DNA from: Candidatus Saccharimonadota bacterium
Lineage (GTDB): Bacteria > Patescibacteriota > Saccharimonadia > QS-5-54-17
Reading direction: 5' to 3'
NCBI GenBank assembly: GCA_050486185.1
Contig: JBJHCT010000001.1
Location: 82,216 to 146,215 of the forward strand
Length of the DNA stretch: 64,000 nt
The notes beneath the pieces are model-generated. The model ran no database searches, was not told the origin of the DNA, and saw nothing but the letters and a program-made list of their open reading frames with translations. The translations under genes and the position numbers were made by a program. How positions within the stretch are numbered: the stretch's first letter is position 1; each line of letters starts with the position of its first letter. Below, piece by piece: positions 1 to 64,000 of this stretch.

Positions 1-251
1 TTATTAGAGGCCCATTCCTGTTTGAAGCTATCTTAGATGGCTTGCTTGCAGCCACTATTAGTCTAGGTTTAATCTATGCTCTACTTAATAGAGGAGCTAC
101 CAGGATAGTAAATGACTTTATTAGCTTTGATGGCACGATTGCTTTCTTCTCTGAGCAGTGGCCATTAGTAGTGCTTGCTACCTTGGCTGCAGGAGCTTTG
201 ATTGGCGTTATCTCTTCTATGATGGCCATGGTTAGATACCTAAAGCTTTAG
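1..251 (+). CDS. 3' fragment of an FtsX-like permease; the frame is open to the window start (C-terminal transmembrane region)
   Basis: Frame is open from position 3 through the listed ORF at 42..251. The hydrophobic C-terminal segment has an FtsX-like topology. It lies immediately upstream of a coiled-coil CHAP hydrolase, the FtsEX-PcsB arrangement. Confidence 0.45.
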   Translation, partial: IRGPFLFEAILDGLLAATISLGLIYALLNRGATRIVNDFISFDGTIAFFSEQWPLVVLATLAAGALIGVISSMMAMVRYLKL

Positions 252-500
252 TCTTATTTAGCTAATTAAGTAGATTTATAAAGCTTAATACTTATAGGCC
301 TTTACTACTATATTGCTTGTGTTATAATCTAATGCGCTGCCAATTTCCATTGATTACCGTCTGATACTGAGCACATCTATTAATCATTAAGAATCCGATT
401 TCGTTACACACATCTATATAAGCTTAAGAACCATTGATTTATTAATAATAATTTGATAATATTTTGGAGTAATATACTAATGTTTAATATTAGTGAAAGT

Positions 501-1670
501 ATGAAAACAAAAACAAAAAAATTAAAGTCTATTATTGCTATATTCTTAGCACTAGTTTTAGTGCTTGGTTTTTATACTGATACTTTTGCGCAAAGCTTGG
601 GGGATTTACAGCGCGAAATCGAAAGATTAAACGAAGATATATCTGATTCTGAGAAACAGATCCAAGAACTTAGAGAGAAGGAAGACACTCTACAGAACCG
701 TCTAGCTATCCTCAATGCTGAGGCCAGTCAATTGCAGTCTGAAATTAATCGTACCGAGAGACAGATCAAAGATGTTCAAGCTGAAATTAAACAAAAAGAA
801 GAAGAATTAGATCGCACTAAGGAGCTGATTCAAGAAAATGCCAAGATTCTCTACAAGCAGGGCAATCCATCTACTATCGAGGTACTGTTTTCTAGTGAAA
901 ACTTTACAGACTTCATTAATCGACGCGAATATTTAGATAGAGTAAAAGCTAGTCTTAACGATGCTGCTAAAGAAGCAGTAGCTATTAAGGAAGATCTAGA
1001 AGAGAAAGAGAGTGATTTAGAGGTTAAATCTAGCGAACTAAATATGCAGAAGCGACAGCTATCATCTAGGCAAGATGAGCAGCGTAGATTGATTGCTGAA
1101 ACTAGGGGGCAAGAAGCTCGATACCAAGAGCTAGTAGCCCAACAACAAAAGGATTTAAAGGAAGCAAGAAGAAGATTAGCCCAAGAGCTAGCTGCTAGAC
1201 AGAGCAACATAGTTTCTGGTGGTACTGGCGGTTATCCATACGCCAATGTATCTCCATGGAGTTTTAATATGTGCTACCCAGATCCATGGGGTATGTGTCA
1301 GAGACATTGCACTTCATATACAGCCTGGAAGGTACATGCAGATTATCTGGCCGGTAAAGTGCGATTTAATATGCCTAATTGGGGCGGATTTGGTAATGCA
1401 CATCAATGGATAGGTAACGCGCAAAACATGAATATACCAACAGGTAGTACGCCTAAAGTTGGTGCTGTAGCTATTGATCCTAACGTAGGTTGCGTAGGTG
1501 GAACATGTTATGGCCACACAATGTACGTGGAAGAGGTACTTTCCAGTAATACTATAAGGATTAGTCAGTACAACGCCCTAACGGATTCAGCAGGTAATTT
1601 TACCGGTACATATAGTGAGGCTACAGTTAATACTTCAGGATTAACCTTTATCTACTTCCAAGACTGGTAG
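501..1670 (+). CDS. PcsB-like secreted peptidoglycan hydrolase: signal peptide, long coiled-coil, C-terminal CHAP amidase/peptidase domain
   Basis: Likely start is MKTKTKK at 501, followed by a signal-peptide-like hydrophobic stretch. An EL/Q-rich heptad coiled coil spans about 250 aa. The C-terminus has Cys/His CHAP-type motifs (MCYPDPWGMC...GHTMYVEEV). Confidence 0.6.
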   Translation: MKTKTKKLKSIIAIFLALVLVLGFYTDTFAQSLGDLQREIERLNEDISDSEKQIQELREKEDTLQNRLAILNAEASQLQSEINRTERQIKDVQAEIKQKEEELDRTKELIQENAKILYKQGNPSTIEVLFSSENFTDFINRREYLDRVKASLNDAAKEAVAIKEDLEEKESDLEVKSSELNMQKRQLSSRQDEQRRLIAETRGQEARYQELVAQQQKDLKEARRRLAQELAARQSNIVSGGTGGYPYANVSPWSFNMCYPDPWGMCQRHCTSYTAWKVHADYLAGKVRFNMPNWGGFGNAHQWIGNAQNMNIPTGSTPKVGAVAIDPNVGCVGGTCYGHTMYVEEVLSSNTIRISQYNALTDSAGNFTGTYSEATVNTSGLTFIYFQDW

Positions 1671-1723
1671 AATAAAATAAATTGTCACAGATAACGACTT
1701 TTATTTAGCTAAATGCTACAATA

Positions 1724-2953
1724 ATGCTCATGCATAACGACGATCCAGTGGTTGAGTTGAGGCCCTCTAAGTCTAGGAATTTTACCCTAGCCTCAGTAGT
1801 AGCTATAGCCATATTAGTTGGTTCTTTGGGTTTTGTCCTAGGAGCTAATATCAATCAACTAAGCGTAGGTCAATATGATAGTGAAAATGAACACCTACCA
1901 GAAAAACTAGACTATTCCTCAGTAGATAGATTGTACGATCTCTTGCGCCAAAACTATGCCGGAGAGTTGAATTTAGAAGATTTAATGCTAGGTCTCAAAC
2001 AAGGCTTAGTTAGTGCCACGGGGGATCCTTTCACCGAGTATCTAACATCAGAAGAAGCCGAGGAGTTTCGCAGTAGTTTAAACGGCGAATTTAGTGGTAT
2101 CGGTATTGAGATCGGTATTAGAAATAACCAGCTGGTAGTAATCGCTCCCATAACTGGCACTCCGGCCGATAGAGCCGGTCTAAGGGCTGGAGACAAGATA
2201 CTAGCTATAGATAGCGAAGATACTACAGATATGAACCTACAGACAGCGGTAAGCAGTATCAGGGGGGATGAGGGTACGGATGTAGTGCTGAGCATCGGTA
2301 GAAACGGAGAAGATATTCAAGACATCACCGTCACCAGAGGCTTAATAGAGGTCCCTAGCGTTGAAGCAGAGATTTTAGAGGATGGTATTGGTTATATACG
2401 TATTAACCGTTTTGGCGATCATACGGCTAGAGATTTCCGCCAGGCTGCAGCTGGGCTTACAGATGATGGAGTTAGCAGGATAGTGTTAGATATGCGCAAT
2501 AATCCAGGTGGATATTTCGATGCGGCTGTAGCTGTAGCTAGTGAGTTTCTAGAAACTGGAGAAGTTGTGGTTGAGGAAAGACGAGGAGGTGACGTGATTG
2601 CCACTGAACGCGCTAGGAGTAGCGGCAGCCTAATAGGTTTAGAGGTAGTAGTTCTAGTGAATGGTGGTTCAGCTAGTTCATCAGAGATTGTAGCAGGTGC
2701 CCTAGCAGATCATGAAGTAGCTGTAGTCGTTGGTGAACAGACTTTTGGCAAAGGTAGTGTGCAACAGTTAGTAGATGTTGGTGATGGTAGTATGCTTCGA
2801 GTAACTATAGCTAATTGGTATACTCCCAAAGGTCTTAATATTGGTGACGGTGGTATTACCCCTGATGAGGTAGTGGAGATGAGTCAGGAAGATTACGATA
2901 TGGATCGTGATCCACAGCTTCAAAGAGCTATAGAGATATTACTCAACAGTTAA
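1724..2953 (+). CDS. C-terminal processing (tail-specific) S41 peptidase with PDZ domain
   Basis: N-terminal transmembrane anchor. PDZ segment GIGIEIG...ITGTPADRAGLRAGDKILAID. S41 catalytic-region motifs LVNGGSASSSEIVAGAL and FGKGSVQ. Confidence 0.8.
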   Translation: MLMHNDDPVVELRPSKSRNFTLASVVAIAILVGSLGFVLGANINQLSVGQYDSENEHLPEKLDYSSVDRLYDLLRQNYAGELNLEDLMLGLKQGLVSATGDPFTEYLTSEEAEEFRSSLNGEFSGIGIEIGIRNNQLVVIAPITGTPADRAGLRAGDKILAIDSEDTTDMNLQTAVSSIRGDEGTDVVLSIGRNGEDIQDITVTRGLIEVPSVEAEILEDGIGYIRINRFGDHTARDFRQAAAGLTDDGVSRIVLDMRNNPGGYFDAAVAVASEFLETGEVVVEERRGGDVIATERARSSGSLIGLEVVVLVNGGSASSSEIVAGALADHEVAVVVGEQTFGKGSVQQLVDVGDGSMLRVTIANWYTPKGLNIGDGGITPDEVVEMSQEDYDMDRDPQLQRAIEILLNS

Positions 2954-3057
2954 ACCTTAGGGTCTATAGATTCCTGCATTCAAAAATACACTAAACCACC
3001 CCTATTCTCAGCTTTATGTTAATATAGCTGTGTAAGAATCAAAAGAGGAGAGTTGTT

Positions 3058-4653
3058 TTGGCGTCTAAAGATACGAAATACATATTCGTAACAGGTGGAG
3101 TGTTGTCTGGGGTAGGCAAGGGCATTACAGCGGCTTCTATCGGCAGCATACTCAAAAGCACCGGCCTGAGTGTCAATATTCAAAAATGCGATCCATATCT
3201 CAATATGGATGCCGGTACGTTAAATCCAGCTGAGCATGGCGAGGTGTTTGTAACTGCTGATGGGGCTGAGACCGATTTAGATCTAGGCCATTATGAGCGG
3301 TTTTTAGACCAAGAGCTCAACAAGCACAGCTCCTTAATGAGTGGCCGCATACTTAATAGAGTCATCAAAGCTGAGCGAGCCGGTAAATATTTGGGTAAAA
3401 CTGTTCAGATAATTCCGCATGTTACCGACACTATACAGGATGAAATAGAGAAAGCTTCAGAAGGCTATGATGTCCATATTGTCGAGATAGGTGGCACGGT
3501 CGGGGATTATGAGGGCTTGAGTTTTATAGAAGCTATTCGTGAGTTTAAACAACGGGCGGGTAGAGAAAATGTGATGTATGTACATGTGGTATATATGCCT
3601 TACGTGCGAGCTTCTCGAGAGGTCAAGACTAAGCCGGCTCAAAACGCCGTTAGGATTCTTCGAGGCTACGGTATTAATCCAGACGTCTTAGTGGCTAGGA
3701 CTGAGGAAGAGGTCAAAAACGGTATATTAGATAAATTAAGTATGTTTGCTGATGTACCAAAGAGCGGTATCTGTATAGCTCCAACTGTTAGTAGTGTCTA
3801 TGAAGTGCCTTTGATTATGGATGGTATCACCAAGCATTTAGCCACCAAGCTGGGTCTAGAGCTTGGTGATATTGATCTCAAACACTGGAAGAAAGTTATA
3901 TCAGCTGCCAACAACACTTCTTTACCAACTGTAAAAATTGGTGTGGTGGCGAAGTACATGGATCATGAAGATACATACATGAGTGTTTTTGAGGCTGTTA
4001 AGTCAGCTGCCTGGAATGAAGGTTTGAGTCCGGAAATAGTTTGGATAGATGCCGAGAAGGCCGAGAAGAGACTACCTATAAAAGAGTTAGAAAGCTTAGA
4101 TGGTATTGTGGTTCCAGGTGGCTTTGGGTCAAGAGGAGTCGAGGGCAAGATCAGGGTAGCTGATTGGGCAATGAACAACAACAAACCATATTTAGGGCTG
4201 TGTCTAGGCATGCAAGTAGCAGCTATAGCTTTAGCACGTAAGGCGATCGATAGCTCGGCTAATTCTACTGAATTTGATTCTAGTACCAACTGCCCAGTCG
4301 TGAGTTTGATGGAAGAGCAAGAAGATGTGGTAGACCTAGGAGGTACTATGCGACTAGGTAATTGGGAATGTCATCTTGAGCCCAGCTCTATAGTCAGGTC
4401 TCTATATCGAAAAGATGTAATTCTTGAAAGACATAGGCACAGGTATGAGTTCAATAACAAATACAGACAACAACTGGAGTCTGCCGGTATGGTTTTCTCA
4501 GGACTATCTCCAGATAAGAGGTTAGTAGAAGTTATAGAACTAAAAGATCACCCATTCTTTGTGGCTAGTCAGTTCCATCCCGAATATACCTCTAGACCAG
4601 GTAAACCAAATCCGTTATTTAAGGGTTTTATTAAAGCCGCTAAAAGTAAATAA
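3058..4653 (+). CDS. pyrG: CTP synthase
   Basis: TTG start preceded by AAAGAGGAGAG. N-terminus YIFVTGGVLSGVGKGITAASIG. C-terminal glutamine amidotransferase region GLCLGMQ. Confidence 0.95.
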   Translation: MASKDTKYIFVTGGVLSGVGKGITAASIGSILKSTGLSVNIQKCDPYLNMDAGTLNPAEHGEVFVTADGAETDLDLGHYERFLDQELNKHSSLMSGRILNRVIKAERAGKYLGKTVQIIPHVTDTIQDEIEKASEGYDVHIVEIGGTVGDYEGLSFIEAIREFKQRAGRENVMYVHVVYMPYVRASREVKTKPAQNAVRILRGYGINPDVLVARTEEEVKNGILDKLSMFADVPKSGICIAPTVSSVYEVPLIMDGITKHLATKLGLELGDIDLKHWKKVISAANNTSLPTVKIGVVAKYMDHEDTYMSVFEAVKSAAWNEGLSPEIVWIDAEKAEKRLPIKELESLDGIVVPGGFGSRGVEGKIRVADWAMNNNKPYLGLCLGMQVAAIALARKAIDSSANSTEFDSSTNCPVVSLMEEQEDVVDLGGTMRLGNWECHLEPSSIVRSLYRKDVILERHRHRYEFNNKYRQQLESAGMVFSGLSPDKRLVEVIELKDHPFFVASQFHPEYTSRPGKPNPLFKGFIKAAKSK

Positions 4654-4758
4654 TTAATTAGCTATAAATAAAAATATCCCAAGGCGTAGGGGTAGAGCTG
4701 CTGCTGATGGTCGAAATTATCCGACCTAGAGCAGATACCCCCAGCCTCAGGAAGTTCA

Positions 4759-4956
4759 TCACCTCGACAGCAGTGCCGATCCGCTGCCACGGCTCTTCGT
4801 CGAGCTGGTGGTGGCCAAGCTGCCGTTGATCATGTCCAGGCCCGACTTGAGTTCAGGCCTCTGCTCAACGGCATCAGCAGCACTCTTCGCTTCACCACGA
4901 TTGATCATGCGAACGATCGCTCGGGCTGCCGTAACCGGCTTCTTGGTTTTTGACAT
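4759..4956 (-). CDS. Small (65 aa) basic Ala/Ser/Arg-rich protein encoded in a GC-rich island, translationally coupled to the upstream 609-aa gene
   Basis: An AGGAGA RBS overlaps the upstream TGA stop (aggagATGAcATG). GC-rich third codon positions are unlike neighbouring genes. No recognisable family. Confidence 0.45.
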   Translation of the reverse strand: MSKTKKPVTAARAIVRMINRGEAKSAADAVEQRPELKSGLDMINGSLATTSSTKSRGSGSALLSR

Positions 4957-4957
4957 G

Positions 4958-6787
4958 TCATCTCCTGATGAGAGACTCTCTGGCTATGAATACCAGAGGG
5001 TGTAGTTGGCTCGGTTTCAGTCTGTCGATGATCTCCTCAACAGCTAATAGGTTTTTATCCTCAATGGGGCCATCTTGCATCGATGACTGCCATATTAACT
5101 GAGAGGGAAATAGCTTGGCAAGGTAACGTGCTAAATTTACTCTACCATCTTTTCGCCAAGTTGCATAGTGATTAAGGTACATCGCCCCTATGGCAAATTC
5201 CGGATGACAGTACTCAGAAGTAGTATCAACCATACCTTGCTCATGGATACTGGATAGTGACACTAAACTTTTGCTGTATTGATCAGTCATAATTACGAGA
5301 GGCAGCATCTCGATGTAGCTATAGAACTTTTCTCTTGCAGAAGAGTCATAACGTATTTGCTGACAGATACTCTCCCAGGCCGATTTAAATAGCTCAACAT
5401 ATTTATCGTCTAGATCTTTTTGGCGTTTTTCATAACCATAATCTCTGACATCTTGTTTATTTTTGTAGAGTTTTTCCGCTTCAGATACAGCTTCGGTTAC
5501 TCTCATATCACCAGAAATATCTTCATACATAGCAATAACCATAAACTCAAATACATGCGATATATATTTTTTTAATATATCACTGTCTTTTGACTCAGGA
5601 TCTAGTATTTCGAATCCTCTGGTAGCTATTGATAGGATTGTTTCCTCCAGAGACTTCATTAGTAATTGAGGATTGGTGTTAATATTTTGCTCAGCAACCT
5701 CTGTTATTTGAGTGCGATTATCTCCTATATACCTAAAGCATTCAGCAAATCTTTTGTAGAAGTTAGATATAAGAGTATCTATACTGACATTTGCAACAGA
5801 ACTATTATTTTCGGGCTGCTTTAGTTGTTGGTATATTTTATCTATCTCTTCCTTGTTGATGGGAGTAGCGGCAAATATTAGCGAATAAGGATCTATCTGT
5901 ACCCAGTGCTCATCGCCATTGTCTATACGAGCCATAACACTGTGATGGAAGCTTTCCCTTCGGTGACTGCCTTGAAGTTGCTTGGGTGGGTCGAAGAAGG
6001 TATTAATAGCTGGTTCTTCTTCGACATATAGATCATTTATAAGCTGAATCTTATCGATAGTACTTAATACTTCTTGTCTTTGGAAAAATTCAGGAGCAAT
6101 TCGAGATAGATAGGCTACTATGTCCTGATGTCGTTCGGCTATAGTACCATCACTATACTTAATTTCGTTGGCAAACATATAGTCTAAACCCAATTCTTCG
6201 CAGGCTGCAGAAACAGCAATTGTTATACCTAAGCAATTGACGTAGTCACCATTAGGCCACTGACCGACTCTTACAGGCGAGGGGGATTCAGGGTCTTGTT
6301 CTAAATCTGTAATATTAATCTCATTATCTGCGATTTCAGGATGATGTTCGTGCCAGTTAGCACTATGCGTTAGTAAGTAGATAGCAAAAATAGATGCAGA
6401 AGTATCTTCAAGGCCAGGATTATTTTCTACTATTCTATCCTTAAAGTAATAAAAGTCCTCAGTTTGAGTTAGGTTTCTAGCTTTATCTATTAGAGACCTG
6501 CCAAGAAGTCTAACTTTAGCTATATTGACGATATCTTCATAACTGTATTCATCTGCTCTAGGTGGGCGTATAAATTCTACTTTGGCGATAGGGTCTTCGC
6601 AGTGGTATTCCTCTTGCTGTTCGGAATTAGTTATGGCGTCTTGATACTCTTGAACAAGCTCATGTATATGGGTGTCGTCGCAATGGTAATCTTCATCCAG
6701 AGCGCTAGAATAAGCCTCTTGCAATAGCTGATCAAACTCCACATTAGTATCTAACTCCGGCCTTCCGGCAATAGTTTCAAAACTCAT
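4958..6787 (-). CDS. Hypothetical 609-aa acidic cytoplasmic protein with no recognisable family
   Basis: Long uninterrupted ORF with host-like codon usage. No motifs I can assign. Confidence 0.6.
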   Translation of the reverse strand: MSFETIAGRPELDTNVEFDQLLQEAYSSALDEDYHCDDTHIHELVQEYQDAITNSEQQEEYHCEDPIAKVEFIRPPRADEYSYEDIVNIAKVRLLGRSLIDKARNLTQTEDFYYFKDRIVENNPGLEDTSASIFAIYLLTHSANWHEHHPEIADNEINITDLEQDPESPSPVRVGQWPNGDYVNCLGITIAVSAACEELGLDYMFANEIKYSDGTIAERHQDIVAYLSRIAPEFFQRQEVLSTIDKIQLINDLYVEEEPAINTFFDPPKQLQGSHRRESFHHSVMARIDNGDEHWVQIDPYSLIFAATPINKEEIDKIYQQLKQPENNSSVANVSIDTLISNFYKRFAECFRYIGDNRTQITEVAEQNINTNPQLLMKSLEETILSIATRGFEILDPESKDSDILKKYISHVFEFMVIAMYEDISGDMRVTEAVSEAEKLYKNKQDVRDYGYEKRQKDLDDKYVELFKSAWESICQQIRYDSSAREKFYSYIEMLPLVIMTDQYSKSLVSLSSIHEQGMVDTTSEYCHPEFAIGAMYLNHYATWRKDGRVNLARYLAKLFPSQLIWQSSMQDGPIEDKNLLAVEEIIDRLKPSQLHPLVFIARESLIRR

Positions 6788-6876
6788 AATCCATATACTA
6801 TAAAATATTTATATAAATTAGTCCACCTATTAAACACTTGCGCTAAAGTGACATAAGCGCTAGGATTAAATACAAG

Positions 6877-7272
6877 ATGGATATAGCAGGAACCAAAAAA
6901 ACCAAAAAGAAAATCCTTTTAGTTGAGGACGATACTGGGCTAGCCTCAGTTTACCAAGCTAGGCTAGAGGCCGAAGGTTTTGAGGTCTATCACTGCGACA
7001 ACGGCGAGTCAGCTTTAAGTGATGCTATTAAATACCAGCCAGACCTAATATTACTAGATGTGATGATGCCTAAAATCAGCGGCTTTGATGTATTGGATAT
7101 CTTGCACAACACTCCAGAGACTAACGGTATCAAAATTGTGATGCTAACAGCCCTATCACAAGATAGCGATAAAGAGCGAGCTGAAGAGCTAGGCGCAGAT
7201 GATTACTTAGTTAAGTCGCAAGTAGTTATAGCTGATGTTATCTCTCGCATCAAACATCATTTGAATATGTAA
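6877..7272 (+). CDS. Stand-alone response-regulator receiver (REC) domain protein
   Basis: LLVEDD...LILLDVMMPKISGFDVL...KIVMLTA...LGADDYLVKS, with no output domain. Paralogous to the REC part of 51779..52636. Confidence 0.8.
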   Translation: MDIAGTKKTKKKILLVEDDTGLASVYQARLEAEGFEVYHCDNGESALSDAIKYQPDLILLDVMMPKISGFDVLDILHNTPETNGIKIVMLTALSQDSDKERAEELGADDYLVKSQVVIADVISRIKHHLNM

Positions 7273-7407
7273 AGTAACCATCAGATATAAGCATCTATAG
7301 GGGAGTAGGCTGTTTTTTGGTTGGGGCAACTAAGTTGACATTATGTAAAACTTATGCTAATAATATAGACATCAATTAAATCTAAAAATAAAAAAGGAAA
7401 TACAAAT

Positions 7408-7677
7408 ATGTCAGAGCTAATTACTCACGTCCCAGGTTTCGAATCAGACGATCATCAAAATCAACCCTCTGTAAATGAAGGGCGAGTAACAGAAGTAGAC
7501 CTATCGGAAGCAGATAAGGCTAGAATTAAGGCCAGAACTTTGGATGGTGAGAATATTATGCGGGCTGCCGCAGATAGCATTGCTGTTAATAAAGAACAAC
7601 TCGTTCTAGATGCCTCAGAGGATCAACCTGAAGGCGATCAACCCGAAATCATAACAAATGTACCTAGGGCTGAATAG
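7408..7677 (+). CDS. Hypothetical small acidic protein
   Basis: ORF only, co-directional with the FHA gene downstream. Confidence 0.35.
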   Translation: MSELITHVPGFESDDHQNQPSVNEGRVTEVDLSEADKARIKARTLDGENIMRAAADSIAVNKEQLVLDASEDQPEGDQPEIITNVPRAE

Positions 7678-7704
7678 ATAACTTGAGTCAAGGGAATTAA
7701 TGAA

Positions 7705-8382
7705 ATGCCTAAACATGAACGTAAACCAAGTACAGATACTGAAGATCAAAGCTACCCAGATGAATCTCTGAGTCGCTTAGCTGCTATGCGCCATGAAGCT
7801 GGGCAGAGAGTATATGAAGATGTTACTAGGCAGTTACAGTCTGATCGAAACCTGGAAGTACGAAAATTAGAGAGCAAGACTTCTTTTAGTTTTGACTCAG
7901 AAAAACATGGCTTTGCAGCGAGCTCAGAAAATGAAAGCAAGGGTGTGTTCCAAAGATTAGCTATGGTAATTAGAGCCGGGAACCAGATGTTTGCGGTTTC
8001 AAAAATAGAAGTTCAGGGCGAGTCTTTATGGGGTATATCAGTAGTCGGCGAAGGTGACGACGATAGAGCAAGATTTATAGCTCCTTTGCGACCTTTAGAA
8101 TCTCAAAACTCTACTGCTACATACTCTTTTGGTAGGGAGTTTTTAGGGGAAGTATCTAGTAGTAATCCAGACATGAGCAGTAGGCATTTTAATATATTTG
8201 TAGGTAGCGATTCGCAAGAACCAAGAATATCGGTAATGGATATAGACTCCACTAATGGAACCTATATTGCTACGAAGGCAACCGAGTCAGATCCAAGCAA
8301 GAATACAGCCCCTATCAGTGAGAGTTTGAGATGGTCGGTTCCGTCTGATGAGCTAATAACCCTAGTTGGCTCAGAAGCTTAG
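7705..8382 (+). CDS. FHA-domain protein
   Basis: C-terminal FHA-like segment RHFNIFVGSDSQEPRISVMDIDSTNGTYI (S-x-NGT signature). Confidence 0.55.
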   Translation: MPKHERKPSTDTEDQSYPDESLSRLAAMRHEAGQRVYEDVTRQLQSDRNLEVRKLESKTSFSFDSEKHGFAASSENESKGVFQRLAMVIRAGNQMFAVSKIEVQGESLWGISVVGEGDDDRARFIAPLRPLESQNSTATYSFGREFLGEVSSSNPDMSSRHFNIFVGSDSQEPRISVMDIDSTNGTYIATKATESDPSKNTAPISESLRWSVPSDELITLVGSEA

Positions 8383-8395
8383 CTTTAGGCTAGAC

Positions 8396-8668
8396 CTAAA
8401 CTACCTTGACCATAGTTCGAGGTACACGGTGACCGCTAAAGCGTTTCTTTCTGGTTTTAAGAAACTCTACCTTGCCATCTTTAGTAGCGTAAATAGTGTG
8501 GTCGCGTCCATAGGCTGTGCCTTCACCGGCAATTTTACTGCTGCCACGTTGGCGCACTAGTACTGCACCGGCCTTGACTTCCTCTCCGGCAAATAACTTT
8601 ACACCTAGTCGTTGACCGGGTGAGTCCTTTAGATTTGAGGCTGAACCGCCTGATTTAGTTTTACTCAT
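8396..8668 (-). CDS. rpmA: 50S ribosomal protein L27
   Basis: GGSASNLKDSPGQRLGVKLFAGEEVKAGAVLVRQRGSSKIAGEGTAYGRDHTIYATKDGKVEF matches the L27 core. Confidence 0.9.
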   Translation of the reverse strand: MSKTKSGGSASNLKDSPGQRLGVKLFAGEEVKAGAVLVRQRGSSKIAGEGTAYGRDHTIYATKDGKVEFLKTRKKRFSGHRVPRTMVKVV

Positions 8669-9818
8669 TTGAAATAGTCTCCAAAAGTATTATGTATCTT
8701 CCGACAAACTGATCTTCTCTACGATAAAGTAGCCCAGTGTCGGATTTATTTAACAGTAGCCGATTATAACCAAGCGCCTCTATATTGTCAATTATTTCAG
8801 GCAGGATAGTCTCTGAACCGCTTTTCCAGGCCGGTAGAGCTAGGCACAACTTGGAGTTAGCTGGCAGTTGGTTCTTTATATTAATTAAAACTGCTTTCAT
8901 CAACTCAGATGACTCACTAGCCAGTTTTTCAAGCTCATCTTTACTAGTTACTGTTTTGATAATTGGGCCTAAATACCCTTCGGTAACTATAGTATCGACT
9001 GCTTGAGGTAATTTAACCTCTCTTGCATCGACAACCCCTAACTCTTGAGGCTTAGCAGTATTAAACTCATTACTGAGCCAATCTAGATTCTGTCTAGAGC
9101 AGTTAATCATTTTACTATCTATATCAGACCCTCCGGTCTTTTTGCCCATCAACAAGGCTTCTTGCAAGATAACGCCACTACCACAGAAGGGGTCGAATAT
9201 ATATTCTCCTCCGGCTAGATTGATCATAATCTGGGCTAGTTTAGGTGGCAGCATACCGGTCTGCATATCTCGGCAGGGTCTATCCATGTCTCTATGGGTA
9301 TAGCTGTCGATATCTTGCACCCAAGTTGTTCTAGCGATAAAGGTATCGCTTTTGCCTATGCTGATGAGTATCTCGTAGTCGTTATCTTCTACTAGTGAGT
9401 TATGGATAACCTGAGCAGAGGATAGCTCCTGGTTTTTTGCTAGAACTACCCTAGGCTTATAGCCCTCCTGACGTAGCTGTTTTTTTAGTGATAAGCAGAT
9501 AGCTTGATAGTTATCGATTTTGCCGCCATAGAAGCTGATGCCTAAGTTGAATTTTGACTCTGGTAAATCTAGCTGACTGGCTAGTTCTTGGTGCAAATAT
9601 TCAACAATCGCATCTATGTCATTTGTAGGTAGGGTAGTGATGAGTTGACCAACCTTGCTACTACCTCCTAGGTGCTGGTAGATATCCCCATCGAACGTAG
9701 CAGTACTAGATGTATGCAAGTCAACATCTGGGCCATAAACCGCTCTTAGCTCCGCTAGAGACAGTTTGGAGCTATGTCCGAGTATACTTAAGTGCTTCAT
9801 TAGGCTTAATACTAGCAT
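8661..9818 (-). CDS. THUMP-domain class I SAM-dependent RNA (guanine-N2-type) methyltransferase (RlmL/Trm14-like)
   Basis: DPFCGSGVILQEA, the SAM motif I of THUMP methyltransferases, and an N6/N2 MTase-type motif IV. An alternative start is the internal Met (MKHLS) at 9800. Confidence 0.55.
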   Translation of the reverse strand: MLVLSLMKHLSILGHSSKLSLAELRAVYGPDVDLHTSSTATFDGDIYQHLGGSSKVGQLITTLPTNDIDAIVEYLHQELASQLDLPESKFNLGISFYGGKIDNYQAICLSLKKQLRQEGYKPRVVLAKNQELSSAQVIHNSLVEDNDYEILISIGKSDTFIARTTWVQDIDSYTHRDMDRPCRDMQTGMLPPKLAQIMINLAGGEYIFDPFCGSGVILQEALLMGKKTGGSDIDSKMINCSRQNLDWLSNEFNTAKPQELGVVDAREVKLPQAVDTIVTEGYLGPIIKTVTSKDELEKLASESSELMKAVLINIKNQLPANSKLCLALPAWKSGSETILPEIIDNIEALGYNRLLLNKSDTGLLYRREDQFVGRYIILLETISNE

Positions 9819-9867
9819 ATATCTTCTTAGCTACTTTTATTTAAGCCCTATGGTTATATAATGGAGT

Positions 9868-10893
9868 GTGATGAGCACTAGACGTATTTTAATTTTAGTG
9901 GGAGTGTTGGGTCTGTCGGCCTTTGTTTATGTGTTTTGGTCAGACTTGGCGGAATCAGTAGCTATTATTCGGGCTGTTGAGTGGCAGTACCTACTATTAT
10001 TTATACCCACACTAGCTTTAGTTTACTTTCTTTACAGTCTTTTCTATCAGTCGGTATTAGCTACTATCGGAGCTGCTAAAGTATCACTTACTAGGCTTTA
10101 CAAGCTATCTTTAGCTTCAGCTTTTGTTAATAACATCTTACCCTCAGGTGGAGCTTCGGGTGTATCGTTTTTGGTTGCTGTTTTGCGCCGAGATAATGTC
10201 AACAGTGGGCAGGTTAGTTTCATGCAGATAGCTAGGTATATGGCTGTTTATGCCTCTTATTCAGTACTGCTTCTAATAGCTATCTTTAGCCTGTATCTAA
10301 ACGGTATTGGCAAGCTAGCTACGATTATCGCTATAGCTATAGCTGTAAATATATTTTTGGTCACTGTCTTAGGTATATATATTCTTTACAGCAAAAAGGC
10401 CTTTAACTGGTTCTTTCACTATTTACGAAAAATCGCTGATTTCATTGCTCGACGTTTTAGAAAGGGCAAGAACCTGATAGGAATAGATAGGATGCAGAGG
10501 TTGCTTGATAATTTTCATAGCAGTGCTCAGCAGGCTGTTGAACAAAAAATTTATCTCAAGCAACCGTTTTGGTACGCTTTAGTAGTTAATACTCTAGAGG
10601 TAGCCTTGCTGTATATAGTCTTTCTGGCTTTAGGAGCACCGATCAGTATCGGTATAGTTATCATTGCTTTTGCAGTGGCGAATGGTGCTGGGATTGTTAC
10701 TATCATTCCAGGAGATGTTGGCGTTTATGAGATAGCTATGGTGGCTACTTTGAGCTTGGTAGGTGTGCCTCTAGCAGTCGGCATATCCGCTACCTTAGTT
10801 TATAGGGTGCTTCACAAAGGCTTGATTTTGCCTTTCGGTTTTTACTTCTATAGCCTCTATACCAAGGAGATTGCTGATGCAACCAATACTTAG
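9868..10893 (+). CDS. Polytopic membrane protein, UPF0104 / lysyl-PG-synthase-TM (flippase-like) family
   Basis: About 8 predicted transmembrane helices and an LPSGGASG motif. Confidence 0.4.
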   Translation: MMSTRRILILVGVLGLSAFVYVFWSDLAESVAIIRAVEWQYLLLFIPTLALVYFLYSLFYQSVLATIGAAKVSLTRLYKLSLASAFVNNILPSGGASGVSFLVAVLRRDNVNSGQVSFMQIARYMAVYASYSVLLLIAIFSLYLNGIGKLATIIAIAIAVNIFLVTVLGIYILYSKKAFNWFFHYLRKIADFIARRFRKGKNLIGIDRMQRLLDNFHSSAQQAVEQKIYLKQPFWYALVVNTLEVALLYIVFLALGAPISIGIVIIAFAVANGAGIVTIIPGDVGVYEIAMVATLSLVGVPLAVGISATLVYRVLHKGLILPFGFYFYSLYTKEIADATNT

Positions 10894-11992
10894 TGTCTCT
10901 CAGCTAGTCGGTATCGTTAACGATACTTTGGCCGCAACTCTAGCTCAGGTTAGTGTTGAGGGGGAGGTAGCTGGGTATAAAGAGTGGAACCAGCGACTGG
11001 CATTCTTTGATATTAAGGATGAGGATTCATCAGTTAACTGCATGATACCCCTGTCTTATCTAAATACCCCCATAGAAGATGGCATGAAGGTCCGTCTTGA
11101 TGGAGTGCCCAAACTCACTAAAAAGGGACGCTTTAGTTTAAGTGTAGTGACTCTGCGTCCTGCCGGTGAAGGAGCTATAAAGAAGGCCTTTGAGCTACTT
11201 AAAGCTAAGTTAGAAAAAGAAGGGTTATTGGCCGAGGAGCGCAAGAGATCTCTGCCGCTATACCCAACTCGCATCGGTGTAATCACCTCACTAGGCTCAG
11301 CTGCCTATCAGGATTTTCTAAAAATCATCAACACTCGTTGGCTAGGCATGGAAGTTCTAGCCTATAACTCCCAAGTTCAAGGGGATGGGGCGGAAAAGCA
11401 GGTTATTGCAGGTATAGAGTATTTCAATCAGCTGCCTGAGCCGGTTGAAATACTAGTATTGATTCGCGGTGGTGGTAGTCAAGAAGACCTACTGGCCTTC
11501 AATAGCGAGTCGGTAGCTAGGGCTGTAGCTGCTAGTCGCACACCCATCGTTGTCGGCATAGGCCATGAAGTCGATACATCCTTAGCCGAATTAGTAGCTG
11601 ACATGAGGGCCGCTACACCGACCGATGCAGCTAGACTAATCACTCCGGATCGAGACTATATCTTGGATAACTTAGAAAAATCTAACCAAATTCTAGCTAG
11701 GTCTATTCAGGATCTGCTAGTAGATACTAAAGATAATCTGGATGAATATCTAAAGACCTTGAGCGATAGACAGACGAAAGTCTTAACTATGGCTAGAGAC
11801 AAAATAAACTCTTTATCATTTAGGCTATCGAGTTTAAACCCAGAAAATGTTTTGCGTCGTGGCTACGTGATTTTACGTAAAGATAATGTTATTTTACGTT
11901 CAATCGGTGAGATATCTATAGGGGATAGGCTCATGCTACAATTAAGCTCAGGTAATGTTGAAGCAGAGGTGTTAAATGTCGAAAAAAACTAA
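10871..11992 (+). CDS. xseA: Exodeoxyribonuclease VII large subunit
   Basis: OB-fold N-terminus. IRGGGSQEDLLAFNSE...PIVVGIGHEVDTSLAELVADMRAATPTDAA. Confidence 0.9.
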   Translation: MLMQPILSVSQLVGIVNDTLAATLAQVSVEGEVAGYKEWNQRLAFFDIKDEDSSVNCMIPLSYLNTPIEDGMKVRLDGVPKLTKKGRFSLSVVTLRPAGEGAIKKAFELLKAKLEKEGLLAEERKRSLPLYPTRIGVITSLGSAAYQDFLKIINTRWLGMEVLAYNSQVQGDGAEKQVIAGIEYFNQLPEPVEILVLIRGGGSQEDLLAFNSESVARAVAASRTPIVVGIGHEVDTSLAELVADMRAATPTDAARLITPDRDYILDNLEKSNQILARSIQDLLVDTKDNLDEYLKTLSDRQTKVLTMARDKINSLSFRLSSLNPENVLRRGYVILRKDNVILRSIGEISIGDRLMLQLSSGNVEAEVLNVEKN

Positions 11993-12188
11993 AACTTTTC
12001 AAGAACAACTAGAGGAACTAGAGTCGATTATCGAGTGGTTTGACTCTGGCGATGTCGATATCGACCAAGCAGTTTCCAAATTCAAGGCAGGCAATCAATT
12101 AGTTGAGAATTTAAAAAAACGCCTCAGTGAAGCAGAGAACAAGATTAGTGAGATTAATAGCCAAGCAACCGGTCCAACTCAGGACTAA
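11976..12188 (+). CDS. xseB: Exodeoxyribonuclease VII small subunit
   Basis: LEELESIIEWFDSGDVDIDQAVSKFKAG. Overlaps the xseA stop. Confidence 0.85.
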   Translation: MSKKTKTFQEQLEELESIIEWFDSGDVDIDQAVSKFKAGNQLVENLKKRLSEAENKISEINSQATGPTQD

Positions 12189-12234
12189 AATTCTTTTGGT
12201 AATCTTGCTAATTACTTATAGCTGATTTAATATA

Positions 12235-12888
12235 TTGCTTATGGATTCAGGCAAGACCCACCATACATCAACAATCGTGATTTCAGTACTAGTATTTACT
12301 ACCGTGGCTTTCTTGGGCCTATCAGCCTGGGCTATTTATAACTATCACCAGGAGCGCAGCAGTGTTGATGAACAGATAGATGAGGCGGTAGCTGAAGCTA
12401 GAGCCGATCAAACAGCCATAGAGGAAGAGCGGTTCGAGGAAGAGCTTAAAAACCCCTACAGAGTCTATTCAGCCCCTAGTGTTTTTGGGGATATTAATTT
12501 AGAGGTGCCCAAAAACTGGAGTATCTATGCTGAGGATGGGACTTCTGGGCGGGTTCAACTAGATTTATTCGTACACCCTGATATGGTGCGTAATAACCGT
12601 AGTGGTAGCAATGACCCATATGCCTTTAGGATGGAGGTTAGGGATGAGTTATACAGCAGCTCCATACGCGGTTTTCAAAGAGATGTAGATAGGGGTAATT
12701 TACGGTCCAACACAGTAGAGGTATCAGGCTTAGAGGGTATTAGATTTGAAGGACAGATCAATAGAGACCAGAGGGGCCATTTAGTAGCTTTACCCTTTAG
12801 AGATAAGACTATCTGGATGTGGAGCGAAGGCTCTAGATATATTAGTGAGTTTAACAAGATACTAGATTTAGCTGAGATAGGGCGCTAG
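12235..12888 (+). CDS. Hypothetical membrane-anchored protein
   Basis: Single N-terminal transmembrane helix and no known motifs. Confidence 0.4.
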   Translation: MLMDSGKTHHTSTIVISVLVFTTVAFLGLSAWAIYNYHQERSSVDEQIDEAVAEARADQTAIEEERFEEELKNPYRVYSAPSVFGDINLEVPKNWSIYAEDGTSGRVQLDLFVHPDMVRNNRSGSNDPYAFRMEVRDELYSSSIRGFQRDVDRGNLRSNTVEVSGLEGIRFEGQINRDQRGHLVALPFRDKTIWMWSEGSRYISEFNKILDLAEIGR

Positions 12889-12951
12889 TCAGAGTTTCAT
12901 CTCATCTGATTTTCTAGATATCTTAATCCTTGCGCTTGGGGTTTTGCCTTA

Positions 12952-13695
12952 GTGTATATAAAATATATAACTAGGATGGTAAACACTAAGCTGCAAAGAG
13001 ATGATAGTGAGTTGAAGCTGATTACAGCTACTGTACATGAACTCAAAACCCCTCTAACTTTGATTCACGGCATGACTTCTATGCTGGAAACTGAAAGTTA
13101 TGGGGAGTTAAACTTGCAGCAAAAAGAACAGATTAGACATATATCCAAAGCCTCAAAAAGGCTAGGCTTTTTAATAGAGAGCTTAACTCATATAGAGAAA
13201 CTACCTAACTCACAGCGGTTACAGCCGGTCCAACTGCAAAAAGAACTGTTAGCAGTAATTAATGCTCATGAGGATAGAGTTGCAGAAAAAGACATATCGA
13301 TTCGCTATCAGCCCAAGAAAATACCACCAGTCCTAGCTGACCCTAAAAGTATCTATCAGTTATTAATGCATATAGTTAGCTCATCGATTAAGTATTCACC
13401 GCCTGGTAGTAGTATCGATATATCGACCAAGTTATCAGGTGAGTATGTGTCGATGAGAGTTCGGGATAGCGGGGGAGTGATTATGCCCAAGGAAATGCGT
13501 AGTATTAAAGCGAAGTTTGGTCGCCATAGACAACCGATTAGATCTCACTCCGACTCATCGGGCCTAAGCCTCTATATTATTAAATCGATAGTTGAGTTTT
13601 ATGGTGGCAGCTTAAGTGTATCTAGTAGGCCGAACGGTTCATCGATTACTATCAAACTACCGATAAGTGATCAGCTGAGCCTCTTTGAAGACTAA
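12952..13695 (+). CDS. Cytoplasmic histidine kinase (HisKA + HATPase_c) with no sensor domain
   Basis: H-box TVHELKTPLT. G-box-like DSGGVIMPKEM...GLSLYIIKSIVEFYGGSLSV. Confidence 0.7.
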   Translation: MYIKYITRMVNTKLQRDDSELKLITATVHELKTPLTLIHGMTSMLETESYGELNLQQKEQIRHISKASKRLGFLIESLTHIEKLPNSQRLQPVQLQKELLAVINAHEDRVAEKDISIRYQPKKIPPVLADPKSIYQLLMHIVSSSIKYSPPGSSIDISTKLSGEYVSMRVRDSGGVIMPKEMRSIKAKFGRHRQPIRSHSDSSGLSLYIIKSIVEFYGGSLSVSSRPNGSSITIKLPISDQLSLFED

Positions 13696-13776
13696 AAGGG
13701 CTTATATTATCTGCTAGAATGTATAAAAAGGCATCTTGATATTAAGTTAAAATCAAAATAAAGGAGATGTAATCTT

Positions 13777-14145
13777 ATGAGAATACTTTTTGTTGAAGAT
13801 GATGTTGAGATAGGTACTATGTATGCCTCCCAGCTATTATTAGAGGATAACGATGTTGTTCATGTTCGTAATGCTCAAGAAGCTATCGATATACTAGATG
13901 AAGAGGAGTTTGATCTAATAGTTTTAGATATATTACTTCCAGGAAGCAATGGTATAGCGGTATTGCAGGAGCTGCGTAGCTACCGTGATTGGCGACAAAT
14001 ACCGGTCATAGTTCTCAGCAACATTACCCCCGAAGATTTACAGGTTAGCGATAGCAGGCTAGAAGAGCTGGGTGTGAGAAAGTATTTAGTCAAGATGGAG
14101 ACTACTCCACAACATCTAGCCTCAGCCGTAGCAGCTTTAGCTTAA
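13777..14145 (+). CDS. Stand-alone response-regulator receiver domain protein
   Basis: MRILFVEDD...DLIVLDILLPGSNG...VIVLSN...KYLVK, with no output domain. Confidence 0.8.
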   Translation: MRILFVEDDVEIGTMYASQLLLEDNDVVHVRNAQEAIDILDEEEFDLIVLDILLPGSNGIAVLQELRSYRDWRQIPVIVLSNITPEDLQVSDSRLEELGVRKYLVKMETTPQHLASAVAALA

Positions 14146-14201
14146 AGGGATGAGAAGAAAGGTCGCTTAAAATGCTAAGCCCTCAGGTAGGTAGTTAAGT
14201 A

Positions 14202-14894
14202 GTGAGCAAGAACTATAAAACTACTGGTATTATCCTAACTCGTCGTGATTATGCAGAGGCCGATAAGATCTATACGATTTTAACTCAGCAGCGTAAAGTC
14301 TCAGCTATCGCTAGGGGAGTGCGTAAAAGCCAGGCCAAACTATCATCACACCTAGATTTATTTGCCGAGATAGAGCTGATGTTAATAGAGGGTAAAAAGC
14401 TAGATATCATCACCTCAGCTAGAATAGTTGAACATACCGATATTGCCGAAGATTACGAGAGGTTGCAGACAGGATTTTTGTTTTTAGAGATGGCCGATAA
14501 GCTTACCGATACTGAGGATATTGGTGGGGTTTATGATTTACTCAACCAACACATTAAGCTGCTTAAAGAAATCCCTATATCAGTTTGCGAGCTAGGATTT
14601 AAGCTCAAACTACTATTAGAGCTCGGTCAAAAACCAGATATGAGCTTGCCGGTTTCTGATTCTGAAATTCATAAGTGGGGCTTCGATATAGAGCATGGCC
14701 GGTTGGTAGATGCTAGTTCGGCCCTAGCTATAGCTATGAGCCAAGACGAGATTAAGCTGTGGCGATTAATGTTTGATCAACCTACAGAGTCGGTAGCTAA
14801 AGTAGGTGGTGTAGAAGCAGCAGCTAAAAGCAGCTTAAGGGTCTGCAATCAGTTCATCACCCAACAGTTTGGAGTGAGCTTTAGAGCTAAGTGA
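14202..14894 (+). CDS. recO: DNA repair protein RecO
   Basis: GTG start. TTGIILTRRDYAEADKIYTILT...RKSQAKLSSHLDLF has the RecO N-terminal OB fold. Confidence 0.8.
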   Translation: MSKNYKTTGIILTRRDYAEADKIYTILTQQRKVSAIARGVRKSQAKLSSHLDLFAEIELMLIEGKKLDIITSARIVEHTDIAEDYERLQTGFLFLEMADKLTDTEDIGGVYDLLNQHIKLLKEIPISVCELGFKLKLLLELGQKPDMSLPVSDSEIHKWGFDIEHGRLVDASSALAIAMSQDEIKLWRLMFDQPTESVAKVGGVEAAAKSSLRVCNQFITQQFGVSFRAK

Positions 14895-14966
14895 GTTTTA
14901 AGTTAGCCCGCCTATTAACACTTTATTTATATCTCCCACGCTAATCTTTTGTTATACTAACTACTA

Positions 14967-16343
14967 ATGAGTAAAGCTAAAAATAGCGCTAGTTTAGAAG
15001 ATTTAACCTCTCTAGCTAAAAGGCGAGGGTTTATATACCAGGGTAGTGATATCTACGGTGGTTTAGCCGGTACTTGGGATTACGGACCGCTAGGCGTGCA
15101 GCTTAAACGCAATATCGCCAATCTTTGGTGGCAGATGTTTGTTGAATCTAGAGATGATATTTACGGTTTAGACACAGCCATATTGATGAGTCAAAAGGTT
15201 TGGCAGGCCAGTGGACATACCGGTGCCGGTTTTGCCGATCCTTTAGTCGAGGATTTAGTTACTAAAAAACGCTACCGAGCAGACCATCTACTAGAGGATA
15301 ACGGTGTTGAGAATGCTGAAGGTATGAATCTTGATGAAGTTAATCAAGTCATCAAAGAAAAAGACATCAAAAGTCCTGATGGTAATGAGTTGAGCCAGGC
15401 TAGGCAGTTTAATTTGATGTTTGAGACGAGTGTAGGGTCACTGGAAGATGAGTCTAATAAAGTCTATCTTCGCCCTGAAACAGCCCAAGGCATGTTTGTT
15501 AACTTCAAGAATGTAGTCGATAGTATCTATCCGGATCTGCCGTTTGGTTTGGCTCAAATCGGCAAGGCTTTTAGGAATGAAATATCTCCTAGAGAGTTCA
15601 TTTTCCGTACTCGTGAGTTTGAGATCATGGAATTAGAGTACTTTATTCTAGAAGATACCTGGGAGGAATATTTCGAAGGTTGGCGTAAGAGCTTCTATGA
15701 TTGGTGTGAAGCTTTAGGCTTAGATAAGAAACGTATTCACGAAGTAGAAGTTCCTGAAGCCGATAGGGCCCATTATTCTAAGCGCACCATCGATTTTGAA
15801 TATGAGTTTAGTTTTGGTACTAAAGAGATTGGCGCTGTAGCCTATAGGACCGATTTTGATCTTAAAAACCATATGGAGCACTCTGGTGCTAATCTAAACT
15901 ATATCCTTAAAGGTAGCAACGAGAAGGTAGTACCTCACGTGATTGAGCCGACCTGGGGGCTAGACCGCAACCTATTAGCAGTACTAGCTGAAAGCTACTG
16001 CGAAGATGTCCAAAACGGAGAAGCGAGAGCCTACTTGAGTTTGCCAAAAGCTCTAGCACCTATTAAGGTAGCAGTATTTCCACTGCTCAAGAACAAACCG
16101 GAGCTAGTTGCTAAAGCTGAGGAAGTGTATCAACTTCTGCGTCAGCATTTTGGTTCAGTCGTGATTGACGATAACGGCAATATCGGCAAAAGGTATCGTC
16201 GCCAAGATGAGATAGGTACGCCATATTGCGTGACCGTTGACTTTGATAGCCTAGAAGACGGTAGCGTGACTTTGCGAGATAGAGATAGTACCAAGCAAAG
16301 TAGAGTTGCCATCGATGAATTAATTAAAGCTATCGATATATAA
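14967..16343 (+). CDS. glyQS: Glycine--tRNA ligase (alpha2 dimeric type)
   Basis: GLAGTWDYGPLGVQLKRNIANLWWQ, class II motifs, and a C-terminal anticodon-binding domain. Confidence 0.9.
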   Translation: MSKAKNSASLEDLTSLAKRRGFIYQGSDIYGGLAGTWDYGPLGVQLKRNIANLWWQMFVESRDDIYGLDTAILMSQKVWQASGHTGAGFADPLVEDLVTKKRYRADHLLEDNGVENAEGMNLDEVNQVIKEKDIKSPDGNELSQARQFNLMFETSVGSLEDESNKVYLRPETAQGMFVNFKNVVDSIYPDLPFGLAQIGKAFRNEISPREFIFRTREFEIMELEYFILEDTWEEYFEGWRKSFYDWCEALGLDKKRIHEVEVPEADRAHYSKRTIDFEYEFSFGTKEIGAVAYRTDFDLKNHMEHSGANLNYILKGSNEKVVPHVIEPTWGLDRNLLAVLAESYCEDVQNGEARAYLSLPKALAPIKVAVFPLLKNKPELVAKAEEVYQLLRQHFGSVVIDDNGNIGKRYRRQDEIGTPYCVTVDFDSLEDGSVTLRDRDSTKQSRVAIDELIKAIDI

Positions 16344-16389
16344 TAAGAGTAAGGGATTTTTCTAAAGTTAAGTAAATAGAGAGGATTTT

Positions 16390-16980
16390 ATGCCTAATAC
16401 AGATAAACAAAATAATCAAAAACCAAAACAGACCCAAAAGCAGCAGCCTCAAGCCAAGGGCAATAACTACGCCTTTATAGATGGTCAAAACTTGAATATG
16501 GGGGTCCAATCACTTGGATGGAAGCTAGATTACAAGAAGTTTAGAGACTACTTGCAGTCCCAGTTCGGAGTTTCAAGAGCCTATATGTTTGTCGGCTTCT
16601 TAGAGGAGCAGCAGGCACTATATAACGCCTTGCAGGAGGCCGGTTTTATACTAGTGTTTAAGCCTTTGATACGACATGGTGATAGTGAGATTAAGGGCAA
16701 TGTCGATGCTGAGTTAGTCTTGCAGACTATGATAGATATCGATAGGTACGATCAGGCCGTGATTATCACCGGTGATGGAGATTTTGCTGGGTTAATTAGA
16801 CATCTCATGAGTGTCAACAAACTAAAGCAGATTATTATCCCCAACAAAGATAAGTACTCCTCATTATTCGATCGATTAGAGGAATTTGATAATAAGCACG
16901 TTACATACATGAGCGATATTCGTAAAAACGTTGAGTATCCTAGCAGAAGGCGGGGCTATTCTAAGTCTAAAAAGGCTTAG
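16390..16980 (+). CDS. NYN/LabA-like domain protein
   Basis: NYAFIDGQNLNMG...VIITGDGDFAGLI. Confidence 0.7.
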   Translation: MPNTDKQNNQKPKQTQKQQPQAKGNNYAFIDGQNLNMGVQSLGWKLDYKKFRDYLQSQFGVSRAYMFVGFLEEQQALYNALQEAGFILVFKPLIRHGDSEIKGNVDAELVLQTMIDIDRYDQAVIITGDGDFAGLIRHLMSVNKLKQIIIPNKDKYSSLFDRLEEFDNKHVTYMSDIRKNVEYPSRRRGYSKSKKA

Positions 16981-17019
16981 GAGCTAATCAGGTAATTAAT
17001 ATAAGATAAGGAGTTTTAT

Positions 17020-17496
17020 ATGGCGGATACACAGAGACTTTACAGAATCCCTGAAGAAGGCATCATAGCTGGTGTTTGTGCAGGGCTGGGGGATTATTTC
17101 GATATAGACGTGACTTTAGTGAGAGTGGTTTTTGTGGTCATGACTTTTGCTAGTGCTGGCTTTGGAATACTGCTTTACGTGCTACTGGCAATACTAACCC
17201 CAACCAGAGGCTCAGCAGCAGCTAATCAAGCAGGTGGCTCTAAAGATGTTGATGATATCAAAGAGTCATTGCAGGAGATTGGCGATGACTTGCAAGAAGC
17301 AGCCGCTGATGTTAAACGCAGTGTCTCAGCTAATAAAAATAGGTTGCGCAATTACTTAGGAGCCGGTTTAGTGGCTTTTGGTCTATGGCTGTTAGCTAGC
17401 CAGTTTATGCCAGAACTGATTGAAATTAGATGGAACTATATATGGCCTGTGCTATTAATAGCTCTAGGCTTAATGATATTATCAAGGCGTAAGTAG
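17020..17496 (+). CDS. PspC-domain membrane protein
   Basis: LYRIPEEGIIAGVCAGLGDYFDIDVTLVRVVFVV. Confidence 0.75.
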   Translation: MADTQRLYRIPEEGIIAGVCAGLGDYFDIDVTLVRVVFVVMTFASAGFGILLYVLLAILTPTRGSAAANQAGGSKDVDDIKESLQEIGDDLQEAAADVKRSVSANKNRLRNYLGAGLVAFGLWLLASQFMPELIEIRWNYIWPVLLIALGLMILSRRK

Positions 17497-17544
17497 TTTG
17501 AATTAACTAGCAAAAAAAGTATTAGAAAGGAAAGTAGGTAGTGT

Positions 17545-18495
17545 ATGGATAATCAAGATAACCAGGAGAAACCAAAGGCAACTTTTACTACTAGAGCAGC
17601 CGGTTTCATTATGAGTCTAAAGATTGGTCGTCTATTTTGGGGCGGCTTCTTATTATTAGTGGGTACTTTAGCGCTACTGAATAACTTCGATCTAATGGAA
17701 GTGAGGTTCGGTAATCTATGGCGTTTGTGGCCACTAGTAATCGTAGCGATGGGTCTATCGGTACTATCACTTAAAGGCTTGATGGCCAGGTTACTTGCGA
17801 TTCTTTTTGTGCTACTAGCTTTGGCAGGTATATTCATAATGAGTGTTGCCGATGCACAAAGCGGGGAAAATAGAGTTACTACTGCCTCTGTGTCGGTACT
17901 TGATGATATCAATAGCTACGTAGTGTCTTTTAGCGGCGGGGCTGGCTTGATAGATATCTCTAGTCAGTCCCAAGACAATCTTGTAGAGGCTTCTTTAGAT
18001 AGTAATTTTGCAGAGTTAGAGTATGTAACTTCCCAAGAAGGTACTCTGCAGCTAATCGATTTAGAGGCTAAAGGTTCTGAGCGATGGTGGCTAGGTGATT
18101 GGCGCAGCGATTTTAAACTGACACTTTCAGAGTCTATGCCACTTAATTTGAGATTAGATGTTGGTGCTAGTGATATATCGGCCGATTTAAGCAATCTGCA
18201 GGTTGAGAGATTAGACGTTAATGCTGGAGCTAGTAGCATGGATATAACTTTAGGTGATTTAGCAGATAGACTAGATTTCAATCTCAACGTCGGTGCTAGC
18301 TCAATAGATATACGGGTTCCTGAGAGTGTGGGGGTGAGGGTGTCGCTATCTAGCAGTCTAAGTGAGACTAGACTACCTAATCTAGTTGAGGTTAGTGATG
18401 GAGTTTATGAAAGTAGCAACTACGCTGAGGCTGCTCAAAAACTTAACATCAGTGGTAGTAGTGGGGTTTCTAGTCTAAAACTAACCTATTATTAG
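17545..18495 (+). CDS. LiaF-like / DUF4097-type membrane protein with a beta-strand-repeat C-terminal domain
   Basis: N-terminal transmembrane helices, then repeated LDVGASDISADL / VNAGASSMDITL / NVGASSIDIRV units. Sits next to the PspC gene, a typical envelope-stress pairing. Confidence 0.5.
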   Translation: MDNQDNQEKPKATFTTRAAGFIMSLKIGRLFWGGFLLLVGTLALLNNFDLMEVRFGNLWRLWPLVIVAMGLSVLSLKGLMARLLAILFVLLALAGIFIMSVADAQSGENRVTTASVSVLDDINSYVVSFSGGAGLIDISSQSQDNLVEASLDSNFAELEYVTSQEGTLQLIDLEAKGSERWWLGDWRSDFKLTLSESMPLNLRLDVGASDISADLSNLQVERLDVNAGASSMDITLGDLADRLDFNLNVGASSIDIRVPESVGVRVSLSSSLSETRLPNLVEVSDGVYESSNYAEAAQKLNISGSSGVSSLKLTYY

Positions 18496-18578
18496 CATTA
18501 TCTTCAAGGTTGAAGTTTGCAATATGTGTATGACATTTGCTAATATAAGCCGTAAGAATTAAAAGGGGACAAATAAAA

Positions 18579-18872
18579 ATGTCAGTAGTTAAAGTAATCG
18601 GCTTACAGCATCCAAACTCTGAAAATGTACAGATTACCCTAAGTGCAGATGGTAGTGTAGATATACCAAGTTTGGGCGTGTCTGGCTCCGGAACTTTAAT
18701 GGCCGGTTTTACTAACTGGTCAGACTATTACACCGATAATAGTCCAACAATAGACTTTGGTGGTCTATCGGAGAATGTTGACTTCTCTAATGAATACTTT
18801 CCCAAGAACAAAATAGACTTTGCTCTAGGTAATGCAGAGACTGACTTTGGTACCGAGCTACCAGCAGCATAA
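18579..18872 (+). CDS. Hypothetical 97-aa protein sharing an N-terminal QHP..S....I.L.ADGSV repeat with the glycine-rich protein at 29423..30805
   Basis: Strong RBS (AAAAGGGGA). N-terminus MSVVKVIGLQHPNSENVQITLSADGSVDI aligns with MSSKLRVNDIQHPDSNEPNIKLDASGGV / LKHPDAVNPQITMNADGSVNV. Confidence 0.55.
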   Translation: MSVVKVIGLQHPNSENVQITLSADGSVDIPSLGVSGSGTLMAGFTNWSDYYTDNSPTIDFGGLSENVDFSNEYFPKNKIDFALGNAETDFGTELPAA

Positions 18873-18910
18873 TAAAGCCAATTATTTAAGTAACTAACCT
18901 AAATAAAGAG

Positions 18911-18943
18911 ATCTTGCAAATAACAGTTGCAAGATTTTTTATT
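18911..18943 (+). terminator. Rho-independent terminator
   Basis: ATCTTGCAA-ataacag-TTGCAAGAT perfect 9-bp stem followed by TTTTTTATT, directly downstream of the 18579..18872 gene. Confidence 0.7.
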
Positions 18944-19040
18944 GAGGCCTTTTGCATATAGCGTAAGCCTTATCTCTGCACACTCTATATAGCAAGGAAA
19001 CGCTTATGTTCGGTAAAAATTCGTCTGTATAAGTATAGAC

Positions 19041-19087
19041 GTGGGTAGGTGTGGGGTAGTATATTGGACTCAGTGGGTAGCAGTGGG
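19041..19087 (+). promoter_or_regulatory. MraZ-box array: two pairs of GTGGG-N5-GTGGG direct repeats upstream of mraZ
   Basis: GTGGG at 19041, 19051, 19073 and 19083 (10-bp periodicity within each pair), 45-90 bp upstream of the mraZ start. MraZ is known to bind GTGGG-N5 direct repeats in its own promoter. Confidence 0.5.
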
Positions 19088-19133
19088 TAAGAAGCCCACC
19101 TTAAGCAACTCAAGAAAAAATTAAAAAACTATT

Positions 19134-19496
19134 ATGACACGATTAGATTATTTCCAACGTAGACTCGATGATAAGAACCGGTTAACCATACCGGCCGAAG
19201 TTCGTTCAGAATTTCAAGGCGGGGAAGTGGTTATAACCCGAGGGTTTGGCCAGTACTTGCATCTATACAGTCAAAAAACTTGGGAAGAATCTATGGAATC
19301 AGCTTTAGCTGGTGATATTTTAGATGAAAAGGTAGCTGATCTTAACGTTAAGTTTCGAATCGGTAAGCAAGATACCAATCTAGATAGCAAGCAAGGCCGT
19401 GTCACAATCGATCAGCAACTCCTAGATTATGCCGGTATTAGTAAAGATGTTATGGCAGTTCGAGTCGGCAAATACTGGAGATTGATGAGGCCCTAA
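19134..19496 (+). CDS. mraZ: Transcriptional regulator MraZ
   Basis: Two DxxxR half-domains (DDKNRLTIPAEVR; DSKQGRVTIDQQLL) in a 120-aa protein. Confidence 0.7.
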   Translation: MTRLDYFQRRLDDKNRLTIPAEVRSEFQGGEVVITRGFGQYLHLYSQKTWEESMESALAGDILDEKVADLNVKFRIGKQDTNLDSKQGRVTIDQQLLDYAGISKDVMAVRVGKYWRLMRP

Positions 19497-19916
19497 ATAC
19501 CAAAAGCTAAAGAGCATATGGGGCAAACACTTAAAACTTAGTAATCAAACTTTTGATTGGCACCTTTAAAAAACAAAAACAAAAAACTATGCAAGCGAGA
19601 TCATCTATGTGGCAGTCAGCGGGTGATTTTTTAGGGTTAGATAACACCCTTATCAACAAACCCTCGCACTTCAAATCTCCAAAAACAACAACTCCACCTC
19701 ACACGTCTCTCTTTTTGAAGGAATTATTCTAATTCCTTACTATTTACAACCCTCCCCTGATTTATCAGGAGACGGGGTTTAATCTTTTGCTACATCTTTT
19801 GCAAAAGAGCAGTTACAGGTGCTATGCTGATTTTATCAGCACAGATTCTCCAGTAGCTAAACAAAAATAAAAACTAGACAAAACAAAAAGTTGACTGCTA
19901 CTTAGGTGATCTTGAT

Positions 19917-20777
19917 ATGCAAAACAAAAACACTAAACATACATCTACACATCATGAGCCGGTACTGCTTGAGGCAGTATTGGATCTTCTAAACCCGCAA
20001 CCAGGCGAGTCTTTTATAGATTTAACGGCTGGATACGGCGGGCATGCTAGTCATATCATCAAATCAATTGGTGATGAATCTAAGGCCACACTAGTAGATC
20101 GTGATTTAGAAGCTTTCAGATTCCTAAAAGATAAGTTTGCTAACACCAAAATTATCCATAGTGATTTTCTATCAGCCCTAAATGAAATTGATAATGTAGA
20201 TTTAGTCTTAGTCGATTTAGGCATGTCTTCACCGCAACTTGACAACGCTAATCGTGGTTTTAGTTTCAAGACGGAAGCTCCGCTTGATATGCGCATGGAT
20301 CAAAGTCAAAAGTTGAATGCTTCGGATATAGTTAACCACTATTCCAAAGTTCGTTTAGCCGACTTAATCTATGAATATGGCGAAGAGCACCGTTCTAGAC
20401 AGATAGCAGAAGCTATTATTAATGCTAGACCGATTACTACTACTAAGCATTTAGCTGATGTAGTGGCTAGAGCTTCCAGAAAAGGTAAATCAAAGATTCA
20501 TCCAGCTACCCGCACCTTTCAGGCTTTGCGCATAGCAGTAAATGATGAATTAAATCAGCTTGAGAAAGCACTACCACAGATTGAGCAACTACTTCGTCCA
20601 GGTGGCAGAGTAGCTATCATTAGCTTCCATAGTTTGGAAGATAGGATAGTGAAAAACTTCTTTAGAAGTAGTGAATATCTTGAACCGATCAACAAGAAGG
20701 TAGTTCAAGGTAGAGATCAGGACGTATCTAACCCCCGAGCTCGTAGCGCAAAACTGCGGGTTGCGGTTAAAAAATAA
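19917..20777 (+). CDS. rsmH: 16S rRNA (cytosine1402-N4)-methyltransferase
   Basis: HEPVLLEAVLDLL...DLGMSSPQLD...GGRVAIISFHSLEDRIVK. Confidence 0.9.
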   Translation: MQNKNTKHTSTHHEPVLLEAVLDLLNPQPGESFIDLTAGYGGHASHIIKSIGDESKATLVDRDLEAFRFLKDKFANTKIIHSDFLSALNEIDNVDLVLVDLGMSSPQLDNANRGFSFKTEAPLDMRMDQSQKLNASDIVNHYSKVRLADLIYEYGEEHRSRQIAEAIINARPITTTKHLADVVARASRKGKSKIHPATRTFQALRIAVNDELNQLEKALPQIEQLLRPGGRVAIISFHSLEDRIVKNFFRSSEYLEPINKKVVQGRDQDVSNPRARSAKLRVAVKK

Positions 20778-20798
20778 AAACAAAAAGGAGGTCAGAAA

Positions 20799-20882
20799 AT
20801 GGCTATTAAAGTAAAAGCTTACGGCAGCAATGTTCGTACTCAAAAAGTAGAAATCAAGGTCAGGCAGCTAGTAGCAGCCTAG
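20799..20882 (+). CDS. Candidate 27-aa small protein (MAIKVKAYGSNVRTQKVEIKVRQLVAA) with a strong Shine-Dalgarno sequence
   Basis: AAGGAGGT 6 nt upstream of the ATG. Sits between rsmH and ftsL. Not in the ORF track because it is under 60 aa. Confidence 0.3.
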   Translation: MAIKVKAYGSNVRTQKVEIKVRQLVAA

Positions 20883-20983
20883 GTATTTAGGCCTTGATAA
20901 AGAGGGTGGGGATAAAGTAATTTTTCCCCAAGGGAAGCTAAAAACAAAAATAAAAACTAATTTTTCAGGAAACAAAAAATAAA

Positions 20984-21340
20984 ATGTATTATTCACAAAC
21001 CATGGCTCAAAGCCGCAGTAGATCAAAGCCAGCTCGCTTACGTCGTAATCGAGACTTTGGCGGTTTCAAAGCTACTAGTGGTATGGGACCGGTAACTTCA
21101 ACGTTATTCTTAGTAGTAATTGCTTCTGTCTTAGCTCTTTTATACCTAACTCAGATCACCAAGACTAGTGTCTATGGTTATCAAATCAACGAGCTCACTA
21201 GTGAGCAGGCAGCTTTGATAGAGGAACAGCAAGAGCTACGCGTAGAAGCTGCTAGACTGCAGTCAGTTGCTCGTATAGAACGTTCGGAAGTTACTTCAGG
21301 CCTTGAGCCGGAGACGAGCGTTTCCTATGACAACCGCTAG
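20984..21340 (+). CDS. ftsL: FtsL-like cell division protein (single transmembrane helix + coiled coil)
   Basis: Position between rsmH and ftsI. Transmembrane helix LFLVVIASVLALLYL, then a leucine-zipper-like coiled coil. Confidence 0.55.
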   Translation: MYYSQTMAQSRSRSKPARLRRNRDFGGFKATSGMGPVTSTLFLVVIASVLALLYLTQITKTSVYGYQINELTSEQAALIEEQQELRVEAARLQSVARIERSEVTSGLEPETSVSYDNR

Positions 21341-23051
21341 AAACAGTCGAATCACCGTCTTAGCTATAGCTTTTTTAGCTATGGCTTTGTTAACTTTAAG
21401 CCGCTTAGTATATCTACAGATTATTAGACACGATCATTTCAGCGTGCTAGCCGCTCAGACCCATAGTCGTAAATTTGAGATTGCTCCACAACGAGGTCAG
21501 ATATATATCCATGATAGGGGTAGACTGGTACCGATGGCTATGAACCGTAATCTGAAGCTGCTCTATGCCGATACTCGCTATGTTTATGATTTAGATGCGG
21601 TAGTTGCGGGTCTGAAGCAGATACTAGGCGAAGACTATAGAGACAAACTAGAGGCGGCCGATGGCTATGTAGCTTTAGAAGATGATATCGATTATCACAC
21701 TGGTCAGGAGATACAAGCTTTAGGTGTATCAGGTATCGGTTTAAGTGATCAGTACAAGAGAGTCTATCCAGAAGGCTCCTTAGCCGCTCAAGTGCTAGGT
21801 TTTGTTAATCGTGACGGTGAGGGCCAGTATGGTATCGAGGGTTGGTTTGACGGAGTTCTAAAGGGCTCTTTCGGTATGTATGATATGGAGACTGATGCCA
21901 ATGGTATACCGATAGCTACTAGTGACAATATTCAGCTAGAACCAGTACATGGTGATGATGTGGTCTTAACACTAGATCGTAATATCCAGGCCAAAGTAGA
22001 GTCAGCCTTAAAAAAGGGCGTAGAAGGTACTAATGCTAAATCAGCCCACGCAGTAATTATGGATCCAAATAGCGGCAGGATGCTAGCTATGGCCAACTAT
22101 CCGACTTATGATCCTAATAAATATAGTGAGGTTGAGGATTATCGTCGCTTTATCAATGTAGCCTCTTCAGAGTTATTTGAGCCTGGATCAGGTTTCAAAG
22201 TCTTTACAGTAGCGGCCGGCCTAGAAGCTGGCGTTATAGATAAGGATGAGACCTTTGATGATAGTAGCGGTCTAGTGAGAGTGGCAGATGCAGTTATTCG
22301 TAATGCCGGTATACCTCATAGTAGCAATCGTTCTATGACGGAGATTATCACCAACTCAGTCAATACAGGAGCGGTTTATGTGCTAGAGAAGTTCGGTAAC
22401 GGCGAGATAAACCTCACTGCTAGAAGGGGGCTGTATGAGTTTTTTGCTAACCGCTTCAAATTAACTGATTCTACCGGTATCGAGCAATCAGGCGAACCCA
22501 ATATGAGTATGGTAGATCCTGAGAGCGTTGGGCCGGTTAATTATGCCAATATCACTTTCGGACAGGGTATTGCTACCACGATGGTACGGATGGTGGCTTC
22601 TATGGCCGGTATTATTAATGGCGGTGATATCTACAAACCATATCTAGTTGATTACCGTATTCAAAACGATGGGGAAGTGGTAACTACGGAGCCTGAGATT
22701 ATGGCTGAAGGTATAGTATCTTCAGAAACCTCAGAAACTATGAGGGAGATGATGGAGACAGTGGTTACCGATGGGGGAGGCTGGAGTATTAACTGGGCGG
22801 TTCCCAATCACAGCGTAGGGGGCAAGACCGGTACGGCCGAGATACCTGGGCCAGATGGTGGGTATTTGAGAGGTCAATATATAGGCTCTTTCATCGGTTT
22901 TGCACCGGTAGATGAACCCAAATACTTAATGATGGTGCGCATAGATGATCCACGGGCTCCAGGATATGCCGGATCCGCCGCCGCCGCCCCCATATTTGCC
23001 GATATCATGGAGTGGTTGGTGCGTTACGGTGGATTGGAGATGGATAGGTAG
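21303..23051 (+). CDS. ftsI: Peptidoglycan D,D-transpeptidase (class B PBP, FtsI/PBP2-like)
   Basis: PBP dimerisation domain. Transpeptidase motifs SGFK (SxxK), SNS-like SxN, and KTGTA. Confidence 0.85.
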   Translation: MSRRRAFPMTTARNSRITVLAIAFLAMALLTLSRLVYLQIIRHDHFSVLAAQTHSRKFEIAPQRGQIYIHDRGRLVPMAMNRNLKLLYADTRYVYDLDAVVAGLKQILGEDYRDKLEAADGYVALEDDIDYHTGQEIQALGVSGIGLSDQYKRVYPEGSLAAQVLGFVNRDGEGQYGIEGWFDGVLKGSFGMYDMETDANGIPIATSDNIQLEPVHGDDVVLTLDRNIQAKVESALKKGVEGTNAKSAHAVIMDPNSGRMLAMANYPTYDPNKYSEVEDYRRFINVASSELFEPGSGFKVFTVAAGLEAGVIDKDETFDDSSGLVRVADAVIRNAGIPHSSNRSMTEIITNSVNTGAVYVLEKFGNGEINLTARRGLYEFFANRFKLTDSTGIEQSGEPNMSMVDPESVGPVNYANITFGQGIATTMVRMVASMAGIINGGDIYKPYLVDYRIQNDGEVVTTEPEIMAEGIVSSETSETMREMMETVVTDGGGWSINWAVPNHSVGGKTGTAEIPGPDGGYLRGQYIGSFIGFAPVDEPKYLMMVRIDDPRAPGYAGSAAAAPIFADIMEWLVRYGGLEMDR

Positions 23052-23264
23052 TGTTTTAACCAAAATCCTTGACACCCCACACACCCAAGGGGTACCATAA
23101 GAAGTAATATAAAAGAGTGTTTTGACTCGACAAAGTAGGATATAAAAACCAAATATTTTTAATGATTGATTTAGCAGTAAATACCAACAGTAGACACTTA
23201 GTAGTCCAAGACGGAGTCTTATTAGCAGTATTACTGACAAGAATAACATCACAAGGTAACCACT

Positions 23265-24368
23265 ATGCCTGATCAAGTCCAACTCAGAGGTGGCACAGAG
23301 TCTGAAAACGATGCTTTCACAGGTAAACAACGTGAAGTCACAGTCGATACTACTAATAACACTCTCAGAGTTCACGATAACTCTACCCTCGGTGGACATA
23401 AACTAGCTACTACTACTTACGTAGACAGTGAAGTAGACGCCCTTACAACCCAAACCAACCAACAGATCGATAACCTAACTCCAGCAGAACCTGACCAACC
23501 AGGATACGTCTATGTACCAGGTAGCTCTAAACACGGTACCTTGCCAGGCTTCTGGGTTATGAAGTACCCAGCTAAAGATGTCGGTGGTGTACCTACCTCC
23601 CAAGCTGAAGGTACCCCCTGGGCATCTATATCCTGGACTGATACTAAAGTCGCTATAGAGCAGCTAGGACCAGGATATCATCTCATCAATGACTATGAAT
23701 GGATGACAATCGCAGAAAACATAGCTGCAACTCCTATCAACAACCAAGACAGCAGTGGCTTCAAACTAGCTAGAGGTCACTCAGATAATAATCCTAGCAA
23801 TGCCATTGAATCAACTGAAGCAGATGAACCAGTAGTCTCAGGTTGTGACTTGACTAAACCTATGGATGATGTAGCTAATGCCTACCAAGCAGGAGTCTGT
23901 GAGATTAGAGGTGATGGCACTGACTCTAAAGGGTATGTTAATACCGGTAACTCTTGGAGTGAGGCTTGGACTACTTTGGGTGGTGGTCAAGAACAACTCA
24001 GAACCCATGTCCTCTCAAACGGTGAAGTACTGTGGGATATAGCGGGGAATACTTGGGAGTGGACCGATGCTTACGTAGTTGAGGTAGATGAGAAGCCAAC
24101 ACCGGTACAAGACTCTTATAACGACTACACCAATATTACTGACTACAAAGGCTTCTCCTACTTAAGACCCTCTAACCCGAGCTGGACTAGAGCCGATAAC
24201 GGCATAGGTAGTGTCCTCACTCATACTTTTACCGGTACCAGAGCCTTCAGGCGCGGAGGCAGCTGGATCACTGCCTCCCACGCTGGTGTCTTTGCCTTGG
24301 ACCTGGTCTACACGCCGTCGCATACGAACTTGGGCCAAGGTTTTCGTGTTGCTTGGTATGCTTCTTAG
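23265..24368 (+). CDS. Phage-tail-fibre N-terminal motif protein with a C-terminal FGE-sulfatase / C-type-lectin-fold domain (Mtd-like architecture)
   Basis: N-terminus VQLRGGTESENDAFTGKQREVTVDTTNNTLRVHDNSTLGGHK matches the conserved tail-fibre N motif. C-terminus has NTWEWTDAY...RGGSW...GFRVAW, the FGE/SUMF1-type fold used by DGR variable proteins. Confidence 0.6.
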   Translation: MPDQVQLRGGTESENDAFTGKQREVTVDTTNNTLRVHDNSTLGGHKLATTTYVDSEVDALTTQTNQQIDNLTPAEPDQPGYVYVPGSSKHGTLPGFWVMKYPAKDVGGVPTSQAEGTPWASISWTDTKVAIEQLGPGYHLINDYEWMTIAENIAATPINNQDSSGFKLARGHSDNNPSNAIESTEADEPVVSGCDLTKPMDDVANAYQAGVCEIRGDGTDSKGYVNTGNSWSEAWTTLGGGQEQLRTHVLSNGEVLWDIAGNTWEWTDAYVVEVDEKPTPVQDSYNDYTNITDYKGFSYLRPSNPSWTRADNGIGSVLTHTFTGTRAFRRGGSWITASHAGVFALDLVYTPSHTNLGQGFRVAWYAS

Positions 24369-24483
24369 ATACTTGGACCTTGGTAAAACCAAGAATGCCA
24401 GGATATACCTGCTGCTAGGCATAAGGGCGTCTTAAGTGGTATAATTCTCCCTAATAGTTACTAATGTTATAAAATAAATATAT

Positions 24484-25521
24484 ATGCAAAATTTAGATTT
24501 ACTTCAGCTTGAACCAGTCATATTAGATATCACAGTTGCAGCTGTTTTGGCTTTTGTAGTCTCTATATTAATTACTCCTGTATATACCCACCTAGCTTAT
24601 AAATACCAAGCCTGGAAGCGAGTCAAAGATACCGCTATTACCGGTGAAAAGGCCAAAATATTTCATAAACTACATGCTGAGAAGCACAAACGAAACATCC
24701 CTACTATGGCCGGTGTAATTATGGTAGCAGCGATTACTTTTGTAACTGTACTTTTCAACCTCTCAACTGCTCAGACATTGCTACCCCTAGCGGCTTTGAT
24801 AGCTGCCGGTGGGGTGGGGCTAATAGATGACTTTATCAATATCAGGGCGCCATCTAAAGGAATTGCCGGTATGCGCTCTCAGATTAAGTTTATATTGATA
24901 CTAATCATAGCCTTATCTATTAGCTGGTGGGCCTACTCTAAGCTAGAGTACACATCCTTATCAGTGCCCTTCTTTGAGGTATTGCCCCTAGGCTGGCTGA
25001 TAGTGCCGCTGTTTACTTTTGTGATAGTAGCTATCGCTAACGCCGTTAATATCACAGACGGTCTAGACGGGTTAGCTGGAGGGCTGCTATCCATAGTATT
25101 TGCAGTCTATACAGTAATTGCTTTAATGCAGGGCAATATCGGCATAGCTATTTATTGTGCTACGGTAGTTGGATCTATGTTAGCTTACACCTGGTTCAAT
25201 ATCTTTCCGGCCCGGTTCTTTATGGGTGATACCGGTTCATTTGCCCTAGGTACCTCCTTGGGCGTAGTAGCACTTTTGACCGACACAGTTCTGCTTTTGC
25301 CGATTATCGCCGGTATGTTTGTCATAGAGGTTAGTTCATCTAGCCTGCAGATACTATCGAAGAAGTATTTCGGTCGGAAGATATTCATCTCAGCACCCCT
25401 GCACCATCACTTTGAGGCTCAGGGTTGGCCAGAGACCAAAGTGACTATGAGATTTTGGATATTAGGCGCTATGATGGCTATTTTAGGCTTAATCATCGCT
25501 GTCTTGGGTGGCCAGCTCTGA
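24484..25521 (+). CDS. mraY: Phospho-N-acetylmuramoyl-pentapeptide transferase
   Basis: NAVNITDGLDGLAGG, 10-transmembrane topology. Confidence 0.9.
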   Translation: MQNLDLLQLEPVILDITVAAVLAFVVSILITPVYTHLAYKYQAWKRVKDTAITGEKAKIFHKLHAEKHKRNIPTMAGVIMVAAITFVTVLFNLSTAQTLLPLAALIAAGGVGLIDDFINIRAPSKGIAGMRSQIKFILILIIALSISWWAYSKLEYTSLSVPFFEVLPLGWLIVPLFTFVIVAIANAVNITDGLDGLAGGLLSIVFAVYTVIALMQGNIGIAIYCATVVGSMLAYTWFNIFPARFFMGDTGSFALGTSLGVVALLTDTVLLLPIIAGMFVIEVSSSSLQILSKKYFGRKIFISAPLHHHFEAQGWPETKVTMRFWILGAMMAILGLIIAVLGGQL

Positions 25522-25585
25522 TTAGACATAAATCCTTTTTAAGATAAAGTATCGAAAATTTTAAATATAAAAAATCAAAAAACAA

Positions 25586-26812
25586 ATGAGTCCAAACAAA
25601 AATACCAACAAATCATCAGGAGCAGGCCGAACCCGTCGACATCGTAGTGACGTTAGTATTATCCTAATCACTCTAGCACTAGTGATATTTGGCTTAGTGG
25701 TAATTTATGCGGTTAGCCCTATCTTGAGTCACAGAATGTCCGGAGATGTTAATCGCAACTTTTTTGTCTATGGGCAACTGCGCAATATGGCTGCAGCCCT
25801 AGTAGCCTTTTATGTAGCTACTAGAATTAAATGGACTAACTGGCAAGATAAATTATTGCCAATACTGATCATTGCCTCCTCAATATCACTAGCTATGACC
25901 TTTATCCCAGGGTTAGCTATTACTCAAGGAGGTGCTACTCGCTGGGTGGGTATAGGTGATTTTAGCTTTCAGCCTTCAGAGCTAGTGAAATTAACAGTTC
26001 TAGTAGCTTTAGCAGCCTGGTTTGCTAAGTTGAAGTCTGAAGAGTTGAGAGATTACAAGAAGACCTTGTTGCCGGTAGCAATTATCGGTGCTTTAGTGGC
26101 CGGTTTTGTACTAATTCATCAACGAGATATGGGCACAATGATTGTTATCGCTGCTGTTATGATGTCGATATTCTATGCTAGCGGAGTTAGTTTAGTTCAA
26201 GTAGGTATACTGCTTTCAGCAGCAGCAGCCTTTTTTGTTGCTAATATCCTGCTATTTGCTCACCGTATGGAGAGGGTGAAAACCTTCTTTAACCCATCAG
26301 AGTCTTTAGGAGAGAGCGGTTATCATCTACATCAAGCCCTCATAGCTGTAGGCTCAGGCGGTCTATTCGGTCTAGGCTTAGGCAAAAGTATTCAAGTGTA
26401 TGGTTATTTGCCCGAAGCAGCCAACGACTCTATATTTGCCATTATTGCCGAGATGTTTGGCTTTGTTGGAGCCTTGTTGGTAATTGTTCTCTTTGCTTTG
26501 TTGATATATCGGATATTAATTGTAGCTAGAGATGCACCTGATAGTTTTGCTCAGCTTCTAGCAGTAGGAGTAGCTGCTTGGTTGGGTGTTCAAGCTAGTG
26601 TTAATATGATGGCTATGATCGGTATTATACCGTTAACAGGTATACCGCTGCCGTTTGTTAGTTATGGTGGTAGTAGCCTAGTGTTTATGATGATAGCATT
26701 AGGTATAGTAGTAAACATATCACGCTACACTGAAAGGAGCATGGTTAATGCGAATAGTACTAGCCGGCGGAGGCAGCGGCGGACACGTCACACCAGTAGT
26801 AGCCGTAGCTAA
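25586..26812 (+). CDS. ftsW: SEDS-family peptidoglycan glycosyltransferase FtsW/RodA
   Basis: Multi-transmembrane protein with SEDS motifs (GxxGLGLG, PEAANDSIFA). Position in the dcw cluster. Confidence 0.85.
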   Translation: MSPNKNTNKSSGAGRTRRHRSDVSIILITLALVIFGLVVIYAVSPILSHRMSGDVNRNFFVYGQLRNMAAALVAFYVATRIKWTNWQDKLLPILIIASSISLAMTFIPGLAITQGGATRWVGIGDFSFQPSELVKLTVLVALAAWFAKLKSEELRDYKKTLLPVAIIGALVAGFVLIHQRDMGTMIVIAAVMMSIFYASGVSLVQVGILLSAAAAFFVANILLFAHRMERVKTFFNPSESLGESGYHLHQALIAVGSGGLFGLGLGKSIQVYGYLPEAANDSIFAIIAEMFGFVGALLVIVLFALLIYRILIVARDAPDSFAQLLAVGVAAWLGVQASVNMMAMIGIIPLTGIPLPFVSYGGSSLVFMMIALGIVVNISRYTERSMVNANSTSRRRQRRTRHTSSSRS

Positions 26813-27854
26813 AGCTTTAAAACGGCTTAATCCAGAAGTAGACCTAGAGTTTATAGGTTTAGGTGCTCAGATGGAGCAAGATCTTTTAAAACCTCTTGAT
26901 ATACCTATGCACCGCATTACTTCCGGGAAGTTTCGTCGTTATCCAGGCAGACCTTTATTGGAGAATATTTTTGATCTAAAGATGAAGTATCTTAATATCA
27001 GGGACTTTTTTAAGCTAATTATCGGTATATTGATGAGCTTAAGGCTACTTTGGCGCATTAAACCTGATGTAGTTTTTTGCAAAGGAGGCTTTGCTTCACT
27101 GCCTGTAGGTATAGCGGCTTGGATACTCAAGAAACCTCTAGTGATACATGAATCAGATGCTCACGTAGGTCTAGCTAATCGTATCTTATCTAAATTAACT
27201 AGGTATCGTATTAGCGGCTTTGAAGCTGAAGGATTCTTGGCTCTAGGTAACCCCATTAGAGAAGATTTATTGGTTAATAGCGGCAATGTAGCGATTAACA
27301 GAGATGATTTTGGCATCAGAAGCGATAAGCCGGTAGTTTTAGCTATGGGCGGGTCTTTAGGTTCAACCACTCTGAATGTAGCGGTTGTGGGTCTAGTTAA
27401 ATCTACAGATAAGTATGAGATTATCCATATATCGGGCGAGGGTAAGGCGCTAGATGCAGAAAATATGCCTCATTACCACAATTACACTTTTCTAGGAGAT
27501 CAACTAGCTAGCGCTCTTAATTTAGCCGATGTAGTTATCTCACGTGCCGGCGCTAATACTCTAGTAGAGCTAGCAGCTCTAGGCAAAGCCGCTGTTATAG
27601 TGCCGCATCCTAGTTTGAGCGGTGATCATCAGTACCGCAATGCTAGGTTGATGGCCGACGCTGAAGCAGCAGTTTTACTGCCACAAGACGAATTAAATTA
27701 CAAAAGACTTGATGAAGTGATTACAAAAATTGTTCAAGACCCTACTTACAGGGGTAAATTAGAGAATAATATTAGACGATTTGCCAATCTTACGGCTGCT
27801 GATGATATAGCTAAGGCGGTTTTAGACCCCAAGAAAGCATTTGCTAAGGAGTAA
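26748..27854 (+). CDS. murG: UDP-GlcNAc:lipid I N-acetylglucosaminyltransferase MurG
   Basis: MRIVLAGGGSGGHVTPVVAVAKAL. Overlaps the ftsW 3' end. Confidence 0.9.
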   Translation: MRIVLAGGGSGGHVTPVVAVAKALKRLNPEVDLEFIGLGAQMEQDLLKPLDIPMHRITSGKFRRYPGRPLLENIFDLKMKYLNIRDFFKLIIGILMSLRLLWRIKPDVVFCKGGFASLPVGIAAWILKKPLVIHESDAHVGLANRILSKLTRYRISGFEAEGFLALGNPIREDLLVNSGNVAINRDDFGIRSDKPVVLAMGGSLGSTTLNVAVVGLVKSTDKYEIIHISGEGKALDAENMPHYHNYTFLGDQLASALNLADVVISRAGANTLVELAALGKAAVIVPHPSLSGDHQYRNARLMADAEAAVLLPQDELNYKRLDEVITKIVQDPTYRGKLENNIRRFANLTAADDIAKAVLDPKKAFAKE

Positions 27855-27857
27855 AAA

Positions 27858-28637
27858 GTGGCTAAAAAAAGACGTGTTAAAAAGAGTAGGGCAGGGGGGT
27901 ATCAAGGCAAATACCACAGTGGCAAAAAACCACTTAAAAAACGCGAAAAAAGCAAGATAACTAGCATATTTGAGTTTTTACTAGTTATATCTCTAGCAGT
28001 TGCTGTCGGGTGGTTCTCTTATATCGATGGGGTAGAGGTTAGGGGTGGCGAGGCTTCCCTACTAGATCAGATACATACTGATGCTGATGACCTACTTGCC
28101 TGGCAGTGGCAGGTAAATGATAGCTCCATAGGGGTGATCGAGTATAACTACAGGGCTAAAATAGCTAGTATCAACTACAGCCGTTCTTGGCTGGATCGCC
28201 AACTTTATTTAGATATCACTCCTAGACAACCCGTACTTATTTGGTCTAGTGGTGATACGGACTATTTAATGGATGAGTTCGGCGTCATTACCGGCTTGCT
28301 ATCAGATGATGAGTCCTTAGAACTACCTAGCATTAAGGATGACGCTAATTTACCGGTAGAGGTTGGTGAACAAGCTACGGTAAGGATATTTGTTGAGTTT
28401 GCCTTAGCTCTGGATGTCAGTGAACGCCTAGATGTAGTTAATATGGGCATTTTAGAGACTACTAGTGAGATATATGCTGATTTAGATGAAGGCTATAGCG
28501 TACGTTTCGCTATAGATGAGGATATAGATCAGCAGATAGATAACGTCAAAAGAGTTCAAGATATAGCAGAGGATAGAGGAGACAGGATTAGAGACTATAT
28601 AGACGTTAGGATACCCTACAAAGCTTACTATAGATAA
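27858..28637 (+). CDS. FtsQ/DivIB-like cell division protein (basic N-terminus, transmembrane helix, POTRA-like region)
   Basis: GTG start 3 nt after murG. K/R-rich cytoplasmic tail, single transmembrane helix, periplasmic domain. Position after murG. Confidence 0.5.
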   Translation: MAKKRRVKKSRAGGYQGKYHSGKKPLKKREKSKITSIFEFLLVISLAVAVGWFSYIDGVEVRGGEASLLDQIHTDADDLLAWQWQVNDSSIGVIEYNYRAKIASINYSRSWLDRQLYLDITPRQPVLIWSSGDTDYLMDEFGVITGLLSDDESLELPSIKDDANLPVEVGEQATVRIFVEFALALDVSERLDVVNMGILETTSEIYADLDEGYSVRFAIDEDIDQQIDNVKRVQDIAEDRGDRIRDYIDVRIPYKAYYR

Positions 28638-29422
28638 AGACCCTAGGGCTTTGTTTAAAGTTTAATGGGGTGTTAAATGATCGGTACACCTCTTCTCCTC
28701 ACTTCTCTATTCTGTTCGGTTTACGTTCGATAAATATCTATAATAAAAAAGATAACAAAAAACATATTTAAAAACTTAAAGTCAAACATTGTCAAATATA
28801 TAGGGAAAAGAGTAGTAGAGGATAGGAGGGTAGTGTTGTCAAATGCAAACATGACACTATAGCATTTGGTGCTAGGCTGTGGACAAATGATGTAAATTTT
28901 ATGACGTAAGATTATCTAGGTAGCTAGTTGTTAGGCTTAGTAGGCTTAAGAAGTGCTTATATTATATATAAAAGTTTATATGAATGTATTAGGGAGTCTT
29001 ATAAAACATTTATTAGTAAAATCTTAGTAAAACCCCTTAAAGCCCCCTATTAGCAAGGTATCGATAGTCACAAGAGTTATAAAAAACTCTATGTCGCAAA
29101 AGGTACATTGTGCGACGTAGTGTCTATATCAAAGTAGGGACCACTCTATCACCAAATGTCTATGTAATTTTTTATTTTAAAACGTTTGTTACTACATTCC
29201 TCTAAATTTTGTTTGTCTCTAATTTATTTTTCACACACTTTCCTAGCTCACGTGTGTCTATGTATTGGTATTTGCCTAAATTTAATTAATCTTTAATTAT
29301 TGGTTAATTTGCGATGGATTCTATATTTTAGCTGTATTAGTTAATTACGTACAAAAAACGAACATAATTAATTTCAGTGTAAATTGATCGTTAATAAAAG
29401 AGAGAAGTGCAAGTTGATGTGT

Positions 29423-30805
29423 TTAGCCTATACGGTAACGGATGATGACAATGCCGGAGCCGCCATTGCCGGCAACGGCTCCGCGACGACCACCACCCCC
29501 GCCTCCACCGGTGTTTGCCGCCCCATTGCCACCAACAGCCGCCCCTCCACCACCTTCTCCACCTAAGCCTTGCGACCCGCCGTACGAAGCGCCACCACCT
29601 CCACCTCCACGTGCGGTTGCTACTCCGGTAATAGAAGAGGTTAGACCTGCTCCTCCGTCACCACCCTTCGCACTTACGCCGTTCTGTCCCGCTACTCCTG
29701 CGCCACCACCTCCACCGGTAGAATAGTTGGATGATACTGCGTTACCACCGTTCGTACCCTGCCCAATAATGCCAACACCTCCGGTGGCCCCAGTGTTACC
29801 ACCACCACCGCCCGAGCCTCCTTGTGCGTTGCCCCGTTGGGAGCCGTCGCCTCCTTGTCCACCAACAGAAGTGATGGTCGAAAAGCTTGAGTCGCTCCCG
29901 TTGAATCCAGACTCTCCTCCGTTAATACCCCTTGATCCACCGGCACCGACGACGACCGTATGAACACCTTTGCTGATAAAAAATAATGGTTCGGCGACAG
30001 ATGAACCGCCAGACAGCTCACCCACGACAGCACACCGATAACCGCCTGCTCCACCACCTGCCGCAGAAGCGCCATCAGACGAGTCCGCTTCGCCACCCCC
30101 ACCCCCACCGATAACTAGATACTCAACCTCACCAGCGCCAGTAATAACCTCAAAAGATTGTGATGATCCAACTGTTGTGAAGTTATGTATACGGTAGATC
30201 TTGCCATCTATCTCTTCTTCGAAAACTTCATCTCCCCCTGTAGCAAAAAGAGACTGGATAAGTAGGCCGTTTTCGGTTAATACCCACTCATTCTGGGCCC
30301 TTTTTCTAAGTTGAGTTTCACCATACTTTCTAACAAAGTAGTATGGACCAGGAGCAAGAGGGCTTTTGGTACTAACGTTTTGGTTAGCGGTAACGGCTAG
30401 CTTGGCTTCATTATCTCTATATAGAGAGATTTTAGATCCTATCTCAAAGTTAGCCTCACTATCTTGGGGTACTTTAATGGTTACTACTTTGTTCTCATCT
30501 TCATCATCTAGGGTCAGGACTTTGCCAGCATCCTCTAGTGCTAGGGTGTATTCGTTGTTTATATCAGGAGTTAGAGCTTTTTCTTGGGCTATCTGGGTTT
30601 GATTAACACTTTCTTGGGTAGCTAATTCTGTAGGGTCAATTCCAGCTACATTAACACTACCATCAGCATTCATAGTGATTTGTGGGTTTACAGCATCAGG
30701 ATGTTTTAAAGACTTAGCATTTACACCACCTGAAGCATCCAACTTAATATTAGGCTCATTTGAGTCTGGATGCTGAATGTCATTGACTCTTAGCTTACTA
30801 CTCAA
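29423..30805 (-). CDS. Glycine-rich fibre/adhesin-like protein (N-terminal QHP..ADGSV repeats, central beta-rich region, about 200-aa poly-Gly C-terminal domain)
   Basis: N-terminal repeat shared with 18579..18872. C-terminal GGxGGxGG tracts resemble glycine-rich phage minor-tail or fibre domains. Last gene of a co-directional four-gene module. Confidence 0.55.
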   Translation of the reverse strand: MSSKLRVNDIQHPDSNEPNIKLDASGGVNAKSLKHPDAVNPQITMNADGSVNVAGIDPTELATQESVNQTQIAQEKALTPDINNEYTLALEDAGKVLTLDDEDENKVVTIKVPQDSEANFEIGSKISLYRDNEAKLAVTANQNVSTKSPLAPGPYYFVRKYGETQLRKRAQNEWVLTENGLLIQSLFATGGDEVFEEEIDGKIYRIHNFTTVGSSQSFEVITGAGEVEYLVIGGGGGGEADSSDGASAAGGGAGGYRCAVVGELSGGSSVAEPLFFISKGVHTVVVGAGGSRGINGGESGFNGSDSSFSTITSVGGQGGDGSQRGNAQGGSGGGGGNTGATGGVGIIGQGTNGGNAVSSNYSTGGGGGAGVAGQNGVSAKGGDGGAGLTSSITGVATARGGGGGGASYGGSQGLGGEGGGGAAVGGNGAANTGGGGGGGRRGAVAGNGGSGIVIIRYRIG

Positions 30806-30895
30806 TATCAGCTCTTTTCTTTATTTTCTACCCTATAATCTTAATATGCTTATGATACCAGCGGTATCATAAGGGGTCAAATAAAGTGCTGTTAT

Positions 30896-33544
30896 CTACT
30901 CTTCCCTTCTCAATTTAACCACCTTGCCATGCTCTATAGTGTTATTATTTGTCTTTTTGGTGGGTAAACCTCCCTTATCATTTACACCTTTGTGATTATT
31001 CCCCCTGTTATGCCTGTTATTGTTCTGGTGGGTATTGTGTCGATTATTCTTGCCATTACCTTGCCTATTGTTGTTTTGCTGATTGTGCTGTTGGTTTGTA
31101 TGCTGGTTACTAGTTACATCTGCCCAGGAGCGAATCTCTGCTTCTACCTCTGCTCTAGAGGAGCTAAAGCTTCTAGAGTTTTCGATAATCTGCGGTATAA
31201 AATCTCCCGGTACCTCAGGGGTTTTAAGTGAAGTAGCGGCAAATGAAGAAACCTTCTCACCATCTATACTCATACTAATTACAAAGTGGCGGTTGTTGAG
31301 TTTGACTAGATCCTCTCCCTCGAAGGTAGGTGCGAAGTATTTAGCTAAATACGGAGCATCATCAGCACTGACCCTGAAGGATATAATTGTGCCTACGTTA
31401 CCAAATACAGCATCTCTGACCTCTTGAGACATCTGAGAGATGTATTGGTTGGCTATAGTTAGGTTTAATCCATATTTCCTAGCTTCAGATAAGATAACAG
31501 CAAAGGAATCAGTAGCGAAGTTCTGGAACTCATCGACGTATAGGTTAAAGGGCCTCCTATTCTCAATACCAGGTATATTAGCTCTACTCATGGCGGCTAA
31601 CTGGATTTTAGTCACCATCAGCGAGCCTAATGTAGCAGCGTTATCCTCTCCTACCTGTCCGCGTGATAGATTAACTATGAGGATCTTACCCTCATCCATC
31701 ATCTCCCTGATGTTGAAAGCGCTTTTAGGCTGCCCTATGATGTTTCTCATCAATGGATTAGCTGTAAAGGCTCCTACCTTGTTTAGAATCGGTGCTACGG
31801 CCTCTGAGGCGAACTTATCGTTCCAAGAAGCAAACTCATTAACCCAGAAGTTTTTCACTACTGGATCCTCAATACTATCTATGACTTTTTGACGATATCC
31901 CTTCTCGGTTAACATCCTAGTAATCCCTAGTAGTGTGGCGTTAGGATAGTCTAATAAGGCTAGAATGGTATACCTGAGGATATATTCTAGTCTTGGACCC
32001 CAAGAGTAGCCAAACATGCGCTTCAAAGACCCTACCACTTCTGATGATATATGTCCCTTTAAGCTTGGATCGGTGACTTCAAGGGGGTTAAAAGCTATGG
32101 GGTACTCAGTATCAGCTGGATTAAAATAGACTACGTCCTTAACCCTATCTTCAGGGATGTAGCGCAAGATATCGTTGGCAAAGTCACCGTGTGGATCAAT
32201 TACGGCAAACCCCTGATCATAGTAGACGTCAGATAGGGCTAGAAGTAGCATCAGGTGGGATTTACCGGTACCGGTTTGTCCTACTATATAGGTGTGTCTA
32301 CCTCTATCGCTTCTTTTGAGTCCGAACTGTCGGTGTTGACCCCTGAAGTTAGTTACTCCTATAGTGCTGAGTTCTCCGGGTTCAACTAGTTGCGGTGTAG
32401 GTATATTCGATGGCGGCTCAGCAGTTTTACTCTGAGCCCATATCATACTCGGAGTCTCAACATTGGCATGTGGTAGGTGATAAAGGCTAGCTAGTTCCTC
32501 AATATTTAGAACAAAACCTTTGTCCAAAAAGACTCTGGAGCGATACCGGCGCAAAGCCTCCTCTTGATAGTAGTGCTTTTTAATTTTGAAACTGTTGGTA
32601 TTATCATTAAACTGTTTGAAAGCACCGACCAGGGCCTGAATTCTCAGTCTAGATAGGTTTTTGTCGTTGCCTACATGACAAAGTCTAATACTAACTTCAT
32701 AACCGAGCTTTGAAATTTTGTCATTAACTCCTTGGACCATGGCTTTTTGTTGATCGGATAACTCTGCTGGCCCACCTTTTTCTCCTGCTTCTGGTGGTTT
32801 CCAGATAGCGATGAATAAATCATGAATTAACTTCTGTAACCCTCCTAAGAAACCCTCAAAACTCTTGCCGCTACTGCCATTTCGCAGTTTATTAATAAAG
32901 GTCTCTCCCCGTTTATGCCAGCTATCTTCCAGGGGTCTAGCCATAATCTGAATCCAAGCTTGTTCATTTTCTTCCTCTAGTTTTGATAGTACCGCTGTAA
33001 TACCGCCCAAAGGATCGACCTCGAAGCTGTTAAAGGTGCGTATCGGTAGAACGTCGCTATTAGTTAACCCTAACTCCACAGAGTGAGCTTGAACTTCTTC
33101 ACCAAACTCTTTACGGGAATAATCCTCTTCAACCTCAACGATATTAACACTAGGATACTGGGCGTAAACCTGTCCCTCTACGAAGTTACGTAAGTGTTTA
33201 GGAGTCCAGATAAAGAATCTAATATGCTTATCAACAGAGACGATTTCAAAGCTGATATGTTCTTGCAAAGCCCCTTCTTTAAGCAGTTCTTGTCTAGGCC
33301 TTAGGATTCCGTGCAGACTGGCAAATAGCTGCTCGGCTGATAGCTCAGCCTTGTCGTTCTCTCTAGGTACTTCCAGTAGTAGTAGTGAGTACTGGCTATC
33401 ACTCACCCACTTCTGCTTGCGTATGTTTTGCCAAATCAGAAAAGCTAGGACTATAACGATAACTATCCAGCCTCCCCAGTCGAAGATTAATCGACCCAAG
33501 AACTGGATAATAGTAAACAATACTTCAAAAACAATATTCATCAC
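30896..33544 (-). CDS. Membrane-anchored P-loop NTPase of the HerA/FtsK/VirB4-TraG (AAA_10/DUF87-like) class with a C-terminal Q/N/H-rich low-complexity tail
   Basis: N-terminal transmembrane helix. Walker A YIVGQTGTGKSHLM, followed by AVIDPHGDF as in HerA/VirB4-type ATPases. Walker B NLYVDEFQNF, then TIANQ. About 70 aa of N/Q/H-rich tail. Confidence 0.55.
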   Translation of the reverse strand: MMNIVFEVLFTIIQFLGRLIFDWGGWIVIVIVLAFLIWQNIRKQKWVSDSQYSLLLLEVPRENDKAELSAEQLFASLHGILRPRQELLKEGALQEHISFEIVSVDKHIRFFIWTPKHLRNFVEGQVYAQYPSVNIVEVEEDYSRKEFGEEVQAHSVELGLTNSDVLPIRTFNSFEVDPLGGITAVLSKLEEENEQAWIQIMARPLEDSWHKRGETFINKLRNGSSGKSFEGFLGGLQKLIHDLFIAIWKPPEAGEKGGPAELSDQQKAMVQGVNDKISKLGYEVSIRLCHVGNDKNLSRLRIQALVGAFKQFNDNTNSFKIKKHYYQEEALRRYRSRVFLDKGFVLNIEELASLYHLPHANVETPSMIWAQSKTAEPPSNIPTPQLVEPGELSTIGVTNFRGQHRQFGLKRSDRGRHTYIVGQTGTGKSHLMLLLALSDVYYDQGFAVIDPHGDFANDILRYIPEDRVKDVVYFNPADTEYPIAFNPLEVTDPSLKGHISSEVVGSLKRMFGYSWGPRLEYILRYTILALLDYPNATLLGITRMLTEKGYRQKVIDSIEDPVVKNFWVNEFASWNDKFASEAVAPILNKVGAFTANPLMRNIIGQPKSAFNIREMMDEGKILIVNLSRGQVGEDNAATLGSLMVTKIQLAAMSRANIPGIENRRPFNLYVDEFQNFATDSFAVILSEARKYGLNLTIANQYISQMSQEVRDAVFGNVGTIISFRVSADDAPYLAKYFAPTFEGEDLVKLNNRHFVISMSIDGEKVSSFAATSLKTPEVPGDFIPQIIENSRSFSSSRAEVEAEIRSWADVTSNQHTNQQHNQQNNNRQGNGKNNRHNTHQNNNRHNRGNNHKGVNDKGGLPTKKTNNNTIEHGKVVKLRREE

Positions 33545-33603
33545 CAGTAATTATACCTATTAAAGAGCTAAATCTAAAATCGGTAATAATATACAACTAC
33601 CTC

Positions 33604-34074
33604 TCATCTTAGACGGGCCGGTTTTGAATTATCTGGCTTATTTGCAAATCTAGGCCAAAGCAGAGCCTGTTTATCCATATTCCAAAGTCGCGCTGTAACC
33701 ACAACTCCGTTAGCTCTTGTCTTATTAAGGCTCCTTAGGTCAACCACTAATTGCCTAGTTCCATCGAAACACACACTCCTAAATTTCTGAAATGACCACT
33801 CAGTATTAGGTCCCCGTGTCCGGGCTTCCTGTAGTTTAGTTATATCTTGATCCTGATCAAGTACAACTTCTCTATCTAGGTATACTAGCTTATTTCTGTG
33901 ATGAACCGTTAAGTTGTTGAGATACTTAACCACAGCATCAATATTTGTATCGACTTCTCCTCGTAAATGGCTACCAAAGCAATCAATAGAGGCAGCGATA
34001 TATAGATCATCTTGCTTTGGAGCTTCTGGGCTTAATATGGGTGGAGGGGGAGCCTCGAAAAGAGACCTTGGCAT
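33604..34074 (-). CDS. Hypothetical 156-aa protein (Pro-rich N-terminus)
   Basis: ORF only, lying between the regulator and ATPase genes of the module. Confidence 0.4.
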   Translation of the reverse strand: MPRSLFEAPPPPILSPEAPKQDDLYIAASIDCFGSHLRGEVDTNIDAVVKYLNNLTVHHRNKLVYLDREVVLDQDQDITKLQEARTRGPNTEWSFQKFRSVCFDGTRQLVVDLRSLNKTRANGVVVTARLWNMDKQALLWPRFANKPDNSKPARLR

Positions 34075-34084
34075 ATTTTTAGCT

Positions 34085-35146
34085 TTACCCCTCAGCTAAG
34101 GCATAAGTAGCTTTAGATACGCGCTTAAACTTATCCTTGCTCTGCAAGTTCAAAACTACAGTAGTTGGTTTGACCTGTCTTTGTTTTAAGACTCTTTTAA
34201 CAATTTCATCTCGGTGAAGGGGTGACTCATCTTTAAGGATAGCCTCAATTACGTCCGATACTGTGCCTTGAGAAAAGCCCCACTCATTAAGAGCATAAAT
34301 ACCTCTACCGACTAGTACGAAACGAGAGTCTTTAATTAGCTCGTTATGTATAGCTTGAGTAGTAACGTCTTTGCGGTGAAAATCTGAATTCTTGATATGC
34401 TCAGCAATCTCGTTAAAATGCATCGGCTCTTTTTCGCGACTTAAGACGATGTAGATCTTATCTCTAATGCTTTTGGGATTAACTTGCGGCCAAGAAACTA
34501 GACCCCACTTATCATCCAAAGTAGCGATATGCTTACTAGATCTAATCAGTCCATGTAAGTGGTGCTCTTCTAATTTACCGTTAATGTTCTGGTGTATATC
34601 ACTAAGTGATACGGGTTTGCCTAAAGTACGAATTGTTTTCACCACTTCGTCATGTAAGGTTTTAGTGGTTTTGTGATCTCCGTGGTGATCTTTTAAGGCG
34701 AGAGCATGGTGGAAGTCGTCATTTTCGTTAATGATCACAATCTCTGGTATGAGATGGGCCAAGAAATTGACGTGAGCATGTTCTTCTGTGCCGGAGTGAG
34801 TACTAACTTCATGCAGGGGTACAATGCGGCCTAAAGACTCTAGAGCGCCCAAGAAGTGCTCCTTCAATGATTCTTTGTGGTTATGTTCCATCTGCTGCAG
34901 TTTGGTCAGAGTCTGTTTTTCTATCTGACGTACACGTTCGCGAGTAATTCCAAGCAGCTTGCCGATTTCTTCCAATGTTTCTTTTCTATCTTGCAGTCCA
35001 AAGCGTCTAGTGATGATTTCTCTTTCTCGGTCTTTATCTATAGTATCTAGAAAATCATTAACTATTTGAGCAATGTCTAAGCTTGGCTTGGCAGTAGTTT
35101 CCATCCGGCACCTTTCACTTTTTAGCTTTCTTTGATTATAAAACAA
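34085..35146 (-). CDS. Sigma-70 region-4 HTH fused to two HARE-HTH (RNAP-delta N-terminal-like) domains; probable transcription factor
   Basis: [25 protein letters not shown] is a sigma70_r4 signature. Two winged-helix HARE-HTH-like units: [13 protein letters not shown]...[17 protein letters not shown] and an earlier degenerate copy. A more likely start is the ATG at 35104 (METTAK), which has a GGTG RBS. Confidence 0.5.
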
Positions 35147-35193
35147 GGAGTATTCGGTGTCAATTGAAATTTATCAATAAATGTTATCTATAT

Positions 35194-37479
35194 CTATTTT
35201 TTCTTGCCACGTTTTTTCTTATCAGGCGCCTTAGCAATCATGTCTTTAGCCTTGTCTTCATCGATAGTTTCAGGATCGACATCTTTAGGTACACTGACGT
35301 TTTTCTTACCATTAGTAACGTAGGGTCCGAAGCGACCATTGAGGACTTTGATATCTCCAAAAACAGCGATTTGTTGGTTTTTTACTTTCTCAATCTTCTC
35401 AGCTATAGCTAACTTAGCTACATCTTCGGTCACGGTCAGCGGGCCGTGAGTATTAGGTATAGGAGCATAGGTAGAGCCGGCTTTAACGTAGGGTCCGAAA
35501 CGACCGAAATTGGCAGTGATCTCTTGACCATCATCGGTCTTACCTACCGTTCGCGGTAGTTCGAATAACTCCAAGGCTTCTTCTAGAGTGATATCTTCTA
35601 TGCGTTTATTCTTTGGTATGGGAGCGAATTTAGGTTTCTCACCATCTTTATCGGCATGACCTAGCTGCAACATCGGGCCATATCTACCCATGCGCGCAAT
35701 GATGGGTTTATTACTTTTAGGGTCTATACCTACTTCCCTAGCACCGCTAGCTTCTTCACGGGATACATCTTCAGCTTCTTCAACCAATTTATGAAATGGC
35801 TTGTACCAATCGGCTATCATGCGGTTCCACTTTTCTTTACCCTGAGCTATTAGGTCGAACTCTTCTTCAGCTTCTTTAGTGAAGTCGTAATCAACGATAT
35901 GGGTAAAGTGTTTGCTTAAAAAGTCGTTGACAAGTATAGCTATCTGGGTCGGCAGTAGCTTATTGCGATCTCGGCCATATTCGATTGTTTCGGTTTCTTC
36001 TTGCAAGCGATTATTTTCTAGTTTGATGATAGTGATTTCTTTTTCGACACCTTCAACATCACCGCGCTCAACATACCCCCTATCCTGGATGGTATGGATA
36101 GTCGGTGCGTAAGTTGAGGGTCTACCGATACCCATCTCCTCTAATTTACGGACCAAAGCAGCTTCATTATATCTAGCTGGACCTCGCTTAATCGATTCTC
36201 TAGCTTCTAGAGTAATTAATTCTAGTGAATCACCTAAAGTAACTTGCGGTAGTAATACGTCCTCCATCTTGCTGTCTTGGTAGACCTTTAAGAACCCAGG
36301 GAATTTAATAACCTCGCCTTTAGCTACTAACATCTCTTCATGGTTACTACTAGCAATATGTATTTCGGTCTTCTCTAAAGTGGCCGGTGTCATCTGTGAG
36401 GCTAGAGTCTTGTTCCTAATTAGGCTATATAGTTTTTGCTGCTGCTCATCATCTCCGGCCGATTCTAGCTGTAAGTTCGTTGGCCTAATAGCCTCATGGG
36501 CTTCTTGAGCTCCGGCCTTTGATTTAAAATCTCTAGCCTGGTAATACTCCTCGCCATACTGACTTTTAATAACTTCAGTAATCTGAGTTTTGGCACTACT
36601 AGCTAAATTTACAGAGTCTGTACGCATATAGGTAATGTGTCCTGACTCATACAGTCTTTGAGCTAGTGTCATAGTCTGTCTAACGCTATAGCCTAGTTTG
36701 CGGGCTGCAGCTTGCTGCAGTGTTGAAGTAGTAAATGGTGGGCCTGGGTTGCGGTGAGTTGGCTTAGTATCGATCTCATCAACTTTGAAACTAGCATCGA
36801 TAGCTTGTTCTAGGAATTTCTTGGCCTCCGCATGCTCATCTATATAGCCCGCGAGTTTGGCAGGTAGTTCTTCACCAGACGCAGTTTTGAACGTAGCTGT
36901 TACTTTAAAGCGGTGTTCTGGGGTATAGTCTTTAATCTCTTGTTCGCGCTCAACTATTAGGCGCATAGCTACTGACTGCACACGCCCGGCGCTTAAGCCC
37001 GGCTTGACCTTTTTCCACAAGACCGGTGATATTTCATATCCGACCAATCTATCCAGCACCCTTCTAGCTTGTTGGGCATCGACTAGATTCTTATCGATCT
37101 CTCTAGGAGTTTTTATGGCACCGGTAACAGCTTCTTTGGTAATCTCGTGAAAAGCGATACGTTTAACTTGCTTCTTATCTAAATCAAGTGCTGCATGTAA
37201 GTGCCAGGCAATCGCCTCTCCTTCGCGGTCTTCATCGGTAGCTAGCCAAACAGTTTCTGCTTCACTGACTAGTTTCTTGAGTTTAGTAACCTGCTTTTTC
37301 TTATCCTCATTAACTTCATAGTTAGGCTCGAAGTTATTATCGATATCTATCCCCATATTTTTACTAGGTAGATCCCTTACGTGTCCATAGCTAGATGCCA
37401 CATGGTAGTCGCTGCCCAAAAACTTTTCAATAGTTTTAGCTTTGGCTGGGGATTCAACTATGACTAGGTTTTTGCTCAA
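35194..37479 (-). CDS. topA: DNA topoisomerase I
   Basis: MSKNLVIVESPAKAKTIEKFLG TOPRIM N-terminus and C-terminal zinc-ribbon-like repeats. Confidence 0.95.
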   Translation of the reverse strand: MSKNLVIVESPAKAKTIEKFLGSDYHVASSYGHVRDLPSKNMGIDIDNNFEPNYEVNEDKKKQVTKLKKLVSEAETVWLATDEDREGEAIAWHLHAALDLDKKQVKRIAFHEITKEAVTGAIKTPREIDKNLVDAQQARRVLDRLVGYEISPVLWKKVKPGLSAGRVQSVAMRLIVEREQEIKDYTPEHRFKVTATFKTASGEELPAKLAGYIDEHAEAKKFLEQAIDASFKVDEIDTKPTHRNPGPPFTTSTLQQAAARKLGYSVRQTMTLAQRLYESGHITYMRTDSVNLASSAKTQITEVIKSQYGEEYYQARDFKSKAGAQEAHEAIRPTNLQLESAGDDEQQQKLYSLIRNKTLASQMTPATLEKTEIHIASSNHEEMLVAKGEVIKFPGFLKVYQDSKMEDVLLPQVTLGDSLELITLEARESIKRGPARYNEAALVRKLEEMGIGRPSTYAPTIHTIQDRGYVERGDVEGVEKEITIIKLENNRLQEETETIEYGRDRNKLLPTQIAILVNDFLSKHFTHIVDYDFTKEAEEEFDLIAQGKEKWNRMIADWYKPFHKLVEEAEDVSREEASGAREVGIDPKSNKPIIARMGRYGPMLQLGHADKDGEKPKFAPIPKNKRIEDITLEEALELFELPRTVGKTDDGQEITANFGRFGPYVKAGSTYAPIPNTHGPLTVTEDVAKLAIAEKIEKVKNQQIAVFGDIKVLNGRFGPYVTNGKKNVSVPKDVDPETIDEDKAKDMIAKAPDKKKRGKKK

Positions 37480-37599
37480 ATCTTTAATCCTTTAATTTTT
37501 ATGCTTAGCTTTATATAACTTATATTAATCCTGGCAAAATGCAAACATCCTTAATATGTACACGAGTTGAGTTTTGATGTAAAGGTTTGGTTTTTGATT

Positions 37600-39162
37600 T
37601 TAGAACAAACTAGTCTGAGAGGGTCGGTTGTTAAAACCTCCAGTATCATCACTATCTTTTTTGATATCTTCATTGTTTTGACCCTTTTCTACCAACTCAA
37701 CTAAAAATCGATATATCTCGACCATAGCCAAAGTATCAAGGGCGCAATACTTTACTAGATCATCAAATATCTTGTCTTTATCTGGTGCTTTTTCAATAGC
37801 TGCTTTGTACCAAGAACTTTGTGCGCTCATGCCGTCGGCTATATCTAAATCTCGGTAACTTAGCTCTGGTGCGATGGCTGGCAAGACCTTTTTGATACTA
37901 GCACTACCGGCAAAGCTCTTGTCGATATACCAGCCCTTAGAAAAAGGTATCATCAAATCAACAATTCGCTTATTGACTTGTTTCATCCAACTCTTATATT
38001 CCGGTACCAACTCGCCCATATCGCTGTTTCTACCCATCTCAAAAGCCTGATACCAGACCAAGATACTTCCCTCACCTCCTAAGTCTTGATGCAATCTCTC
38101 AAGTAGTCTCGGTGTAGGGTTATCATCTCCTCTATCTAGGTATTCAAAATGCTGCAACTCACCCCCAGGGCTATCGAGTACATGCAAGGAGTACTGGAAA
38201 GGAATCTCTTGATAGGCGCCGGTGCCAGGATAGATCGGTACGGAATGTGAGACAGTCTCATAGTCTAAAAACCACAACGGAAACTCTAGCTTATTTAAAA
38301 ACTTCTCAATCTTCTCAAGTTCAATAGGCGGTGTTTCTTGCCAAGCTTTAATCTGGCTTTGTTGACGAGCATTAAAACCCTCTAGATCATTTACTTGCTT
38401 TAAGCTATCTACTCCACCAGCATGTAGCAGCTTTACATCTTCAGGTTTTAACTGAGCTAGCTTGTATATATGTTCCGGTGGTAGCTCTGGGTTTAAGTGT
38501 AAATACATCGGCAACCAAATACCTAAGTTACCGGCATATTCTAGGCCTAAATCTGGGCAGGTTTTTTGATCTAATACCTTTAAGGCTTTGGGTATTTGCT
38601 GCTCTACTTCAGGTATTCTCTGTTTGACTTTGTAGGTGATCTTTTTTTGACTGACTAGTAGCTCTGGTTCGATATTCTCTCCTCGTTTGTACTCTTTATT
38701 AACATAAAGTAGATAGATATCACCTACCTTGACCCCCATCTCCTCCCAGGCTACGGCCTGAAAAGCCAGATCCGATAGATGATCATCCTTCACGCTAGTT
38801 GAGCTCTTTACTTCATATAGGTCCCAAGTCTTGCCGCTACGTTTTAAGACGTCACTTTTAACTAGTAACCCTCTATCCGTAAATGCGGTGGCTTGAAAGA
38901 TTGTTTCAACACTCTCATCTTCCATTAGTCTTTTAGTTTGATTAACTAGCAGGTCAAACTCCCAAGGTTTAGCATCAACTAATTTAGCGCTCGGGAACAA
39001 TTTACGAGCTTGGGCTTCAAAAGCATGCCCTTTATCGAACATAAATTGATCGGACGTGGTTATCGGTGGTAGTTTCTTCTTATCGAACTTCTCTAGCCAT
39101 AAATAGCCTGGATGAATTAGCCAGTGCATGAAGTTGGATTTGGATAGGTATTTACTCAACAT
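37600..39162 (-). CDS. DUF2779-like protein with a RecB/Cas4-type PD-(D/E)XK nuclease core
   Basis: N-terminus LSKSNFMHWLIHPGYLWL resembles DUF2779 starts. TWDLYEVKSS looks like a hhDxK-type nuclease motif. Confidence 0.4.
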   Translation of the reverse strand: MLSKYLSKSNFMHWLIHPGYLWLEKFDKKKLPPITTSDQFMFDKGHAFEAQARKLFPSAKLVDAKPWEFDLLVNQTKRLMEDESVETIFQATAFTDRGLLVKSDVLKRSGKTWDLYEVKSSTSVKDDHLSDLAFQAVAWEEMGVKVGDIYLLYVNKEYKRGENIEPELLVSQKKITYKVKQRIPEVEQQIPKALKVLDQKTCPDLGLEYAGNLGIWLPMYLHLNPELPPEHIYKLAQLKPEDVKLLHAGGVDSLKQVNDLEGFNARQQSQIKAWQETPPIELEKIEKFLNKLEFPLWFLDYETVSHSVPIYPGTGAYQEIPFQYSLHVLDSPGGELQHFEYLDRGDDNPTPRLLERLHQDLGGEGSILVWYQAFEMGRNSDMGELVPEYKSWMKQVNKRIVDLMIPFSKGWYIDKSFAGSASIKKVLPAIAPELSYRDLDIADGMSAQSSWYKAAIEKAPDKDKIFDDLVKYCALDTLAMVEIYRFLVELVEKGQNNEDIKKDSDDTGGFNNRPSQTSLF

Positions 39163-39279
39163 TACTTATTTAAGAGTAGAGGTAGAGGCAGTAAAATGCA
39201 AAAAAGTACTTGTGTGTTCGTATTGTGTTCGTATATAATAAATATAAACAATTATTAATTAAACAAGGAGGTTTACCTT

Positions 39280-39513
39280 ATGTCTCAACAACTACTATCA
39301 ACCAATCAAAAATACCATGATGTTATGCTCAGCTCCACTTCAGCTAAGCCAAAACTTTTTGGCCGCAAGAAAGGTAGATACTACCCTACCGGGACTCGTC
39401 AGCTAATGGACGGCCGCATGGAAGTAACTTTTTATCTACCCCCTTCCATATTGCGTCAGTGGCAGTCCGCTATTACTAACGGTAAGCGTATACGTCTGTT
39501 CGTACCTAACTAA
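39280..39513 (+). CDS. Hypothetical small basic protein
   Basis: Strong RBS AAGGAGGT. Confidence 0.45.
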   Translation: MSQQLLSTNQKYHDVMLSSTSAKPKLFGRKKGRYYPTGTRQLMDGRMEVTFYLPPSILRQWQSAITNGKRIRLFVPN

Positions 39514-39588
39514 TACTTGACCAAAACCGATACACGTTGCACAATTATTGTTAGTTGTGGGAGAACTTTTCAATCAAGGGAGTGAGAA

Positions 39589-39957
39589 ATGAACACCATT
39601 ATTGCAATCGTGATGGCAGTATTGGCGGCGGTGGTTCTGTCGAGGGCTTTTCAGTCCTTGCAGATCTACCTTTACAACCGTAGGTACCAGACGCCGGATC
39701 AGGAGTCAGATGTCCTGCTCGGTTTTCTTGTTGATGTGCAGGTCTCTGGGGTAGGCAGAAGGGATGCTACTATCATCGTGCCGGACGATGCGGCCAAGAA
39801 GTATCTCAACTTCCAGGACGTGCGTGTCGAGGAAGAGATTGGACGGCAGTTGTCGGCGAAACTCAGGTCTCATCTGCCTGTTGCTTGGTGGAAGCGTTTG
39901 GCCGTAAAGCCCAAAACTGTACAGATCATCAAGTGCAAAAATGCTCAGCTGTTGTGA
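39589..39957 (+). CDS. Hypothetical membrane-anchored protein encoded in a GC-rich island
   Basis: RBS GGGAG. N-terminal transmembrane helix. GC-rich third codon positions are atypical for this genome. Confidence 0.45.
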   Translation: MNTIIAIVMAVLAAVVLSRAFQSLQIYLYNRRYQTPDQESDVLLGFLVDVQVSGVGRRDATIIVPDDAAKKYLNFQDVRVEEEIGRQLSAKLRSHLPVAWWKRLAVKPKTVQIIKCKNAQLL

Positions 39958-40056
39958 ACCTCTCCCATCTACGTCTAATCCCCGGATTCTTATTTACCTT
40001 TATCTAGTTATCAACTAGGTTACATTAGGTATTTTAAGGATTCGGGGAGTTTTTCT

Positions 40057-40311
40057 TTATAGGTCTTCTAATAGTTTATCTATACCTTGAGCTAGTTCGT
40101 AGTCTTGATCGGTAATCTCACCTTCTTCATGGCTAGTGAGATTGATAGTGACTTTGGAATAATCATGGATCGATATATCGGGGTGATGGTTCTGTTCTTC
40201 TGCTAGTGCGGCAATTTCACATACTAAAGTAACTGCAGCCATAAAATCCATAGTATCGATTGTGGCTTGCAAGCTACCATCTACTTCTGACCAGCGACTA
40301 TCTATATCCAT
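40057..40311 (-). CDS. Pterin-4a-carbinolamine dehydratase (PCD/DCoH family)
   Basis: FMAAVTLVCEIAALAEEQNHHPDISIHDYSKVTINLTSHEEGEITDQD. Confidence 0.8.
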   Translation of the reverse strand: MDIDSRWSEVDGSLQATIDTMDFMAAVTLVCEIAALAEEQNHHPDISIHDYSKVTINLTSHEEGEITDQDYELAQGIDKLLEDL

Positions 40312-40414
40312 AGTTATTATGCTACATAGTTAGCGGGAATTTCTCAACTCAAATAGTATTTTATTAAAACAGCTGTGCTTTACAGTATGGATAAGGTGCT
40401 GTATCTATATAGAT

Positions 40415-40849
40415 ATGTCAGAAAGTCGGCCAGACGGCACAGGGTACATGAGTGATGTCTACTGGAGTGTTCCAAGAGATTGCTTGGGTTGCCCAAAGCT
40501 GGCTTCAGCTATTAATGATCGAGCTCTAGCTCTTGATATGCAAAGCTTTAATAGCCTAGAAGCGCAAGCGCATGGCTCTGTTGAGGATATTTTAGGTGCT
40601 TTGGGTGAACTTGAAGGAGTAGCTAGAGGTTATCTAGATGCCAGATTGGATCCACCTGAGAATATTTCTTCAACACCTAACTATCGTCGGGGTTTAAGTC
40701 GCAGACTCGACCAAGAGTCTCAAGGGGTTCAGGCAGAAGCCTTTATAGATGAGGTACTGTTAGGTAAGTGCTCGGGTGTAGAACAAAGAAAACAATACTA
40801 TCTATTTGGTAGAGTCGTTATTGAATGCGGCTTTGAAGGTGATGAATAA
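40415..40849 (+). CDS. Hypothetical protein
   Basis: ORF only. Confidence 0.35.
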   Translation: MSESRPDGTGYMSDVYWSVPRDCLGCPKLASAINDRALALDMQSFNSLEAQAHGSVEDILGALGELEGVARGYLDARLDPPENISSTPNYRRGLSRRLDQESQGVQAEAFIDEVLLGKCSGVEQRKQYYLFGRVVIECGFEGDE

Positions 40850-40893
40850 CAATATTCCAAACTGATTTAGAGTTTTAACTAACTATAATTCAA

Positions 40894-41205
40894 CTAACTC
40901 TTATTTAGGGTGTAATAGACTCTAGCCCTATCATCATGTCTATCGATCAATCCTCTAATTTCCAGCTTATCTAGGTAGCGTCTAGCCTGTTTTTCCGATA
41001 CTTTGAGTTTTTCTGATATCTCACCTGGTCCAGCAATGATCCGGTTGTTTTTTAGCATATCTAAAACTTTTAACATATGCTTTTCTCTCTTGCGTCTTCT
41101 TTTGCGGTTTAGATAACTAAAGGGATTAATATCCTCATCAACAGACTGAAGGGCGATACCTGATATTAGGCCTAAAACTAGTATGAGTATGTATACGCGT
41201 GCCAA
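40894..41205 (-). CDS. Membrane-anchored winged-helix (MarR/ArsR-like) transcriptional regulator
   Basis: N-terminal transmembrane helix, then HTH ISEKLKVSEKQARRYLDKLEIRGLI. Confidence 0.5.
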   Translation of the reverse strand: MARVYILILVLGLISGIALQSVDEDINPFSYLNRKRRRKREKHMLKVLDMLKNNRIIAGPGEISEKLKVSEKQARRYLDKLEIRGLIDRHDDRARVYYTLNKS

Positions 41206-41319
41206 GTTGTGAGGTTCCTCTAAAAATTAAGCTACTGACTACTAACATCATAGCATTTAACTAAAAAGAGTGGTGCTTAAATATACTTAAAGATATTAAA
41301 TTGTGTTTAATTATCTAGC

Positions 41320-41772
41320 TTAAACTTCAGGTTCATGTACAGGTACTATGCTTTCAATTCTAGATAGTGGTACGGCTACTTTCTTGCGTTCTTGACTAGT
41401 TTGATCATATTCGGTTGAAGTAAATACTACTATAATACCCTCCCTTGCTAACTGGTCTGCATCATAGTAGGTGCCCCACTTTAAATCATCTAGTCTAATA
41501 CCAGGTAGACTACTAAGAGATCCGCCCAAAACATCTTGACTGTCGGTCATCTCTACTTCTACCTTTTTATCTTCATCAGCTACGACTTCCATAACTTCTT
41601 CTAGTCGGTGCGATAGATAAAACTCTATCTGGTCATCTCCACTTTCTTCTAGCTGGGCTATTTCAGCAGCTACAGCGCCTTCACTCATGCGCAAATAGCT
41701 ATCTAGTTCACAGGTTTGTGTTGCTTGCTCATGCTTATTCATAAGTAACATCCTCTCTAATATACAACCCAA
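41320..41772 (-). CDS. Hypothetical acidic protein
   Basis: ORF only. The internal Met (MNKHEQ) is the likelier start. Confidence 0.35.
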   Translation of the reverse strand: MGCILERMLLMNKHEQATQTCELDSYLRMSEGAVAAEIAQLEESGDDQIEFYLSHRLEEVMEVVADEDKKVEVEMTDSQDVLGGSLSSLPGIRLDDLKWGTYYDADQLAREGIIVVFTSTEYDQTSQERKKVAVPLSRIESIVPVHEPEV

Positions 41773-41931
41773 GGTTTAAATGGGTATCTTAAAATGTGTC
41801 GACTACTATAGACCAACAAATAAATCCTCGTCAATAGCCAGTGACTATAGTAGTTATGTTACAATGACCCATATAAATACCACAATAAAACCTAAGATCC
41901 CCCACAGAGGATAAAAAGGAGTAACTAGTTT

Positions 41932-42543
41932 ATGAACAAAAATATTTTAATAGCTATAGCAGCTGTAGCTGTATTGGCGGTTGGTGCAGCCGTCTATTAC
42001 TTCATGCCAGTAGGTGATGATGCCACCTTAGCGCGTAGAGCTCTAGAGAGTAGAGGTTCGATAACTTGTGATTTTGTCGATGAGCATACTGGTGAGACGG
42101 CCACAATGTATATTCGTAATGGCGATGTTAGAGTTGATGGTGTGTCTTACGGAGTAATGGAAGAAGATGTAGAGGCTGAGACAGCTGAAGTGCCGACCTA
42201 CATGCTACTTAAAGAAGATAGTATGTATGTCTGGGCTGATGGTGAACCTCAGGGAATTATGAGTAGTTTGGGTGCTGAAGAAGATAGCGGTAGTCTAGTG
42301 TTTGAAAACTATGAGGACGAGGATGAATTTAGGGATGACTTTGATCGCGGCGAGTTTGATTGTAGCAGAGGTGCTTCAGCTAGTCTTTTCGATCTACCAT
42401 CAGACGTAGAGTTTGTGGATTTTCAGAGCATGTTTGAGCAACAAATGCCTTCCAGCGATTTTGATGAAGATGCAGATGGATTTGACCAGCAGATGAGCGA
42501 AGAGGAGTTAGAGCAGCTCTTGCAGGAACTAGAGTCTAACTAA
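41932..42543 (+). CDS. Hypothetical secreted, highly acidic protein
   Basis: RBS AAAGGAG. Signal-peptide-like N-terminus and a D/E-rich C-terminus. Confidence 0.45.
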   Translation: MNKNILIAIAAVAVLAVGAAVYYFMPVGDDATLARRALESRGSITCDFVDEHTGETATMYIRNGDVRVDGVSYGVMEEDVEAETAEVPTYMLLKEDSMYVWADGEPQGIMSSLGAEEDSGSLVFENYEDEDEFRDDFDRGEFDCSRGASASLFDLPSDVEFVDFQSMFEQQMPSSDFDEDADGFDQQMSEEELEQLLQELESN

Positions 42544-42790
42544 GCTAGCTCTATATCAATTCTATTCTTTAAATCTACCTCTTTGATTTAATCTGTAATT
42601 TGCCCTGCTTGGTCCATTTAGAATTAGTGCCTTCAGAGCCTTGGCTAGTTGCTGCAATCTCACCTTGTTGAGTTAGTTTACGCCTATTTAACGTAACCTT
42701 ACTCCACTTACCTTGTTTGAGTACATATTTACTGTTTGCCATTATCTTATTTTAACATCTAGCAATTAATAAATCAGTTACTAACAAATA

Positions 42791-42863
42791 AAGTTTAGTC
42801 AGGTGGGGCGATGCGTTCAAGGGTCTCTGCAAGGTTGCCCCCGCTTGAGCATACTTGAACGCA
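42791..42863. repeat. Long imperfect inverted repeat (20/21-nt arms, 32-nt spacer) at the edge of a GC-rich island
   Basis: GGTGGGGCGaTGCGTTCAAG ... CTTGAACGCAaCCGCCCCACC, read directly from the sequence. Sits just 3' of the minus-strand gene 42888..43277. Confidence 0.6.
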
Positions 42864-42887
42864 ACCGCCCCACCTAGTGACCACTCA

Positions 42888-43277
42888 TCAGGGTATTGAA
42901 ACCCTCAGTTCCACAGGCTCCCACCTGCTCTGATCAGGCACCCACTGCAGGATCGGCCCCTTGGTCTGATCCATCAGGAAGCGCAGGAAGGGGTGGTTCG
43001 AGAGGACCTTGACCCAACCCTGAGGGATGCAGGTTGCCTCGATTTCATGAAGAACTCGAGCAGCCCCATCGCCCACGTATGTGGACTTCTTCAAGACCTT
43101 CAAGCAGTCCTGGTAGAAGCCATCTTCATGGGCGCAACAGGAAATCCTGTTGGTCGTGACCCGAAGGTCTTGTGTGAAGACGATTGGATGGAGGAGATCC
43201 CATCCCAGCCGTATCTTGAGCAGGTCAACTGCCTCGAGATCTTCGGCAACGTCCTTGCTGATAAGTGCTTTGGGCAT
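42888..43277 (-). CDS. Hypothetical 129-aa protein encoded in a GC-rich island, likely horizontally acquired
   Basis: About 57% GC with GC-rich third positions, against about 43% for neighbours. No recognisable motifs. Confidence 0.45.
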   Translation of the reverse strand: MPKALISKDVAEDLEAVDLLKIRLGWDLLHPIVFTQDLRVTTNRISCCAHEDGFYQDCLKVLKKSTYVGDGAARVLHEIEATCIPQGWVKVLSNHPFLRFLMDQTKGPILQWVPDQSRWEPVELRVSIP

Positions 43278-43413
43278 ATTCTGCCTTCTTTTCTCCCGCT
43301 ATCACCGAGTTGCGATAACAGATGATATTTTGCAATATATTAATATAGAAATCAAGCACTTAGACGGTAATATAAATGGCTTTGTGTGTCTGTTTATACT
43401 AAACTAAAAATCT

Positions 43414-43770
43414 ATGATAGAGCAGGAACCACAAGATAATACCGATGCAGGGCTAGAGGAAGTAGACTTAGGCGTAGATATAAACTCTCTAAGTTCTGAG
43501 GATTTGCATAGACTAGAACAATCTTTGATTGGTAAATTAGGTGAAGATGAGTATAGATACTTAGTAGATCAAGCTATTGCTTTAACAGTCCATATAGCCG
43601 GTACGGGTGATATACCGCCTGGCTATGATCCGGATAAAGACCCGATTTTAAAAAGAAGAGTTGAGGTTAGTAGAAAAGTGGTTATTGCTACTTTAGCTAG
43701 TGCGCTTGGGGTAGCTACTATAGGGGCTACTGTCTATAAATATAAAGGACACAAAAAGCGAAGATTTTAA
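43414..43770 (+). CDS. Hypothetical protein with C-terminal transmembrane helix
   Basis: ORF only. Confidence 0.35.
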   Translation: MIEQEPQDNTDAGLEEVDLGVDINSLSSEDLHRLEQSLIGKLGEDEYRYLVDQAIALTVHIAGTGDIPPGYDPDKDPILKRRVEVSRKVVIATLASALGVATIGATVYKYKGHKKRRF

Positions 43771-43783
43771 AAGTAAATAATAC

Positions 43784-46534
43784 CTAGATAGCTGTTTGAG
43801 CTAGTTTTTTAGGAGCCTGGAAGCGACGATATATCCATTTACGTAACTCATCAACTACTACTGTCGATAAGGCGGCGAGCAGGATGATACCCCACTCCGA
43901 TAGGCTTAATGGGGTGACGCGCAATAAGAACTGCCCGGCTGATGTATAAAGAGCGGCTATATGCAGAGAGATTACTACTGCTAGAGCTGCTACTATGTAC
44001 TTATTGCCAAAAGGGTTGATGCTAAATATCGATTTGTACTCAGACCTACATATGATTGCTTTATACCACTGGAAAACCACCATAGTTGTTAGCGCTACGG
44101 TGGTAGCCTTGACGTAATCACCATCCACATAGTTGCTGAATATTATCAGGGTAGTTATAGCCATAGTGGATGACATCAGTAGCATCCTTTGCGTCATCCA
44201 GCCATCGATAATCCATTTCTTGGGCTTAACAAATTTCTCTTTAAGTAGACCCGGCTCTTTTTTCTCCATAGCTAGTGCGGCGTCCAAAAATCCATCAGTT
44301 ACTAAATTCAACCACAATAGTTGAGCTGCTAAGACCGGCAATGGATAGCCTAGTAAGATAGCTGCGATTATAACCATCAACTCTCCTAGGGAGGTTGAAA
44401 ATAGGTATAGTAGTACTTTCTTAATGTTTTTGTAGATACTGCGGCCTTCTTCTACAGCCGAGACGATACTACCGAAATTATCATCCAGCAGTATTAAGTC
44501 CGAAGCCTCTTTAGCTACTTCAGTACCGCTTCTACCCATAGCTACACCTAAATCGGCACTAACTAGAGATAGAGCGTCGTTCACCCCATCGCCAGTCATA
44601 GCTACTATCTCCCCTCTTAATTTATAGGCTGAAACAATTCGGAATTTATGCTCAGGGGTAATACGAGCAAAAACGCTGACTTTATTTAGCTTTTCAGCCA
44701 GCTGCTCATCAGTGAGGCTTTCGATCTGATCATCGGTTAGAATCTCATCTCCTTCATGGAATATACCGGCCTCTTTAGCGATAGCCTCTGCAGTAATCTT
44801 GTGATCGCCAGTAATCATAACCACCTTAATACCGGCATCTCTAGCATCGATCATGGCAGCAGCAACCTCCTGGCGTATATCGTCTTTCATGCCTAATAAG
44901 CCGACAAAGGTTAGCTCTGATATATCTTCGACTCCTAATTTATCTATAACGGTCTGTTTCTTAGCCAAAGCTATAACACGTAAAGCCTGGGAGCTCATTT
45001 CAGAAAACTCTTCAGTAATCTTTTGCTTGTCTTCTTCGGTGATGGGCCGTAATTTGTCGTTCTCGCTAACTTGTGAGCAAAGATCTAAAATTACCTCTGG
45101 AGCTCCAGCTACTGCTAGGAACTGAGAGTTATTCACATTATGGATAACGGCATGATATTTAAGCTGTGAATCGAAAGGTATCTCATCTATTTGGGGGTAT
45201 TTTTCGTGCAAGTCATATTTAGAGAAGCCAATCTTCTCAGCTAGTACCTCCATAGCTGCTTCGGTTGGGTCTCCAGCTACTTTCCAAGTCTGCTTTTCCT
45301 CATCAAACGATAATCTAGCGTTAGAGCAGAATCCACCTATTTGAGCTAGGGCTTTAATCTCTGGATGCTGATCAATACTTACAGCCTCTCCATTCAAAGA
45401 GACCTCACCATCTAGCTCGTAACCACTACCACTGACTTGAAATTGAGTGAAGTTGGTATAGACTTTCTCAACTATTAGCTCGTTACGGGTAATAGTGCCG
45501 GTCTTATCTACAGCTATAACTTGAGCTTCTCCTAAAGCCTCAACGGCCTGCAAACGTTTGACCAAAACATTGCGTTTACTCATGCGCCACACGCCAGTTG
45601 CTAATAACAAGGTCATAACTATCGGTAGACCCTCCGGTATAGCAGACACTATTACAGCTACTGCTAGCATAAATATTTCATTAATATCGAAGTGGCCCAC
45701 GAAAAAGCCCAAAGAGAAGATGATGGCGCTTAAAGCCAAGACGATAGCGATAATGATGCGTGATAGATATTTGATGTCACTCTGAAGGGGCACTTCACTC
45801 TCTATCTCTGTCATTTCTTGCGATATCTTACCTATAACGGTATCGAGCCCGGTAGCTACTACCACTGCCTTGCCGGTACCGGCCACTACATGTGAGCCTT
45901 TAAAGACCATGTTTTTTTGATCGGCGGTATTGGCTTTAGAGTTATCTATAGAGTCAGCAAACTTAGTGATCGGATCTGACTCACCGGTTAGAGCAGCTTC
46001 GCTAACCCGTAGGTTATGGGAAAACAGTATACGGGCATCAGCAGGGATCTTCTCACCTTCTTGTAGCAAGATGATATCTCCTGGCGCGACCTCTTCATCG
46101 GTGATAACCGCCTCTTTACCCTCTCTAATGACGGTAGCTTGGGTTTTGGCGAATTGCTTCAAAGCTTGCAGGGTATTTTGGGCTCTACCGGCCTGTATGG
46201 TCCCAGCCACAGCATTAAATAACAAAACAAAGAAGATGATACCGGCATCTATCCACTCATTCAGCAACATCACCACTACACCGGCTGCTAGTAGTAGGTA
46301 TATTAGCGGACTTTTAAACTGCCTAAAGAATATTTTAAATAAGGTGTCTGGTTTGGCTTCGGGTAGCTTGTTGGGTCCGTAATGATCTAGCCTGAGTTTA
46401 ACCTCTTGATTTGATAAGCCCTTTTCGCTATTTGAACCTAAGTCTATAACTACTTTTTCAGCATCTTTAGTGTGCCAAAGACCCAACTTGTTTTTAGTTT
46501 GTGAGGATGAATTTTCTTGGCTACTGAGCGGCAT
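43784..46534 (-). CDS. P-type (E1-E2) cation-transporting ATPase, type IIA Ca2+-ATPase-like
   Basis: DKTGTITRN phosphorylation motif, TGES-like region, MTGDGVNDA hinge, 10-transmembrane layout. Confidence 0.9.
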   Translation of the reverse strand: MPLSSQENSSSQTKNKLGLWHTKDAEKVVIDLGSNSEKGLSNQEVKLRLDHYGPNKLPEAKPDTLFKIFFRQFKSPLIYLLLAAGVVVMLLNEWIDAGIIFFVLLFNAVAGTIQAGRAQNTLQALKQFAKTQATVIREGKEAVITDEEVAPGDIILLQEGEKIPADARILFSHNLRVSEAALTGESDPITKFADSIDNSKANTADQKNMVFKGSHVVAGTGKAVVVATGLDTVIGKISQEMTEIESEVPLQSDIKYLSRIIIAIVLALSAIIFSLGFFVGHFDINEIFMLAVAVIVSAIPEGLPIVMTLLLATGVWRMSKRNVLVKRLQAVEALGEAQVIAVDKTGTITRNELIVEKVYTNFTQFQVSGSGYELDGEVSLNGEAVSIDQHPEIKALAQIGGFCSNARLSFDEEKQTWKVAGDPTEAAMEVLAEKIGFSKYDLHEKYPQIDEIPFDSQLKYHAVIHNVNNSQFLAVAGAPEVILDLCSQVSENDKLRPITEEDKQKITEEFSEMSSQALRVIALAKKQTVIDKLGVEDISELTFVGLLGMKDDIRQEVAAAMIDARDAGIKVVMITGDHKITAEAIAKEAGIFHEGDEILTDDQIESLTDEQLAEKLNKVSVFARITPEHKFRIVSAYKLRGEIVAMTGDGVNDALSLVSADLGVAMGRSGTEVAKEASDLILLDDNFGSIVSAVEEGRSIYKNIKKVLLYLFSTSLGELMVIIAAILLGYPLPVLAAQLLWLNLVTDGFLDAALAMEKKEPGLLKEKFVKPKKWIIDGWMTQRMLLMSSTMAITTLIIFSNYVDGDYVKATTVALTTMVVFQWYKAIICRSEYKSIFSINPFGNKYIVAALAVVISLHIAALYTSAGQFLLRVTPLSLSEWGIILLAALSTVVVDELRKWIYRRFQAPKKLAQTAI

Positions 46535-46655
46535 AAAAGCACTTAACTCTTTCTTTTTTGTTAATTAGTAGTTACTTTTTAACTAAAGTAAAACACTTAT
46601 GCATTAATTGTAGCAAAAAGTTAGCTTATTTAGGATGTTTCTGTTAGCACTTACT

Positions 46656-47366
46656 CTAGCTTTGAGATTCGATCAGCTCTTGCAGTCTTTCATCAAACTC
46701 TTCGTTACTTGGTAATAGCTCAGCTACTTTCTTTTCGATCTCAGCTCTTCTTATAGCTCTTCTTATAGCTCTTATTCTGTCTCTTTCATCATCCAAGACT
46801 TTATAGGCGTGATACATGATAAAGCCAAAGCCTCGCCTAATATATATCGCCCACTTAACATCACTACACAACTTTTCTTCAAGGTCTTCAATCAACTGCT
46901 CGTAAGCATCAGCTCTAGCTAGGCCCTCTTCGCATGCAGCTACCATGTTTTCGACAAATGCATTAAGTAGTGCTATAGATTTTTCTGTCTCATCTGTATA
47001 CTCCGTCTCGTCGTCGTCTTGATCTTCATCATAGCTAGTTATTTCGAGCTGTTTAGACATTCTATTATCGAAATCTATACCTAATAGTTTATGAGCAACT
47101 TTCATGCCTATGAGGCTACCGGCTAAAAAGGTATATTCAACCTGACCTTCATCCATAGGCTCTAGGGTTGATTGGTCTCTAGGTCTAATTATTTCTGCCA
47201 TAAAATCAGCAGTCTCTGTCATATTATAGCTGCCGTATTCTTTATGTAACCAGGCAAGGTAATCTCGCACATCACCATTATTGGTTTCGATATCATCCTC
47301 TATATCGGCGATAATGTCTTCAGGATGAGGTTCACCTGATTGCTGGCTGTTTGATTCGTAAGTCAT
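46656..47366 (-). CDS. Hypothetical acidic protein (contains a 12-nt tandem repeat encoding RRAIRRAIRRA)
   Basis: ORF only. Confidence 0.35.
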   Translation of the reverse strand: MTYESNSQQSGEPHPEDIIADIEDDIETNNGDVRDYLAWLHKEYGSYNMTETADFMAEIIRPRDQSTLEPMDEGQVEYTFLAGSLIGMKVAHKLLGIDFDNRMSKQLEITSYDEDQDDDETEYTDETEKSIALLNAFVENMVAACEEGLARADAYEQLIEDLEEKLCSDVKWAIYIRRGFGFIMYHAYKVLDDERDRIRAIRRAIRRAEIEKKVAELLPSNEEFDERLQELIESQS

Positions 47367-47452
47367 AGTAACTTATTACAAATGTAAATTAGAGAAAAGT
47401 CAATAGATGAAGATTGAGTTAAAACCAAAAGAAACAACCTAATAACTTCTTC

Positions 47453-48040
47453 TTAGGTAGCTTCCTCTCCCCAGGTACTGATAGTAAAAGAAGTAACGTT
47501 ATCTGTCTTCTCAATCTCAATTAATACTCCTACCCGTAATTTTGCCCTAGAGTTGTATGCAGATATATCTATAACATCGTCTAGTTCAATTACCTCCAGC
47601 ACCTCCCAATCATTAGTCTCTAAAGCCTGTCTGTAGAACTCATCTACTTCCGAAGAGCTGCTTGCAGTAGTAAATGCCGCGTCCCAATATGGGCTAGGAA
47701 GGTCAACCGACTCGTTGTAATCTATCCTTGCAGTATCGATAGCTGTAGATGGCTCAAATATCGGTATCTGGCTAGGAAAATCATCTGCTAAACCTTGAGT
47801 CATTCGCTCCGTAGTACCATCATCAAACTCTATGATCTCTTCCTCAGCTTCAGCATTGTCACTGGTTTGATCTCCTATGCTAAGCCATGAAGTCTCGCTA
47901 TCACTTAGATATTGCCACCCAAAGAATCCCAGAGTAATTAGTAGCAGGATCACGACTGTAGATATTACGATCTTTTTAGTTTTCCCCGTCTTATTCTTAG
48001 GGCTAATCTGTCCAGTTGGAGGCATGTTTTCACTTTCCAT
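47453..48040 (-). CDS. Hypothetical membrane-anchored protein
   Basis: N-terminal transmembrane helix and an acidic extracytoplasmic domain. Confidence 0.4.
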   Translation of the reverse strand: MESENMPPTGQISPKNKTGKTKKIVISTVVILLLITLGFFGWQYLSDSETSWLSIGDQTSDNAEAEEEIIEFDDGTTERMTQGLADDFPSQIPIFEPSTAIDTARIDYNESVDLPSPYWDAAFTTASSSSEVDEFYRQALETNDWEVLEVIELDDVIDISAYNSRAKLRVGVLIEIEKTDNVTSFTISTWGEEAT

Positions 48041-48111
48041 AGCTAAATCCTTTTATGCTTAAATTCCTAGTGATAAGTATAACATCCACTTAGCTCCCAG
48101 ACCATATCGTC

Positions 48112-48762
48112 CTAGTTAAACTCCAGTATCTCTAGTACATCTTCGATATTAGTAACCAATCCGGCCCCTTGGCGGATGAGCTCATTAGTGCCTTGAGATA
48201 GTTCACTATTACTATTTCCCGGCACAGCCATGACTTGGCGGTTTTGCTCCAGCGCAAACTTAGCAGTAATAAGCGATCCACTACTTTCGGCTGCCTCTAT
48301 AACGATTACACCTATAGATAGACCTGAAATGATACGGTTTCTAATAGCAAAGTACTGTCTCTTGGGCTCGGTGCCACTCGGATATTCACTGACTAAAGCT
48401 CCTGACTGCTTTACTATGTCTTCTCCTAAGCCTTTCCTGCCTCTAGGGTAGATATCGTGTAAGCCTCCGGCCATAACGGCTACTGTATAGCCACCTTGAT
48501 CTAAAGCTGTTTTGTGAGCTATAGAGTCTATGCCGTAAGCTAAGCCACTGACTATGCCAAAGCCAGCCTTTATCAAATCACTACAAAGACTCTTAGTTAT
48601 AGCTTCGCCGTAGCTGCTGTTGTTGCGACTACCTACAACTGCCAGCATCGGTATATCGTTATTTAAATTACCTCTTAGGTATAGTTGTTTGGGCGGATAA
48701 GCTATCTCTCTAAGCTGCGGAGGGTATTGCTTATCAGGTAGTCCTACCTCTTTAATATCCAT
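48112..48762 (-). CDS. dprA: DNA-processing protein DprA/Smf (Rossmann-fold core only)
   Basis: LAVVGSRNNSSYGEAITKSLCSDLIKAGFGIVSGLAYGIDSIAHKTAL...AVMAGGL. Confidence 0.8.
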   Translation of the reverse strand: MDIKEVGLPDKQYPPQLREIAYPPKQLYLRGNLNNDIPMLAVVGSRNNSSYGEAITKSLCSDLIKAGFGIVSGLAYGIDSIAHKTALDQGGYTVAVMAGGLHDIYPRGRKGLGEDIVKQSGALVSEYPSGTEPKRQYFAIRNRIISGLSIGVIVIEAAESSGSLITAKFALEQNRQVMAVPGNSNSELSQGTNELIRQGAGLVTNIEDVLEILEFN

Positions 48763-48839
48763 ATGGTGCTATATGATAAAGCATAAAGCCGACATTAGTA
48801 AAATCACGCCAAATCTATAGTTAATTTTATGAAATAGTG

Positions 48840-48868
48840 TTGACATATATACCAACTTATGTTAATAA
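48840..48868 (+). promoter_or_regulatory. Near-consensus sigma-70 promoter (TTGACA-17-TAATAA) pointing into a plus-strand region with no CDS
   Basis: TTGACA at 48840-48845, a 17-nt spacer, TAATAA(T) at 48863-48869, and an AT-rich UP-like region upstream. Confidence 0.5.
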
Positions 48869-48875
48869 TATATCT

Positions 48876-49156
48876 ACAACAACGATTCTATTGGTCAACT
48901 CCCAATCGGTTTCGTTTGTTTGCACTGGCACTGCCCAAAGTCAGTCTAAGACATACTTTTTAGGAACAAAAAATGTTTGCCCTCCAATTACATTCGTTCC
49001 TACTTGTCCTAGCTTTTGGGCATTGTCGTTTCTCTTCGATATATTTTACTTATAGCGGGTGTCGCTGCTATAATTCTAGTATCATCGAAGGGATACGTGA
49101 GGTCGCTAGATACTTATACCCCCACCCTAAGTATCTGTGGCCTCACTTATCTTTTT
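48876..49156 (+). ncRNA. Candidate ~280-nt non-coding RNA of unknown class, bracketed by the promoter at 48840 and the terminator at 49097
   Basis: Promoter and intrinsic terminator are both plus-oriented in a 430-bp spacer between two minus-strand genes. No convincing ORF. No RNase P, tmRNA or SRP signature recognised by eye. Confidence 0.35.
49097..49156 (+). terminator. Rho-independent terminator (about 16-bp interrupted stem + TTATCTTTTT)
   Basis: GTGAGGtcgcTAGATACTTA-loop-TAAGTATCTgtggCCTCAC followed by a T-run. The T-run is only on the plus side. Confidence 0.6.
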
Positions 49157-49210
49157 AGAGGCTTTTTTATCACCACAGCGCAAGCTATAGCTATCGTATA
49201 TCTCAAGAAC

Positions 49211-49765
49211 TTAGTTTATTTTATAGGTTTCTTCCGGTAGTTCATCAAACTTTATAAAAGCAGCTATCAATTCGTCTGTTTTAGCTAGTATCTTATCTAT
49301 TTGCTTAGCTTCTTTGCGTGAGAAGTTACTCAAAACAAACTTAGATGCCGATTTCTTATCGGTTTTTTCATTTCTAATACCGATACGTATACGTTTGAAC
49401 TGGTCGGTGTTTAGATGAGCAATGATTGATTTGATGCCGTTATGGCCACCGCTACCACCTTCTCCTCTAACTCTAATAGTTTCAAAGGGTAGATCTATTT
49501 CGTCATAGACTATTAATACATCCTCAGACTCGATCTTGTAGTAGTCTGTTATAGCTCGCACAGCCTGTCCACTGCTATTCATCATGGTAGTGGGCTTAGC
49601 TATTAAAATACCACCAACCTTACAGATTTCTGCCTGCATTTTAGTATCAGTTTTGAAATCGACGTCTTGGCTTTTGGCAAAACTATCTAGCGCCATAAAG
49701 CCGATGTTATGCCGGTTTTTTTGGTAGTTTTTGCCGATATTACCTAAACCTATGACTAACTTCAT
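49211..49765 (-). CDS. pth: Peptidyl-tRNA hydrolase
   Basis: MKLVIGLGNIGKNYQKNRHNIGFMALD. Confidence 0.9.
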   Translation of the reverse strand: MKLVIGLGNIGKNYQKNRHNIGFMALDSFAKSQDVDFKTDTKMQAEICKVGGILIAKPTTMMNSSGQAVRAITDYYKIESEDVLIVYDEIDLPFETIRVRGEGGSGGHNGIKSIIAHLNTDQFKRIRIGIRNEKTDKKSASKFVLSNFSRKEAKQIDKILAKTDELIAAFIKFDELPEETYKIN

Positions 49766-51087
49766 TGCGATTTATCCTTTGGCAGGTTTTCTCGCCACTT
49801 AAATCTCAGTGGGGTTCCAGCAAAATCATACTCTTCTCTAAGTCTAGATTCTAGGTAGCGCTTATACGACCAGTGTAGATACGGAGTGTCTTTGCCGAAG
49901 ACTGTAAAGGTCGGAGGATTGACTTCAGTTTGAGTGATGTAGCGTAGTTTCGGATGCTTGTTTTTAAGCCCTGCCGGCGGATGAGCGCCGGTGGCTTCTT
50001 CTAGTGCTTTATTAAGCTGTCTGGTGGTGAGTTTCTTTTGTCTATTTTGTTGCACTTCACCAGCTATATCTAACATCTTAAAGACGTTGTGTTTAGTGGT
50101 AGCTGACGTCATCAGTAGTGGTGCCCACCAGATAAATTGAAACTGGTGCCTTATAGCGGCGGCGATACGTCTAGTCGCCTCCTCATCTCGACTAGTTAAG
50201 TCCCATTTATTTGCAGCGATCAAGATGCCTTTACCGGATTCACGGATCATACCGGCAATACGCTGGTCTCCTGCTACAGCCGGTTCCTCAGCATCAATAA
50301 CTAATATGCAAACGTCACTATCGTTAATAGCGCGCAGGGTTCTAAGAGCACTAAACCTTTCTATATCATCAGAGCGTTTAGCGGTCCTTCTCAGCCCAGC
50401 TGTATCATACAAGCGCCACTGCTTGTCTTTATGAGTGATGATGACATCGCTAGCGTCTCTAGTGGTGCCGGCTTGATCGCTCACTATAGCTCGCTCCTCA
50501 CCAGCTAGGACGTTTAATAGACTGCTTTTGCCGACGTTGGGCCTACCAAGTAGTGCTACAGTATCGATATGTTTCGTTTCTGACGTAGTTTGATCGGGTA
50601 TTAACTCTACCAATACATCTAGTAGGTCACCGCTACCGGTGCCGTGTATAGCCGATACCGGCACAATATGTTTCGCAGGCAGTTTATCTAGCTCTACTTG
50701 AGTATTTTTACGGTCCGACTTATTAGCAGCTACTACTAAGGGTTTAGATGATTTGTAGGCATCTTTGATGATGCGGCTATCTTCGTCACTTAATATAGTA
50801 CTGCTATCGATTACGATCATAATTACATCGGCTACATCTATAGCTGCTTTTAGCTGGGCTTGCATCGAGATTTCTAGTTCATTGTCTGCCCTCTCAAACC
50901 CAGCAGTATCTATGAGCCAAAAGCTTTTGCCGTTCCACCTAGTAACACCTTGGACCCTATCCCTAGTTGTTCCAGGCATGTCAGATACTACGGCCTTACG
51001 TTCACCTAGCAGTCGATTAAATAGGCTAGATTTGCCGACGTTGGTCCGTCCGATGATGGCGATTATGGGTAGATTATCTTGCTTCAT
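49762..51087 (-). CDS. der: Ribosome-biogenesis GTPase Der (EngA), tandem GTP-binding domains + KH-like domain
   Basis: Two G-domains: GRTNVGKSSL...DTAG and GRPNVGKSSL...DTAG. Confidence 0.9.
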   Translation of the reverse strand: MKQDNLPIIAIIGRTNVGKSSLFNRLLGERKAVVSDMPGTTRDRVQGVTRWNGKSFWLIDTAGFERADNELEISMQAQLKAAIDVADVIMIVIDSSTILSDEDSRIIKDAYKSSKPLVVAANKSDRKNTQVELDKLPAKHIVPVSAIHGTGSGDLLDVLVELIPDQTTSETKHIDTVALLGRPNVGKSSLLNVLAGEERAIVSDQAGTTRDASDVIITHKDKQWRLYDTAGLRRTAKRSDDIERFSALRTLRAINDSDVCILVIDAEEPAVAGDQRIAGMIRESGKGILIAANKWDLTSRDEEATRRIAAAIRHQFQFIWWAPLLMTSATTKHNVFKMLDIAGEVQQNRQKKLTTRQLNKALEEATGAHPPAGLKNKHPKLRYITQTEVNPPTFTVFGKDTPYLHWSYKRYLESRLREEYDFAGTPLRFKWRENLPKDKSQ

Positions 51088-51118
51088 TACTAATACATAG
51101 TAGCATTATCTATCTAAA

Positions 51119-51769
51119 CTATGCCTTTTTGTATTTAGCTTCTTGCATATCACCTAAAACATATTCACCAAACTGTGTTCTCAGTAGATCTACTATCTCA
51201 TAATCCAAAGCTTCAAAAGTTTTACGTATCTGGCGGTTTCGCCCCTCACTCATAACCACCTGCCATATATTACCCCGAAGGTGTCTAAGTTTTAGTTTAC
51301 TCGTATATCCTTCTAGCTCGATACCGTCTTCTATTCTTTTTTGGTCCTCGCTACTCAAAGGTCTATTTAGAGTAACTTCATAGACTTTATCTTTACTGTA
51401 CTTAGGATGAGTTAGTTTCTGTGCTAGCTCCCCATCATTTGTTAATAGGATTAGTCCCCTAGAGTCTTTATCTAATCTACCAACAGTTTTGAGATGCTTT
51501 AGATCTTGGGGCAATAGCTCGTAGATTGTGGGAGTATCATCTTGCCTGACTTTGCTACAGATTACACCTTTTGGCTTATGGAAGGCGATGGTGGTGGTTG
51601 GGTTGGGTCTTAATAACTCACCATCCAGCATGATTATGTCATCATCTCCTACTCTTTGACCCGCAGTTGGCGGATGGTTATTTACTAGCACTCTACCGGC
51701 AGCTATTAACTCATCGGCTTTGCGTCTAGATAATCCGGTGCTTTGGGCTATATACTTATTGATTCTCAA
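51119..51769 (-). CDS. rRNA pseudouridine synthase (RsuA/RluB family) with S4 domain
   Basis: MRINKYIAQSTGLSRRKADELIAAGRV S4 domain. Catalytic GRLDKDSRGLILLTND. Confidence 0.8.
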   Translation of the reverse strand: MRINKYIAQSTGLSRRKADELIAAGRVLVNNHPPTAGQRVGDDDIIMLDGELLRPNPTTTIAFHKPKGVICSKVRQDDTPTIYELLPQDLKHLKTVGRLDKDSRGLILLTNDGELAQKLTHPKYSKDKVYEVTLNRPLSSEDQKRIEDGIELEGYTSKLKLRHLRGNIWQVVMSEGRNRQIRKTFEALDYEIVDLLRTQFGEYVLGDMQEAKYKKA

Positions 51770-51778
51770 GGAGTAAAA

Positions 51779-52636
51779 CTATTTTTTCTTAGAAGCTTTT
51801 TTAGCCTTCTTGGCTTTCTTTGCCTTCTTTTTATCTGATTCATCGTCTTTAGCCTGAGTTTCTGCATCTTGGCTATCATCCCCATCATCGGAGTTTTGGC
51901 TTTGGACTAATTGCTCAATTTCAGCAATTTCTTCAGGAGTAGCTGTCAGCCTGGTCGGCATCGATCCTGAATTATCATCCCCTACATTATCATCGCTCTG
52001 TTCAGTGGGCGCATTTAAATCAGGATTTACTTGATTGATTTGGTTAGTTACAGCTTCCTCTATACCGTTTTGAGATTGAATATCTTGACCAGGAGTTTGA
52101 TCTGGAATTTGAGTAGCGTTATTTTGCGCAGGACCATCGCCATAGCCACCACTAGCATATGAATTAGGAGTATTAGTGTCTGTTGGATTATTCGAATCAG
52201 TGCCATCATTTGTTGCTTCAGCTGCTTGGGTAGCACCTGAAGCTGCTGGAGTATCATCGTTACCTGATACCTCAGCAACCATAGCTTTGACAGTACTAAC
52301 AACATCTTCTAGAGTGATCTGTGACTTAACTAAATATTTATCAGCTCCTAATTTCTCGCCTCTATCTTTATCGGTCTCTTGTGATAGCGCCGATAGCATA
52401 ATAACTTTAGCGTCTTTGGTTTCGGGGGTAGAACGCAAGATATCCAGTACATCAAAACCGCTGATTTTAGGCATCATCACATCTAAGACTATGACGCTGG
52501 GTTTTTCTGCCACCGCCTTAGTTAAAGCCTCTTCCCCATCTGAAGCAGTAACAATATCATAGTTCTCAGCACCTAGCCTAGCTGCATAGATTTCTCGTAA
52601 GTTTATATCGTCTTCTACTAGTAAAACTTTTGTCAT
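51779..52636 (-). CDS. Response-regulator receiver domain fused to an approximately 160-aa low-complexity acidic region with a poly-Lys tail
   Basis: The REC domain is paralogous to 6877..7272 (KISGFDVLDIL..TPET....K..ML.ALSQ..DK.R.E.LGAD.YLVKSQ). The C-terminus ends KKAKKAKKAKKASKKK. Confidence 0.75.
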   Translation of the reverse strand: MTKVLLVEDDINLREIYAARLGAENYDIVTASDGEEALTKAVAEKPSVIVLDVMMPKISGFDVLDILRSTPETKDAKVIMLSALSQETDKDRGEKLGADKYLVKSQITLEDVVSTVKAMVAEVSGNDDTPAASGATQAAEATNDGTDSNNPTDTNTPNSYASGGYGDGPAQNNATQIPDQTPGQDIQSQNGIEEAVTNQINQVNPDLNAPTEQSDDNVGDDNSGSMPTRLTATPEEIAEIEQLVQSQNSDDGDDSQDAETQAKDDESDKKKAKKAKKAKKASKKK

Positions 52637-52641
52637 TGCTT

Positions 52642-54411
52642 TTATTCTACTGTACTTGTGCTTGTTGGCGCAACTATATCACCAGGTTCAGCCGGTACAT
52701 CTTCACCCTTAGCCCGTCTCTCTAGCTGAGACTTTATCTTATTAGCCTGCTCTTGATTGAGCCTAGGCAGAGTAAAGAAGAAGTGACTACCCTGTCCTTC
52801 CCTGCTCTCTACCCAAATACGGCCTTGATAGAGCTCGATGATGGTTCTAGCTAAGTATAGTCCTAGGCCGGTACCACCAATCTCTCTAGTAGCGGTACTA
52901 TCGACTCGGTAGAACTTTTGAAATAGGTGTTTGACTTCATCTTCAGGTATGCCGATGCCTTGATCGTGGACACCAACGGTAACGTATTTATCATCTCCGG
53001 TAATCGAGACGCTAACTTCACCTTTAGGTGTGAACTTTATACCGTTATCTACTAGGTTGGTTAGTACTTCTCTAATTCTCTCAGGATCGGCATTAACGAA
53101 GAATAACGGTAGGACCTGGTTATGGGCTACTGCCGTCTTGTCGTTTGAGGCTTTTAGTTTGAGGCTTAGGTTTTTCTCCTCGGCCTTAAAGCTTAGTTCA
53201 TCGATGACGTTGTTGACTAGCTTGCTCATCTCAAACGGTTCTGGATGGTTGGCCAATCTACCATCTTCGACTTTGGTGATTGATAGGAGGTCTTGGAAGA
53301 GTTTGCCTAGATGTCTGGTTGATTCATAGGCTTTAGTGATATAGTTGCGGGCATTTTCATCAACCTTTGATACCTGCTCATTCATGGCTAGAGATAAAAA
53401 GCCTTCAATTGCGGCCACGGGTGTACGCATCTCATGTGATGCAGTAGAGATAAACTCATCTCGCTGTCTAGCAGTTCTTTTTTCATCGCTAATATCACGA
53501 AACACACCGATAGCACCGGCTATTTGGTTGTCTTTAGAAAATATCGGCGAGGCCACAATCGATAGGTGGATTTTGCGTTTAGCTCGATTCAAAATTATAA
53601 AATCATTGCTCCTAATGCTTGATTTAGTCTTCATAGCTCGCTTGAAAGGGTCATGACCCTCATCAATCTTATTACCCTCTTCATCCTCTAAAGTGATGAC
53701 GTTTTGATAGTGGATGCCGATAGCTTCTTCTTGGGGCCAACCTGAGATAATGCAGGCCGGTCCATTAAATAGCTGGATGACTCCTTCATAATCAATTACT
53801 ACTACCCCATCACCGATACTACGCAGCAAGATATCTGATTTAGTCTGCTCTACCTGGAGTTTTTGCGATAGTTTAGTGACCTGAGTATCACCACTTGTCT
53901 CTTGGGGGTGGTTGCGCCATAGCCATAGACCTAAATATCCAGCTACTCCACTAGCGACAAGAAATACAATGTTATCGAGTAGATACCTCCAAGAATCATC
54001 ACTCAAAAGAGCACTGATAAATAGCATAATGGCGGTGATTGATATATAGATACTCAAGGCAGTTAATCCTAAGACAGCAGATGAGAGGATGATCATCAGC
54101 CAAAAGGCAAAGTAGGCCGAAGCAAAGCCACCAGTAGCAAGTGTTAAGATAGCGATATTGAGGCTAAATAGCCCCATATCTATGGCTGTAGCTATCACCT
54201 GAGACTTTTCATTAACCCATAGTCTAATTAAGGCAAAGTAGATCATATGCACTACAGCTATCCCTAGGTTTAGCGGTGAAGTACCCAGGAGCTCTCCAGG
54301 ACCTAAGAACTGACCCAGCAGTAGAGTTAGGTATAATACGATAATAGCTGCACTACCTATTAGGTAGGTGATTTGCAACCTGCTATATATTTGCTCAGGG
54401 ATATTTTGCAT
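52642..54411 (-). CDS. Membrane sensor histidine kinase (multi-transmembrane N-terminus, PAS, HisKA, HATPase_c)
   Basis: H-box STASHEMRTPVAAI. N/G boxes LTNLVDNGIKFT...GGTGLGLYLAR. Confidence 0.85.
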   Translation of the reverse strand: MQNIPEQIYSRLQITYLIGSAAIIVLYLTLLLGQFLGPGELLGTSPLNLGIAVVHMIYFALIRLWVNEKSQVIATAIDMGLFSLNIAILTLATGGFASAYFAFWLMIILSSAVLGLTALSIYISITAIMLFISALLSDDSWRYLLDNIVFLVASGVAGYLGLWLWRNHPQETSGDTQVTKLSQKLQVEQTKSDILLRSIGDGVVVIDYEGVIQLFNGPACIISGWPQEEAIGIHYQNVITLEDEEGNKIDEGHDPFKRAMKTKSSIRSNDFIILNRAKRKIHLSIVASPIFSKDNQIAGAIGVFRDISDEKRTARQRDEFISTASHEMRTPVAAIEGFLSLAMNEQVSKVDENARNYITKAYESTRHLGKLFQDLLSITKVEDGRLANHPEPFEMSKLVNNVIDELSFKAEEKNLSLKLKASNDKTAVAHNQVLPLFFVNADPERIREVLTNLVDNGIKFTPKGEVSVSITGDDKYVTVGVHDQGIGIPEDEVKHLFQKFYRVDSTATREIGGTGLGLYLARTIIELYQGRIWVESREGQGSHFFFTLPRLNQEQANKIKSQLERRAKGEDVPAEPGDIVAPTSTSTVE

Positions 54412-54537
54412 ACATCTTATGGTTATTTATGCTACTTAGTATATCCTATATATGGCTTAAGATATAGCGGTTAATCCTGATATGTTTTATACTGTTACAC
54501 TGCTAGGTTTGAAATCTTTCTCAAGTATTTCATATTT

Positions 54538-54613
54538 GGCCCCATCGTCTAGTGGCCTAGGACACCAGGTTCTCATCCTGGAAACCGGGGTTCGACTCCC
54601 CGTGGGGTCACCA
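54538..54613 (+). tRNA. tRNA-Glu (anticodon CUC)
   Basis: Hand-folded cloverleaf: acceptor GGCCCCA/TGGGGTC, anticodon stem CCAGG/CCTGG with loop TTCTCAT, T-arm CGGGG-TTCGACT-CCCCG, encoded CCA. Confidence 0.85.
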
Positions 54614-54719
54614 TAGTAACATTACATATTGAAAAAGTATCTAGTTTATACCTAACAAGCTATTTGTACTTGTTAAGTAAAAAGTGTTATACTTAACAAA
54701 ATATGAATGGATGTAAAGT

Positions 54720-55853
54720 ATGCAATTAGGAAATTTCGTCAAACAACCACAAGGCTACAAGGCCTACATTCCTGCTGATTTTCCACCCTCAGAATCACTA
54801 TTGATAACACCAGATATTATTCTAGCTAATGATGCTGCGACTCGTGCACTCAGTAAACTGGATGGAGTGGCTCAGCTAATTCCTGATATTAACTTTTTCA
54901 CCTTTATGTATGTCCGCAAAGAAGCGGCGTTGTCTAGCAATATTGAGGGTACTAAAGCTACTATGCACGACTCCCTAAAGGCGGACATAGAAATAACGGA
55001 AGGTGTACCAAAAGATGTTGAAAATATTACCCACTATATATCTGCACTGAATTATGGTCTTGATCGTCTGAAGGATTTACCCTTGTCAACAAGGTTGATA
55101 AAAGAGATTCACAACAAGCTGATGGCCGGAACCGCTGAAGGTATAGGTAAAACCCCTGGTCAGATTAGAACTTCACAGAACTGGATCAATGGTACTAAAC
55201 CTGAGAATTCAGATTTCGTACCACCTCCTCCAACAGAATTGAGCAGGTGCTTAAAGGATTTCGATACATTTCTCAATACTGAGCAACCCTATACGCCGTT
55301 AGTGCAGGCTGCATTAATGCATGCTCAATTCGAAACAATTCACCCTTTCCTTGACGGTAACGGCAGGACCGGTAGACTACTAATTACGCTACATCTTTGT
55401 AGTACGGGTGTTTTAGAGTATCCAATCTTATATATTTCTGAGTACTTTAAAAAATATAGAGATGTTTACTTCGACAGACTATCAGGTTATCACAACGAAA
55501 GTGACATCAATGGGTGGCTACTATTCTTTTTGGAAGGAATTGAAACTGTGGCCAAGGAAGCAACTATAGTATCTAAAGAAGTTGTCAAGCTGCGTGAGCG
55601 TGATGGAGTAAAAATCCAAAGTTTAGGCGGAAGACAGTCCGAGTCAGCCATGAAATTACTCATGGGGCTATACAGGCAGCCAATAGTTGACGTAGCAACA
55701 GTAGAAAAAATAACAGGTCTTTCTAGACCGGCTGCTAACGCCTTGGTTAAGAAATTTACAGATATTGGAGTACTAGCTCAAGCTGATGAAGACACAAAAT
55801 ACGGACGTGAATTTAGCTATGACGAATATCTAGCTCTCTTCGTAGAAAAATAG
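54720..55853 (+). CDS. Fic-family protein (AMPylase-type Fic/DOC fold) with C-terminal winged-helix domain
   Basis: HPFLDGNGRTGRLL, the canonical Fic motif HPFx(D/E)GNGR. Confidence 0.85.
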   Translation: MQLGNFVKQPQGYKAYIPADFPPSESLLITPDIILANDAATRALSKLDGVAQLIPDINFFTFMYVRKEAALSSNIEGTKATMHDSLKADIEITEGVPKDVENITHYISALNYGLDRLKDLPLSTRLIKEIHNKLMAGTAEGIGKTPGQIRTSQNWINGTKPENSDFVPPPPTELSRCLKDFDTFLNTEQPYTPLVQAALMHAQFETIHPFLDGNGRTGRLLITLHLCSTGVLEYPILYISEYFKKYRDVYFDRLSGYHNESDINGWLLFFLEGIETVAKEATIVSKEVVKLRERDGVKIQSLGGRQSESAMKLLMGLYRQPIVDVATVEKITGLSRPAANALVKKFTDIGVLAQADEDTKYGREFSYDEYLALFVEK

Positions 55854-56002
55854 AGGCAACAATCAGTCATGAGTTTGGTAGATATAGATCCTGAATATAT
55901 AAGGGACGCCCAGTGCTAACTAAGTACCGATTACGCGAGGGAGCCGAATACTGAACACCATAGTAAACCAACGTATACTAAAGATGAATTGGAAAGATTA
56001 AT

Positions 56003-56191
56003 ATGAATCATTTGTTAATTAAATTTACCAATACAGTCCGTGGCCAGCATAGCGCTAGAGAGAACTTCCTCAGCTACTCATCTGAGAAGCAGAAGAAGAT
56101 TCTAAAGCGTGCTATTGAAGGTGCTAACCAACGACAAATGGAGTTGGAGAAACAGTATCTGAAGACTGAATCTCAATCTAGAGCTAGATAG
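56003..56191 (+). CDS. Hypothetical small protein
   Basis: ORF only. Confidence 0.25.
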   Translation: MNHLLIKFTNTVRGQHSARENFLSYSSEKQKKILKRAIEGANQRQMELEKQYLKTESQSRAR

Positions 56192-56264
56192 GTTTTAGGA
56201 ACGGGGCTTAGGTGGTAAGGGTTTTTTGTAGGAACCTGCTTTAATACTACTGCCTAAAATATTC

Positions 56265-56654
56265 TTACGAATTTCCCAGTATCTGATCAATCAGACTAAC
56301 CAATTTTGAAGGTGTCACGTCAGCTTTAATTAAATAACCATCGGCTTGTGCTTCCATAGCGCGTCTAGAGTCATCATCTTGAGCTAGATTGGTCAGCACT
56401 ACTACCTTGGTATTGCTTAAATCAGCATGAGGATCGTTCCTTAGATTTTCTAAAACTTCGATACCCAACATCTCAGGCATCATGATATCGAGCAAGATGA
56501 GATTATATTGACCGGTCTTGGCTTTCTTTAAGCCCTCCTTACCATCAGTGGCAGCTTCTACGCTGTAGCCGTGCTTTTCGATGACGTGGCTGTACATATC
56601 GACCATAAATGGGTCGTCTTCTATGAAAAGTATTTTGTGAGTTTTATCTGCCAT
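56265..56654 (-). CDS. Stand-alone response-regulator receiver domain protein
   Basis: KILFIEDD...LILLDIMMPEMLGIEVL...VVVLTNL...DGYLIKAD. Confidence 0.8.
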   Translation of the reverse strand: MADKTHKILFIEDDPFMVDMYSHVIEKHGYSVEAATDGKEGLKKAKTGQYNLILLDIMMPEMLGIEVLENLRNDPHADLSNTKVVVLTNLAQDDDSRRAMEAQADGYLIKADVTPSKLVSLIDQILGNS

Positions 56655-56685
56655 ATGATTTCCTCCTAATGCTTTTAGCTTCTAG

Positions 56686-58176
56686 CTAACCTCTATATAT
56701 CGAGTGACTTCTAATCCAACCATGCACATCTCGCGTGATGCTGTTATCCTCATTATCACCTTCCGGGCTGTCTTTATCAACTATAGGTAGTTCAAAGCCG
56801 AATGTAGAGCCTTTGCCCTCCTTGCTCTCTACCCAGATGCGGCCACCATGAGCCTCAACGATGGCTCTAGACATATATAGGCCTAAGCCCGTACCTCGGT
56901 GGGAGCTGCGAGTGCGGTGGGAGCGATAGAATTTGGTGAAAAGTTTGGCCATGGCATTTTCTGGTATACCTACCCCCTCATCGATAACTTCGGTGATGAC
57001 ACTTTTATCACCCTTACGAACTATTACTTTAATAGTCTTGTCTCTTTCGGAGTATTTAATAGCGTTATCGACTAAGTTAGTGATAACTTCAGTGATACTA
57101 ACCCTATCGACCGATACTTTCGGCAAACTATCGGGTATATTGACTATCAGCTTTTTACCTTGAGTTTTAGCTTTCTTATCAAGATCACTACAGGCCATCA
57201 ACATAATCTCTTTCCAGTTAGCCGTTTGCTTATTGAGACTCAACTCACCATGCTCAATGTTTGAGACATGCAATATATTATTAATCGATCCAGCTAGCTG
57301 AGAGGCCGATATATCGAGTCTTTTAATGAACTCACGGTGCTCTGGATCTAGCTGTTCGCCGACTTCTTGTTCTAATATCTCGATGTAGCCACGGATAATA
57401 GTGACTGGAGTGCGCAGTTCATGGGCGGCTAGAGCTACGAAGTCTACCTTCATATCCTCCACCTGCTGTTCTTGGGTTCGGTTATGGAAAGTTACTAGCA
57501 TTCGCACACCATTTAAATCGGCTCCGACATATGAGGCCTCAACATCAAAAACCATCTCTCCTTCTGGACCCTGGAAACTAACTCCCTCCCAGGAATTCTC
57601 ACGCATATCACTGCCCTTTGACTCATCAAACCACTGATTAAGTATTAGTTGCTTATGTTGAGTTAAGGGCAGTACTTCATTGACGTGTTTACCGGCTACT
57701 TCCTCGATTCGTAGTCCCGTTATGGCCGATGCTGCTTTGTTAAATAGAATAATGCGCTTGTCTTTATCTAGCGCTATCACCCCATCTTTAATGGAGTTTA
57801 AGATCATTCTTAAGCGATTGGCTTCTGAGACTATGACTTCGGTTTCAGCTTGGGTGCGGGTTACAAACTCTTGGAGCTTACCGATAATTGAGTTGAGTGA
57901 TTTAGCAATACTACCAAAGATACCCGGCATATCCTCCCTAGCTCTAATAGTGAGAGTGCCGCTAGCTACATTATTAATATTCTCAGCTAAATCTCCTAGA
58001 GGTTTGCTGATATATCTTTTCAAACCCCAAGCAAAGATAACACTTAAGACTAAAATCAGCCCTAGTAACATCCAATCGAAACTAAAACCTAGATAAAGTA
58101 CCAAGACAGCTAGTAAACCTATAGGTACTACCTGCACTAGAATAACTAAAATTAATAGTTTGCTTCGCCAGCTCAT
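56686..58176 (-). CDS. Membrane sensor histidine kinase (transmembrane, HAMP, PAS, HisKA, HATPase_c)
   Basis: H-box LAAHELRTPVTII. LVDNAIKYS...GTGLGLYMSRAIVEAHGG. Confidence 0.85.
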   Translation of the reverse strand: MSWRSKLLILVILVQVVPIGLLAVLVLYLGFSFDWMLLGLILVLSVIFAWGLKRYISKPLGDLAENINNVASGTLTIRAREDMPGIFGSIAKSLNSIIGKLQEFVTRTQAETEVIVSEANRLRMILNSIKDGVIALDKDKRIILFNKAASAITGLRIEEVAGKHVNEVLPLTQHKQLILNQWFDESKGSDMRENSWEGVSFQGPEGEMVFDVEASYVGADLNGVRMLVTFHNRTQEQQVEDMKVDFVALAAHELRTPVTIIRGYIEILEQEVGEQLDPEHREFIKRLDISASQLAGSINNILHVSNIEHGELSLNKQTANWKEIMLMACSDLDKKAKTQGKKLIVNIPDSLPKVSVDRVSITEVITNLVDNAIKYSERDKTIKVIVRKGDKSVITEVIDEGVGIPENAMAKLFTKFYRSHRTRSSHRGTGLGLYMSRAIVEAHGGRIWVESKEGKGSTFGFELPIVDKDSPEGDNEDNSITRDVHGWIRSHSIYRG

Positions 58177-59237
58177 TGATACTCAAAAGTCCTTCCCGAT
58201 GGTAGCGCGGCCAACCAAGTATCACCCTTGGCTAGCTCGACTTCCTTGCCGCTACTATCTAGTAGTTCAATTCGGTTGCTGTAGCTAGTTTGCCTCCAGG
58301 TAATGCTCTGTCTGCGGCCGTCCTTGAACAAGGTGGCATTACCAGAGCCAATAGTATTGAGCACTACATACTGACCATTTTGACTGGAGGTCATGTTCAA
58401 GACTATTACATTATCTACTCTTATAGCCTTTCCAGTTTCTCTATCTATATGCGGACTACCTGCCATATAGCGTATGTAGTTGTTGTTGTCTGGATCGTAT
58501 CTAAACTCTGCTTGGTATAGTGAGCTGGAGTAATTGATGGTGATGCGAGAAGCTTGCGGACTCTCAGCCGGGTTCGGTTCACTCCGTGGTATCTCTTTGA
58601 AACTGCTACGGTTGTAGCCTAAACTGACGGCTAGGTTACGTAAATCTGTCACAGAAGAGTACATGTTGTGTGGTGCGAAGCGGTCACTAGCACGGTAGTA
58701 CGGAGCGCTATAGGTAAATTGATTCAAAGTCTTGGCGTTTCTGGCCGGCAGTAGATTTAGAGCTTGAGCGCTACCACCTACGTGGGCGATGGCAGCATCA
58801 AAACCCATAAACCAATCAACATAGTAGGGTCTAAGACTTCTAATAGGTCCAACTTTTGAGGGGCTACGGTCTTGAAAGAGCGCTATAAAGCGAGTAATAC
58901 CGCCCTCTGCTACAGTTTCAAATACTACACCGGCGCTATCTAGTCCTGATTGTGGTCTAGCATCCGGTGAGTTTTCGATCATCACAGCAATGACTGGCCG
59001 TCTAGCCACGCTAGGATCAACCTCTACACCAGTAAGTGGTGCCGGTTCGGTTATAGCTAGCTCACCAGTTACGCTGGTATCTCTACTCAACCTATCAACT
59101 CCATGAGCGGAATCTAGCTGCAGCACCCAGATACTGGCTCCAACAACTAATATGGCTGAAACTGCTGAGATTGGTTTCCAGTGTTTTACTATCCAGTCTT
59201 TGAAGTTGTAGAGGGTGTCTAGGATATTTTTAAGCAT
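58173..59237 (-). CDS. DUF3048 (YerB-like) secreted/membrane-anchored protein
   Basis: N-terminal transmembrane helix. PVIAVMIENSPDARPQSGLDSAGVVFETVAEGGITRFIALFQ resembles the DUF3048 core. 4-nt overlap with the upstream histidine kinase gene. Confidence 0.5.
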   Translation of the reverse strand: MLKNILDTLYNFKDWIVKHWKPISAVSAILVVGASIWVLQLDSAHGVDRLSRDTSVTGELAITEPAPLTGVEVDPSVARRPVIAVMIENSPDARPQSGLDSAGVVFETVAEGGITRFIALFQDRSPSKVGPIRSLRPYYVDWFMGFDAAIAHVGGSAQALNLLPARNAKTLNQFTYSAPYYRASDRFAPHNMYSSVTDLRNLAVSLGYNRSSFKEIPRSEPNPAESPQASRITINYSSSLYQAEFRYDPDNNNYIRYMAGSPHIDRETGKAIRVDNVIVLNMTSSQNGQYVVLNTIGSGNATLFKDGRRQSITWRQTSYSNRIELLDSSGKEVELAKGDTWLAALPSGRTFEYQ

Positions 59238-59282
59238 AAAGGTATTCTCTCAATATTTATTGTTTTAATCTAGGCTAAAACT

Positions 59283-60302
59283 TTACAAACTACCAGCTAT
59301 TCTCACTATCTCCTCTGGGTCTAGCTCACCCTCTGCCTCGATTTCATAAAGCACCCCGCCGTTAACCCAAACTGCATGTCGATCGTCATACGTGTAGATA
59401 GTCAGGCCTTTGTCTCGGTAAGTCACAAAGGTACTGGTGCGTAGTTTGACATATTCTTCTAGTAGGCTATTTGAGTCCCAGCGAGTACTGCTTTGCGATA
59501 GCGATATACGTTTATCATCTCCGCCCTGGAAGTTAACTACTAGTTGCCCTGGGCTATAGGCTATAGGGCCGCTGAAACTATAACCTGATGGTAGATACCC
59601 AGGCATACTAGCATTTATGCTGGCTCTAGAAGCTGCTACGCGCAATGCCATGTTGGGATAGTTCAGATAGGTTACGTAACCAACTAGCAACACCATACTG
59701 GCCGTTATAGCGGCTAATCTCATGAAATTAGCACTAAATGGATTGGCTAATTTAAGCTTTGGCATCCTAATCTTAGCTATAGCTGACTTCTTCTGGTCCT
59801 CATCATCTAGATTTACTTCCGCCAACTGCTCACTGGCTGCTTCTATGGGTTTTTTGGGCACTTTGTGCTTGTGTCTTGGCTGCATTTTGGAAACTTGCGC
59901 CTCAGGTGGCGCTTCTTTGATAGTATTTTCGGCTGCTTTAACTAGATCAGGGTGTTCAACAGCTAGATTCAAGGCATCTTTTGCTACTGAGTGGTTGAGA
60001 TTGGCTTGAGGTTTAGCCTTTGGGCTGTAGTTACCGACCTGCTTAACCTTGCTGTATTGGCTTTGACTTAGGTCTAGTACGTTGCTTAAGGTAGGAGATT
60101 GTCTCAGCCAAGCATCGGCTTCTTTAGTTTGGGTGGCGGTATTTTCTTGAGGTGGTTGGTAGTTACCGATCTTGCGAGCATCAACAGTATTTTCAGTCTC
60201 AAAGCTACCTAGCCTATCGGCTGCTTGCTCAGAGCAATTAGCGCAAAAGTCTCGTCCATGTATAGTTTTAAAGTCTGATTTTTGGCACTTAGCACATTTC
60301 AT
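59283..60302 (-). CDS. Zinc-ribbon + single-transmembrane protein of unknown function
   Basis: N-terminal CxxC...CxxC (MKCAKCQKSDFKTIHGRDFCANC) and a central transmembrane helix. Confidence 0.45.
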   Translation of the reverse strand: MKCAKCQKSDFKTIHGRDFCANCSEQAADRLGSFETENTVDARKIGNYQPPQENTATQTKEADAWLRQSPTLSNVLDLSQSQYSKVKQVGNYSPKAKPQANLNHSVAKDALNLAVEHPDLVKAAENTIKEAPPEAQVSKMQPRHKHKVPKKPIEAASEQLAEVNLDDEDQKKSAIAKIRMPKLKLANPFSANFMRLAAITASMVLLVGYVTYLNYPNMALRVAASRASINASMPGYLPSGYSFSGPIAYSPGQLVVNFQGGDDKRISLSQSSTRWDSNSLLEEYVKLRTSTFVTYRDKGLTIYTYDDRHAVWVNGGVLYEIEAEGELDPEEIVRIAGSL

Positions 60303-60450
60303 TTTTTGATTAACCTTGCCTCTCCCGAGGTTAATTTATGTTTCGGAACTTAGCTATATAATAAACGCTTAAGCCTTGGCTGGCAATGGATGTTTACAAT
60401 ATTGTAGTTATTCTACCAAAGGCAACCTTCTTTGCTGTATATTATCTACT

Positions 60451-61839
60451 ATGTCAGATGATAAAATCCGCACTCGTTACGCCCCTAGTCCAACTGGACT
60501 GCAACACCCGGGCGGTGTACGCACTGCCCTATTTGCCTGGGCTTTTGCTAGAAGTTCTAGTGGTGATTTCATCTTACGCATTGAAGATACCGATAAAGAA
60601 CGTGAAGTAGAAGAAGCTGAAGAATATATATATGAGTCTTTGAAATGGTTAGGGGCAGATTGGGATGAGGGTCCAGATGTTGGGGGTAGCTATGGTCCAT
60701 ATAGACAGTCTGAGCGCCTGGATATATATCAAAAGTACGCTCAAGAGTTGATCGATAAGGGTCTAGCATACGCTGATCCATACACCAAGGAAGAAGTTGA
60801 TGGTTTCAGAAAAGAGGCTCAAAACTCTAAGCAGGCCTTTTTATTCCGGAATTTTAGACCCGATAATCCACCGAAATGGCAGCCTGGTATGCCCTTGCGG
60901 TTTAAGGTAGGAGAACTTAAAAGCTATACCTGGGAGGATATAACTAGAGGCAAAAGTAGTGCTGGTCCTGAGTCTTTGGATGATTTTGTAATACTCAAGA
61001 GTGATGGCTATCCTACTTATAACTTTGCTAACGTCATAGATGATCATTTGATGGAGATTACTCATGTACTGCGCGGTGAAGAGTACATCTCCTCTATACC
61101 TAAATATCTATCGCTATATGAAGCATTCTCCTGGCAGCCACCTATCAATGTGACTATGCCACTGGTCTTAGGTAAAGATGGTGGTAAAAAGCTGTCCAAA
61201 AGAGATGGATCGCTACCGATGCTTGAATATAAAGATCTAGGTTATCTACCAGCTGCAGTTATCAACTTCCTAGTTACTCTAGGCTGGAATGATGGCACTG
61301 AGCAGGAGATATTTAGTGTCGATGAGCTGTTAGAAAAGTTTGATATTAACAGGCTACAAAAAGCCCCAGCTAGGTTTGATATAGAAAGACTAAATTATCT
61401 CAATGGCGTGCATATTAGGCAGATGAGCATCGAGGAGCTGTATACACTGACTGCTGAGTATTGGCCAGAGCCTGCTAATAAATATGATGATGAGTATAGA
61501 ATCAACGTACTTAAACTGATCCATGAGAGGCTGAAGTATTTAAGTGAAATACCAGAACTAACCAGCTTCTTTTTTGAAACACCAAAAGTAGCTGATCTAA
61601 GTGATGAGGAAAAATCTTGGATTAAACAAGCAGCTGAAAAACTAGAAGGTTGTAGCTTTGAGTTGGATTGCTTGGAGGGTAAATTGCGAGGTTTAGCCGA
61701 TAGTCTAGAAGTAGGTCACGGTAAATTGTTTATGGCTATGCGCCAAGCAGTAACCGGTAGTAAAGTCTCCCCTGGGTTATTTGAAACTATGAATGTTTTG
61801 GGTAAAGAAGAGGTTTTAAAGAGACTAGCTAAGTACTAA
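60451..61839 (+). CDS. gltX: Glutamate--tRNA ligase
   Basis: IRTRYAPSPTGLQHPGGVRTALFAWAFAR (HIGH region) and KLSKR (KMSKS). Start placed at the internal ATG at 60451 (MSDDKIRTRY); the ORF track's 60376 start adds an unlikely leader. Confidence 0.9.
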   Translation: MSDDKIRTRYAPSPTGLQHPGGVRTALFAWAFARSSSGDFILRIEDTDKEREVEEAEEYIYESLKWLGADWDEGPDVGGSYGPYRQSERLDIYQKYAQELIDKGLAYADPYTKEEVDGFRKEAQNSKQAFLFRNFRPDNPPKWQPGMPLRFKVGELKSYTWEDITRGKSSAGPESLDDFVILKSDGYPTYNFANVIDDHLMEITHVLRGEEYISSIPKYLSLYEAFSWQPPINVTMPLVLGKDGGKKLSKRDGSLPMLEYKDLGYLPAAVINFLVTLGWNDGTEQEIFSVDELLEKFDINRLQKAPARFDIERLNYLNGVHIRQMSIEELYTLTAEYWPEPANKYDDEYRINVLKLIHERLKYLSEIPELTSFFFETPKVADLSDEEKSWIKQAAEKLEGCSFELDCLEGKLRGLADSLEVGHGKLFMAMRQAVTGSKVSPGLFETMNVLGKEEVLKRLAKY

Positions 61840-61882
61840 ACAAAATCTAAATTTAAGTAGATAAATTACTACTTATCACTTA

Positions 61883-62701
61883 TTACTTACTTTTACTACC
61901 CCTATAAATCCTATATATAAACAATGGTATAGCTAACTGCCTACTAATACGAGATGGCTGCAAGAACAATCTCCATAGCCACTCTAAACCGATTCTTTGC
62001 ATCCACTCAGGAGCCTTGCGCATAGCTCCACCGAAAATGTCATAATCAAATGTACCACCCTCACCTATCAATATTCCGTGATCTAACTGCTTTACTAGTC
62101 TCGTGGCTAGTAGCTCTTGTCTGGGAAAGCCGATGCCGATTAATACTATGTCAGGCTTTAGTCTCTTTAGATCATCTAGCAGCTGCCTTTCTAGTTCATT
62201 AGAGAACACTCCACTACTATCTTTACCTGCGCAAGTACCGACTATGTTGATGTTTGCTATACCCTCTTTAATTACTTTAGCTGTGTAGTTAATGTCTTTA
62301 TGTATTGGTGAGCCGACTAGATAAATACTTCTATTTTTTCTAGCGGCCTCTTCTAGTAGTGGCCAGGTGAAGTTGGTACCAGCAAACTTTTCTGGTAATA
62401 CACTACTTATTTTCCTAGGATTAACTACAATCTCAGCTAAAGTCTTAAGCAGTTGATACAAACTACCGCTTGTAGTTTGAAAATATGCTGCCCACTGCAG
62501 AGCTACTCCGTCTGGTAGATTCAGCCAAGCGTTATTTAATACATCTTGAATCTCCTGATCTATCTTGCGGAAAAACTCCACGTAAGGTTTGGCTATATAT
62601 TTAGCTCCTTGCTGGTTAGAATTAGTAACAATCATCTTGATAGCTTCATCTATAGTTAAGCTATCGATATTAATGCCTAAGATATTAACTTTTTGATTCA
62701 T
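61883..62701 (-). CDS. WecB/TagA/CpsF-family glycosyltransferase (ManNAc transferase-like)
   Basis: ILGINIDSLTIDEAI...IYLVGSP...VLIGIGFPRQE match the TagA/WecG family. Confidence 0.75.
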   Translation of the reverse strand: MNQKVNILGINIDSLTIDEAIKMIVTNSNQQGAKYIAKPYVEFFRKIDQEIQDVLNNAWLNLPDGVALQWAAYFQTTSGSLYQLLKTLAEIVVNPRKISSVLPEKFAGTNFTWPLLEEAARKNRSIYLVGSPIHKDINYTAKVIKEGIANINIVGTCAGKDSSGVFSNELERQLLDDLKRLKPDIVLIGIGFPRQELLATRLVKQLDHGILIGEGGTFDYDIFGGAMRKAPEWMQRIGLEWLWRLFLQPSRISRQLAIPLFIYRIYRGSKSK

Positions 62702-63798
62702 ACTTCCCCGTACTCTTGATTAACCAATTCTTTAATAGCTTGCCTGAAGCTAGTAGTACTAAACTCACCGGCCCTGGTGTGCAATTTATCTATGCTCCAG
62801 TCGATTGCTCCTGCTTCTTCAACAGCCTGGTTAATAGCCTCAGGAGTTTGTTCATTAAAGAATATCCCGGTCTGCTTATCTATCACTGTCTCAGTTGCCC
62901 CACCTTTCTTGTAAGCTATAACAGGCGTGCCGGCTGCCATGGCATCGATTGGGGCGATACCGAAATCTTCTATATTGGGAAATATTAAACCCTTAGCGGA
63001 AGATAATAATCTATCTCTTTCTGCTTCTTCAACAAACCCACAGAACTCTATATTGTCTTTAGCTAAAGCTTCTAATCTAGCTCTATCTGGACCATCACCG
63101 ATAACCTTGAGCTTCCTACCTGAGTGGTTGAAAGCTTCGATAGCTAGATCGATCTTTTTGTATGGGGTCAACATTCCTAAAGTTACGTAATAATCAGCCT
63201 TTTTCGTTGCTTGTATTAGTTTTGATTTAGTTGGCGGATTAATAACTACTGAGTCTCGCTGGTAGTATTTACTTATGCGGCCTCTAACGGTTTCAGAGTT
63301 AGCTATGAACGCATCCACCCTTTTAACTCCTCTAAGATCCCACTTGCGCAAGCACCAGACCATAGCTCTAACTGCAGTTCGTTGCAGCAACCCTATATTC
63401 TGTTCATCTAGATACTGTGGCCAATAGTCCCAGGCAAAACGCATCGGTGAGTGACAGTAACAGATGTGTAAGACGCTTTTAGGCGGATAGATGTTCTTGA
63501 TAAAAGCACACGATGAGGATATAACGATGTCGTACTTTCTAAAGCTCCACAGTCTAATTGCTAGTGGTATTAGTGGTAGTAGGTAACGACTACGCTCTTT
63601 CAAGAATCTAGGAGCGTATTGTAAGAACGAAGTGTGTATGCGTTGCCTGGGATAGTTAAAGTTATCTGCGTTATAGATCATGGTGTAGATTGGAGCACTT
63701 GGATAGATTTGCGCTAATTCATCTAGTACCTGTTCTGCTCCACCAGCTTTTTGGTTGAGCCAATCATGCACAATAGCTATTTTGATACCTTCATTCAT
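62698..63798 (-). CDS. GT4-family glycosyltransferase
   Basis: C-terminal EDFGIAPIDAMAAGTPVIAYKKGGATETV (E-x7-E-type GT-B motif). 4-nt overlap with the downstream TagA-like gene. Confidence 0.75.
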   Translation of the reverse strand: MNEGIKIAIVHDWLNQKAGGAEQVLDELAQIYPSAPIYTMIYNADNFNYPRQRIHTSFLQYAPRFLKERSRYLLPLIPLAIRLWSFRKYDIVISSSCAFIKNIYPPKSVLHICYCHSPMRFAWDYWPQYLDEQNIGLLQRTAVRAMVWCLRKWDLRGVKRVDAFIANSETVRGRISKYYQRDSVVINPPTKSKLIQATKKADYYVTLGMLTPYKKIDLAIEAFNHSGRKLKVIGDGPDRARLEALAKDNIEFCGFVEEAERDRLLSSAKGLIFPNIEDFGIAPIDAMAAGTPVIAYKKGGATETVIDKQTGIFFNEQTPEAINQAVEEAGAIDWSIDKLHTRAGEFSTTSFRQAIKELVNQEYGEV

Positions 63799-63861
63799 AT
63801 TAGTTATTAGGATACAGGATTATCAATCTTTAGTCTTGTTGAGTACTACTTTCTAGCTATC

Positions 63862-64000
63862 TTAAGAAGAGCTATTCAACAAGCTCTTTTGGTACTCTCT
63901 GAGACTACTTAAAGCTACAGCTGCACCTCTAGCCACACACAGCTCCGGCTCTTTAGCGATAGTGACAGGCACACCGATAACTTTGCTAAACAACCTATCG
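63862..64000 (-). CDS. mreB: 3' fragment of the rod-shape actin homologue MreB (runs off the window)
   Basis: Minus-strand translation ...GVPVTIAKEPELCVARGAAVAL... matches the MreB C-terminus (IPVxVAEDPLTCVARG). Confidence 0.55.
   Translation of the reverse strand, partial: DRLFSKVIGVPVTIAKEPELCVARGAAVALSSLREYQKSLLNSSS

Follow-up and report, generated by a model that had tools for sequence, protein, structure and literature searches.

A rare two-gene cassette pairing a predicted transglutaminase-like enzyme with a GC-rich small partner gene in a Saccharibacteria genome

The stretch of DNA analysed here (the window, 64 kb of a Saccharibacteria genome of 42% GC) carries a rare, conserved and undescribed two-gene accessory unit followed by a terminator hairpin. 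The large gene encodes a protein of about 600 aa, predicted to be a cytoplasmic enzyme and to represent a new family, absent from curated libraries, within the transglutaminase/papain-like superfamily. The small gene is an old, protein-coding partner. Enzyme gene, small ORF and hairpin always occur together. The most probable relation between the two is that the tail of the small protein is acted upon by the enzyme or gates it. Literature searches returned no description of such an enzyme/small-protein pair. The features of the region are as follows.

3058-4653, plus strand: pyrG
4654-6876: lineage-specific insertion of the cassette between pyrG and the receiver-only regulator gene
4677-4752, minus strand: long imperfect GC-rich hairpin, putative terminator or 3'-end stabiliser, facing the end of pyrG and located 6 nt past the stop of the small ORF
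4759-4956, minus strand: small partner gene (65 aa, pI 11, GC 58.6%, GC3 0.68; alignment A2)
4958-6787, minus strand: large gene (609 aa), predicted member of the transglutaminase/papain-like superfamily that carries extra helical domains
4961-5230, minus strand: residues ~520-609 of the large protein, its best-conserved block (alignment A1)
4962-4966, minus strand: Shine-Dalgarno sequence AGGAG of the small ORF, 5 nt 5' of its ATG, with the TGA of the large gene in between
5783-6277, minus strand: predicted transglutaminase-like catalytic core, residues ~171-335
6235-6233, 5947-5945 and 5893-5891, minus strand: codons of the candidate triad Cys185, His281 and Asp299
6788-6876: divergent spacer of 89 bp separating the large gene from that of the response regulator
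6825-6797, minus strand: promoter-like candidate site for the cassette, TGGACT-17-TATAGT, from a consensus scan
6877-7272, plus strand: receiver-only regulator

Organisation and genomic context of the cassette

The 609-aa and 65-aa ORFs of the initial annotation were confirmed, at 4958-6787 and 4759-4956, as was its description of the TGA stop of the large gene as embedded between the ribosome binding site and the start of the small ORF. Direct reading of the junction aggagATGAcATG on the minus strand gave AGGAG (4966-4962), A, TGA (4960-4958), C and ATG (4956-4954). Relatives of the large gene were inspected for a small ORF at the same place, counting only distinct loci with downstream sequence (n = 12, of which 11 are complete). 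A homologue of the small ORF was found in all 12, starting 4-18 nt past the stop of the large gene or overlapping it. A purine run resembling a Shine-Dalgarno sequence was present at each of the 12 junctions, with AGGAG, GGAGG or AAGGAG the clearest form in most. Sequestration of the Shine-Dalgarno sequence and AUG was not supported and was ruled out, the site not being sequestered.

The receiver-only regulator had been reported as adjacent to the large gene. It is indeed adjacent, at 6877, but in 17 related Saccharibacteria loci it lies directly 3' of pyrG, so that it is part of the conserved backbone and not of the cassette. No relative of the 609-aa or 65-aa protein is encoded in these 17 loci. 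The spacer between pyrG and the regulator in the relatives that were folded is mostly a few tens of nt long (about 134 nt in L002). The idea of an insertion was thus retained in a modified form: the inserted unit is the whole cassette, not the small gene alone. A Logan contig of SRR31311414, which represents a second, independent assembly, is identical to the window over positions 1847-7166 and covers both junctions. The gene arrangement is therefore not an assembly chimera.

Among the neighbourhoods that were fetched, the cassette occurs in at least 8 different gene contexts. A BipA/DEAD-helicase context is retained in three related contigs, and at one locus (L097) the cassette adjoins an RHH-PIN pair. 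In one subgroup (L092 and L093), a MoxR-type AAA_5/AAA_3 ATPase gene and a 305-aa gene precede the large gene, and a gene for a VWA protein is divergent to this cluster. No transporter, ligase or target gene was consistently linked to the cassette in these neighbourhoods. Phage and plasmid collections and IMG/VR, searched at both the DNA and the protein level, did not reveal any relative of the cassette, and the DNA of the GC-rich island gave matches to phages and plasmids at chance level only.

The large protein and its small partner

The large protein had been described as an orphan without recognisable family. This holds for curated libraries. Pfam, NCBIfam, PHROGs, PADLOC and PDB sequences gave nothing credible for either protein or either alignment, and no hit to a transglutaminase model (E <= 1) was found for the window protein or for any of 30 family members. 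The family profile retrieved helical-repeat noise only from PDB sequences, and BFVD gave no match. However, the protein is not an orphan, since a full, exhaustive HMMER scan recovered 47 uncurated homologues and its predicted fold is transglutaminase-like. Searches prefiltered on k-mers with the 65-aa ORF, the 609-aa ORF or the family alignment had returned the query alone; these false negatives were mended by the exhaustive scan.

The AF2 model of the 609-aa protein had a pLDDT of 84.4 (a single-sequence AF2 run, with a pLDDT of 36, was unusable). In this model C185 begins helix 185-198, H281 begins strand 281-289 and D299 closes strand 293-299, which places the Cys at the N-terminus of an alpha-helix and the His and Asp on two following beta-strands, as in the superfamily. 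The Cys-His-Asp triad was invariant in the 30 aligned sequences, and the model showed significant structural similarity to solved members of the transglutaminase/papain-like superfamily. As modelled, both the fold of the large protein and its invariant residues are those of an enzyme of thiol-dependent acyl transfer or hydrolysis. The conserved block at residues ~520-609 has the consensus E-x-x-x-PEFMIGAMYLNHYATWRKDGRxNxA ... PSQLIWQ ... HPLV. In alignment A1, E525 and Q563 of this block are invariant and many columns are at least 90% conserved; its pLDDT is above 90 and it matched no known family.

The 65-aa protein consists of a basic N-terminal conserved block, a Ser/Thr-rich linker and a C-terminal RGSGSALLSR tail. 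Its pI of 11 agrees with the basic product initially described. Its homologues (62-83 aa) share an N-terminal block, mostly basic, which includes P-x-L-x-x-G (A2), followed by a variable Ser/Thr/Pro/Ala linker and a tail of the GSG[PST]A[LI]LSR type. In A2, which was too variable for a pattern scan, an AA pair is invariant, as are the G and S of GSG. Between 5 and 8 residues follow GSG, the motif not being terminal. The pI is 9-11 in 9 of 11 loci, and Ala, Gly, Ser, Thr and Pro make up about half of the residues. The tail is nearly invariant although the enzymes are only 25-30% identical.

Substitutions in the small ORF were most frequent at codon position 3, then 1, then 2, in nearly all pairs compared. 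Ser codons of the tail alternate between AGC and TCN from one homologue to another, and synonymous codons vary inside the conserved tail. To judge from these substitutions, the small ORF is evolving under protein-level constraint. Its conservation, the substitution pattern by codon position and the presence of a separate Shine-Dalgarno sequence where the large gene stops together bear out the initial view that it is a real gene. Conservation, pairing, GC excess and the hairpin in relatives therefore identify it as an old partner gene that encodes a protein. A conserved antisense ORF was rejected: stop-free antisense frames exist, as GC-rich sequence leads one to expect, but not always in the same frame.

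GC excess of the small ORF and the 3' hairpin

The GC content of the window averages 41.9% (sd 4.9) and reaches a maximum of 60.5% (200-nt windows) in the island at 4661-5000, in agreement with the island of about 60% GC noted initially. Only two further stretches of the 64 kb have a similar GC content. The GC-rich third positions attributed to the small ORF were also recovered, with a GC3 of 0.68 as compared to 0.33 in the large gene (GC 39.0%). The GC3 expected from the amino acids and local codon usage is 0.37 +/- 0.06, giving a z of 5.4 in the window. GC3 was above this expectation at all 12 loci (z 2.2-7.1). The small ORF is richer than the large gene by about 15-23 GC points at every locus, with host GC ranging from 35 to 58%, and all 11 complete loci have the same rise-peak-fall GC profile. 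With pair and GC excess found in 12/12 loci from such different hosts, the pairing is therefore ancient, and the sequences indicate that GC-richness of the small ORF, synonymous sites included, is a family-wide trait and not a trace of foreign origin.

The initial annotation had proposed that a native gene was recently joined, by insertion or fusion, to a small gene from a GC-rich donor. Such an origin would explain a contrast of 58.6% to 39% GC within one operon, and residues 1-32 of the small protein are weakly similar to a ParB-like protein on a Mu-like phage contig of 65% GC (L082). However, this match arose from an exact 8-residue seed in a search of 2.9 million contigs, extends over 22-32 residues and obtained an hhalign probability of just 34.5% against the family profile, and it was discounted as a clue to the origin of the small gene. 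Neither did the island DNA match phages or plasmids above chance. If the transfer were recent it would not be seen in lineage after lineage, and if it were old the GC excess would be gone by now, whereas both pair and contrast were found at all 12 loci; we regard a foreign origin as the least probable of the explanations considered. In AT-rich genomes a GC-rich island is often the sign of an RNA gene, and the island could instead be a structured non-coding or dual-function RNA in which the 65-codon frame is incidental. The 307-nt minus-strand transcript indeed folds with a z of -4.8, and the synonymous GC excess implies some constraint at the nucleotide level. However, this signal stems from the terminal hairpin, while the ORF taken alone is no better folded than synonymous permutations of it (z from -2.6 to +1.35 with a mean of about -0.6), which also argues against RNA structure within the ORF as the cause of the GC3 excess. 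The Rfam scan suggested earlier identified no structured RNA family: Rfam 15 gave only chance-level hits at E <= 10 over positions 4400-5300, and only tRNAs reached the gathering score in 10 related loci. Since frame, Shine-Dalgarno sequence, start and C-terminal peptide motif are kept while the nucleotides vary, an RNA with an incidental frame is very improbable.

The small ORF is followed on the minus strand by a hairpin and then by AUAUUUUUAUUUAU (about 4676-4662), the arrangement of an intrinsic (Rho-independent) terminator, and termination is predicted at this site. On the minus strand the hairpin has a folding energy of -48.5 kcal/mol (z -6.1), and on the plus strand of -36.9 (z -4.3); among hairpins of the 64 kb that are not of low complexity, it is the second strongest. 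A hairpin was present 3' of the small ORF in 11/11 complete loci, at z -3.05 to -7.7, although its sequence is not conserved between them. A U-tract after it is clear in only some relatives, and several have no clear one. The island had been thought to carry convergent terminators for pyrG and for the operon. A strong terminator-like hairpin was found for the cassette, but a native pyrG terminator was rejected, because no comparable hairpin followed pyrG in 19 relatives that were folded (the strongest, in L002, was just -26.6 kcal/mol) and because every cassette elsewhere has its own. An attC site of an integron cassette was also rejected: neither strand has a GTT/AAC core of the RYYYAAC/GTTRRRY type at the hairpin base, and there is no integrase nearby.

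Possible function and comparison with known systems

We consider it somewhat better than an even chance that the cassette consists of an enzyme and a partner whose tail enters the active site, with an excess of the small protein set at the mRNA level. The small protein would be the dedicated partner of the enzyme. Its N-terminal block may dock onto the helical domains of the enzyme, so that the tethered GSG-containing tail could enter the Cys185 active site. We prefer the possibility that the tail is a substrate, which would be cleaved or transferred via a thioester intermediate, because of the gene linkage, the conservation pattern and the known chemistry of the fold. The GC-rich coding sequence and the 3' hairpin may stabilise the distal mRNA segment over the AT-rich enzyme gene, and the small protein would therefore be in excess over the enzyme. 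The equal folding energy of synonymous permutations (z about 0), the unsequestered Shine-Dalgarno sequence and AUG, and the hairpins that have no clear U-tract count against this mRNA-stability idea. In an extended and unlikely version, the cassette would be a minimal, ATP-independent protein or peptide tagging system: GSG would be attacked, the short C-terminal peptide freed and the small protein, bound as a thioester, passed to an amine, which might be a target-protein lysine or belong to the cell wall or a host surface. Such a reaction would amount to sortase-like or ubiquitin-like conjugation on a transglutaminase fold, and the GC-rich recoding and 3' hairpin would be an mRNA device giving the tag a stoichiometric excess over the enzyme.

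Whether it serves as substrate or as inhibitor, the tail would suit the best-conserved region of the enzyme to the same extent. Staphostatins block staphopains, and the C-terminal tails of antitoxins block toxins, by lying across the active site. The cassette might likewise be a toxin-antitoxin-like or protease-inhibitor pair, in which the free enzyme is harmful, the tail of the small protein blocks its active site as a pseudo-substrate, and the basic N-terminal block might bind DNA. The coupled two-gene accessory layout in at least 8 contexts with no other constant neighbour, the insertion between conserved genes in this genome, the basic small partner, rich in Ala, Gly, Ser, Thr and Pro, and the RHH-PIN pair of L097 are all in favour of this possibility. 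A coupled, mobile two-gene accessory module is also the architecture of type II toxin-antitoxin systems, which alone is insufficient for such an assignment. However, no PADLOC defence or toxin-antitoxin model was assigned (the best for the large protein was TIR-TM, at 16 bits and E 0.0017, on a helical stretch only, with nothing for the small protein), and no Pfam antitoxin DNA-binding domain was found. A 600-aa toxin would be unusual, and the neutralising segments of antitoxins usually diverge fast, in contrast to the near-invariant tail of the small proteins next to enzymes that are 25-30% identical. The BipA/DEAD-helicase context of three related contigs is further suggestive of a stably inherited, vertically transmitted unit and not of an addictive mobile one. 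We therefore judge a role of this kind to be possible but clearly not probable. Still more doubtful is a RiPP-like system, with the small ORF as precursor peptide, the enzyme as leader or follower peptidase and a short bioactive or signalling peptide as product. The transglutaminase-fold cysteine enzyme, the recognition-like block (P-x-L-x-x-G) and conserved C-terminal segment of the small ORF, and the adjoining strong hairpin, a common feature beside RiPP precursor genes, are compatible with it. But the fetched neighbourhoods contained no called cyclase, dehydratase, radical-SAM or YcaO gene and no consistent transporter, an RRE/PqqD domain was not detected, and neither the YxxPxLxxxG...T spacing of lasso leaders nor their Thr at -2 was matched. 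A length of 62-83 aa with a long low-complexity linker is also atypical of a precursor.

If this account is right, an enzyme of a well-known superfamily, together with an obligate partner that has a near-invariant tail, is a direct candidate for a new mechanism of peptide processing, tagging or self-inhibition. The immediate impact is limited, as the family is rare and known from uncultured organisms only. The cassette would also be a clear counter-example to the common heuristic by which horizontal transfer is read from a sharply bounded GC island whose third positions are GC-rich; the family-wide excess points instead to selection on the nucleotides of the small ORF, whether by way of mRNA stability, translation speed or gene conversion. 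Finally, 'orphan' calls in genomes of candidate phyla need exhaustive HMMER scans, as a k-mer search of 5.8 billion proteins gave singletons where 47 relatives exist.

Several known systems resemble the cassette in part. The B2 protein of lasso-peptide clusters is a transglutaminase-fold protease acting on a precursor peptide. Like the cassette, these clusters place a cysteine enzyme of this fold beside a small peptide with a conserved recognition segment (PMC9266682), whereas in the fetched neighbourhoods the cassette is not linked to a macrolactam synthetase (the C protein, an Asn-synthetase-like cyclase), an RRE (B1) or an exporter, and its small protein is longer, with the conserved site at the extreme C-terminus. 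The MoxR-DUF58-transglutaminase operons of Actinobacteria (PFNA cluster, PMC8430577) resemble the L092 and L093 subgroup only. Most cassettes, including that of the window, are without the MoxR-type ATPase, 305-aa and VWA genes, the 305-aa protein of the subgroup has no DUF58 match, and a GSG-tailed small partner has not been reported for the transglutaminase-like proteins of the PFNA cluster (PMC8430577).

Arylamine N-acetyltransferases and amide synthases (NAT/GdmF) had no detected sequence similarity to the large protein; NATs are about 280 aa long, take acetyl- or malonyl-CoA as cofactor and are not known to come with a small partner protein of their own. Pup and ubiquitin-like modifiers are likewise small, largely disordered proteins with a conserved Gly-containing C-terminal motif, encoded next to an enzyme of a class that forms or breaks amide bonds. 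However, they end in GG(Q/E) or GG, whereas GSG is followed by further residues in the small protein, which has no beta-grasp and no sequence similarity to them; no PafA/Dop- or E1-type ligase was present in any fetched neighbourhood. In staphopain-staphostatin operons a cysteine-enzyme gene is followed by that of a co-transcribed small cytoplasmic partner, and in both cases the partner may lie in the active site in a substrate-like manner. Staphostatins are folded beta-barrels of ~105 aa, in contrast to the low-complexity partner with its conserved tail, to which they show no homology.

The closest likeness of the large protein is at the fold level, to the transglutaminase/papain-like superfamily (Pfam Transglut_core clan), which includes PDB 3isr, a putative cysteine protease, S. 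pyogenes TglA (9crn), LapG (4fgo), TG2/TG3 and PNGase. The large protein differs from the superfamily in that no Pfam or NCBIfam model matches it by sequence profile, in a predicted helical insert of ~95 residues between the Cys and the His, in the addition of large helical domains and of a highly conserved C-terminal block, and in its constant pairing with a small protein.

The cassette and its genomic setting

The cassette comprises a large gene, a small ORF and a 3' hairpin, and lies between pyrG and the gene for a receiver-only response regulator. Read directly on the minus strand, the junction of the two genes is AGGAG-A-TGA-C-ATG, where the TGA of the large gene sits between a consensus Shine-Dalgarno sequence and the small-ORF start. 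The two minus-strand ORFs, this junction, the GC island and the GC-rich third positions of the small ORF were confirmed as the initial annotation had described them. The arrangement is no assembly artefact, since a Logan contig of run SRR31311414 is identical to positions 1847-7166 of the window across both cassette junctions.

Features of the cassette (window positions)
4958..6787, minus strand: large gene, 609 aa (ORF call)
4759..4956, minus strand: small ORF, 65 aa (ORF call)
4752-4677, minus strand: core of a long imperfect hairpin, 6 nt past the small-ORF stop
4654-6876: gap between pyrG and the regulator gene, 2,223 bp

The host belongs to the Saccharibacteria (TM7), its best pyrG matches among species-representative genomes being Saccharibacteria MAGs at 56-67% identity. 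Comparison by tblastn of the proteins neighbouring the cassette with the pyrG-matched Saccharibacteria loci revealed a conserved backbone order: ctpA, pyrG, receiver-only response regulator, a variable stretch, L27 and three more genes. The regulator gene came directly after pyrG in 17 Saccharibacteria loci (tblastn), the spacer being mostly a few tens of nt among the loci folded (about 134 nt in the related locus L002), and by tblastn the compared loci encoded relatives of neither the 609-aa nor the 65-aa protein. Since the window has 2,223 bp where its relatives have pyrG and the regulator as neighbours, the lineage-specific insertion is the entire unit 4654-6876 and not the small ORF alone. 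On the same comparison, the response regulator is part of the backbone and not of the cassette.

A second variable spot adjoins the cassette, the spacer between the regulator and L27 ranging from 0.3 to 6.8 kb in about 20 related loci. In the window (7273-8395) it contains two ORFs without counterparts in these Saccharibacteria loci, one of 89 aa and one of 225 aa with an FHA domain. No cassette relatives were found in IMG/VR, phage or plasmid collections, and no recombinase was linked to the cassette. In two related loci of PEGA/sortase context, the cassette has a tRNA gene about 190 nt upstream (L098 4729-4810; L101 3725-3808). Such tRNA-adjacent sites could be hot spots of integration; neither locus showed an integrase.

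Sequence family and predicted fold of the large protein

That the 609-aa protein has no recognisable family held for curated libraries, nothing credible being found in Pfam, NCBIfam, PHROGs, PADLOC or PDB sequences. The protein is nevertheless not an orphan: an exhaustive phmmer search of 1.84 billion cluster representatives yielded 47 homologues, mostly of 570-600 aa, with full-length matches at 24-37% identity and E-values down to 7e-74. In a k-mer-prefiltered search of 5.8 billion proteins the large protein matched only itself, an "orphan" status that is a false negative. The prefiltered search made singletons of both cassette proteins and even of the 30-sequence family profile, against the 47 obtained by exhaustive HMMER. 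With 47 clusters among about 15 billion proteins the family is rare, and it comes from uncultured organisms.

In an alignment of 30 of the 47 homologues, the invariant residues were P76, G96, P171, P178, C185-L186-G187 (within N-C-L-G), H281 (within F-H-H), Q297-x-D299-P300, E525 and Q563, and a C-terminal block was highly conserved (PEFMIGAMYLNHYATWRKDGRxNxA ... PSQLIWQ ... HPLV). AlphaFold prediction from the single sequence was useless (pLDDT 36); with the alignment as input it reached a pLDDT of 84.4 and a pTM of 0.86. In this model, Cys185 lies at the N-terminus of helix 185-198, His281 starts strand 281-289 and Asp299 ends strand 293-299, an arrangement with the predicted geometry of a transglutaminase/papain-like catalytic triad. 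The core is surrounded by an N-terminal helical region, a helical insert of about 95 residues between Cys and His, the conserved C-terminal block and, at about residues 337-512, a long helical bundle. Foldseek matches in the PDB were not significant (E > 0.1), with the same transglutaminases recurring among them. Because of the modelled triad geometry and these repeated matches, we place the large protein in the transglutaminase/papain-like superfamily, at the fold level only. No transglutaminase model was matched at E <= 1 by any of the 30 family members, which therefore belong to no curated sequence family. The large protein is a new sequence family within a known superfamily.

The small protein, its GC content and the 3' hairpin

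A small ORF was found behind the large gene at every locus with downstream sequence. These were 12 distinct loci: the window and the related loci L083, L084/85/90, L086, L087/88, L089, L091/93/94, L096, L098/99, L100, L101/102 and L103. Eleven are complete (10 and the window), L096 being cut by the contig end. The small ORF starts 4-18 nt past the large-gene stop or overlaps the large gene, as in L086 (7790-8008), where a GTG start gives an overlap of 14 nt, and L098 (6730-6918; 59 nt). The products, of 62-83 aa, are clearly homologous. A mostly basic N-terminus is followed by a conserved block (approximately sAA.kI..mI..G.A..A.DAv...PeL..G), a linker of variable length rich in Ser, Thr, Pro and Ala, and a short C-terminal tail, the most conserved element of the protein. 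GSG[PST]A[LI]LSR stands at the extreme C-terminus in 7 of the 12 loci; L089 has GSGPVLLSR, three more divergent loci GSGPARLTR, SGPARLER and GSGPAITELHW, and L103 GSGTVVHSRIG. Among enzymes that have diverged to 25-30% identity, the tail hardly changes.

Three signals show that this frame is protein-coding. Differences in codon alignments fell in the order position 3 > 1 > 2 in nearly all pairs, the conserved tail was encoded by differing synonymous codons, including AGC/TCN serine switches, and a Shine-Dalgarno-like purine run preceded the start by 5-10 nt in 12/12 loci checked. The small ORF, conserved and with a coding signal in relatives, is a real gene. Long C-terminal "extensions" of some family members in the protein database probably come from reading on, in another frame, through the small-ORF region, which is GC-rich and has few stops.

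Measured in 200-nt windows, GC content at 4661-5000 peaked at 60.5%; the mean for the whole window is 41.9% (sd 4.9). The small ORF has 58.6% GC and a GC3 of 0.68, the large gene 39.0% and 0.33. Elsewhere in the 64 kb this peak is approached only at 29381-30180 and 42781-43280, where the following genes lie.

Genes at the other GC-rich places (window positions)
29423..30805, minus strand: gene of a 460-aa protein (Pfam Gly_rich_2, E 4e-22)
42888..43277, minus strand: 129-aa ORF, GC3 0.68

The first place has the highest GC of the window (up to 65%) and encodes the glycine-rich C-terminal domain of the 460-aa protein; it was ruled out as a foreign island, being a composition effect of poly-Gly coding. 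Beside this gene lies that of an 882-aa TrwB/TraG-like type IV coupling protein (30896..33544, minus strand), in a type IV secretion/conjugation-like region with no relation to the cassette. The second is a foreign-looking island of 55-60% GC, whose 129-aa ORF had no match in Pfam, PHROGs, NCBIfam or PADLOC and no tblastn match in phages or plasmids. After it comes the strongest hairpin of the window (about 42803-42880; -58 kcal/mol, z -6.7), a layout like that of the cassette small ORF and hairpin, with unrelated sequence.

The initial annotation had read the GC-rich codons as a foreign mark and the small gene as a recent insertion or fusion. Neither reading was supported by the comparison of loci. 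The pair recurs in every locus, and the small ORF exceeds the large gene by about 15-23 GC points in hosts of 35% to 58% GC. When synonymous codons were resampled from local codon usage with the amino-acid sequence fixed, observed GC3 was above expectation in 12/12 loci (z 2.2 to 7.1; window 5.4), so that the Ala/Gly/Pro/Arg-rich composition is not the explanation. The excess is uniform along the small ORF; in 11/11 complete loci, GC starts to climb within the final ~100 nt of the large gene, is highest over the small ORF and drops past the hairpin. The large gene is everywhere slightly AT-richer than the host locus. GC-richness is thus a family trait and no mark of foreign origin, and the contrast must be maintained: a gene newly arrived from a GC-rich donor could not show up in all lineages, and after an old arrival the excess would have been lost. 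Folding energies of the small ORF equalled those of synonymous codon permutations (z -2.6 to +1.35) and the SD/AUG region was not more paired than its surroundings, giving no sign of specific structure inside the ORF.

A phage origin was also considered. Residues 1-32 of the small protein are weakly similar to a ParB-like protein of L082, a 65% GC contig, and the string RGEAKSAADAV is common to it and the window protein. The match came from an exact 8-residue seed, hhalign against the family profile gave only 34.5% probability, and we attributed it to chance, biased by the seed, or to a short helical motif that both proteins have. The L082 segment (4389-8148; IMG/VR UViG_2843432611_000004) is that of a Mu-like transposable phage, with a ParB_N-like protein, a MuA-type transposase and a MuB-like AAA ATPase.

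The cassette hairpin (-48.5 kcal/mol, z -6.1), followed by AUAUUUUUAUUUAU, is among the two strongest of the 64 kb, low-complexity coding sequence aside. In each of the 10 other complete loci, a hairpin of comparable strength (z -3.05 to -7.7) begins 2-25 nt past the small-ORF stop; many of these have a smaller inner hairpin within a long outer stem. Their sequences are unrelated between loci, and only some show a clear U-rich tail. Rfam contained no matching RNA family for the island or for 10 related loci. Downstream of pyrG, none of 19 Saccharibacteria relatives folded had a comparable hairpin (strongest in L002, only -26.6 kcal/mol); since other cassettes have one, the hairpin travels together with the cassette. 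Most simply, it would be a strong intrinsic terminator or 3'-end stabiliser. In the window it lies opposite the pyrG end as well, in line with what the initial annotation had suggested.

Proposed function and comparison with known systems

Three parts are obligatory in the cassette: the Cys-His-Asp transglutaminase-fold enzyme, the small protein, which is under purifying selection, and the terminal hairpin. We infer its function as follows. The tail of the small protein would interact with the most conserved part of the enzyme, the active site and C-terminal block; docking would fall to its N-terminal block and tethering to the linker. We prefer the reading that the small protein is a dedicated substrate, cleaved or transferred at the GSG site, because enzymes of this fold, including LapG and other proteases, transglutaminases and the amide-forming NAT/GdmF, act through a thioester, with hydrolysis or acyl transfer to amines as the outcome. 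The GC-rich small-ORF segment and the 3' hairpin might together yield more small protein than enzyme. Operons with differential stability of mRNA segments exist. With low confidence, we adopted as a working inference that the synonymous GC excess keeps AU-directed RNases off the distal mRNA segment; slow translation at GC-ending codons that are locally rare, and GC-biased gene conversion, are kept as alternative ideas.

The main rival makes the small protein a pseudo-substrate inhibitor or antitoxin of the enzyme. This would suit a two-gene, mobile and accessory cassette occurring in at least 8 different contexts, one copy adjoining an RHH-PIN pair, but known defence or antitoxin models were not matched and the invariance of the tail would be unusual in an antitoxin. 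A RiPP-like system is a weakened alternative, as the called neighbour genes included no cyclase, RRE or other modifying enzyme and no consistently linked transporter.

The curated libraries and literature searched contained no prior account of the obligatory pairing of this enzyme with a small GSG-tailed protein and a strong hairpin; family-wide synonymous GC enrichment of the small gene was likewise not described there. In one subgroup (L092 1620-3983; L093 468-5004), two genes come before the large gene, one for a MoxR-type AAA_5/AAA_3 ATPase of 481 aa and a 305-aa ORF that overlaps the start of the large gene; L093 also has a divergent 708-aa VWA protein. This layout resembles the MoxR-DUF58-transglutaminase operons that occur in Actinobacteria (PMC8430577).

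Follow-up and report, generated by a model that had tools for sequence, protein, structure and literature searches.

The window, by which we mean the whole 64,000-nucleotide stretch of DNA that was analysed, comes from a Candidatus Saccharimonadales bacterium, for which the nearest named relatives by FtsI show 82% and 63% identity. Between ftsI and mraY, in the dcw cluster, it carries an uninterrupted plus-strand open reading frame for a protein of 367 amino acids, identical to a database protein referred to here as P0001; the reading frame and its placement between these two genes, both identified with Pfam, are as given in the original prediction (coordinates in Table 1). The gene had also been credited with a higher GC content than its neighbours. 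Its GC content is 0.46, compared to 0.42-0.49 in the flanks, which is not distinctive, and a foreign origin argued from a GC anomaly was rejected on this ground.

Comparison of the locus to the genome of the 63% FtsI relative (GCA_040876815.1, L017) shows that the two are collinear through genes for a histidine kinase, RecO, a class II tRNA synthetase and an NYN protein, followed by mraZ, rsmH, an ftsL-like gene and ftsI, and that collinearity continues with mraY, ftsW, murG, ftsQ, a type IV coupling protein and a sigma factor. In L017, ftsI and mraY are separated by 52 bp, and about 1.5 kb of the window (22954-24469) has no counterpart there. The extended -10 element that precedes mraY is retained, reading TGGTATAAT in the window and TGTTATAAT at the equivalent place of the 52-bp spacer. 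Taken together, the adjacency of ftsI and mraY in L017 and the retained -10 element therefore identify a lineage-specific insertion that brought in this one gene, downstream of ftsI and ahead of the mraY promoter. The expectation that it occupies the place of murE and murF did not survive this comparison, given that the lineage has neither gene at this place. The window ORFs scanned also yielded no Mur ligase, and replacement of murE/murF was rejected on both counts.

Table 1. Features of the inserted segment and its flanks (positions in the window)
Feature	Position	Strand	Evidence
ftsI (PBP transpeptidase), upstream flank	21303..23051	+	Pfam Transpeptidase (7.6 × 10−63) and PBP_dimer; collinear with L017
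Upstream intergenic region of the inserted segment	23052..23264	+	DNA homology to L017 not found
Sigma-70-like site TTGACA-18-TACCAT in the upstream intergenic region	23069-23098		Consensus scan only
Gene for Mtd_N + FGE-like CLec protein, 367 aa	23265..24368 (stop codon included)	+	ORF list; protein identical to P0001
Mtd_N domain, residues 5-38, phage tail-protein N-terminal module	23277..23378	+	Pfam PF18454
FGE-like C-type-lectin-fold (CLec) domain, ~residues 70-367	23472..24365	+	
Predicted variable region (VR), residues 327-367 and stop	24243..24368	+	Mapped from the extents of template repeat (TR)/VR pairs in L005, L006, L007, L013 and L014
Hypervariable codons	24261..24338	+	Register with five verified TRs and comparison with P0002
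Hairpin CTTGGT-AAA-ACCAAG, 11 nt past the stop codon	24379..24393	+	MFE and centroid folds
Promoter-like site, extended -10 TGGTATAAT, preceding mraY; 3' limit of the insertion	24416..24445	+	Consensus scan
mraY, downstream flank	24484..25521	+	Pfam Glycos_transf_4 (2.7 × 10−33); collinear with L017

The N-terminus of the encoded protein matches the Pfam family Mtd_N (PF18454) with 39.3 bits, compared to a gathering cut-off of 26.3, and residues 3-52 align with residues 3-52 of Mtd of Bordetella phage BPP-1 (1YU0; phmmer vs. PDB, E = 1.2 × 10−8). A tblastn search with residues 1-78 identified 54 matching phage records, of which the annotated ones are nearly all tail, baseplate or mtd proteins, and PHROG 9648 (‘tail protein’) matches the protein as well. 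The phage tail-fibre signature that had been predicted for the N-terminus is thus borne out by the above-threshold Mtd_N match, the BPP-1 Mtd alignment and the phage records. The AF2 model is of low confidence over this module (pLDDT <50). Among the homologues tested with Pfam, Mtd_N is present only in P0001 and in P0002, a second database protein that is 82% identical to it. All other relatives show at most 51% identity and are aligned over the CLec domain only; at the N-terminus they carry prepilin, collagen, fn3 or BppL_N-like modules, or nothing that Pfam recognises.

The C-terminal domain matches the Pfam family FGE-sulfatase (PF03781) below threshold, with 20.7 bits vs. a gathering cut-off of 23.3, yet other evidence supports the predicted FGE/CLec fold. 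An AlphaFold model built on 55 homologues has a mean pLDDT of 83.6, and from residue 71 onward nearly all 10-residue blocks exceed 90, the lowest being 83. Foldseek agrees with an FGE-like CLec fold of the model, with TaqVP, TvpA and Mtd as the nearest variable proteins of diversity-generating retroelements (DGRs), and the profile of the 55 homologues matches TaqVP (1.1 × 10−5) and FGEs (~10−4) by sequence. Of the Mtd-like architecture originally proposed, the Mtd-type N-terminus therefore stands, whereas the CLec domain is closer to the TaqVP/FGE-like class than to the CLec domain of Mtd. The protein contains only two cysteines, C194 and C212, and residues 330-367, equivalent to the segment to which we take the catalytic cysteine pair of FGE to map, contain none; together with the sub-threshold Pfam match, this cysteine-free segment led us to reject the possibility that the protein is an FGE-family enzyme.

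We identified five homologues that combine a readable genomic context with a DGR cassette: P0004 (locus L005), P0005 (L006) and P0012 (L007), which are the closest CLec homologues with readable context (46-49% identity), and P0035 (L013) and P0045 (L014), which are from Saccharimonadales. All five adjoin a gene for bAvd and one of the RVT_1 family that encodes the DGR motifs IGNLTSQLFAN and YMDD. In their TR/VR pairs, TR adenines take 17/21, 13/15, 9/11, 18/21 and 12/13 of the mismatches (in the order listed above). The cassettes and the adenine-specific mismatches at these five loci therefore place the CLec domain of the window protein in a family of demonstrable DGR targets. At four of the five loci, frameshifts or stops break the reading frame of the reverse transcriptase (RT) gene, which would fit either frequent decay or errors of assembly, and the full-length homologue P0008 (L015) has no RT within 3.7 kb downstream. 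Searches of genome, metagenome and viral contigs yielded only distant relatives (27-35% identity over the CLec domain, with one 35-residue stretch at 50%) or none; 2.9 million viral contigs contained no relative, and exact DNA patterns of the VR scaffold gave 0 matches there.

To place the C-terminus of the window protein in codon register, we aligned it with the five verified TRs. The scaffold AF.RGG.W...S.AGVFAL.L..TPS......GFRVAW is conserved in register at F328, R330, G331, G332, W334, G341, F343, L345, L347, P351, G359, F360 and R361, of which R330, G331, G332, G341, F343, L345, L347, G359, F360 and R361 are invariant or nearly so in the 55 homologues. Defining the hypervariable set as the codons aligned to AAY in at least three of the five TRs gave ten positions (residues 333, 335, 336, 339, 346, 348, 349, 353, 355 and 357); residues 337, 350, 354, 356 and 358 are probably hypervariable codons as well. 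At the ten AAY-aligned positions the window reads AGC, ATC, ACT, CAC, GAC, GTC, TAC, CAT, AAC and GGC, encoding S, I, T, H, D, V, Y, H, N and G, so that all ten codons retain the form NNY and nine of the ten no longer encode Asn. With a gene-wide share of 0.63 for codons ending in C or T, ten of ten NNY codons would arise by chance with a frequency of ~0.01. The A fraction is 0.17 in 24261-24338, compared to 0.29 in the whole gene, and mismatches to the heterologous TRs are enriched at TR adenines (e.g., 12/23 vs. 12/60 for L014, p = 0.006). At codon level, this region bears the signature that adenine mutagenesis leaves when the TR is rich in AAY, and the agreement with five TRs supports the earlier placement of the VR between RGGSW and the terminal GFRVA. 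The VR lies at the extreme C-terminus and bears the family scaffold, as in demonstrated targets.

Comparison of P0001 to P0002 shows a concentration of differences at the same codons. P0002 lies outside the 64-kb window; each of the two proteins is reported on an NCBI contig of 264,553 bp, and P0002 is apparently a second copy on the same contig as P0001. Within residues 328-364 the two differ at nine of the ten AAY-aligned positions and at 5 of the 27 others (hypergeometric p ~1.4 × 10−4), and for each of the latter five the heterologous TRs have an A-containing codon at the aligned place. Identity is 12/26 over residues 333-358 and approximately 84% elsewhere, whereas the scaffold and the flanks TGTRAFRRGG and GFRVAWYA are identical in both proteins. 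From residue 265 onward, 25-aa windows show identities of 56-72%, so that identity is low across the entire C-terminal third and not in the VR alone; part of the divergence is therefore due to the ordinary fast evolution of a binding domain.

The original prediction had stated that neither an RT nor a template repeat is visible in the window, and all searches agreed. No TR was found in the 64-kb window by a repeat search or by blastn (word size 7, query 24100-24420), the best match being 33 nt at 73%; no window ORF contains Y[AVILMC]DD; and tblastn with four DGR RTs and five Avds from related loci gave nothing below E = 0.17. Any cassette must therefore lie at a distance exceeding 23 kb on the upstream side or 39 kb on the downstream side, and the gene is a non-adjacent or orphaned DGR target. 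A protein search with the L014 RT, in which 8,000 candidates were scored, is uninformative in this respect: no RT on a contig of 264,553 bp is among the best 120 of more than 4,306 matches. Two Logan contigs of run SRR31311414, L016 (20932-23300) and L019 (23271-25860), are 100% identical to the window, and in L019, the only independent assembly, the VR is identical and assembled without a break. Heterogeneity of the VR in the population is not visible in these contigs; they probably derive from the same reads as the metagenome-assembled genome and are thus weak evidence on population variability.

We consider it very probable that the gene encodes a DGR-class variable protein with a VR shaped by a DGR, and the variable-protein architecture proposed at the outset is supported by the domains and fold, by the five homologous targets and by the codon register, and the lack of RT, TR and Avd in the window agrees with its placement of any DGR elsewhere. 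In the mechanism that we propose, an Mtd-like module is fused to an FGE-like CLec domain, and residues 333-358 (about 26 residues, variable and scaffold positions combined) would form the ligand-binding patch. A putative DGR cassette with TR, RT and Avd would reside elsewhere on the chromosome, most likely beside P0002; as P0002 is apparently on the same contig, a cassette at that place could serve both copies. RNA of the TR, which would read roughly AF.RGGNWNN.SNAGVFALNLNNTPSNTN.N.GFRVAW, would be reverse-transcribed with misincorporation at adenines, and the mutagenised cDNA would retrohome in trans and replace 24243-24368, as at known non-adjacent DGR targets. Such an event would rewrite about 10-15 surface residues of the CLec binding site and yield a binding protein that can be re-written, with a plausible role in attachment to a host cell or another surface. 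In this reading the protein works like Mtd, TaqVP and TvpA. For the proposition that a DGR elsewhere in the genome still acts on this VR today, we see the chances as evenly balanced. More tentatively, we suggest as a possible history, short of a probable one, that an Mtd_N + CLec phage receptor-binding protein was domesticated by episymbiotic Saccharimonadales and duplicated, with one copy placed in the division/cell-wall operon and both copies hypermutated in trans by a single distant DGR.

The same signature would be expected of an orphaned target, whose VR was written by a past DGR with a cassette that has since been lost or inactivated, and which is now a fixed CLec-fold binding protein under ordinary mutation and selection. 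We regard this relic as a serious possibility, though one we hold to be less than probable. It is favoured by 64 kb of sequence free of a cassette, by the identical VR in the one independent assembly (L019), by the lack of an RT downstream of P0008 and by the interrupted RT genes at four of the five cassette loci, and also by the 16% divergence of the paralogues outside the VR, which implies that the duplication is old, so that the VR differences need not be recent. Conversely, the ORF is uninterrupted and every scaffold residue is intact, the scaffold and flanks of P0002 are identical to those of P0001, as expected if one TR still homogenises both, and a single 64-kb window says little about a genome of which the one known contig already measures 264,553 bp.

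Resemblance of the C-terminus to a VR might reflect shared fold ancestry only, in which case the protein would be an ordinary CLec or FGE-like adhesin that was never a DGR target; FGE-like CLec domains are indeed known without DGRs (e.g., EgtB, PvdO and PorK), the FGE-sulfatase match is sub-threshold and DGR components are absent nearby. This is very unlikely to be the case, given that NNY codons occur at ten of ten positions exactly where the five verified TRs have AAY, that the paralogue differences (9/10 vs. 5/27) are concentrated at these same positions, that the VR is depleted in A, and that it occupies the extreme C-terminus with the family scaffold, like demonstrated targets. Still less credible is a phage gene, with the protein as the tail-fibre tip of a prophage, intact or remnant, and a role in tropism like that of Mtd in BPP-1. 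The Mtd_N module, the 54 phage records with an N-terminal match and the PHROG 9648 hit would fit such an origin, as would the survey of Wu et al., in which nearly all Mtd-domain targets are flanked by phage genes (PMC5758913); however, both flanks consist of housekeeping dcw genes that are collinear with L017 at the DNA level, with only the ~1.5 kb inserted, Pfam scans of window ORFs of 150 aa or more detected no phage structural gene, integrase or RT, and the 2.9 million viral contigs hold no relative. A prophage was rejected on the strength of the collinear flanks and of the absence of phage genes among the scanned ORFs.

Mtd of Bordetella phage BPP-1 is the prototype DGR variable protein, and bacteria of the candidate phyla radiation (CPR) are rich in DGRs with targets of the CLec fold, both of them well known, so that the class to which we assign the window protein is not new. 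Comparison with Mtd shows that the Mtd_N module is common to both, whereas the window protein is no orthologue of Mtd: beyond the N-terminus the two sequences show negligible similarity (the second phmmer stretch scores 1.4 bits), the beta-sandwich of Mtd would begin at residues 40-69, where the model of the window protein has no confident structure, and the domain of about 300 residues that follows residue 70 is of the larger FGE/TaqVP type. Mtd is moreover encoded in a phage tail module with avd-TR-brt adjacent, whereas the window gene lies in a chromosomal dcw cluster with none of these next to it. TaqVP of Thermus aquaticus (5VF4) and TvpA of Treponema denticola (2Y3C) are FGE-like CLec variable proteins of cellular DGRs; unlike for the window gene, their cognate TR and RT are known, and both lack Mtd_N. 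FGE/SUMF1 differs in that the window protein falls below the Pfam cut-off and lacks the C-terminal cysteine pair. The targets of CPR/Patescibacteria with a VR of the class RGGxW...AGVF(A/T)L.L..P......GFRxA (L005, L006, L007, L013 and L014) are homologous to the window protein over the whole CLec domain (36-49% identity) and share its scaffold, with the variable positions in register; the window, as Saccharimonadales DNA, is of such an origin as well. These targets adjoin bAvd, TR and RT, whereas the window gene does not, and their N-termini are of the collagen, prepilin, fn3 or BppL_N-like types or match no Pfam family, compared to Mtd_N in P0001 and P0002 only.

CPR bacteria have a known DGR clade that is restricted to them (clade 2 of Roux et al. 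2021; PMC8144416). DGR targets at non-adjacent or remote sites have been described, though not in CPR, and the 2018 survey found in CPR neither such targets nor an Mtd-type target outside phages (PMC5758913). The window gene shows that codon register alone, read against heterologous TRs and a paralogue, is enough to recognise a DGR-written target that stands by itself; DGR finders that are anchored on an RT would miss it within the 64-kb window. It also provides a target of Mtd_N type among housekeeping genes of a strictly chromosomal locus; Mtd-domain targets have previously been taken to point to an association with phages. If the tentative history given above is true, a CPR DGR would have non-adjacent or remote targets, including a non-phage target of Mtd type; should a distant cassette be active on the two paralogues, non-adjacent targeting would be extended to CPR, and the protein would be a candidate host-attachment protein for an episymbiont.

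Several smaller observations concern the borders of the gene. The consensus scan that produced the sigma-70-like site in the upstream intergenic region yielded 5 sites, compared to 3.5 expected. The small hairpin past the stop codon might be a DGR target-recognition or a terminator element, if it is part of the system at all; as a recognition element it was rejected, its stem being 6 bp long and the region folding no better than shuffled sequences (z = −0.29). At the other end of the gene, the break in the Logan contigs falls immediately ahead of position 23301, where codon 13 begins, and residue 13 is the first at which the paralogues differ (Ser in P0001, Ala in P0002). A break at this codon fits the presence, in the SRR31311414 sample, of a second copy of the gene with an identical 5' end.

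The position of the DGR is not conserved within the order, as can be seen by comparing the window with L014, a Saccharimonadales homologue locus (GCA_035546815.1). At L014 7901-16020, which is syntenic with window 1724-4653, a cassette comprising a collagen-CLec target, RT, TR and bAvd lies between S41 peptidase/CdiA_C-like genes and pyrG, whereas at window 1724-4653 the S41 peptidase/CdiA_C-like genes are directly beside pyrG, with no DGR in between. The cassette of a second Saccharimonadales locus, L013 (1-3008), is unusual in that the target, on the (+) strand, and the TR flank Avd and RT genes on the opposite strand; because this TR is in the orientation of the VR, its transcription would have to diverge from that of the RT.

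In 4 of the 5 DGR-cassette loci examined, frameshifts or stops interrupted the RT frame in the vicinity of motifs 2-4 (see table), and these breaks could reflect assembly error, decay or something programmed. Despite the broken frames, TR/VR mismatches at all four of these loci were cleanly adenine-specific. The RT was intact in the fifth cassette locus, L007, as well as in L001/L009.

Features at the homologue loci and in the window
Feature	Sequence	Coordinates	Strand	Remarks
Interrupted RT frame	L005	2116-3193		
Interrupted RT frame	L006	5016-5904		
Interrupted RT frame	L013	1703-2819	(-)	
Interrupted RT frame	L014	11916-13048		
TR	L013	2892-3008		
PspC-domain protein	window	17020-17496		NYN-mraZ segment
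LiaF/toast-rack-like membrane protein	window	17545-18495		NYN-mraZ segment
97-aa ORF	window	18579-18872	(+)	NYN-mraZ segment
Glycine-rich protein gene, 460 aa	window	29423-30805	(-)	Pfam Gly_rich_2 4.4e-22; PHROG 2295 6e-49
tRNA-Glu, anticodon CTC	window	54538-54613	(+)	only tRNA in window
Fic/DOC-family protein gene	window	54720-55853	(+)	adjoins tRNA-Glu

Within the gene of the window's variable protein, P0001, Logan contigs L016 and L019 (run SRR31311414) meet at window 23271-23301, with the break falling immediately ahead of base 23301, where the codon for residue 13 starts; residue 13 is the first at which P0001 differs from its paralogue P0002. This suggests that the 5' ends of the two genes are identical over at least 31 nt in the SRR31311414 sample.

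In the window, ftsQ is separated from the type IV coupling protein gene by a gene for a glycine-rich protein, with GC locally up to 0.59, that is also matched by tail-fibre PHROGs, although more weakly than by PHROG 2295. In the syntenic relative L017, the corresponding interval had neither a called gene nor a match at the DNA level. A second segment specific to the window in comparison with L017 is 16927-19001, between the NYN gene and mraZ, which are only about 200 bp apart in L017. The 97-aa ORF in this segment shares the motif 'L.HP.S.N..I.L.ADGSV', of which the glycine-rich protein has 2 copies in its N-terminus, with that protein (BLASTP E=2e-6). The two could represent a second family of surface proteins that resemble phage tail fibres, located close to the dcw cluster.

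The Fic/DOC gene and tRNA-Glu lie in the vicinity of several genes for PAS-histidine kinases and response regulators (51779-54411, 56686-58176).

Follow-up and report, generated by a model that had tools for sequence, protein, structure and literature searches.

We argue that this locus is probably a composite and not a single apparatus. Saccharibacteria share a backbone at the replication terminus, which consists of topA, a gene for a sigma4/HARE-HTH protein, an ATPase gene that is not always present, a dif-like site and the convergent ftsQ-murG-ftsW genes. The other two genes of the locus encode a 156-aa protein and a glycine-rich protein. Both are lineage-specific and fast-changing, and they occupy variable slots beside the core pair. 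A first-pass annotation had read all four minus-strand genes as a likely operon and suggested, among other options, an uncharacterised apparatus. The idea that the four together form a new apparatus cannot be upheld, and the locus is of an already known kind.

Layout of the locus

The window is the whole 64-kb stretch that was analysed, and it belongs to a chromosome of the Saccharibacteria (CPR/Patescibacteria), which are very small parasites. All four ORFs are present on its minus strand. The first encodes a DNA-binding protein of 339 aa with sigma-70 region 4 and HARE-HTH/winged-helix domains (34085..35104), called the regulator here. It is followed by a fast-evolving small protein of 156 aa with no family or TM segment (33604..34074), a membrane ATPase of 882 aa (30896..33544) and a Gly_rich_2 protein of 460 aa (29423..30805). 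The spacers between them, first put at 10-90 nt, measure 10, 59 and 90 nt. A non-coding AT-rich spacer (28638..29422) lies between the Gly-rich gene and the convergent ftsQ. It holds a dif-like site of 28 bp on the minus strand (29091..29118). Two inverted arms flank the 6-bp centre of the site, which coincides with the maximum of the GC skew.

The minus strand also has promoter-like sites. The spacer between topA and the regulator has a perfect TTGACA-17 nt-TATAAT (35135..35163, 12/12 positions). A TTTAGA-17-TATAAT (33550..33578, 10/12 positions) ends 5 nt before the ATPase start codon, and an mRNA made from this putative promoter would have little or no leader. A TTGACC-17-TATCAT with a TG (30852..30880, 10/12 positions) is found in the spacer between the ATPase and the Gly-rich gene. 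Consensus matching found 17 such sites in the region against 14.8 expected, which is not above chance. The sites are consensus matches alone, and the four genes could be one transcript.

The start of the regulator was reconsidered. Its mechanical ORF reaches 35146, and the perfect promoter-like site (35163-35135) falls inside the N-terminal extension of the earlier reading. From the site to ATG 35104 downstream of it are ~30 nt, and these include a Shine-Dalgarno-like GAAAGG. The regulator has 7,996 homologues, with an annotated start at M15. ATG 35104 is the most likely start, as in the databases, and gives the 339 aa.

Synteny and genetics

The regulator and the ATPase are the only genes of the four that recur together among relatives. 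The regulator is directly upstream of the ATPase in 18 related Saccharibacteria loci, and in several its stop codon abuts the ATPase start. None of the 18 has all four genes together. Neither the Gly-rich nor the 156-aa gene is found in 80 metagenome loci selected by the dif-like site (8 of these carry the ATPase), and no homologue of either is found in 80 loci selected by the ATPase. No other locus among those examined has the Gly-rich gene beside the ATPase; the two closest relatives, L084 and L085, are on short contigs that break off before they reach the slot after the ATPase. The four genes are never co-located in the related loci examined, an outcome that the first-pass annotation had listed as speaking against its own reading, and the four-gene module is not supported.

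The cargo between the ATPase and dif differs from genome to genome. It can be nothing, three unknown ORFs, a glycosyltransferase with three prepilin-like genes, or an 87-aa TM protein. The Gly-rich gene sits in this hypervariable stretch. In the Saccharibacteria loci examined the ATPase is 70-250 nt from the dif-like site, with ftsQ, murG and ftsW adjoining, and in five loci no ATPase intervenes between the regulator and the dif that comes after it. The ATPase has quite different neighbours in the Peregrinibacteria and Gracilibacteria. On the other side, topA adjoins the locus in the window, and a dprA-type gene is just upstream of topA in relatives and in Southlakia. These neighbours are a hint of DNA as the substrate of the ATPase.

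The genetics of Southlakia separate the core pair. We assign SEML1_0294 as the orthologue of the regulator and SEML1_0293 as that of the ATPase, on the basis of synteny and domain coordinates and not of sequence alignment. In Tn-seq, SEML1_0294 is scored ES/ES/ES and is a core, Patescibacteria-enriched gene, and SEML1_0293 is scored NE/NE/NE with normalised reads falling from 5817 to 2940 to 1372 (Wang et al. 2023, PMC10633639, Table S1). The ATPase orthologue is dispensable in laboratory co-culture (PMC10633639). The contrast speaks against the idea of a dedicated regulator. We argue that the sigma4/HARE-HTH protein is probably essential and has a general role, in transcription or in the nucleoid, that is not confined to this locus.

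A single novel device for secretion, adhesion or injection would need the ATPase to export a signal-less Gly-rich fibre, the HTH protein to regulate it and the small protein to be a chaperone or adaptor. The genes are co-directional and tightly spaced, and the ATPase is of the T4SS class. In other genomes the slot after the ATPase holds surface-related cargo (pilins, glycosyltransferase). The Gly-rich protein has a conserved MS..K....QHP(D/N)S that could be an export or attachment signal. However, C-terminal signals are usual for T4SS substrates, and this counts against such a device. So does the separation of the four genes in the 18 related and 80 dif-selected loci. The Gly-rich paralogues lie apart from the ATPase, the orthologue of one core gene is essential where that of the other is dispensable, and the last two genes each have their own promoter-like site. 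We give the single device a low chance of being right. The co-location seen here could be a recently acquired functional link that is invisible to comparative data.

The sigma4/HARE-HTH protein

The first-pass annotation gave this protein a sigma-70 region 4 and two HARE-HTH domains. The region 4 stands, but Pfam detects one HARE-HTH domain (3.7e-9) next to Sigma70_r4 (1.9e-15). In a comparison with PDB sequences, residues 15-75 correspond to region 4 of primary sigma factors (6e-12 to 4g6d), and residues 226-290 match both the delta-subunit model TIGR04567 (7.5e-9) and Pfam HARE-HTH. The published domain parsing of the Southlakia orthologue has three winged-helix domains (PMC10633639).

The regulator cannot be a complete sigma factor because regions 2 and 3 are missing and region 4 alone is detected. 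The NCBIfam sigma models align to it via their own C-terminal 60-70 residues and are far below their cut-offs. It was also rejected as the RNA polymerase delta subunit (RpoE) of low-GC Gram-positives, with TIGR04567 at 35.7 bits against a cut-off of 42. In RpoE the HARE-HTH domain is N-terminal and there is an acidic C-terminal tail, whereas in the regulator the domain is internal and the acidic tail is absent.

The ATPase

The N-terminus of the ATPase has two hydrophobic segments (residues ~2-21 and 19-41). The protein had been described as membrane-anchored by a single TM segment. The anchor agrees with our reading, but the two segments fit a TM hairpin better, and this hairpin would hold the enzyme in the membrane. 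Then comes a DUF8128 domain (residues ~50-370) with a VirB4-NTD-like fold, and after it the motor (residues ~400-810), a coupling-protein-like P-loop domain with an all-alpha insert. The Q/N/H-rich tail noted earlier is present and predicted to be disordered (residues 812-882). The Walker A GQTGTGKS, DPHGD and Walker B VDEFQNF motifs, also noted earlier, are invariant among 32 homologues. Pfam matches the motor with TrwB_AAD_bind (33 bits, cut-off 20.5, residues 414-737), TraG-D_C (24.2 bits, cut-off 22) and DUF87 (28.2 bits, cut-off 23.2, limited to residues 416-491). Pfam calls TrwB_AAD_bind the 'coupling protein DNA-binding domain', and a match above its gathering score is a hint of DNA. 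The original assignment to the HerA/VirB4 class was sound in that this is a membrane-anchored FtsK/HerA-superfamily enzyme of the VirB4/VirD4 class. Judged by sequence its motor is coupling-protein-like (TrwB/TraD), and the resemblance to VirB4 is in the modelled fold. For a HerA helicase in the strict sense the signs are mixed. HerA structures do fit the motor, at 1e-7 or weaker, but the N-domain resembles that of VirB4 and not a HAS-barrel, and no HerA partner gene (NurA/effector) is present by the ATPase.

VirB4/TrwK and the ATPase have the same two-domain NTD plus CTD architecture, with a VirB4-type N-terminal domain before a RecA-like C-terminal domain. The full-length model is collinear with VirB4 over ~900 columns, at modest TM-scores of 0.40-0.46. 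The TM hairpin ahead of the NTD is presumably reminiscent of VirB3-VirB4 fusions. A VirB4 sequence signal is absent: NCBIfam TrbE scores 14.1 bits (E 0.0084) where its cut-off is 1020, and there is no Pfam VirB4-family match. The window and related loci have no VirB3, VirB6 or VirB8 neighbours.

TrwB/VirD4/TraD also have an N-terminal membrane anchor, a P-loop motor and an all-alpha insert, and TrwB is the best-fitting structure for the motor domain (TMt 0.56, 1e-8). They differ in that the DUF8128 domain of ~320 aa separates the anchor of the ATPase from its motor. Nor is there a relaxase or T4SS channel gene near it, among the checked ORFs of the 64-kb window. The ATPase fails the curated NCBIfam TraD and VirD4 (VirD4-like CD1115) models (51.7 against 366, 39.4 against 250 and 33.1 against 647 bits).

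The closest comparison is with the orphan VirD4-like homologues of Patescibacteria, of which SEML1_0293 is one. PF10412, PF12696 and PF01935 fall at ~residues 400-720 in both proteins. Both come from the same phylum, both follow topA and the sigma4/HARE-HTH gene in that order, and both are encoded far from any virB4 cluster. The loci differ in that a 156-aa gene lies within the pair here and a Gly_rich_2 gene after it, whereas GNAT and CRISPR-Cas genes come after the ATPase in Southlakia. The published domain table for SEML1_0293 assigns residues 361-795 only, and the VirB4-NTD-like fold of the N-domain is not described in Quinonero-Coronel et al. 2025 or Wang et al. 2023. The ATPase belongs to this Patescibacteria-wide 'orphan VirD4-like coupling protein' family, which combines DUF8128 with a TrwB-type motor. 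There are 5,713 VirD4-type homologues in 2,918 of 3,035 CPR genomes, only 148 of them near virB4, and the authors raise exaptation as a possibility (10.1101/2025.01.22.634366). The family is near-universal and one of the few Patescibacteria-enriched proteins, with about two copies per genome on average. It stands apart from the essential T4SS. In Southlakia the T4SS cluster (SEML1_0006-0019) is ~260 kb from SEML1_0293 (PMC10633639), and the ATPase probably acts independently of it.

DUF8128 ATPases are common to nearly all Patescibacteria and to large Bacillus phages. Phage G gp156 is homologous over the full length (residues 42-806, 6e-58) and SPO1 gp27.4 over residues 99-782 (4e-24), in both cases with the DUF8128 region, although identity is only 24-25%. 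The match to PHROG 5156, of unknown function, is 3.7e-84. The phage genes do not adjoin a sigma4/HARE-HTH gene. SPO1 gp27.4 is next to genes annotated 'replication initiation by nicking' and 'partition protein', and phage G gp156 is next to one annotated VirB-like. These are again hints of DNA. This analysis adds the VirB4-like N-domain of the family, its extension to SPO1-type and giant Bacillus phages, and the pairing, seen in many Saccharibacteria, of its gene with an essential gene for a sigma4/HARE-HTH protein. From these points come concrete hypotheses for the genetic systems that Southlakia and TM7x now offer.

We infer that the motor, RecA-type and hexameric, would work with the VirB4-NTD-like domain to thread a polymer at the cytoplasmic membrane using ATP. 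DNA or nucleoprotein would be the favoured substrate, with about an even chance. Unfolded protein is the less favoured one, and we would put it at nearer one chance in three.

Two other roles should be considered for this enzyme. FtsK/SpoIIIE was a candidate, and the first-pass annotation allowed that the protein might profile as an FtsK paralogue. It does not: the ATPase has no FtsK-family Pfam match and no gamma-domain match. It might still be an FtsK analogue, a housekeeping translocase for segregation or dimer resolution that works on the neighbouring dif during division. This would explain its position beside dif and the division gene cluster, and it fits a membrane-anchored member of the FtsK/HerA superfamily. 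However, Southlakia has a separate FtsK with the canonical four-TM, alpha, motor and gamma arrangement. That FtsK is essential and the ATPase orthologue is not. The change of neighbours in Peregrinibacteria and Gracilibacteria, the five dif loci with no adjoining ATPase and the phage homologues also disagree with such a role, which we consider very improbable.

The other role is anti-phage defence, in a MZA- or MADS-like module where a HerA-like ATPase works with a sigma-like sensor. PADLOC does give weak matches, of the ATPase to mad8 (3.5e-16) and HerA models and of the regulator to MzaA (3.2e-10), but these are confined to the generic P-loop region and sigma region 4. No nuclease, Sir2 or methylase partner is present. 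Both genes are core and near-universal, and the regulator orthologue is essential. We find defence the least credible explanation, with next to no chance.

The 156-aa protein

This protein was called an orphan, and it has no match in Pfam, NCBIfam, PHROGs or PADLOC. An exhaustive HMMER search found one true homologue, P0363 (30% identity, 1e-8). P0363 and a 182-aa protein hold the same slot in L084 and L085. They are 29-30% identical to the 156-aa protein (29-47% in the positional comparison overall), whereas the genes that flank the slot are 81-91% identical. The gene is missing from relatives L001-L010. A Shine-Dalgarno-like GAGGGG lies 10-15 nt upstream of the gene and overlaps the regulator stop codon. 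Translation of this rapidly diverging, cytoplasmic protein is probably coupled to the regulator. A possible role for the protein is to modulate either the regulator or the ATPase.

The Gly-rich protein

The last gene had been likened to phage fibre genes, and the likeness is real at the domain level. The C-terminal ~250 aa are a glycine-rich domain. Gly_rich_2 (PF21722) covers residues 211-458 (4.4e-22, 79.7 bits against a gathering score of 24.3) and model positions 2-226 of 226. As in Gly_rich_2 and phage tail proteins, the domain ends in GGSGIVIIRY. In the N-terminal ~200 aa the motif 'QHPDS...P.I.L..DGSV' is repeated twice, and a segment there is like phage minor-tail proteins. The protein matches PHROG 2295 at 6e-49 and the tail-fibre PHROGs 454 and 6202 weakly. 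Minor tail proteins of Gordonia phages (JKSyngboy, Frizzle) are 29-31% identical to residues 49-176 (2e-6). No solved structure is detectable by sequence.

Could this gene, possibly with the 156-aa gene, be what remains of a phage, or of a mobile element of the Xer-dependent IMEX type that integrated at dif in the terminus? The phage matches fit, and relatives of the domain occur in phage-like gene strings (L082, L083, L088) and on a 45-kb viral contig. The gene sits immediately between ATPase and dif-like site, at a position that is empty in relatives. GC3 is low in its N-terminal half (0.295) and in the 156-aa gene (0.318) compared with neighbours (0.33-0.42). However, the window has a single dif-like site even at 3 mismatches. 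As first reported, its checked ORFs include no VirB6, integrase, capsid or terminase gene; they include no other tail gene or phage structural module either. The 156-aa gene is vertically inherited in its own slot in three genomes. Phage tail-fibre and minor-tail genes also differ from the Gly-rich gene in that it is chromosomal and multicopy with a lineage-specific extreme N-terminal motif, and this points to a domesticated cellular family. There is at least one paralogue (P0122) elsewhere on the same contig, and relative L081 has a tandem trio beside a rmlB-like gene, away from the ATPase. The extreme N-terminus, MS..K....QHP(D/N)S, is very conserved among paralogues. A remnant is a doubtful explanation, though it has a small chance.

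We argue instead for a small multigene family of what are probably extracellular or cell-surface recognition proteins, here probably with a promoter of its own. Some family members pair Gly_rich_2 with He_PIG, PKD or LamG, which we take to be extracellular families, and one is named prepilin-type by its source. No signal peptide, TM or hydrophobic segment was found in the Gly-rich protein, so a surface location needs some other export route, for which the ATPase of this locus is in principle a candidate.

A wider reading

One joint scenario is unlikely as a whole but worth stating. DUF8128 ATPases would be a stand-alone VirB4/VirD4 branch that moves DNA or nucleoprotein without a T4SS channel, and the Gly_rich_2 paralogues would be host-recognition adhesins derived from phage. 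If so, these ATPases unite three parts, namely a TM hairpin like VirB3, an N-domain like VirB4 and a motor of the coupling-protein type. Transfer across the cytoplasmic membrane might then serve DNA exchange or scavenging between epibiont and host, and in Saccharibacteria the ATPase might work with the adjacent sigma4/HARE-HTH DNA-binding protein. The adhesins, from phage receptor-binding proteins, would diversify in an accessory island beside dif.

The dif-like site and the terminus

The first-pass annotation saw an AT-rich spacer of ~780 bp on one side of the genes. It is 785 nt with 31% GC, against ~42% for the window, and has no ORF longer than 43 aa and no credible Rfam match. The corresponding gaps in relatives are comparable (400-1,000 nt). 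The spacer is a putative replication-terminus region, and the cumulative GC skew has its maximum at ~29 kb. The dif-like site, ACGTCGCACAATGTACCTTTTGCGACAT on the minus strand, is the only piece of the spacer that is conserved across 11 Saccharibacteria loci. The window has no second copy of it, where chance would give 0 matches, and at least 120 metagenome contigs have one each. From its sequence and position it qualifies as a candidate dif site, since such sites are single-copy, ~28 bp long and at the replication terminus, and have two inverted arms that enclose 6-8 bp. A XerC-like recombinase is documented in Southlakia only.

In practice the site can serve to mark the terminus in Saccharibacteria genomes. 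Beside it lies a hotspot of accessory genes that are often surface-related, and host-range determinants might be sought there. The consensus of the site, ACGTCGCACAATGTATATTTTGCGACRT, resembles E. coli dif, GGTGCGCATAATGTATATTATGTTAAAT. Its arms differ from the proteobacterial and firmicute consensus sequences. The 6-bp centre is TGTATA in most relatives, as in E. coli dif, and TGTACC in the window.

Setting of the four genes

All four minus-strand ORFs lie at exactly the coordinates given in the first-pass annotation, with spacers of 10, 59 and 90 nt between them. The regulator ORF (34085-35146, 353 aa) has Sigma70_r4 and HARE-HTH domains in Pfam, which detects one HARE-HTH domain rather than the two originally described. 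Its start is most likely the ATG at 35104, giving a protein of 339 aa that matches the database annotation, and a perfect, promoter-like TTGACA-17-TATAAT consensus match is found at 35163-35135. The 156-aa gene (33604-34074) has no Pfam family. The ATPase (30896-33544, 882 aa) matches TrwB_AAD_bind, DUF87 and TraG-D_C, and the Gly-rich gene (29423-30805, 460 aa) matches Gly_rich_2 (4.4e-22). Homologues derive from Candidatus Saccharibacteria and other Patescibacteria.

The other genes of the window are housekeeping genes. The dcw cluster (mraZ...ftsW-murG-ftsQ) is on the plus strand and extends to 28.6 kb. Beyond it are topA, a DUF2779 protein, a P-type ATPase, histidine kinases and EngA, and tRNA synthetases are found on either side. 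Cumulative GC skew climbs to ~29 kb and falls afterwards, and gene orientations converge there too, so the four-gene locus sits at the replication terminus. The DUF2779 protein (520 aa, 37600-39162, minus strand) is upstream of topA and has a weak Cas4-like nuclease match; most relatives have dprA in this position.

We argue that this is probably a composite locus. It would consist of a conserved pair, in which the sigma4/HARE-HTH factor is essential and the orphan translocase of the VirB4/VirD4 class is dispensable, plus two lineage-specific, fast-evolving genes in variable slots beside the terminus.

Conservation of the neighborhood

The first-pass annotation treated the four genes as one operon encoding a single apparatus. 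We fetched 80 genomic loci encoding ATPase relatives, mapped their ORFs and searched them with nine local proteins, including iterative searches. The full set of four was found together in none of them. Conservation is limited to the regulator-ATPase pair and to Saccharibacteria, where the regulator is directly upstream of the ATPase in 18 loci in total. The order in the 15 Saccharibacteria loci showing both flanks is topA, a variable slot, sigma4/HARE-HTH, 0-2 small ORFs, the ATPase, another variable slot and a convergent ftsQ-murG-ftsW. In the loci with the ATPase at 70-77% identity (L001-L005) its start abuts the regulator stop codon, and ~700 nt of non-coding DNA runs from the ATPase to ftsQ. 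Homologues of the 156-aa and Gly-rich proteins are absent from all 80 of these ATPase-selected loci. A genuine four-gene export device is quite unlikely.

The ATPase of Peregrinibacteria and Gracilibacteria (~40% identity) has other neighbors, and the regulator is absent beside it in these loci even with iterative searching. Tandem arrays of a ~550-aa Cys-rich family often flank the orthologue there (L018-L080, e.g. L041 1-8000, L045, L058 6178-7866), with up to at least 6 copies per array and 155 members in 46 loci. The one Pfam match of this family is a sub-threshold treble-clef zinc finger (21.3 bits, cut-off 27). A ~250-aa helix-turn-helix protein, TrmB-like by eye, is often beside the arrays.

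Southlakia epibionticum ML1 carries the same gene string (Wang et al. 2023, PMC10633639, Tables S1, S2). Orthology was assigned from common synteny and matching domain coordinates. By Tn-seq topA (SEML1_0296) is essential and the following alpha/beta hydrolase (SEML1_0295) is non-essential (PMC10633639). The assigned regulator orthologue, SEML1_0294, is called 'RpoS' (349 aa, Sigma70_r4 27-72, HARE-HTH 225-283) and is essential at every time point, core and Patescibacteria-enriched (PMC10633639). An essential core gene does not fit the earlier description of a 'dedicated regulator'. The assigned ATPase orthologue, SEML1_0293, is non-essential, as are the GNAT, Cas9 and Cas1 genes from SEML1_0292 onwards (PMC10633639). 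Its Tn-seq reads nonetheless drop from 5817 through 2940 to 1372, which hints at a mild cost of losing SEML1_0293. The essential T4SS cluster of Southlakia (SEML1_0006-0019) is ~260 kb from this string, and SEML1_0142, another gene of coupling-protein type, is also essential (PMC10633639). Across the CPR, 5,713 VirD4-type homologues are found in 2,918 of 3,035 genomes and only 148 of the 5,713 are near virB4; the authors raise exaptation as possible (Quinonero-Coronel et al., 10.1101/2025.01.22.634366). This survey and the Southlakia genetics together place the ATPase in a family already described in the literature.

Structure and substrate of the ATPase

The ATPase had been described as a single-TM, HerA/VirB4-like protein. 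The membrane segment stands, but there are two hydrophobic segments at the N-terminus, which suggests a hairpin. The VirB4 resemblance holds for the fold; by sequence the motor is coupling-protein-like and not VirB4-like. An AF2 model of the full-length protein has a mean pLDDT of 73.9. In Foldseek its best matches are TrwK/VirB4 chains (2e-10), collinear across ~900 columns, followed by TrwB for the motor (1e-8, TMt 0.56) and then HerA. Residues 45-390 (Pfam DUF8128, PF26449) were modeled separately with a pLDDT of 82.4 and pTM of 0.80, and the top 13 matches of this N-domain alone are all VirB4 chains (E 1.5e-5 to 5e-4, TMq 0.40-0.46). Both the N-domain and the motor are very strongly conserved in a 32-sequence alignment. 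The hydrophobic segments, structure matches and motor sequence therefore give a TM hairpin, a VirB4-NTD-like domain and a motor with coupling-protein signatures. The published structure-based table assigns a fold to residues 361-795 only of SEML1_0293 (PMC10633639). Relative to that table, the VirB4-like assignment of the modeled N-domain appears to be new.

The whole DUF8128 ATPase architecture is also found in phages, and PHROG 5156 matches the ATPase at 3.7e-84. Phage G gp156 (L087, 90859-93336) is homologous across ATPase residues 42-806 (6e-58) and comes after gp155, which is annotated VirB-like. Among SPO1-like Bacillus phages, gp27.4 of SPO1 (L086, 92636-95356) is homologous across residues 99-782 (4e-24); the gene on one side of it is annotated 'partition protein', the one on the other 'replication initiation by nicking'. 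The TrwB_AAD_bind match passes the Pfam gathering score, and that model is described as a coupling-protein DNA-binding domain. The DNA-related neighbors of the ATPase in the window are topA and the regulator, and a dprA-type gene is upstream of topA in Saccharibacteria relatives and Southlakia. The phage contexts, the TrwB_AAD_bind match and the DNA-related neighbors incline us to think that the ATPase may act on nucleic acid. One can imagine a defense system, but PADLOC matches are confined to generic P-loop and sigma-4 segments, and we consider this extremely improbable.

A promoter-like site is present at window 33545-33578, where a -10-like TATAAT ends 5 nt before the GTG/ATG start of the ATPase. 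No Shine-Dalgarno motif is visible before the start in this interval. Judged from the sequence, the ATPase mRNA may be leaderless.

The terminus and the dif-like site

The '780-bp AT-rich spacer' described as bounding the module is real, but it is not simply a boundary. Between the ATPase and ftsQ, Saccharibacteria loci conserve only a 28-bp imperfect palindrome with the consensus ACGTCGCACAATGTATATTTTGCGACRT. The window has a single copy (29091-29118), placed where the GC skew peaks, and relatives carry it too (L003 10778-10805, L005 10930-10957, L007 10452-10479, and others). At least 120 metagenome contigs have one copy each. Its 6-bp center is TGTATA in most relatives and TGTACC in the window. 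E. coli dif is GGTGCGCATAATGTATATTATGTTAAAT; the TGTATA center and much of the left arm match the Saccharibacteria site. Given the palindrome and the skew maximum, the spacer is the terminus region, and the palindrome is a candidate both for an Xer site and for a marker of the terminus in Saccharibacteria genomes. The spacer has no ORF longer than 43 aa, and Rfam gave no credible non-coding RNA in it at the gathering cut-off or at E<=1.

The ATPase might be an FtsK analogue working at the adjacent dif. We reject this as very improbable. Pfam finds no FtsK domains in the ATPase, and Southlakia has a separate, canonical FtsK that is essential (SEML1_0096, PMC10633639).

Relatives have the dif-like site 70-250 nt past the ATPase stop codon, while in the window the Gly-rich gene is between them. 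What lies between ATPase and dif differs among metagenomic Saccharibacteria (L096 957-2900; L127 440-4082; L117 2182-2445): three unknown ORFs, a glycosyltransferase with three prepilin-like genes, and an 87-aa TM protein. Southlakia has GNAT and CRISPR-Cas genes after the ATPase (PMC10633639). The stretch adjoining the dif-like site behaves as an accessory-gene hotspot.

A further 80 loci were selected by dif. Eight of these have the ATPase upstream. In five (L105, L123, L128, L143, L151) the sigma4/HARE-HTH gene is followed directly by the dif-like site within ~0.7-1 kb with no ATPase between, so the regulator-ATPase adjacency is not universal in the group.

The two variable genes

Searched exhaustively with HMMER against 1.84 billion representatives, the 156-aa protein has a single genuine homologue, P0363 (159 aa, 30% identity, 1e-8). 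The P0363 gene (L084) has a regulator fragment on one side (81% identical) and an ATPase N-terminus on the other (91% identical). The same slot in L085 holds a 182-aa protein sharing 29% identity with the window protein and 47% with P0363, flanked by a regulator and an ATPase that are 82.5% and 90% identical. This shared slot shows a genuine gene, passed down vertically within a narrow sub-clade, and one that diverges much faster than the genes on either side. The overlap of its SD-like motif with the stop codon of the regulator suggests that these two genes are translationally coupled. Local jackhmmer and HMM searches of all ORFs of the 160 loci found no wider family. An apparent 'KQALLWP' motif common to this protein and a 106-aa ORF after the L128 regulator is not significant. 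The match to P0362, a long repeat protein, spans only 24 residues (query 88-111) and was judged spurious.

PHROG 2295 matches the Gly-rich protein at 6e-49, and tail-fiber PHROGs match weakly. Residues 42-176 are 29-31% identical to Gordonia phage minor tail proteins (2-3e-6). Relatives of the domain are found in phage-like gene strings (L082, L083), and one makes up the C-terminal part of a 2,232-aa protein encoded by a viral contig of 45 kb. The Gly-rich gene, possibly with the 156-aa gene, could also be a remnant of a phage or of an IMEX, a dif-integrating, Xer-dependent mobile element. This is unlikely. Even at 3 mismatches the window shows just the one dif-like site, and no integrase or phage structural gene is present among the ORFs checked. 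T4SS genes were likewise not found among the nine largest other ORFs, in agreement with the first-pass annotation.

The Gly-rich gene belongs to a multicopy family. Other members join the domain to the Pfam families He_PIG, PKD and LamG, and one member is named prepilin-type by its source, which suggests an extracellular role. Neither a signal peptide nor a TM segment is present in the Gly-rich protein, and no solved homologue was found. Its paralogues include P0121 and P0122; the latter, 52% identical over the full length, is encoded outside the window on the contig that contains it (264,553 bp). The sole paralogue context read (L081 849-4557) has three tandem paralogues with the N-terminus MSTIKAS.(F/L)QHPDS and differing glycine-rich C-termini; the trio is downstream of a gene that by eye is dTDP-glucose 4,6-dehydratase-like (rmlB), and not of the ATPase. 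A 97-aa ORF at 18579-18872 on the plus strand, between a 316-aa membrane protein and mraZ, begins MSVVKVIGLQHPNSENVQITLSADGSV. It has only the extreme N-terminal motif in common with the Gly-rich protein and its paralogues and lacks the glycine-rich domain. It could represent either a family member that has been truncated or a module for attachment or export that these proteins share.
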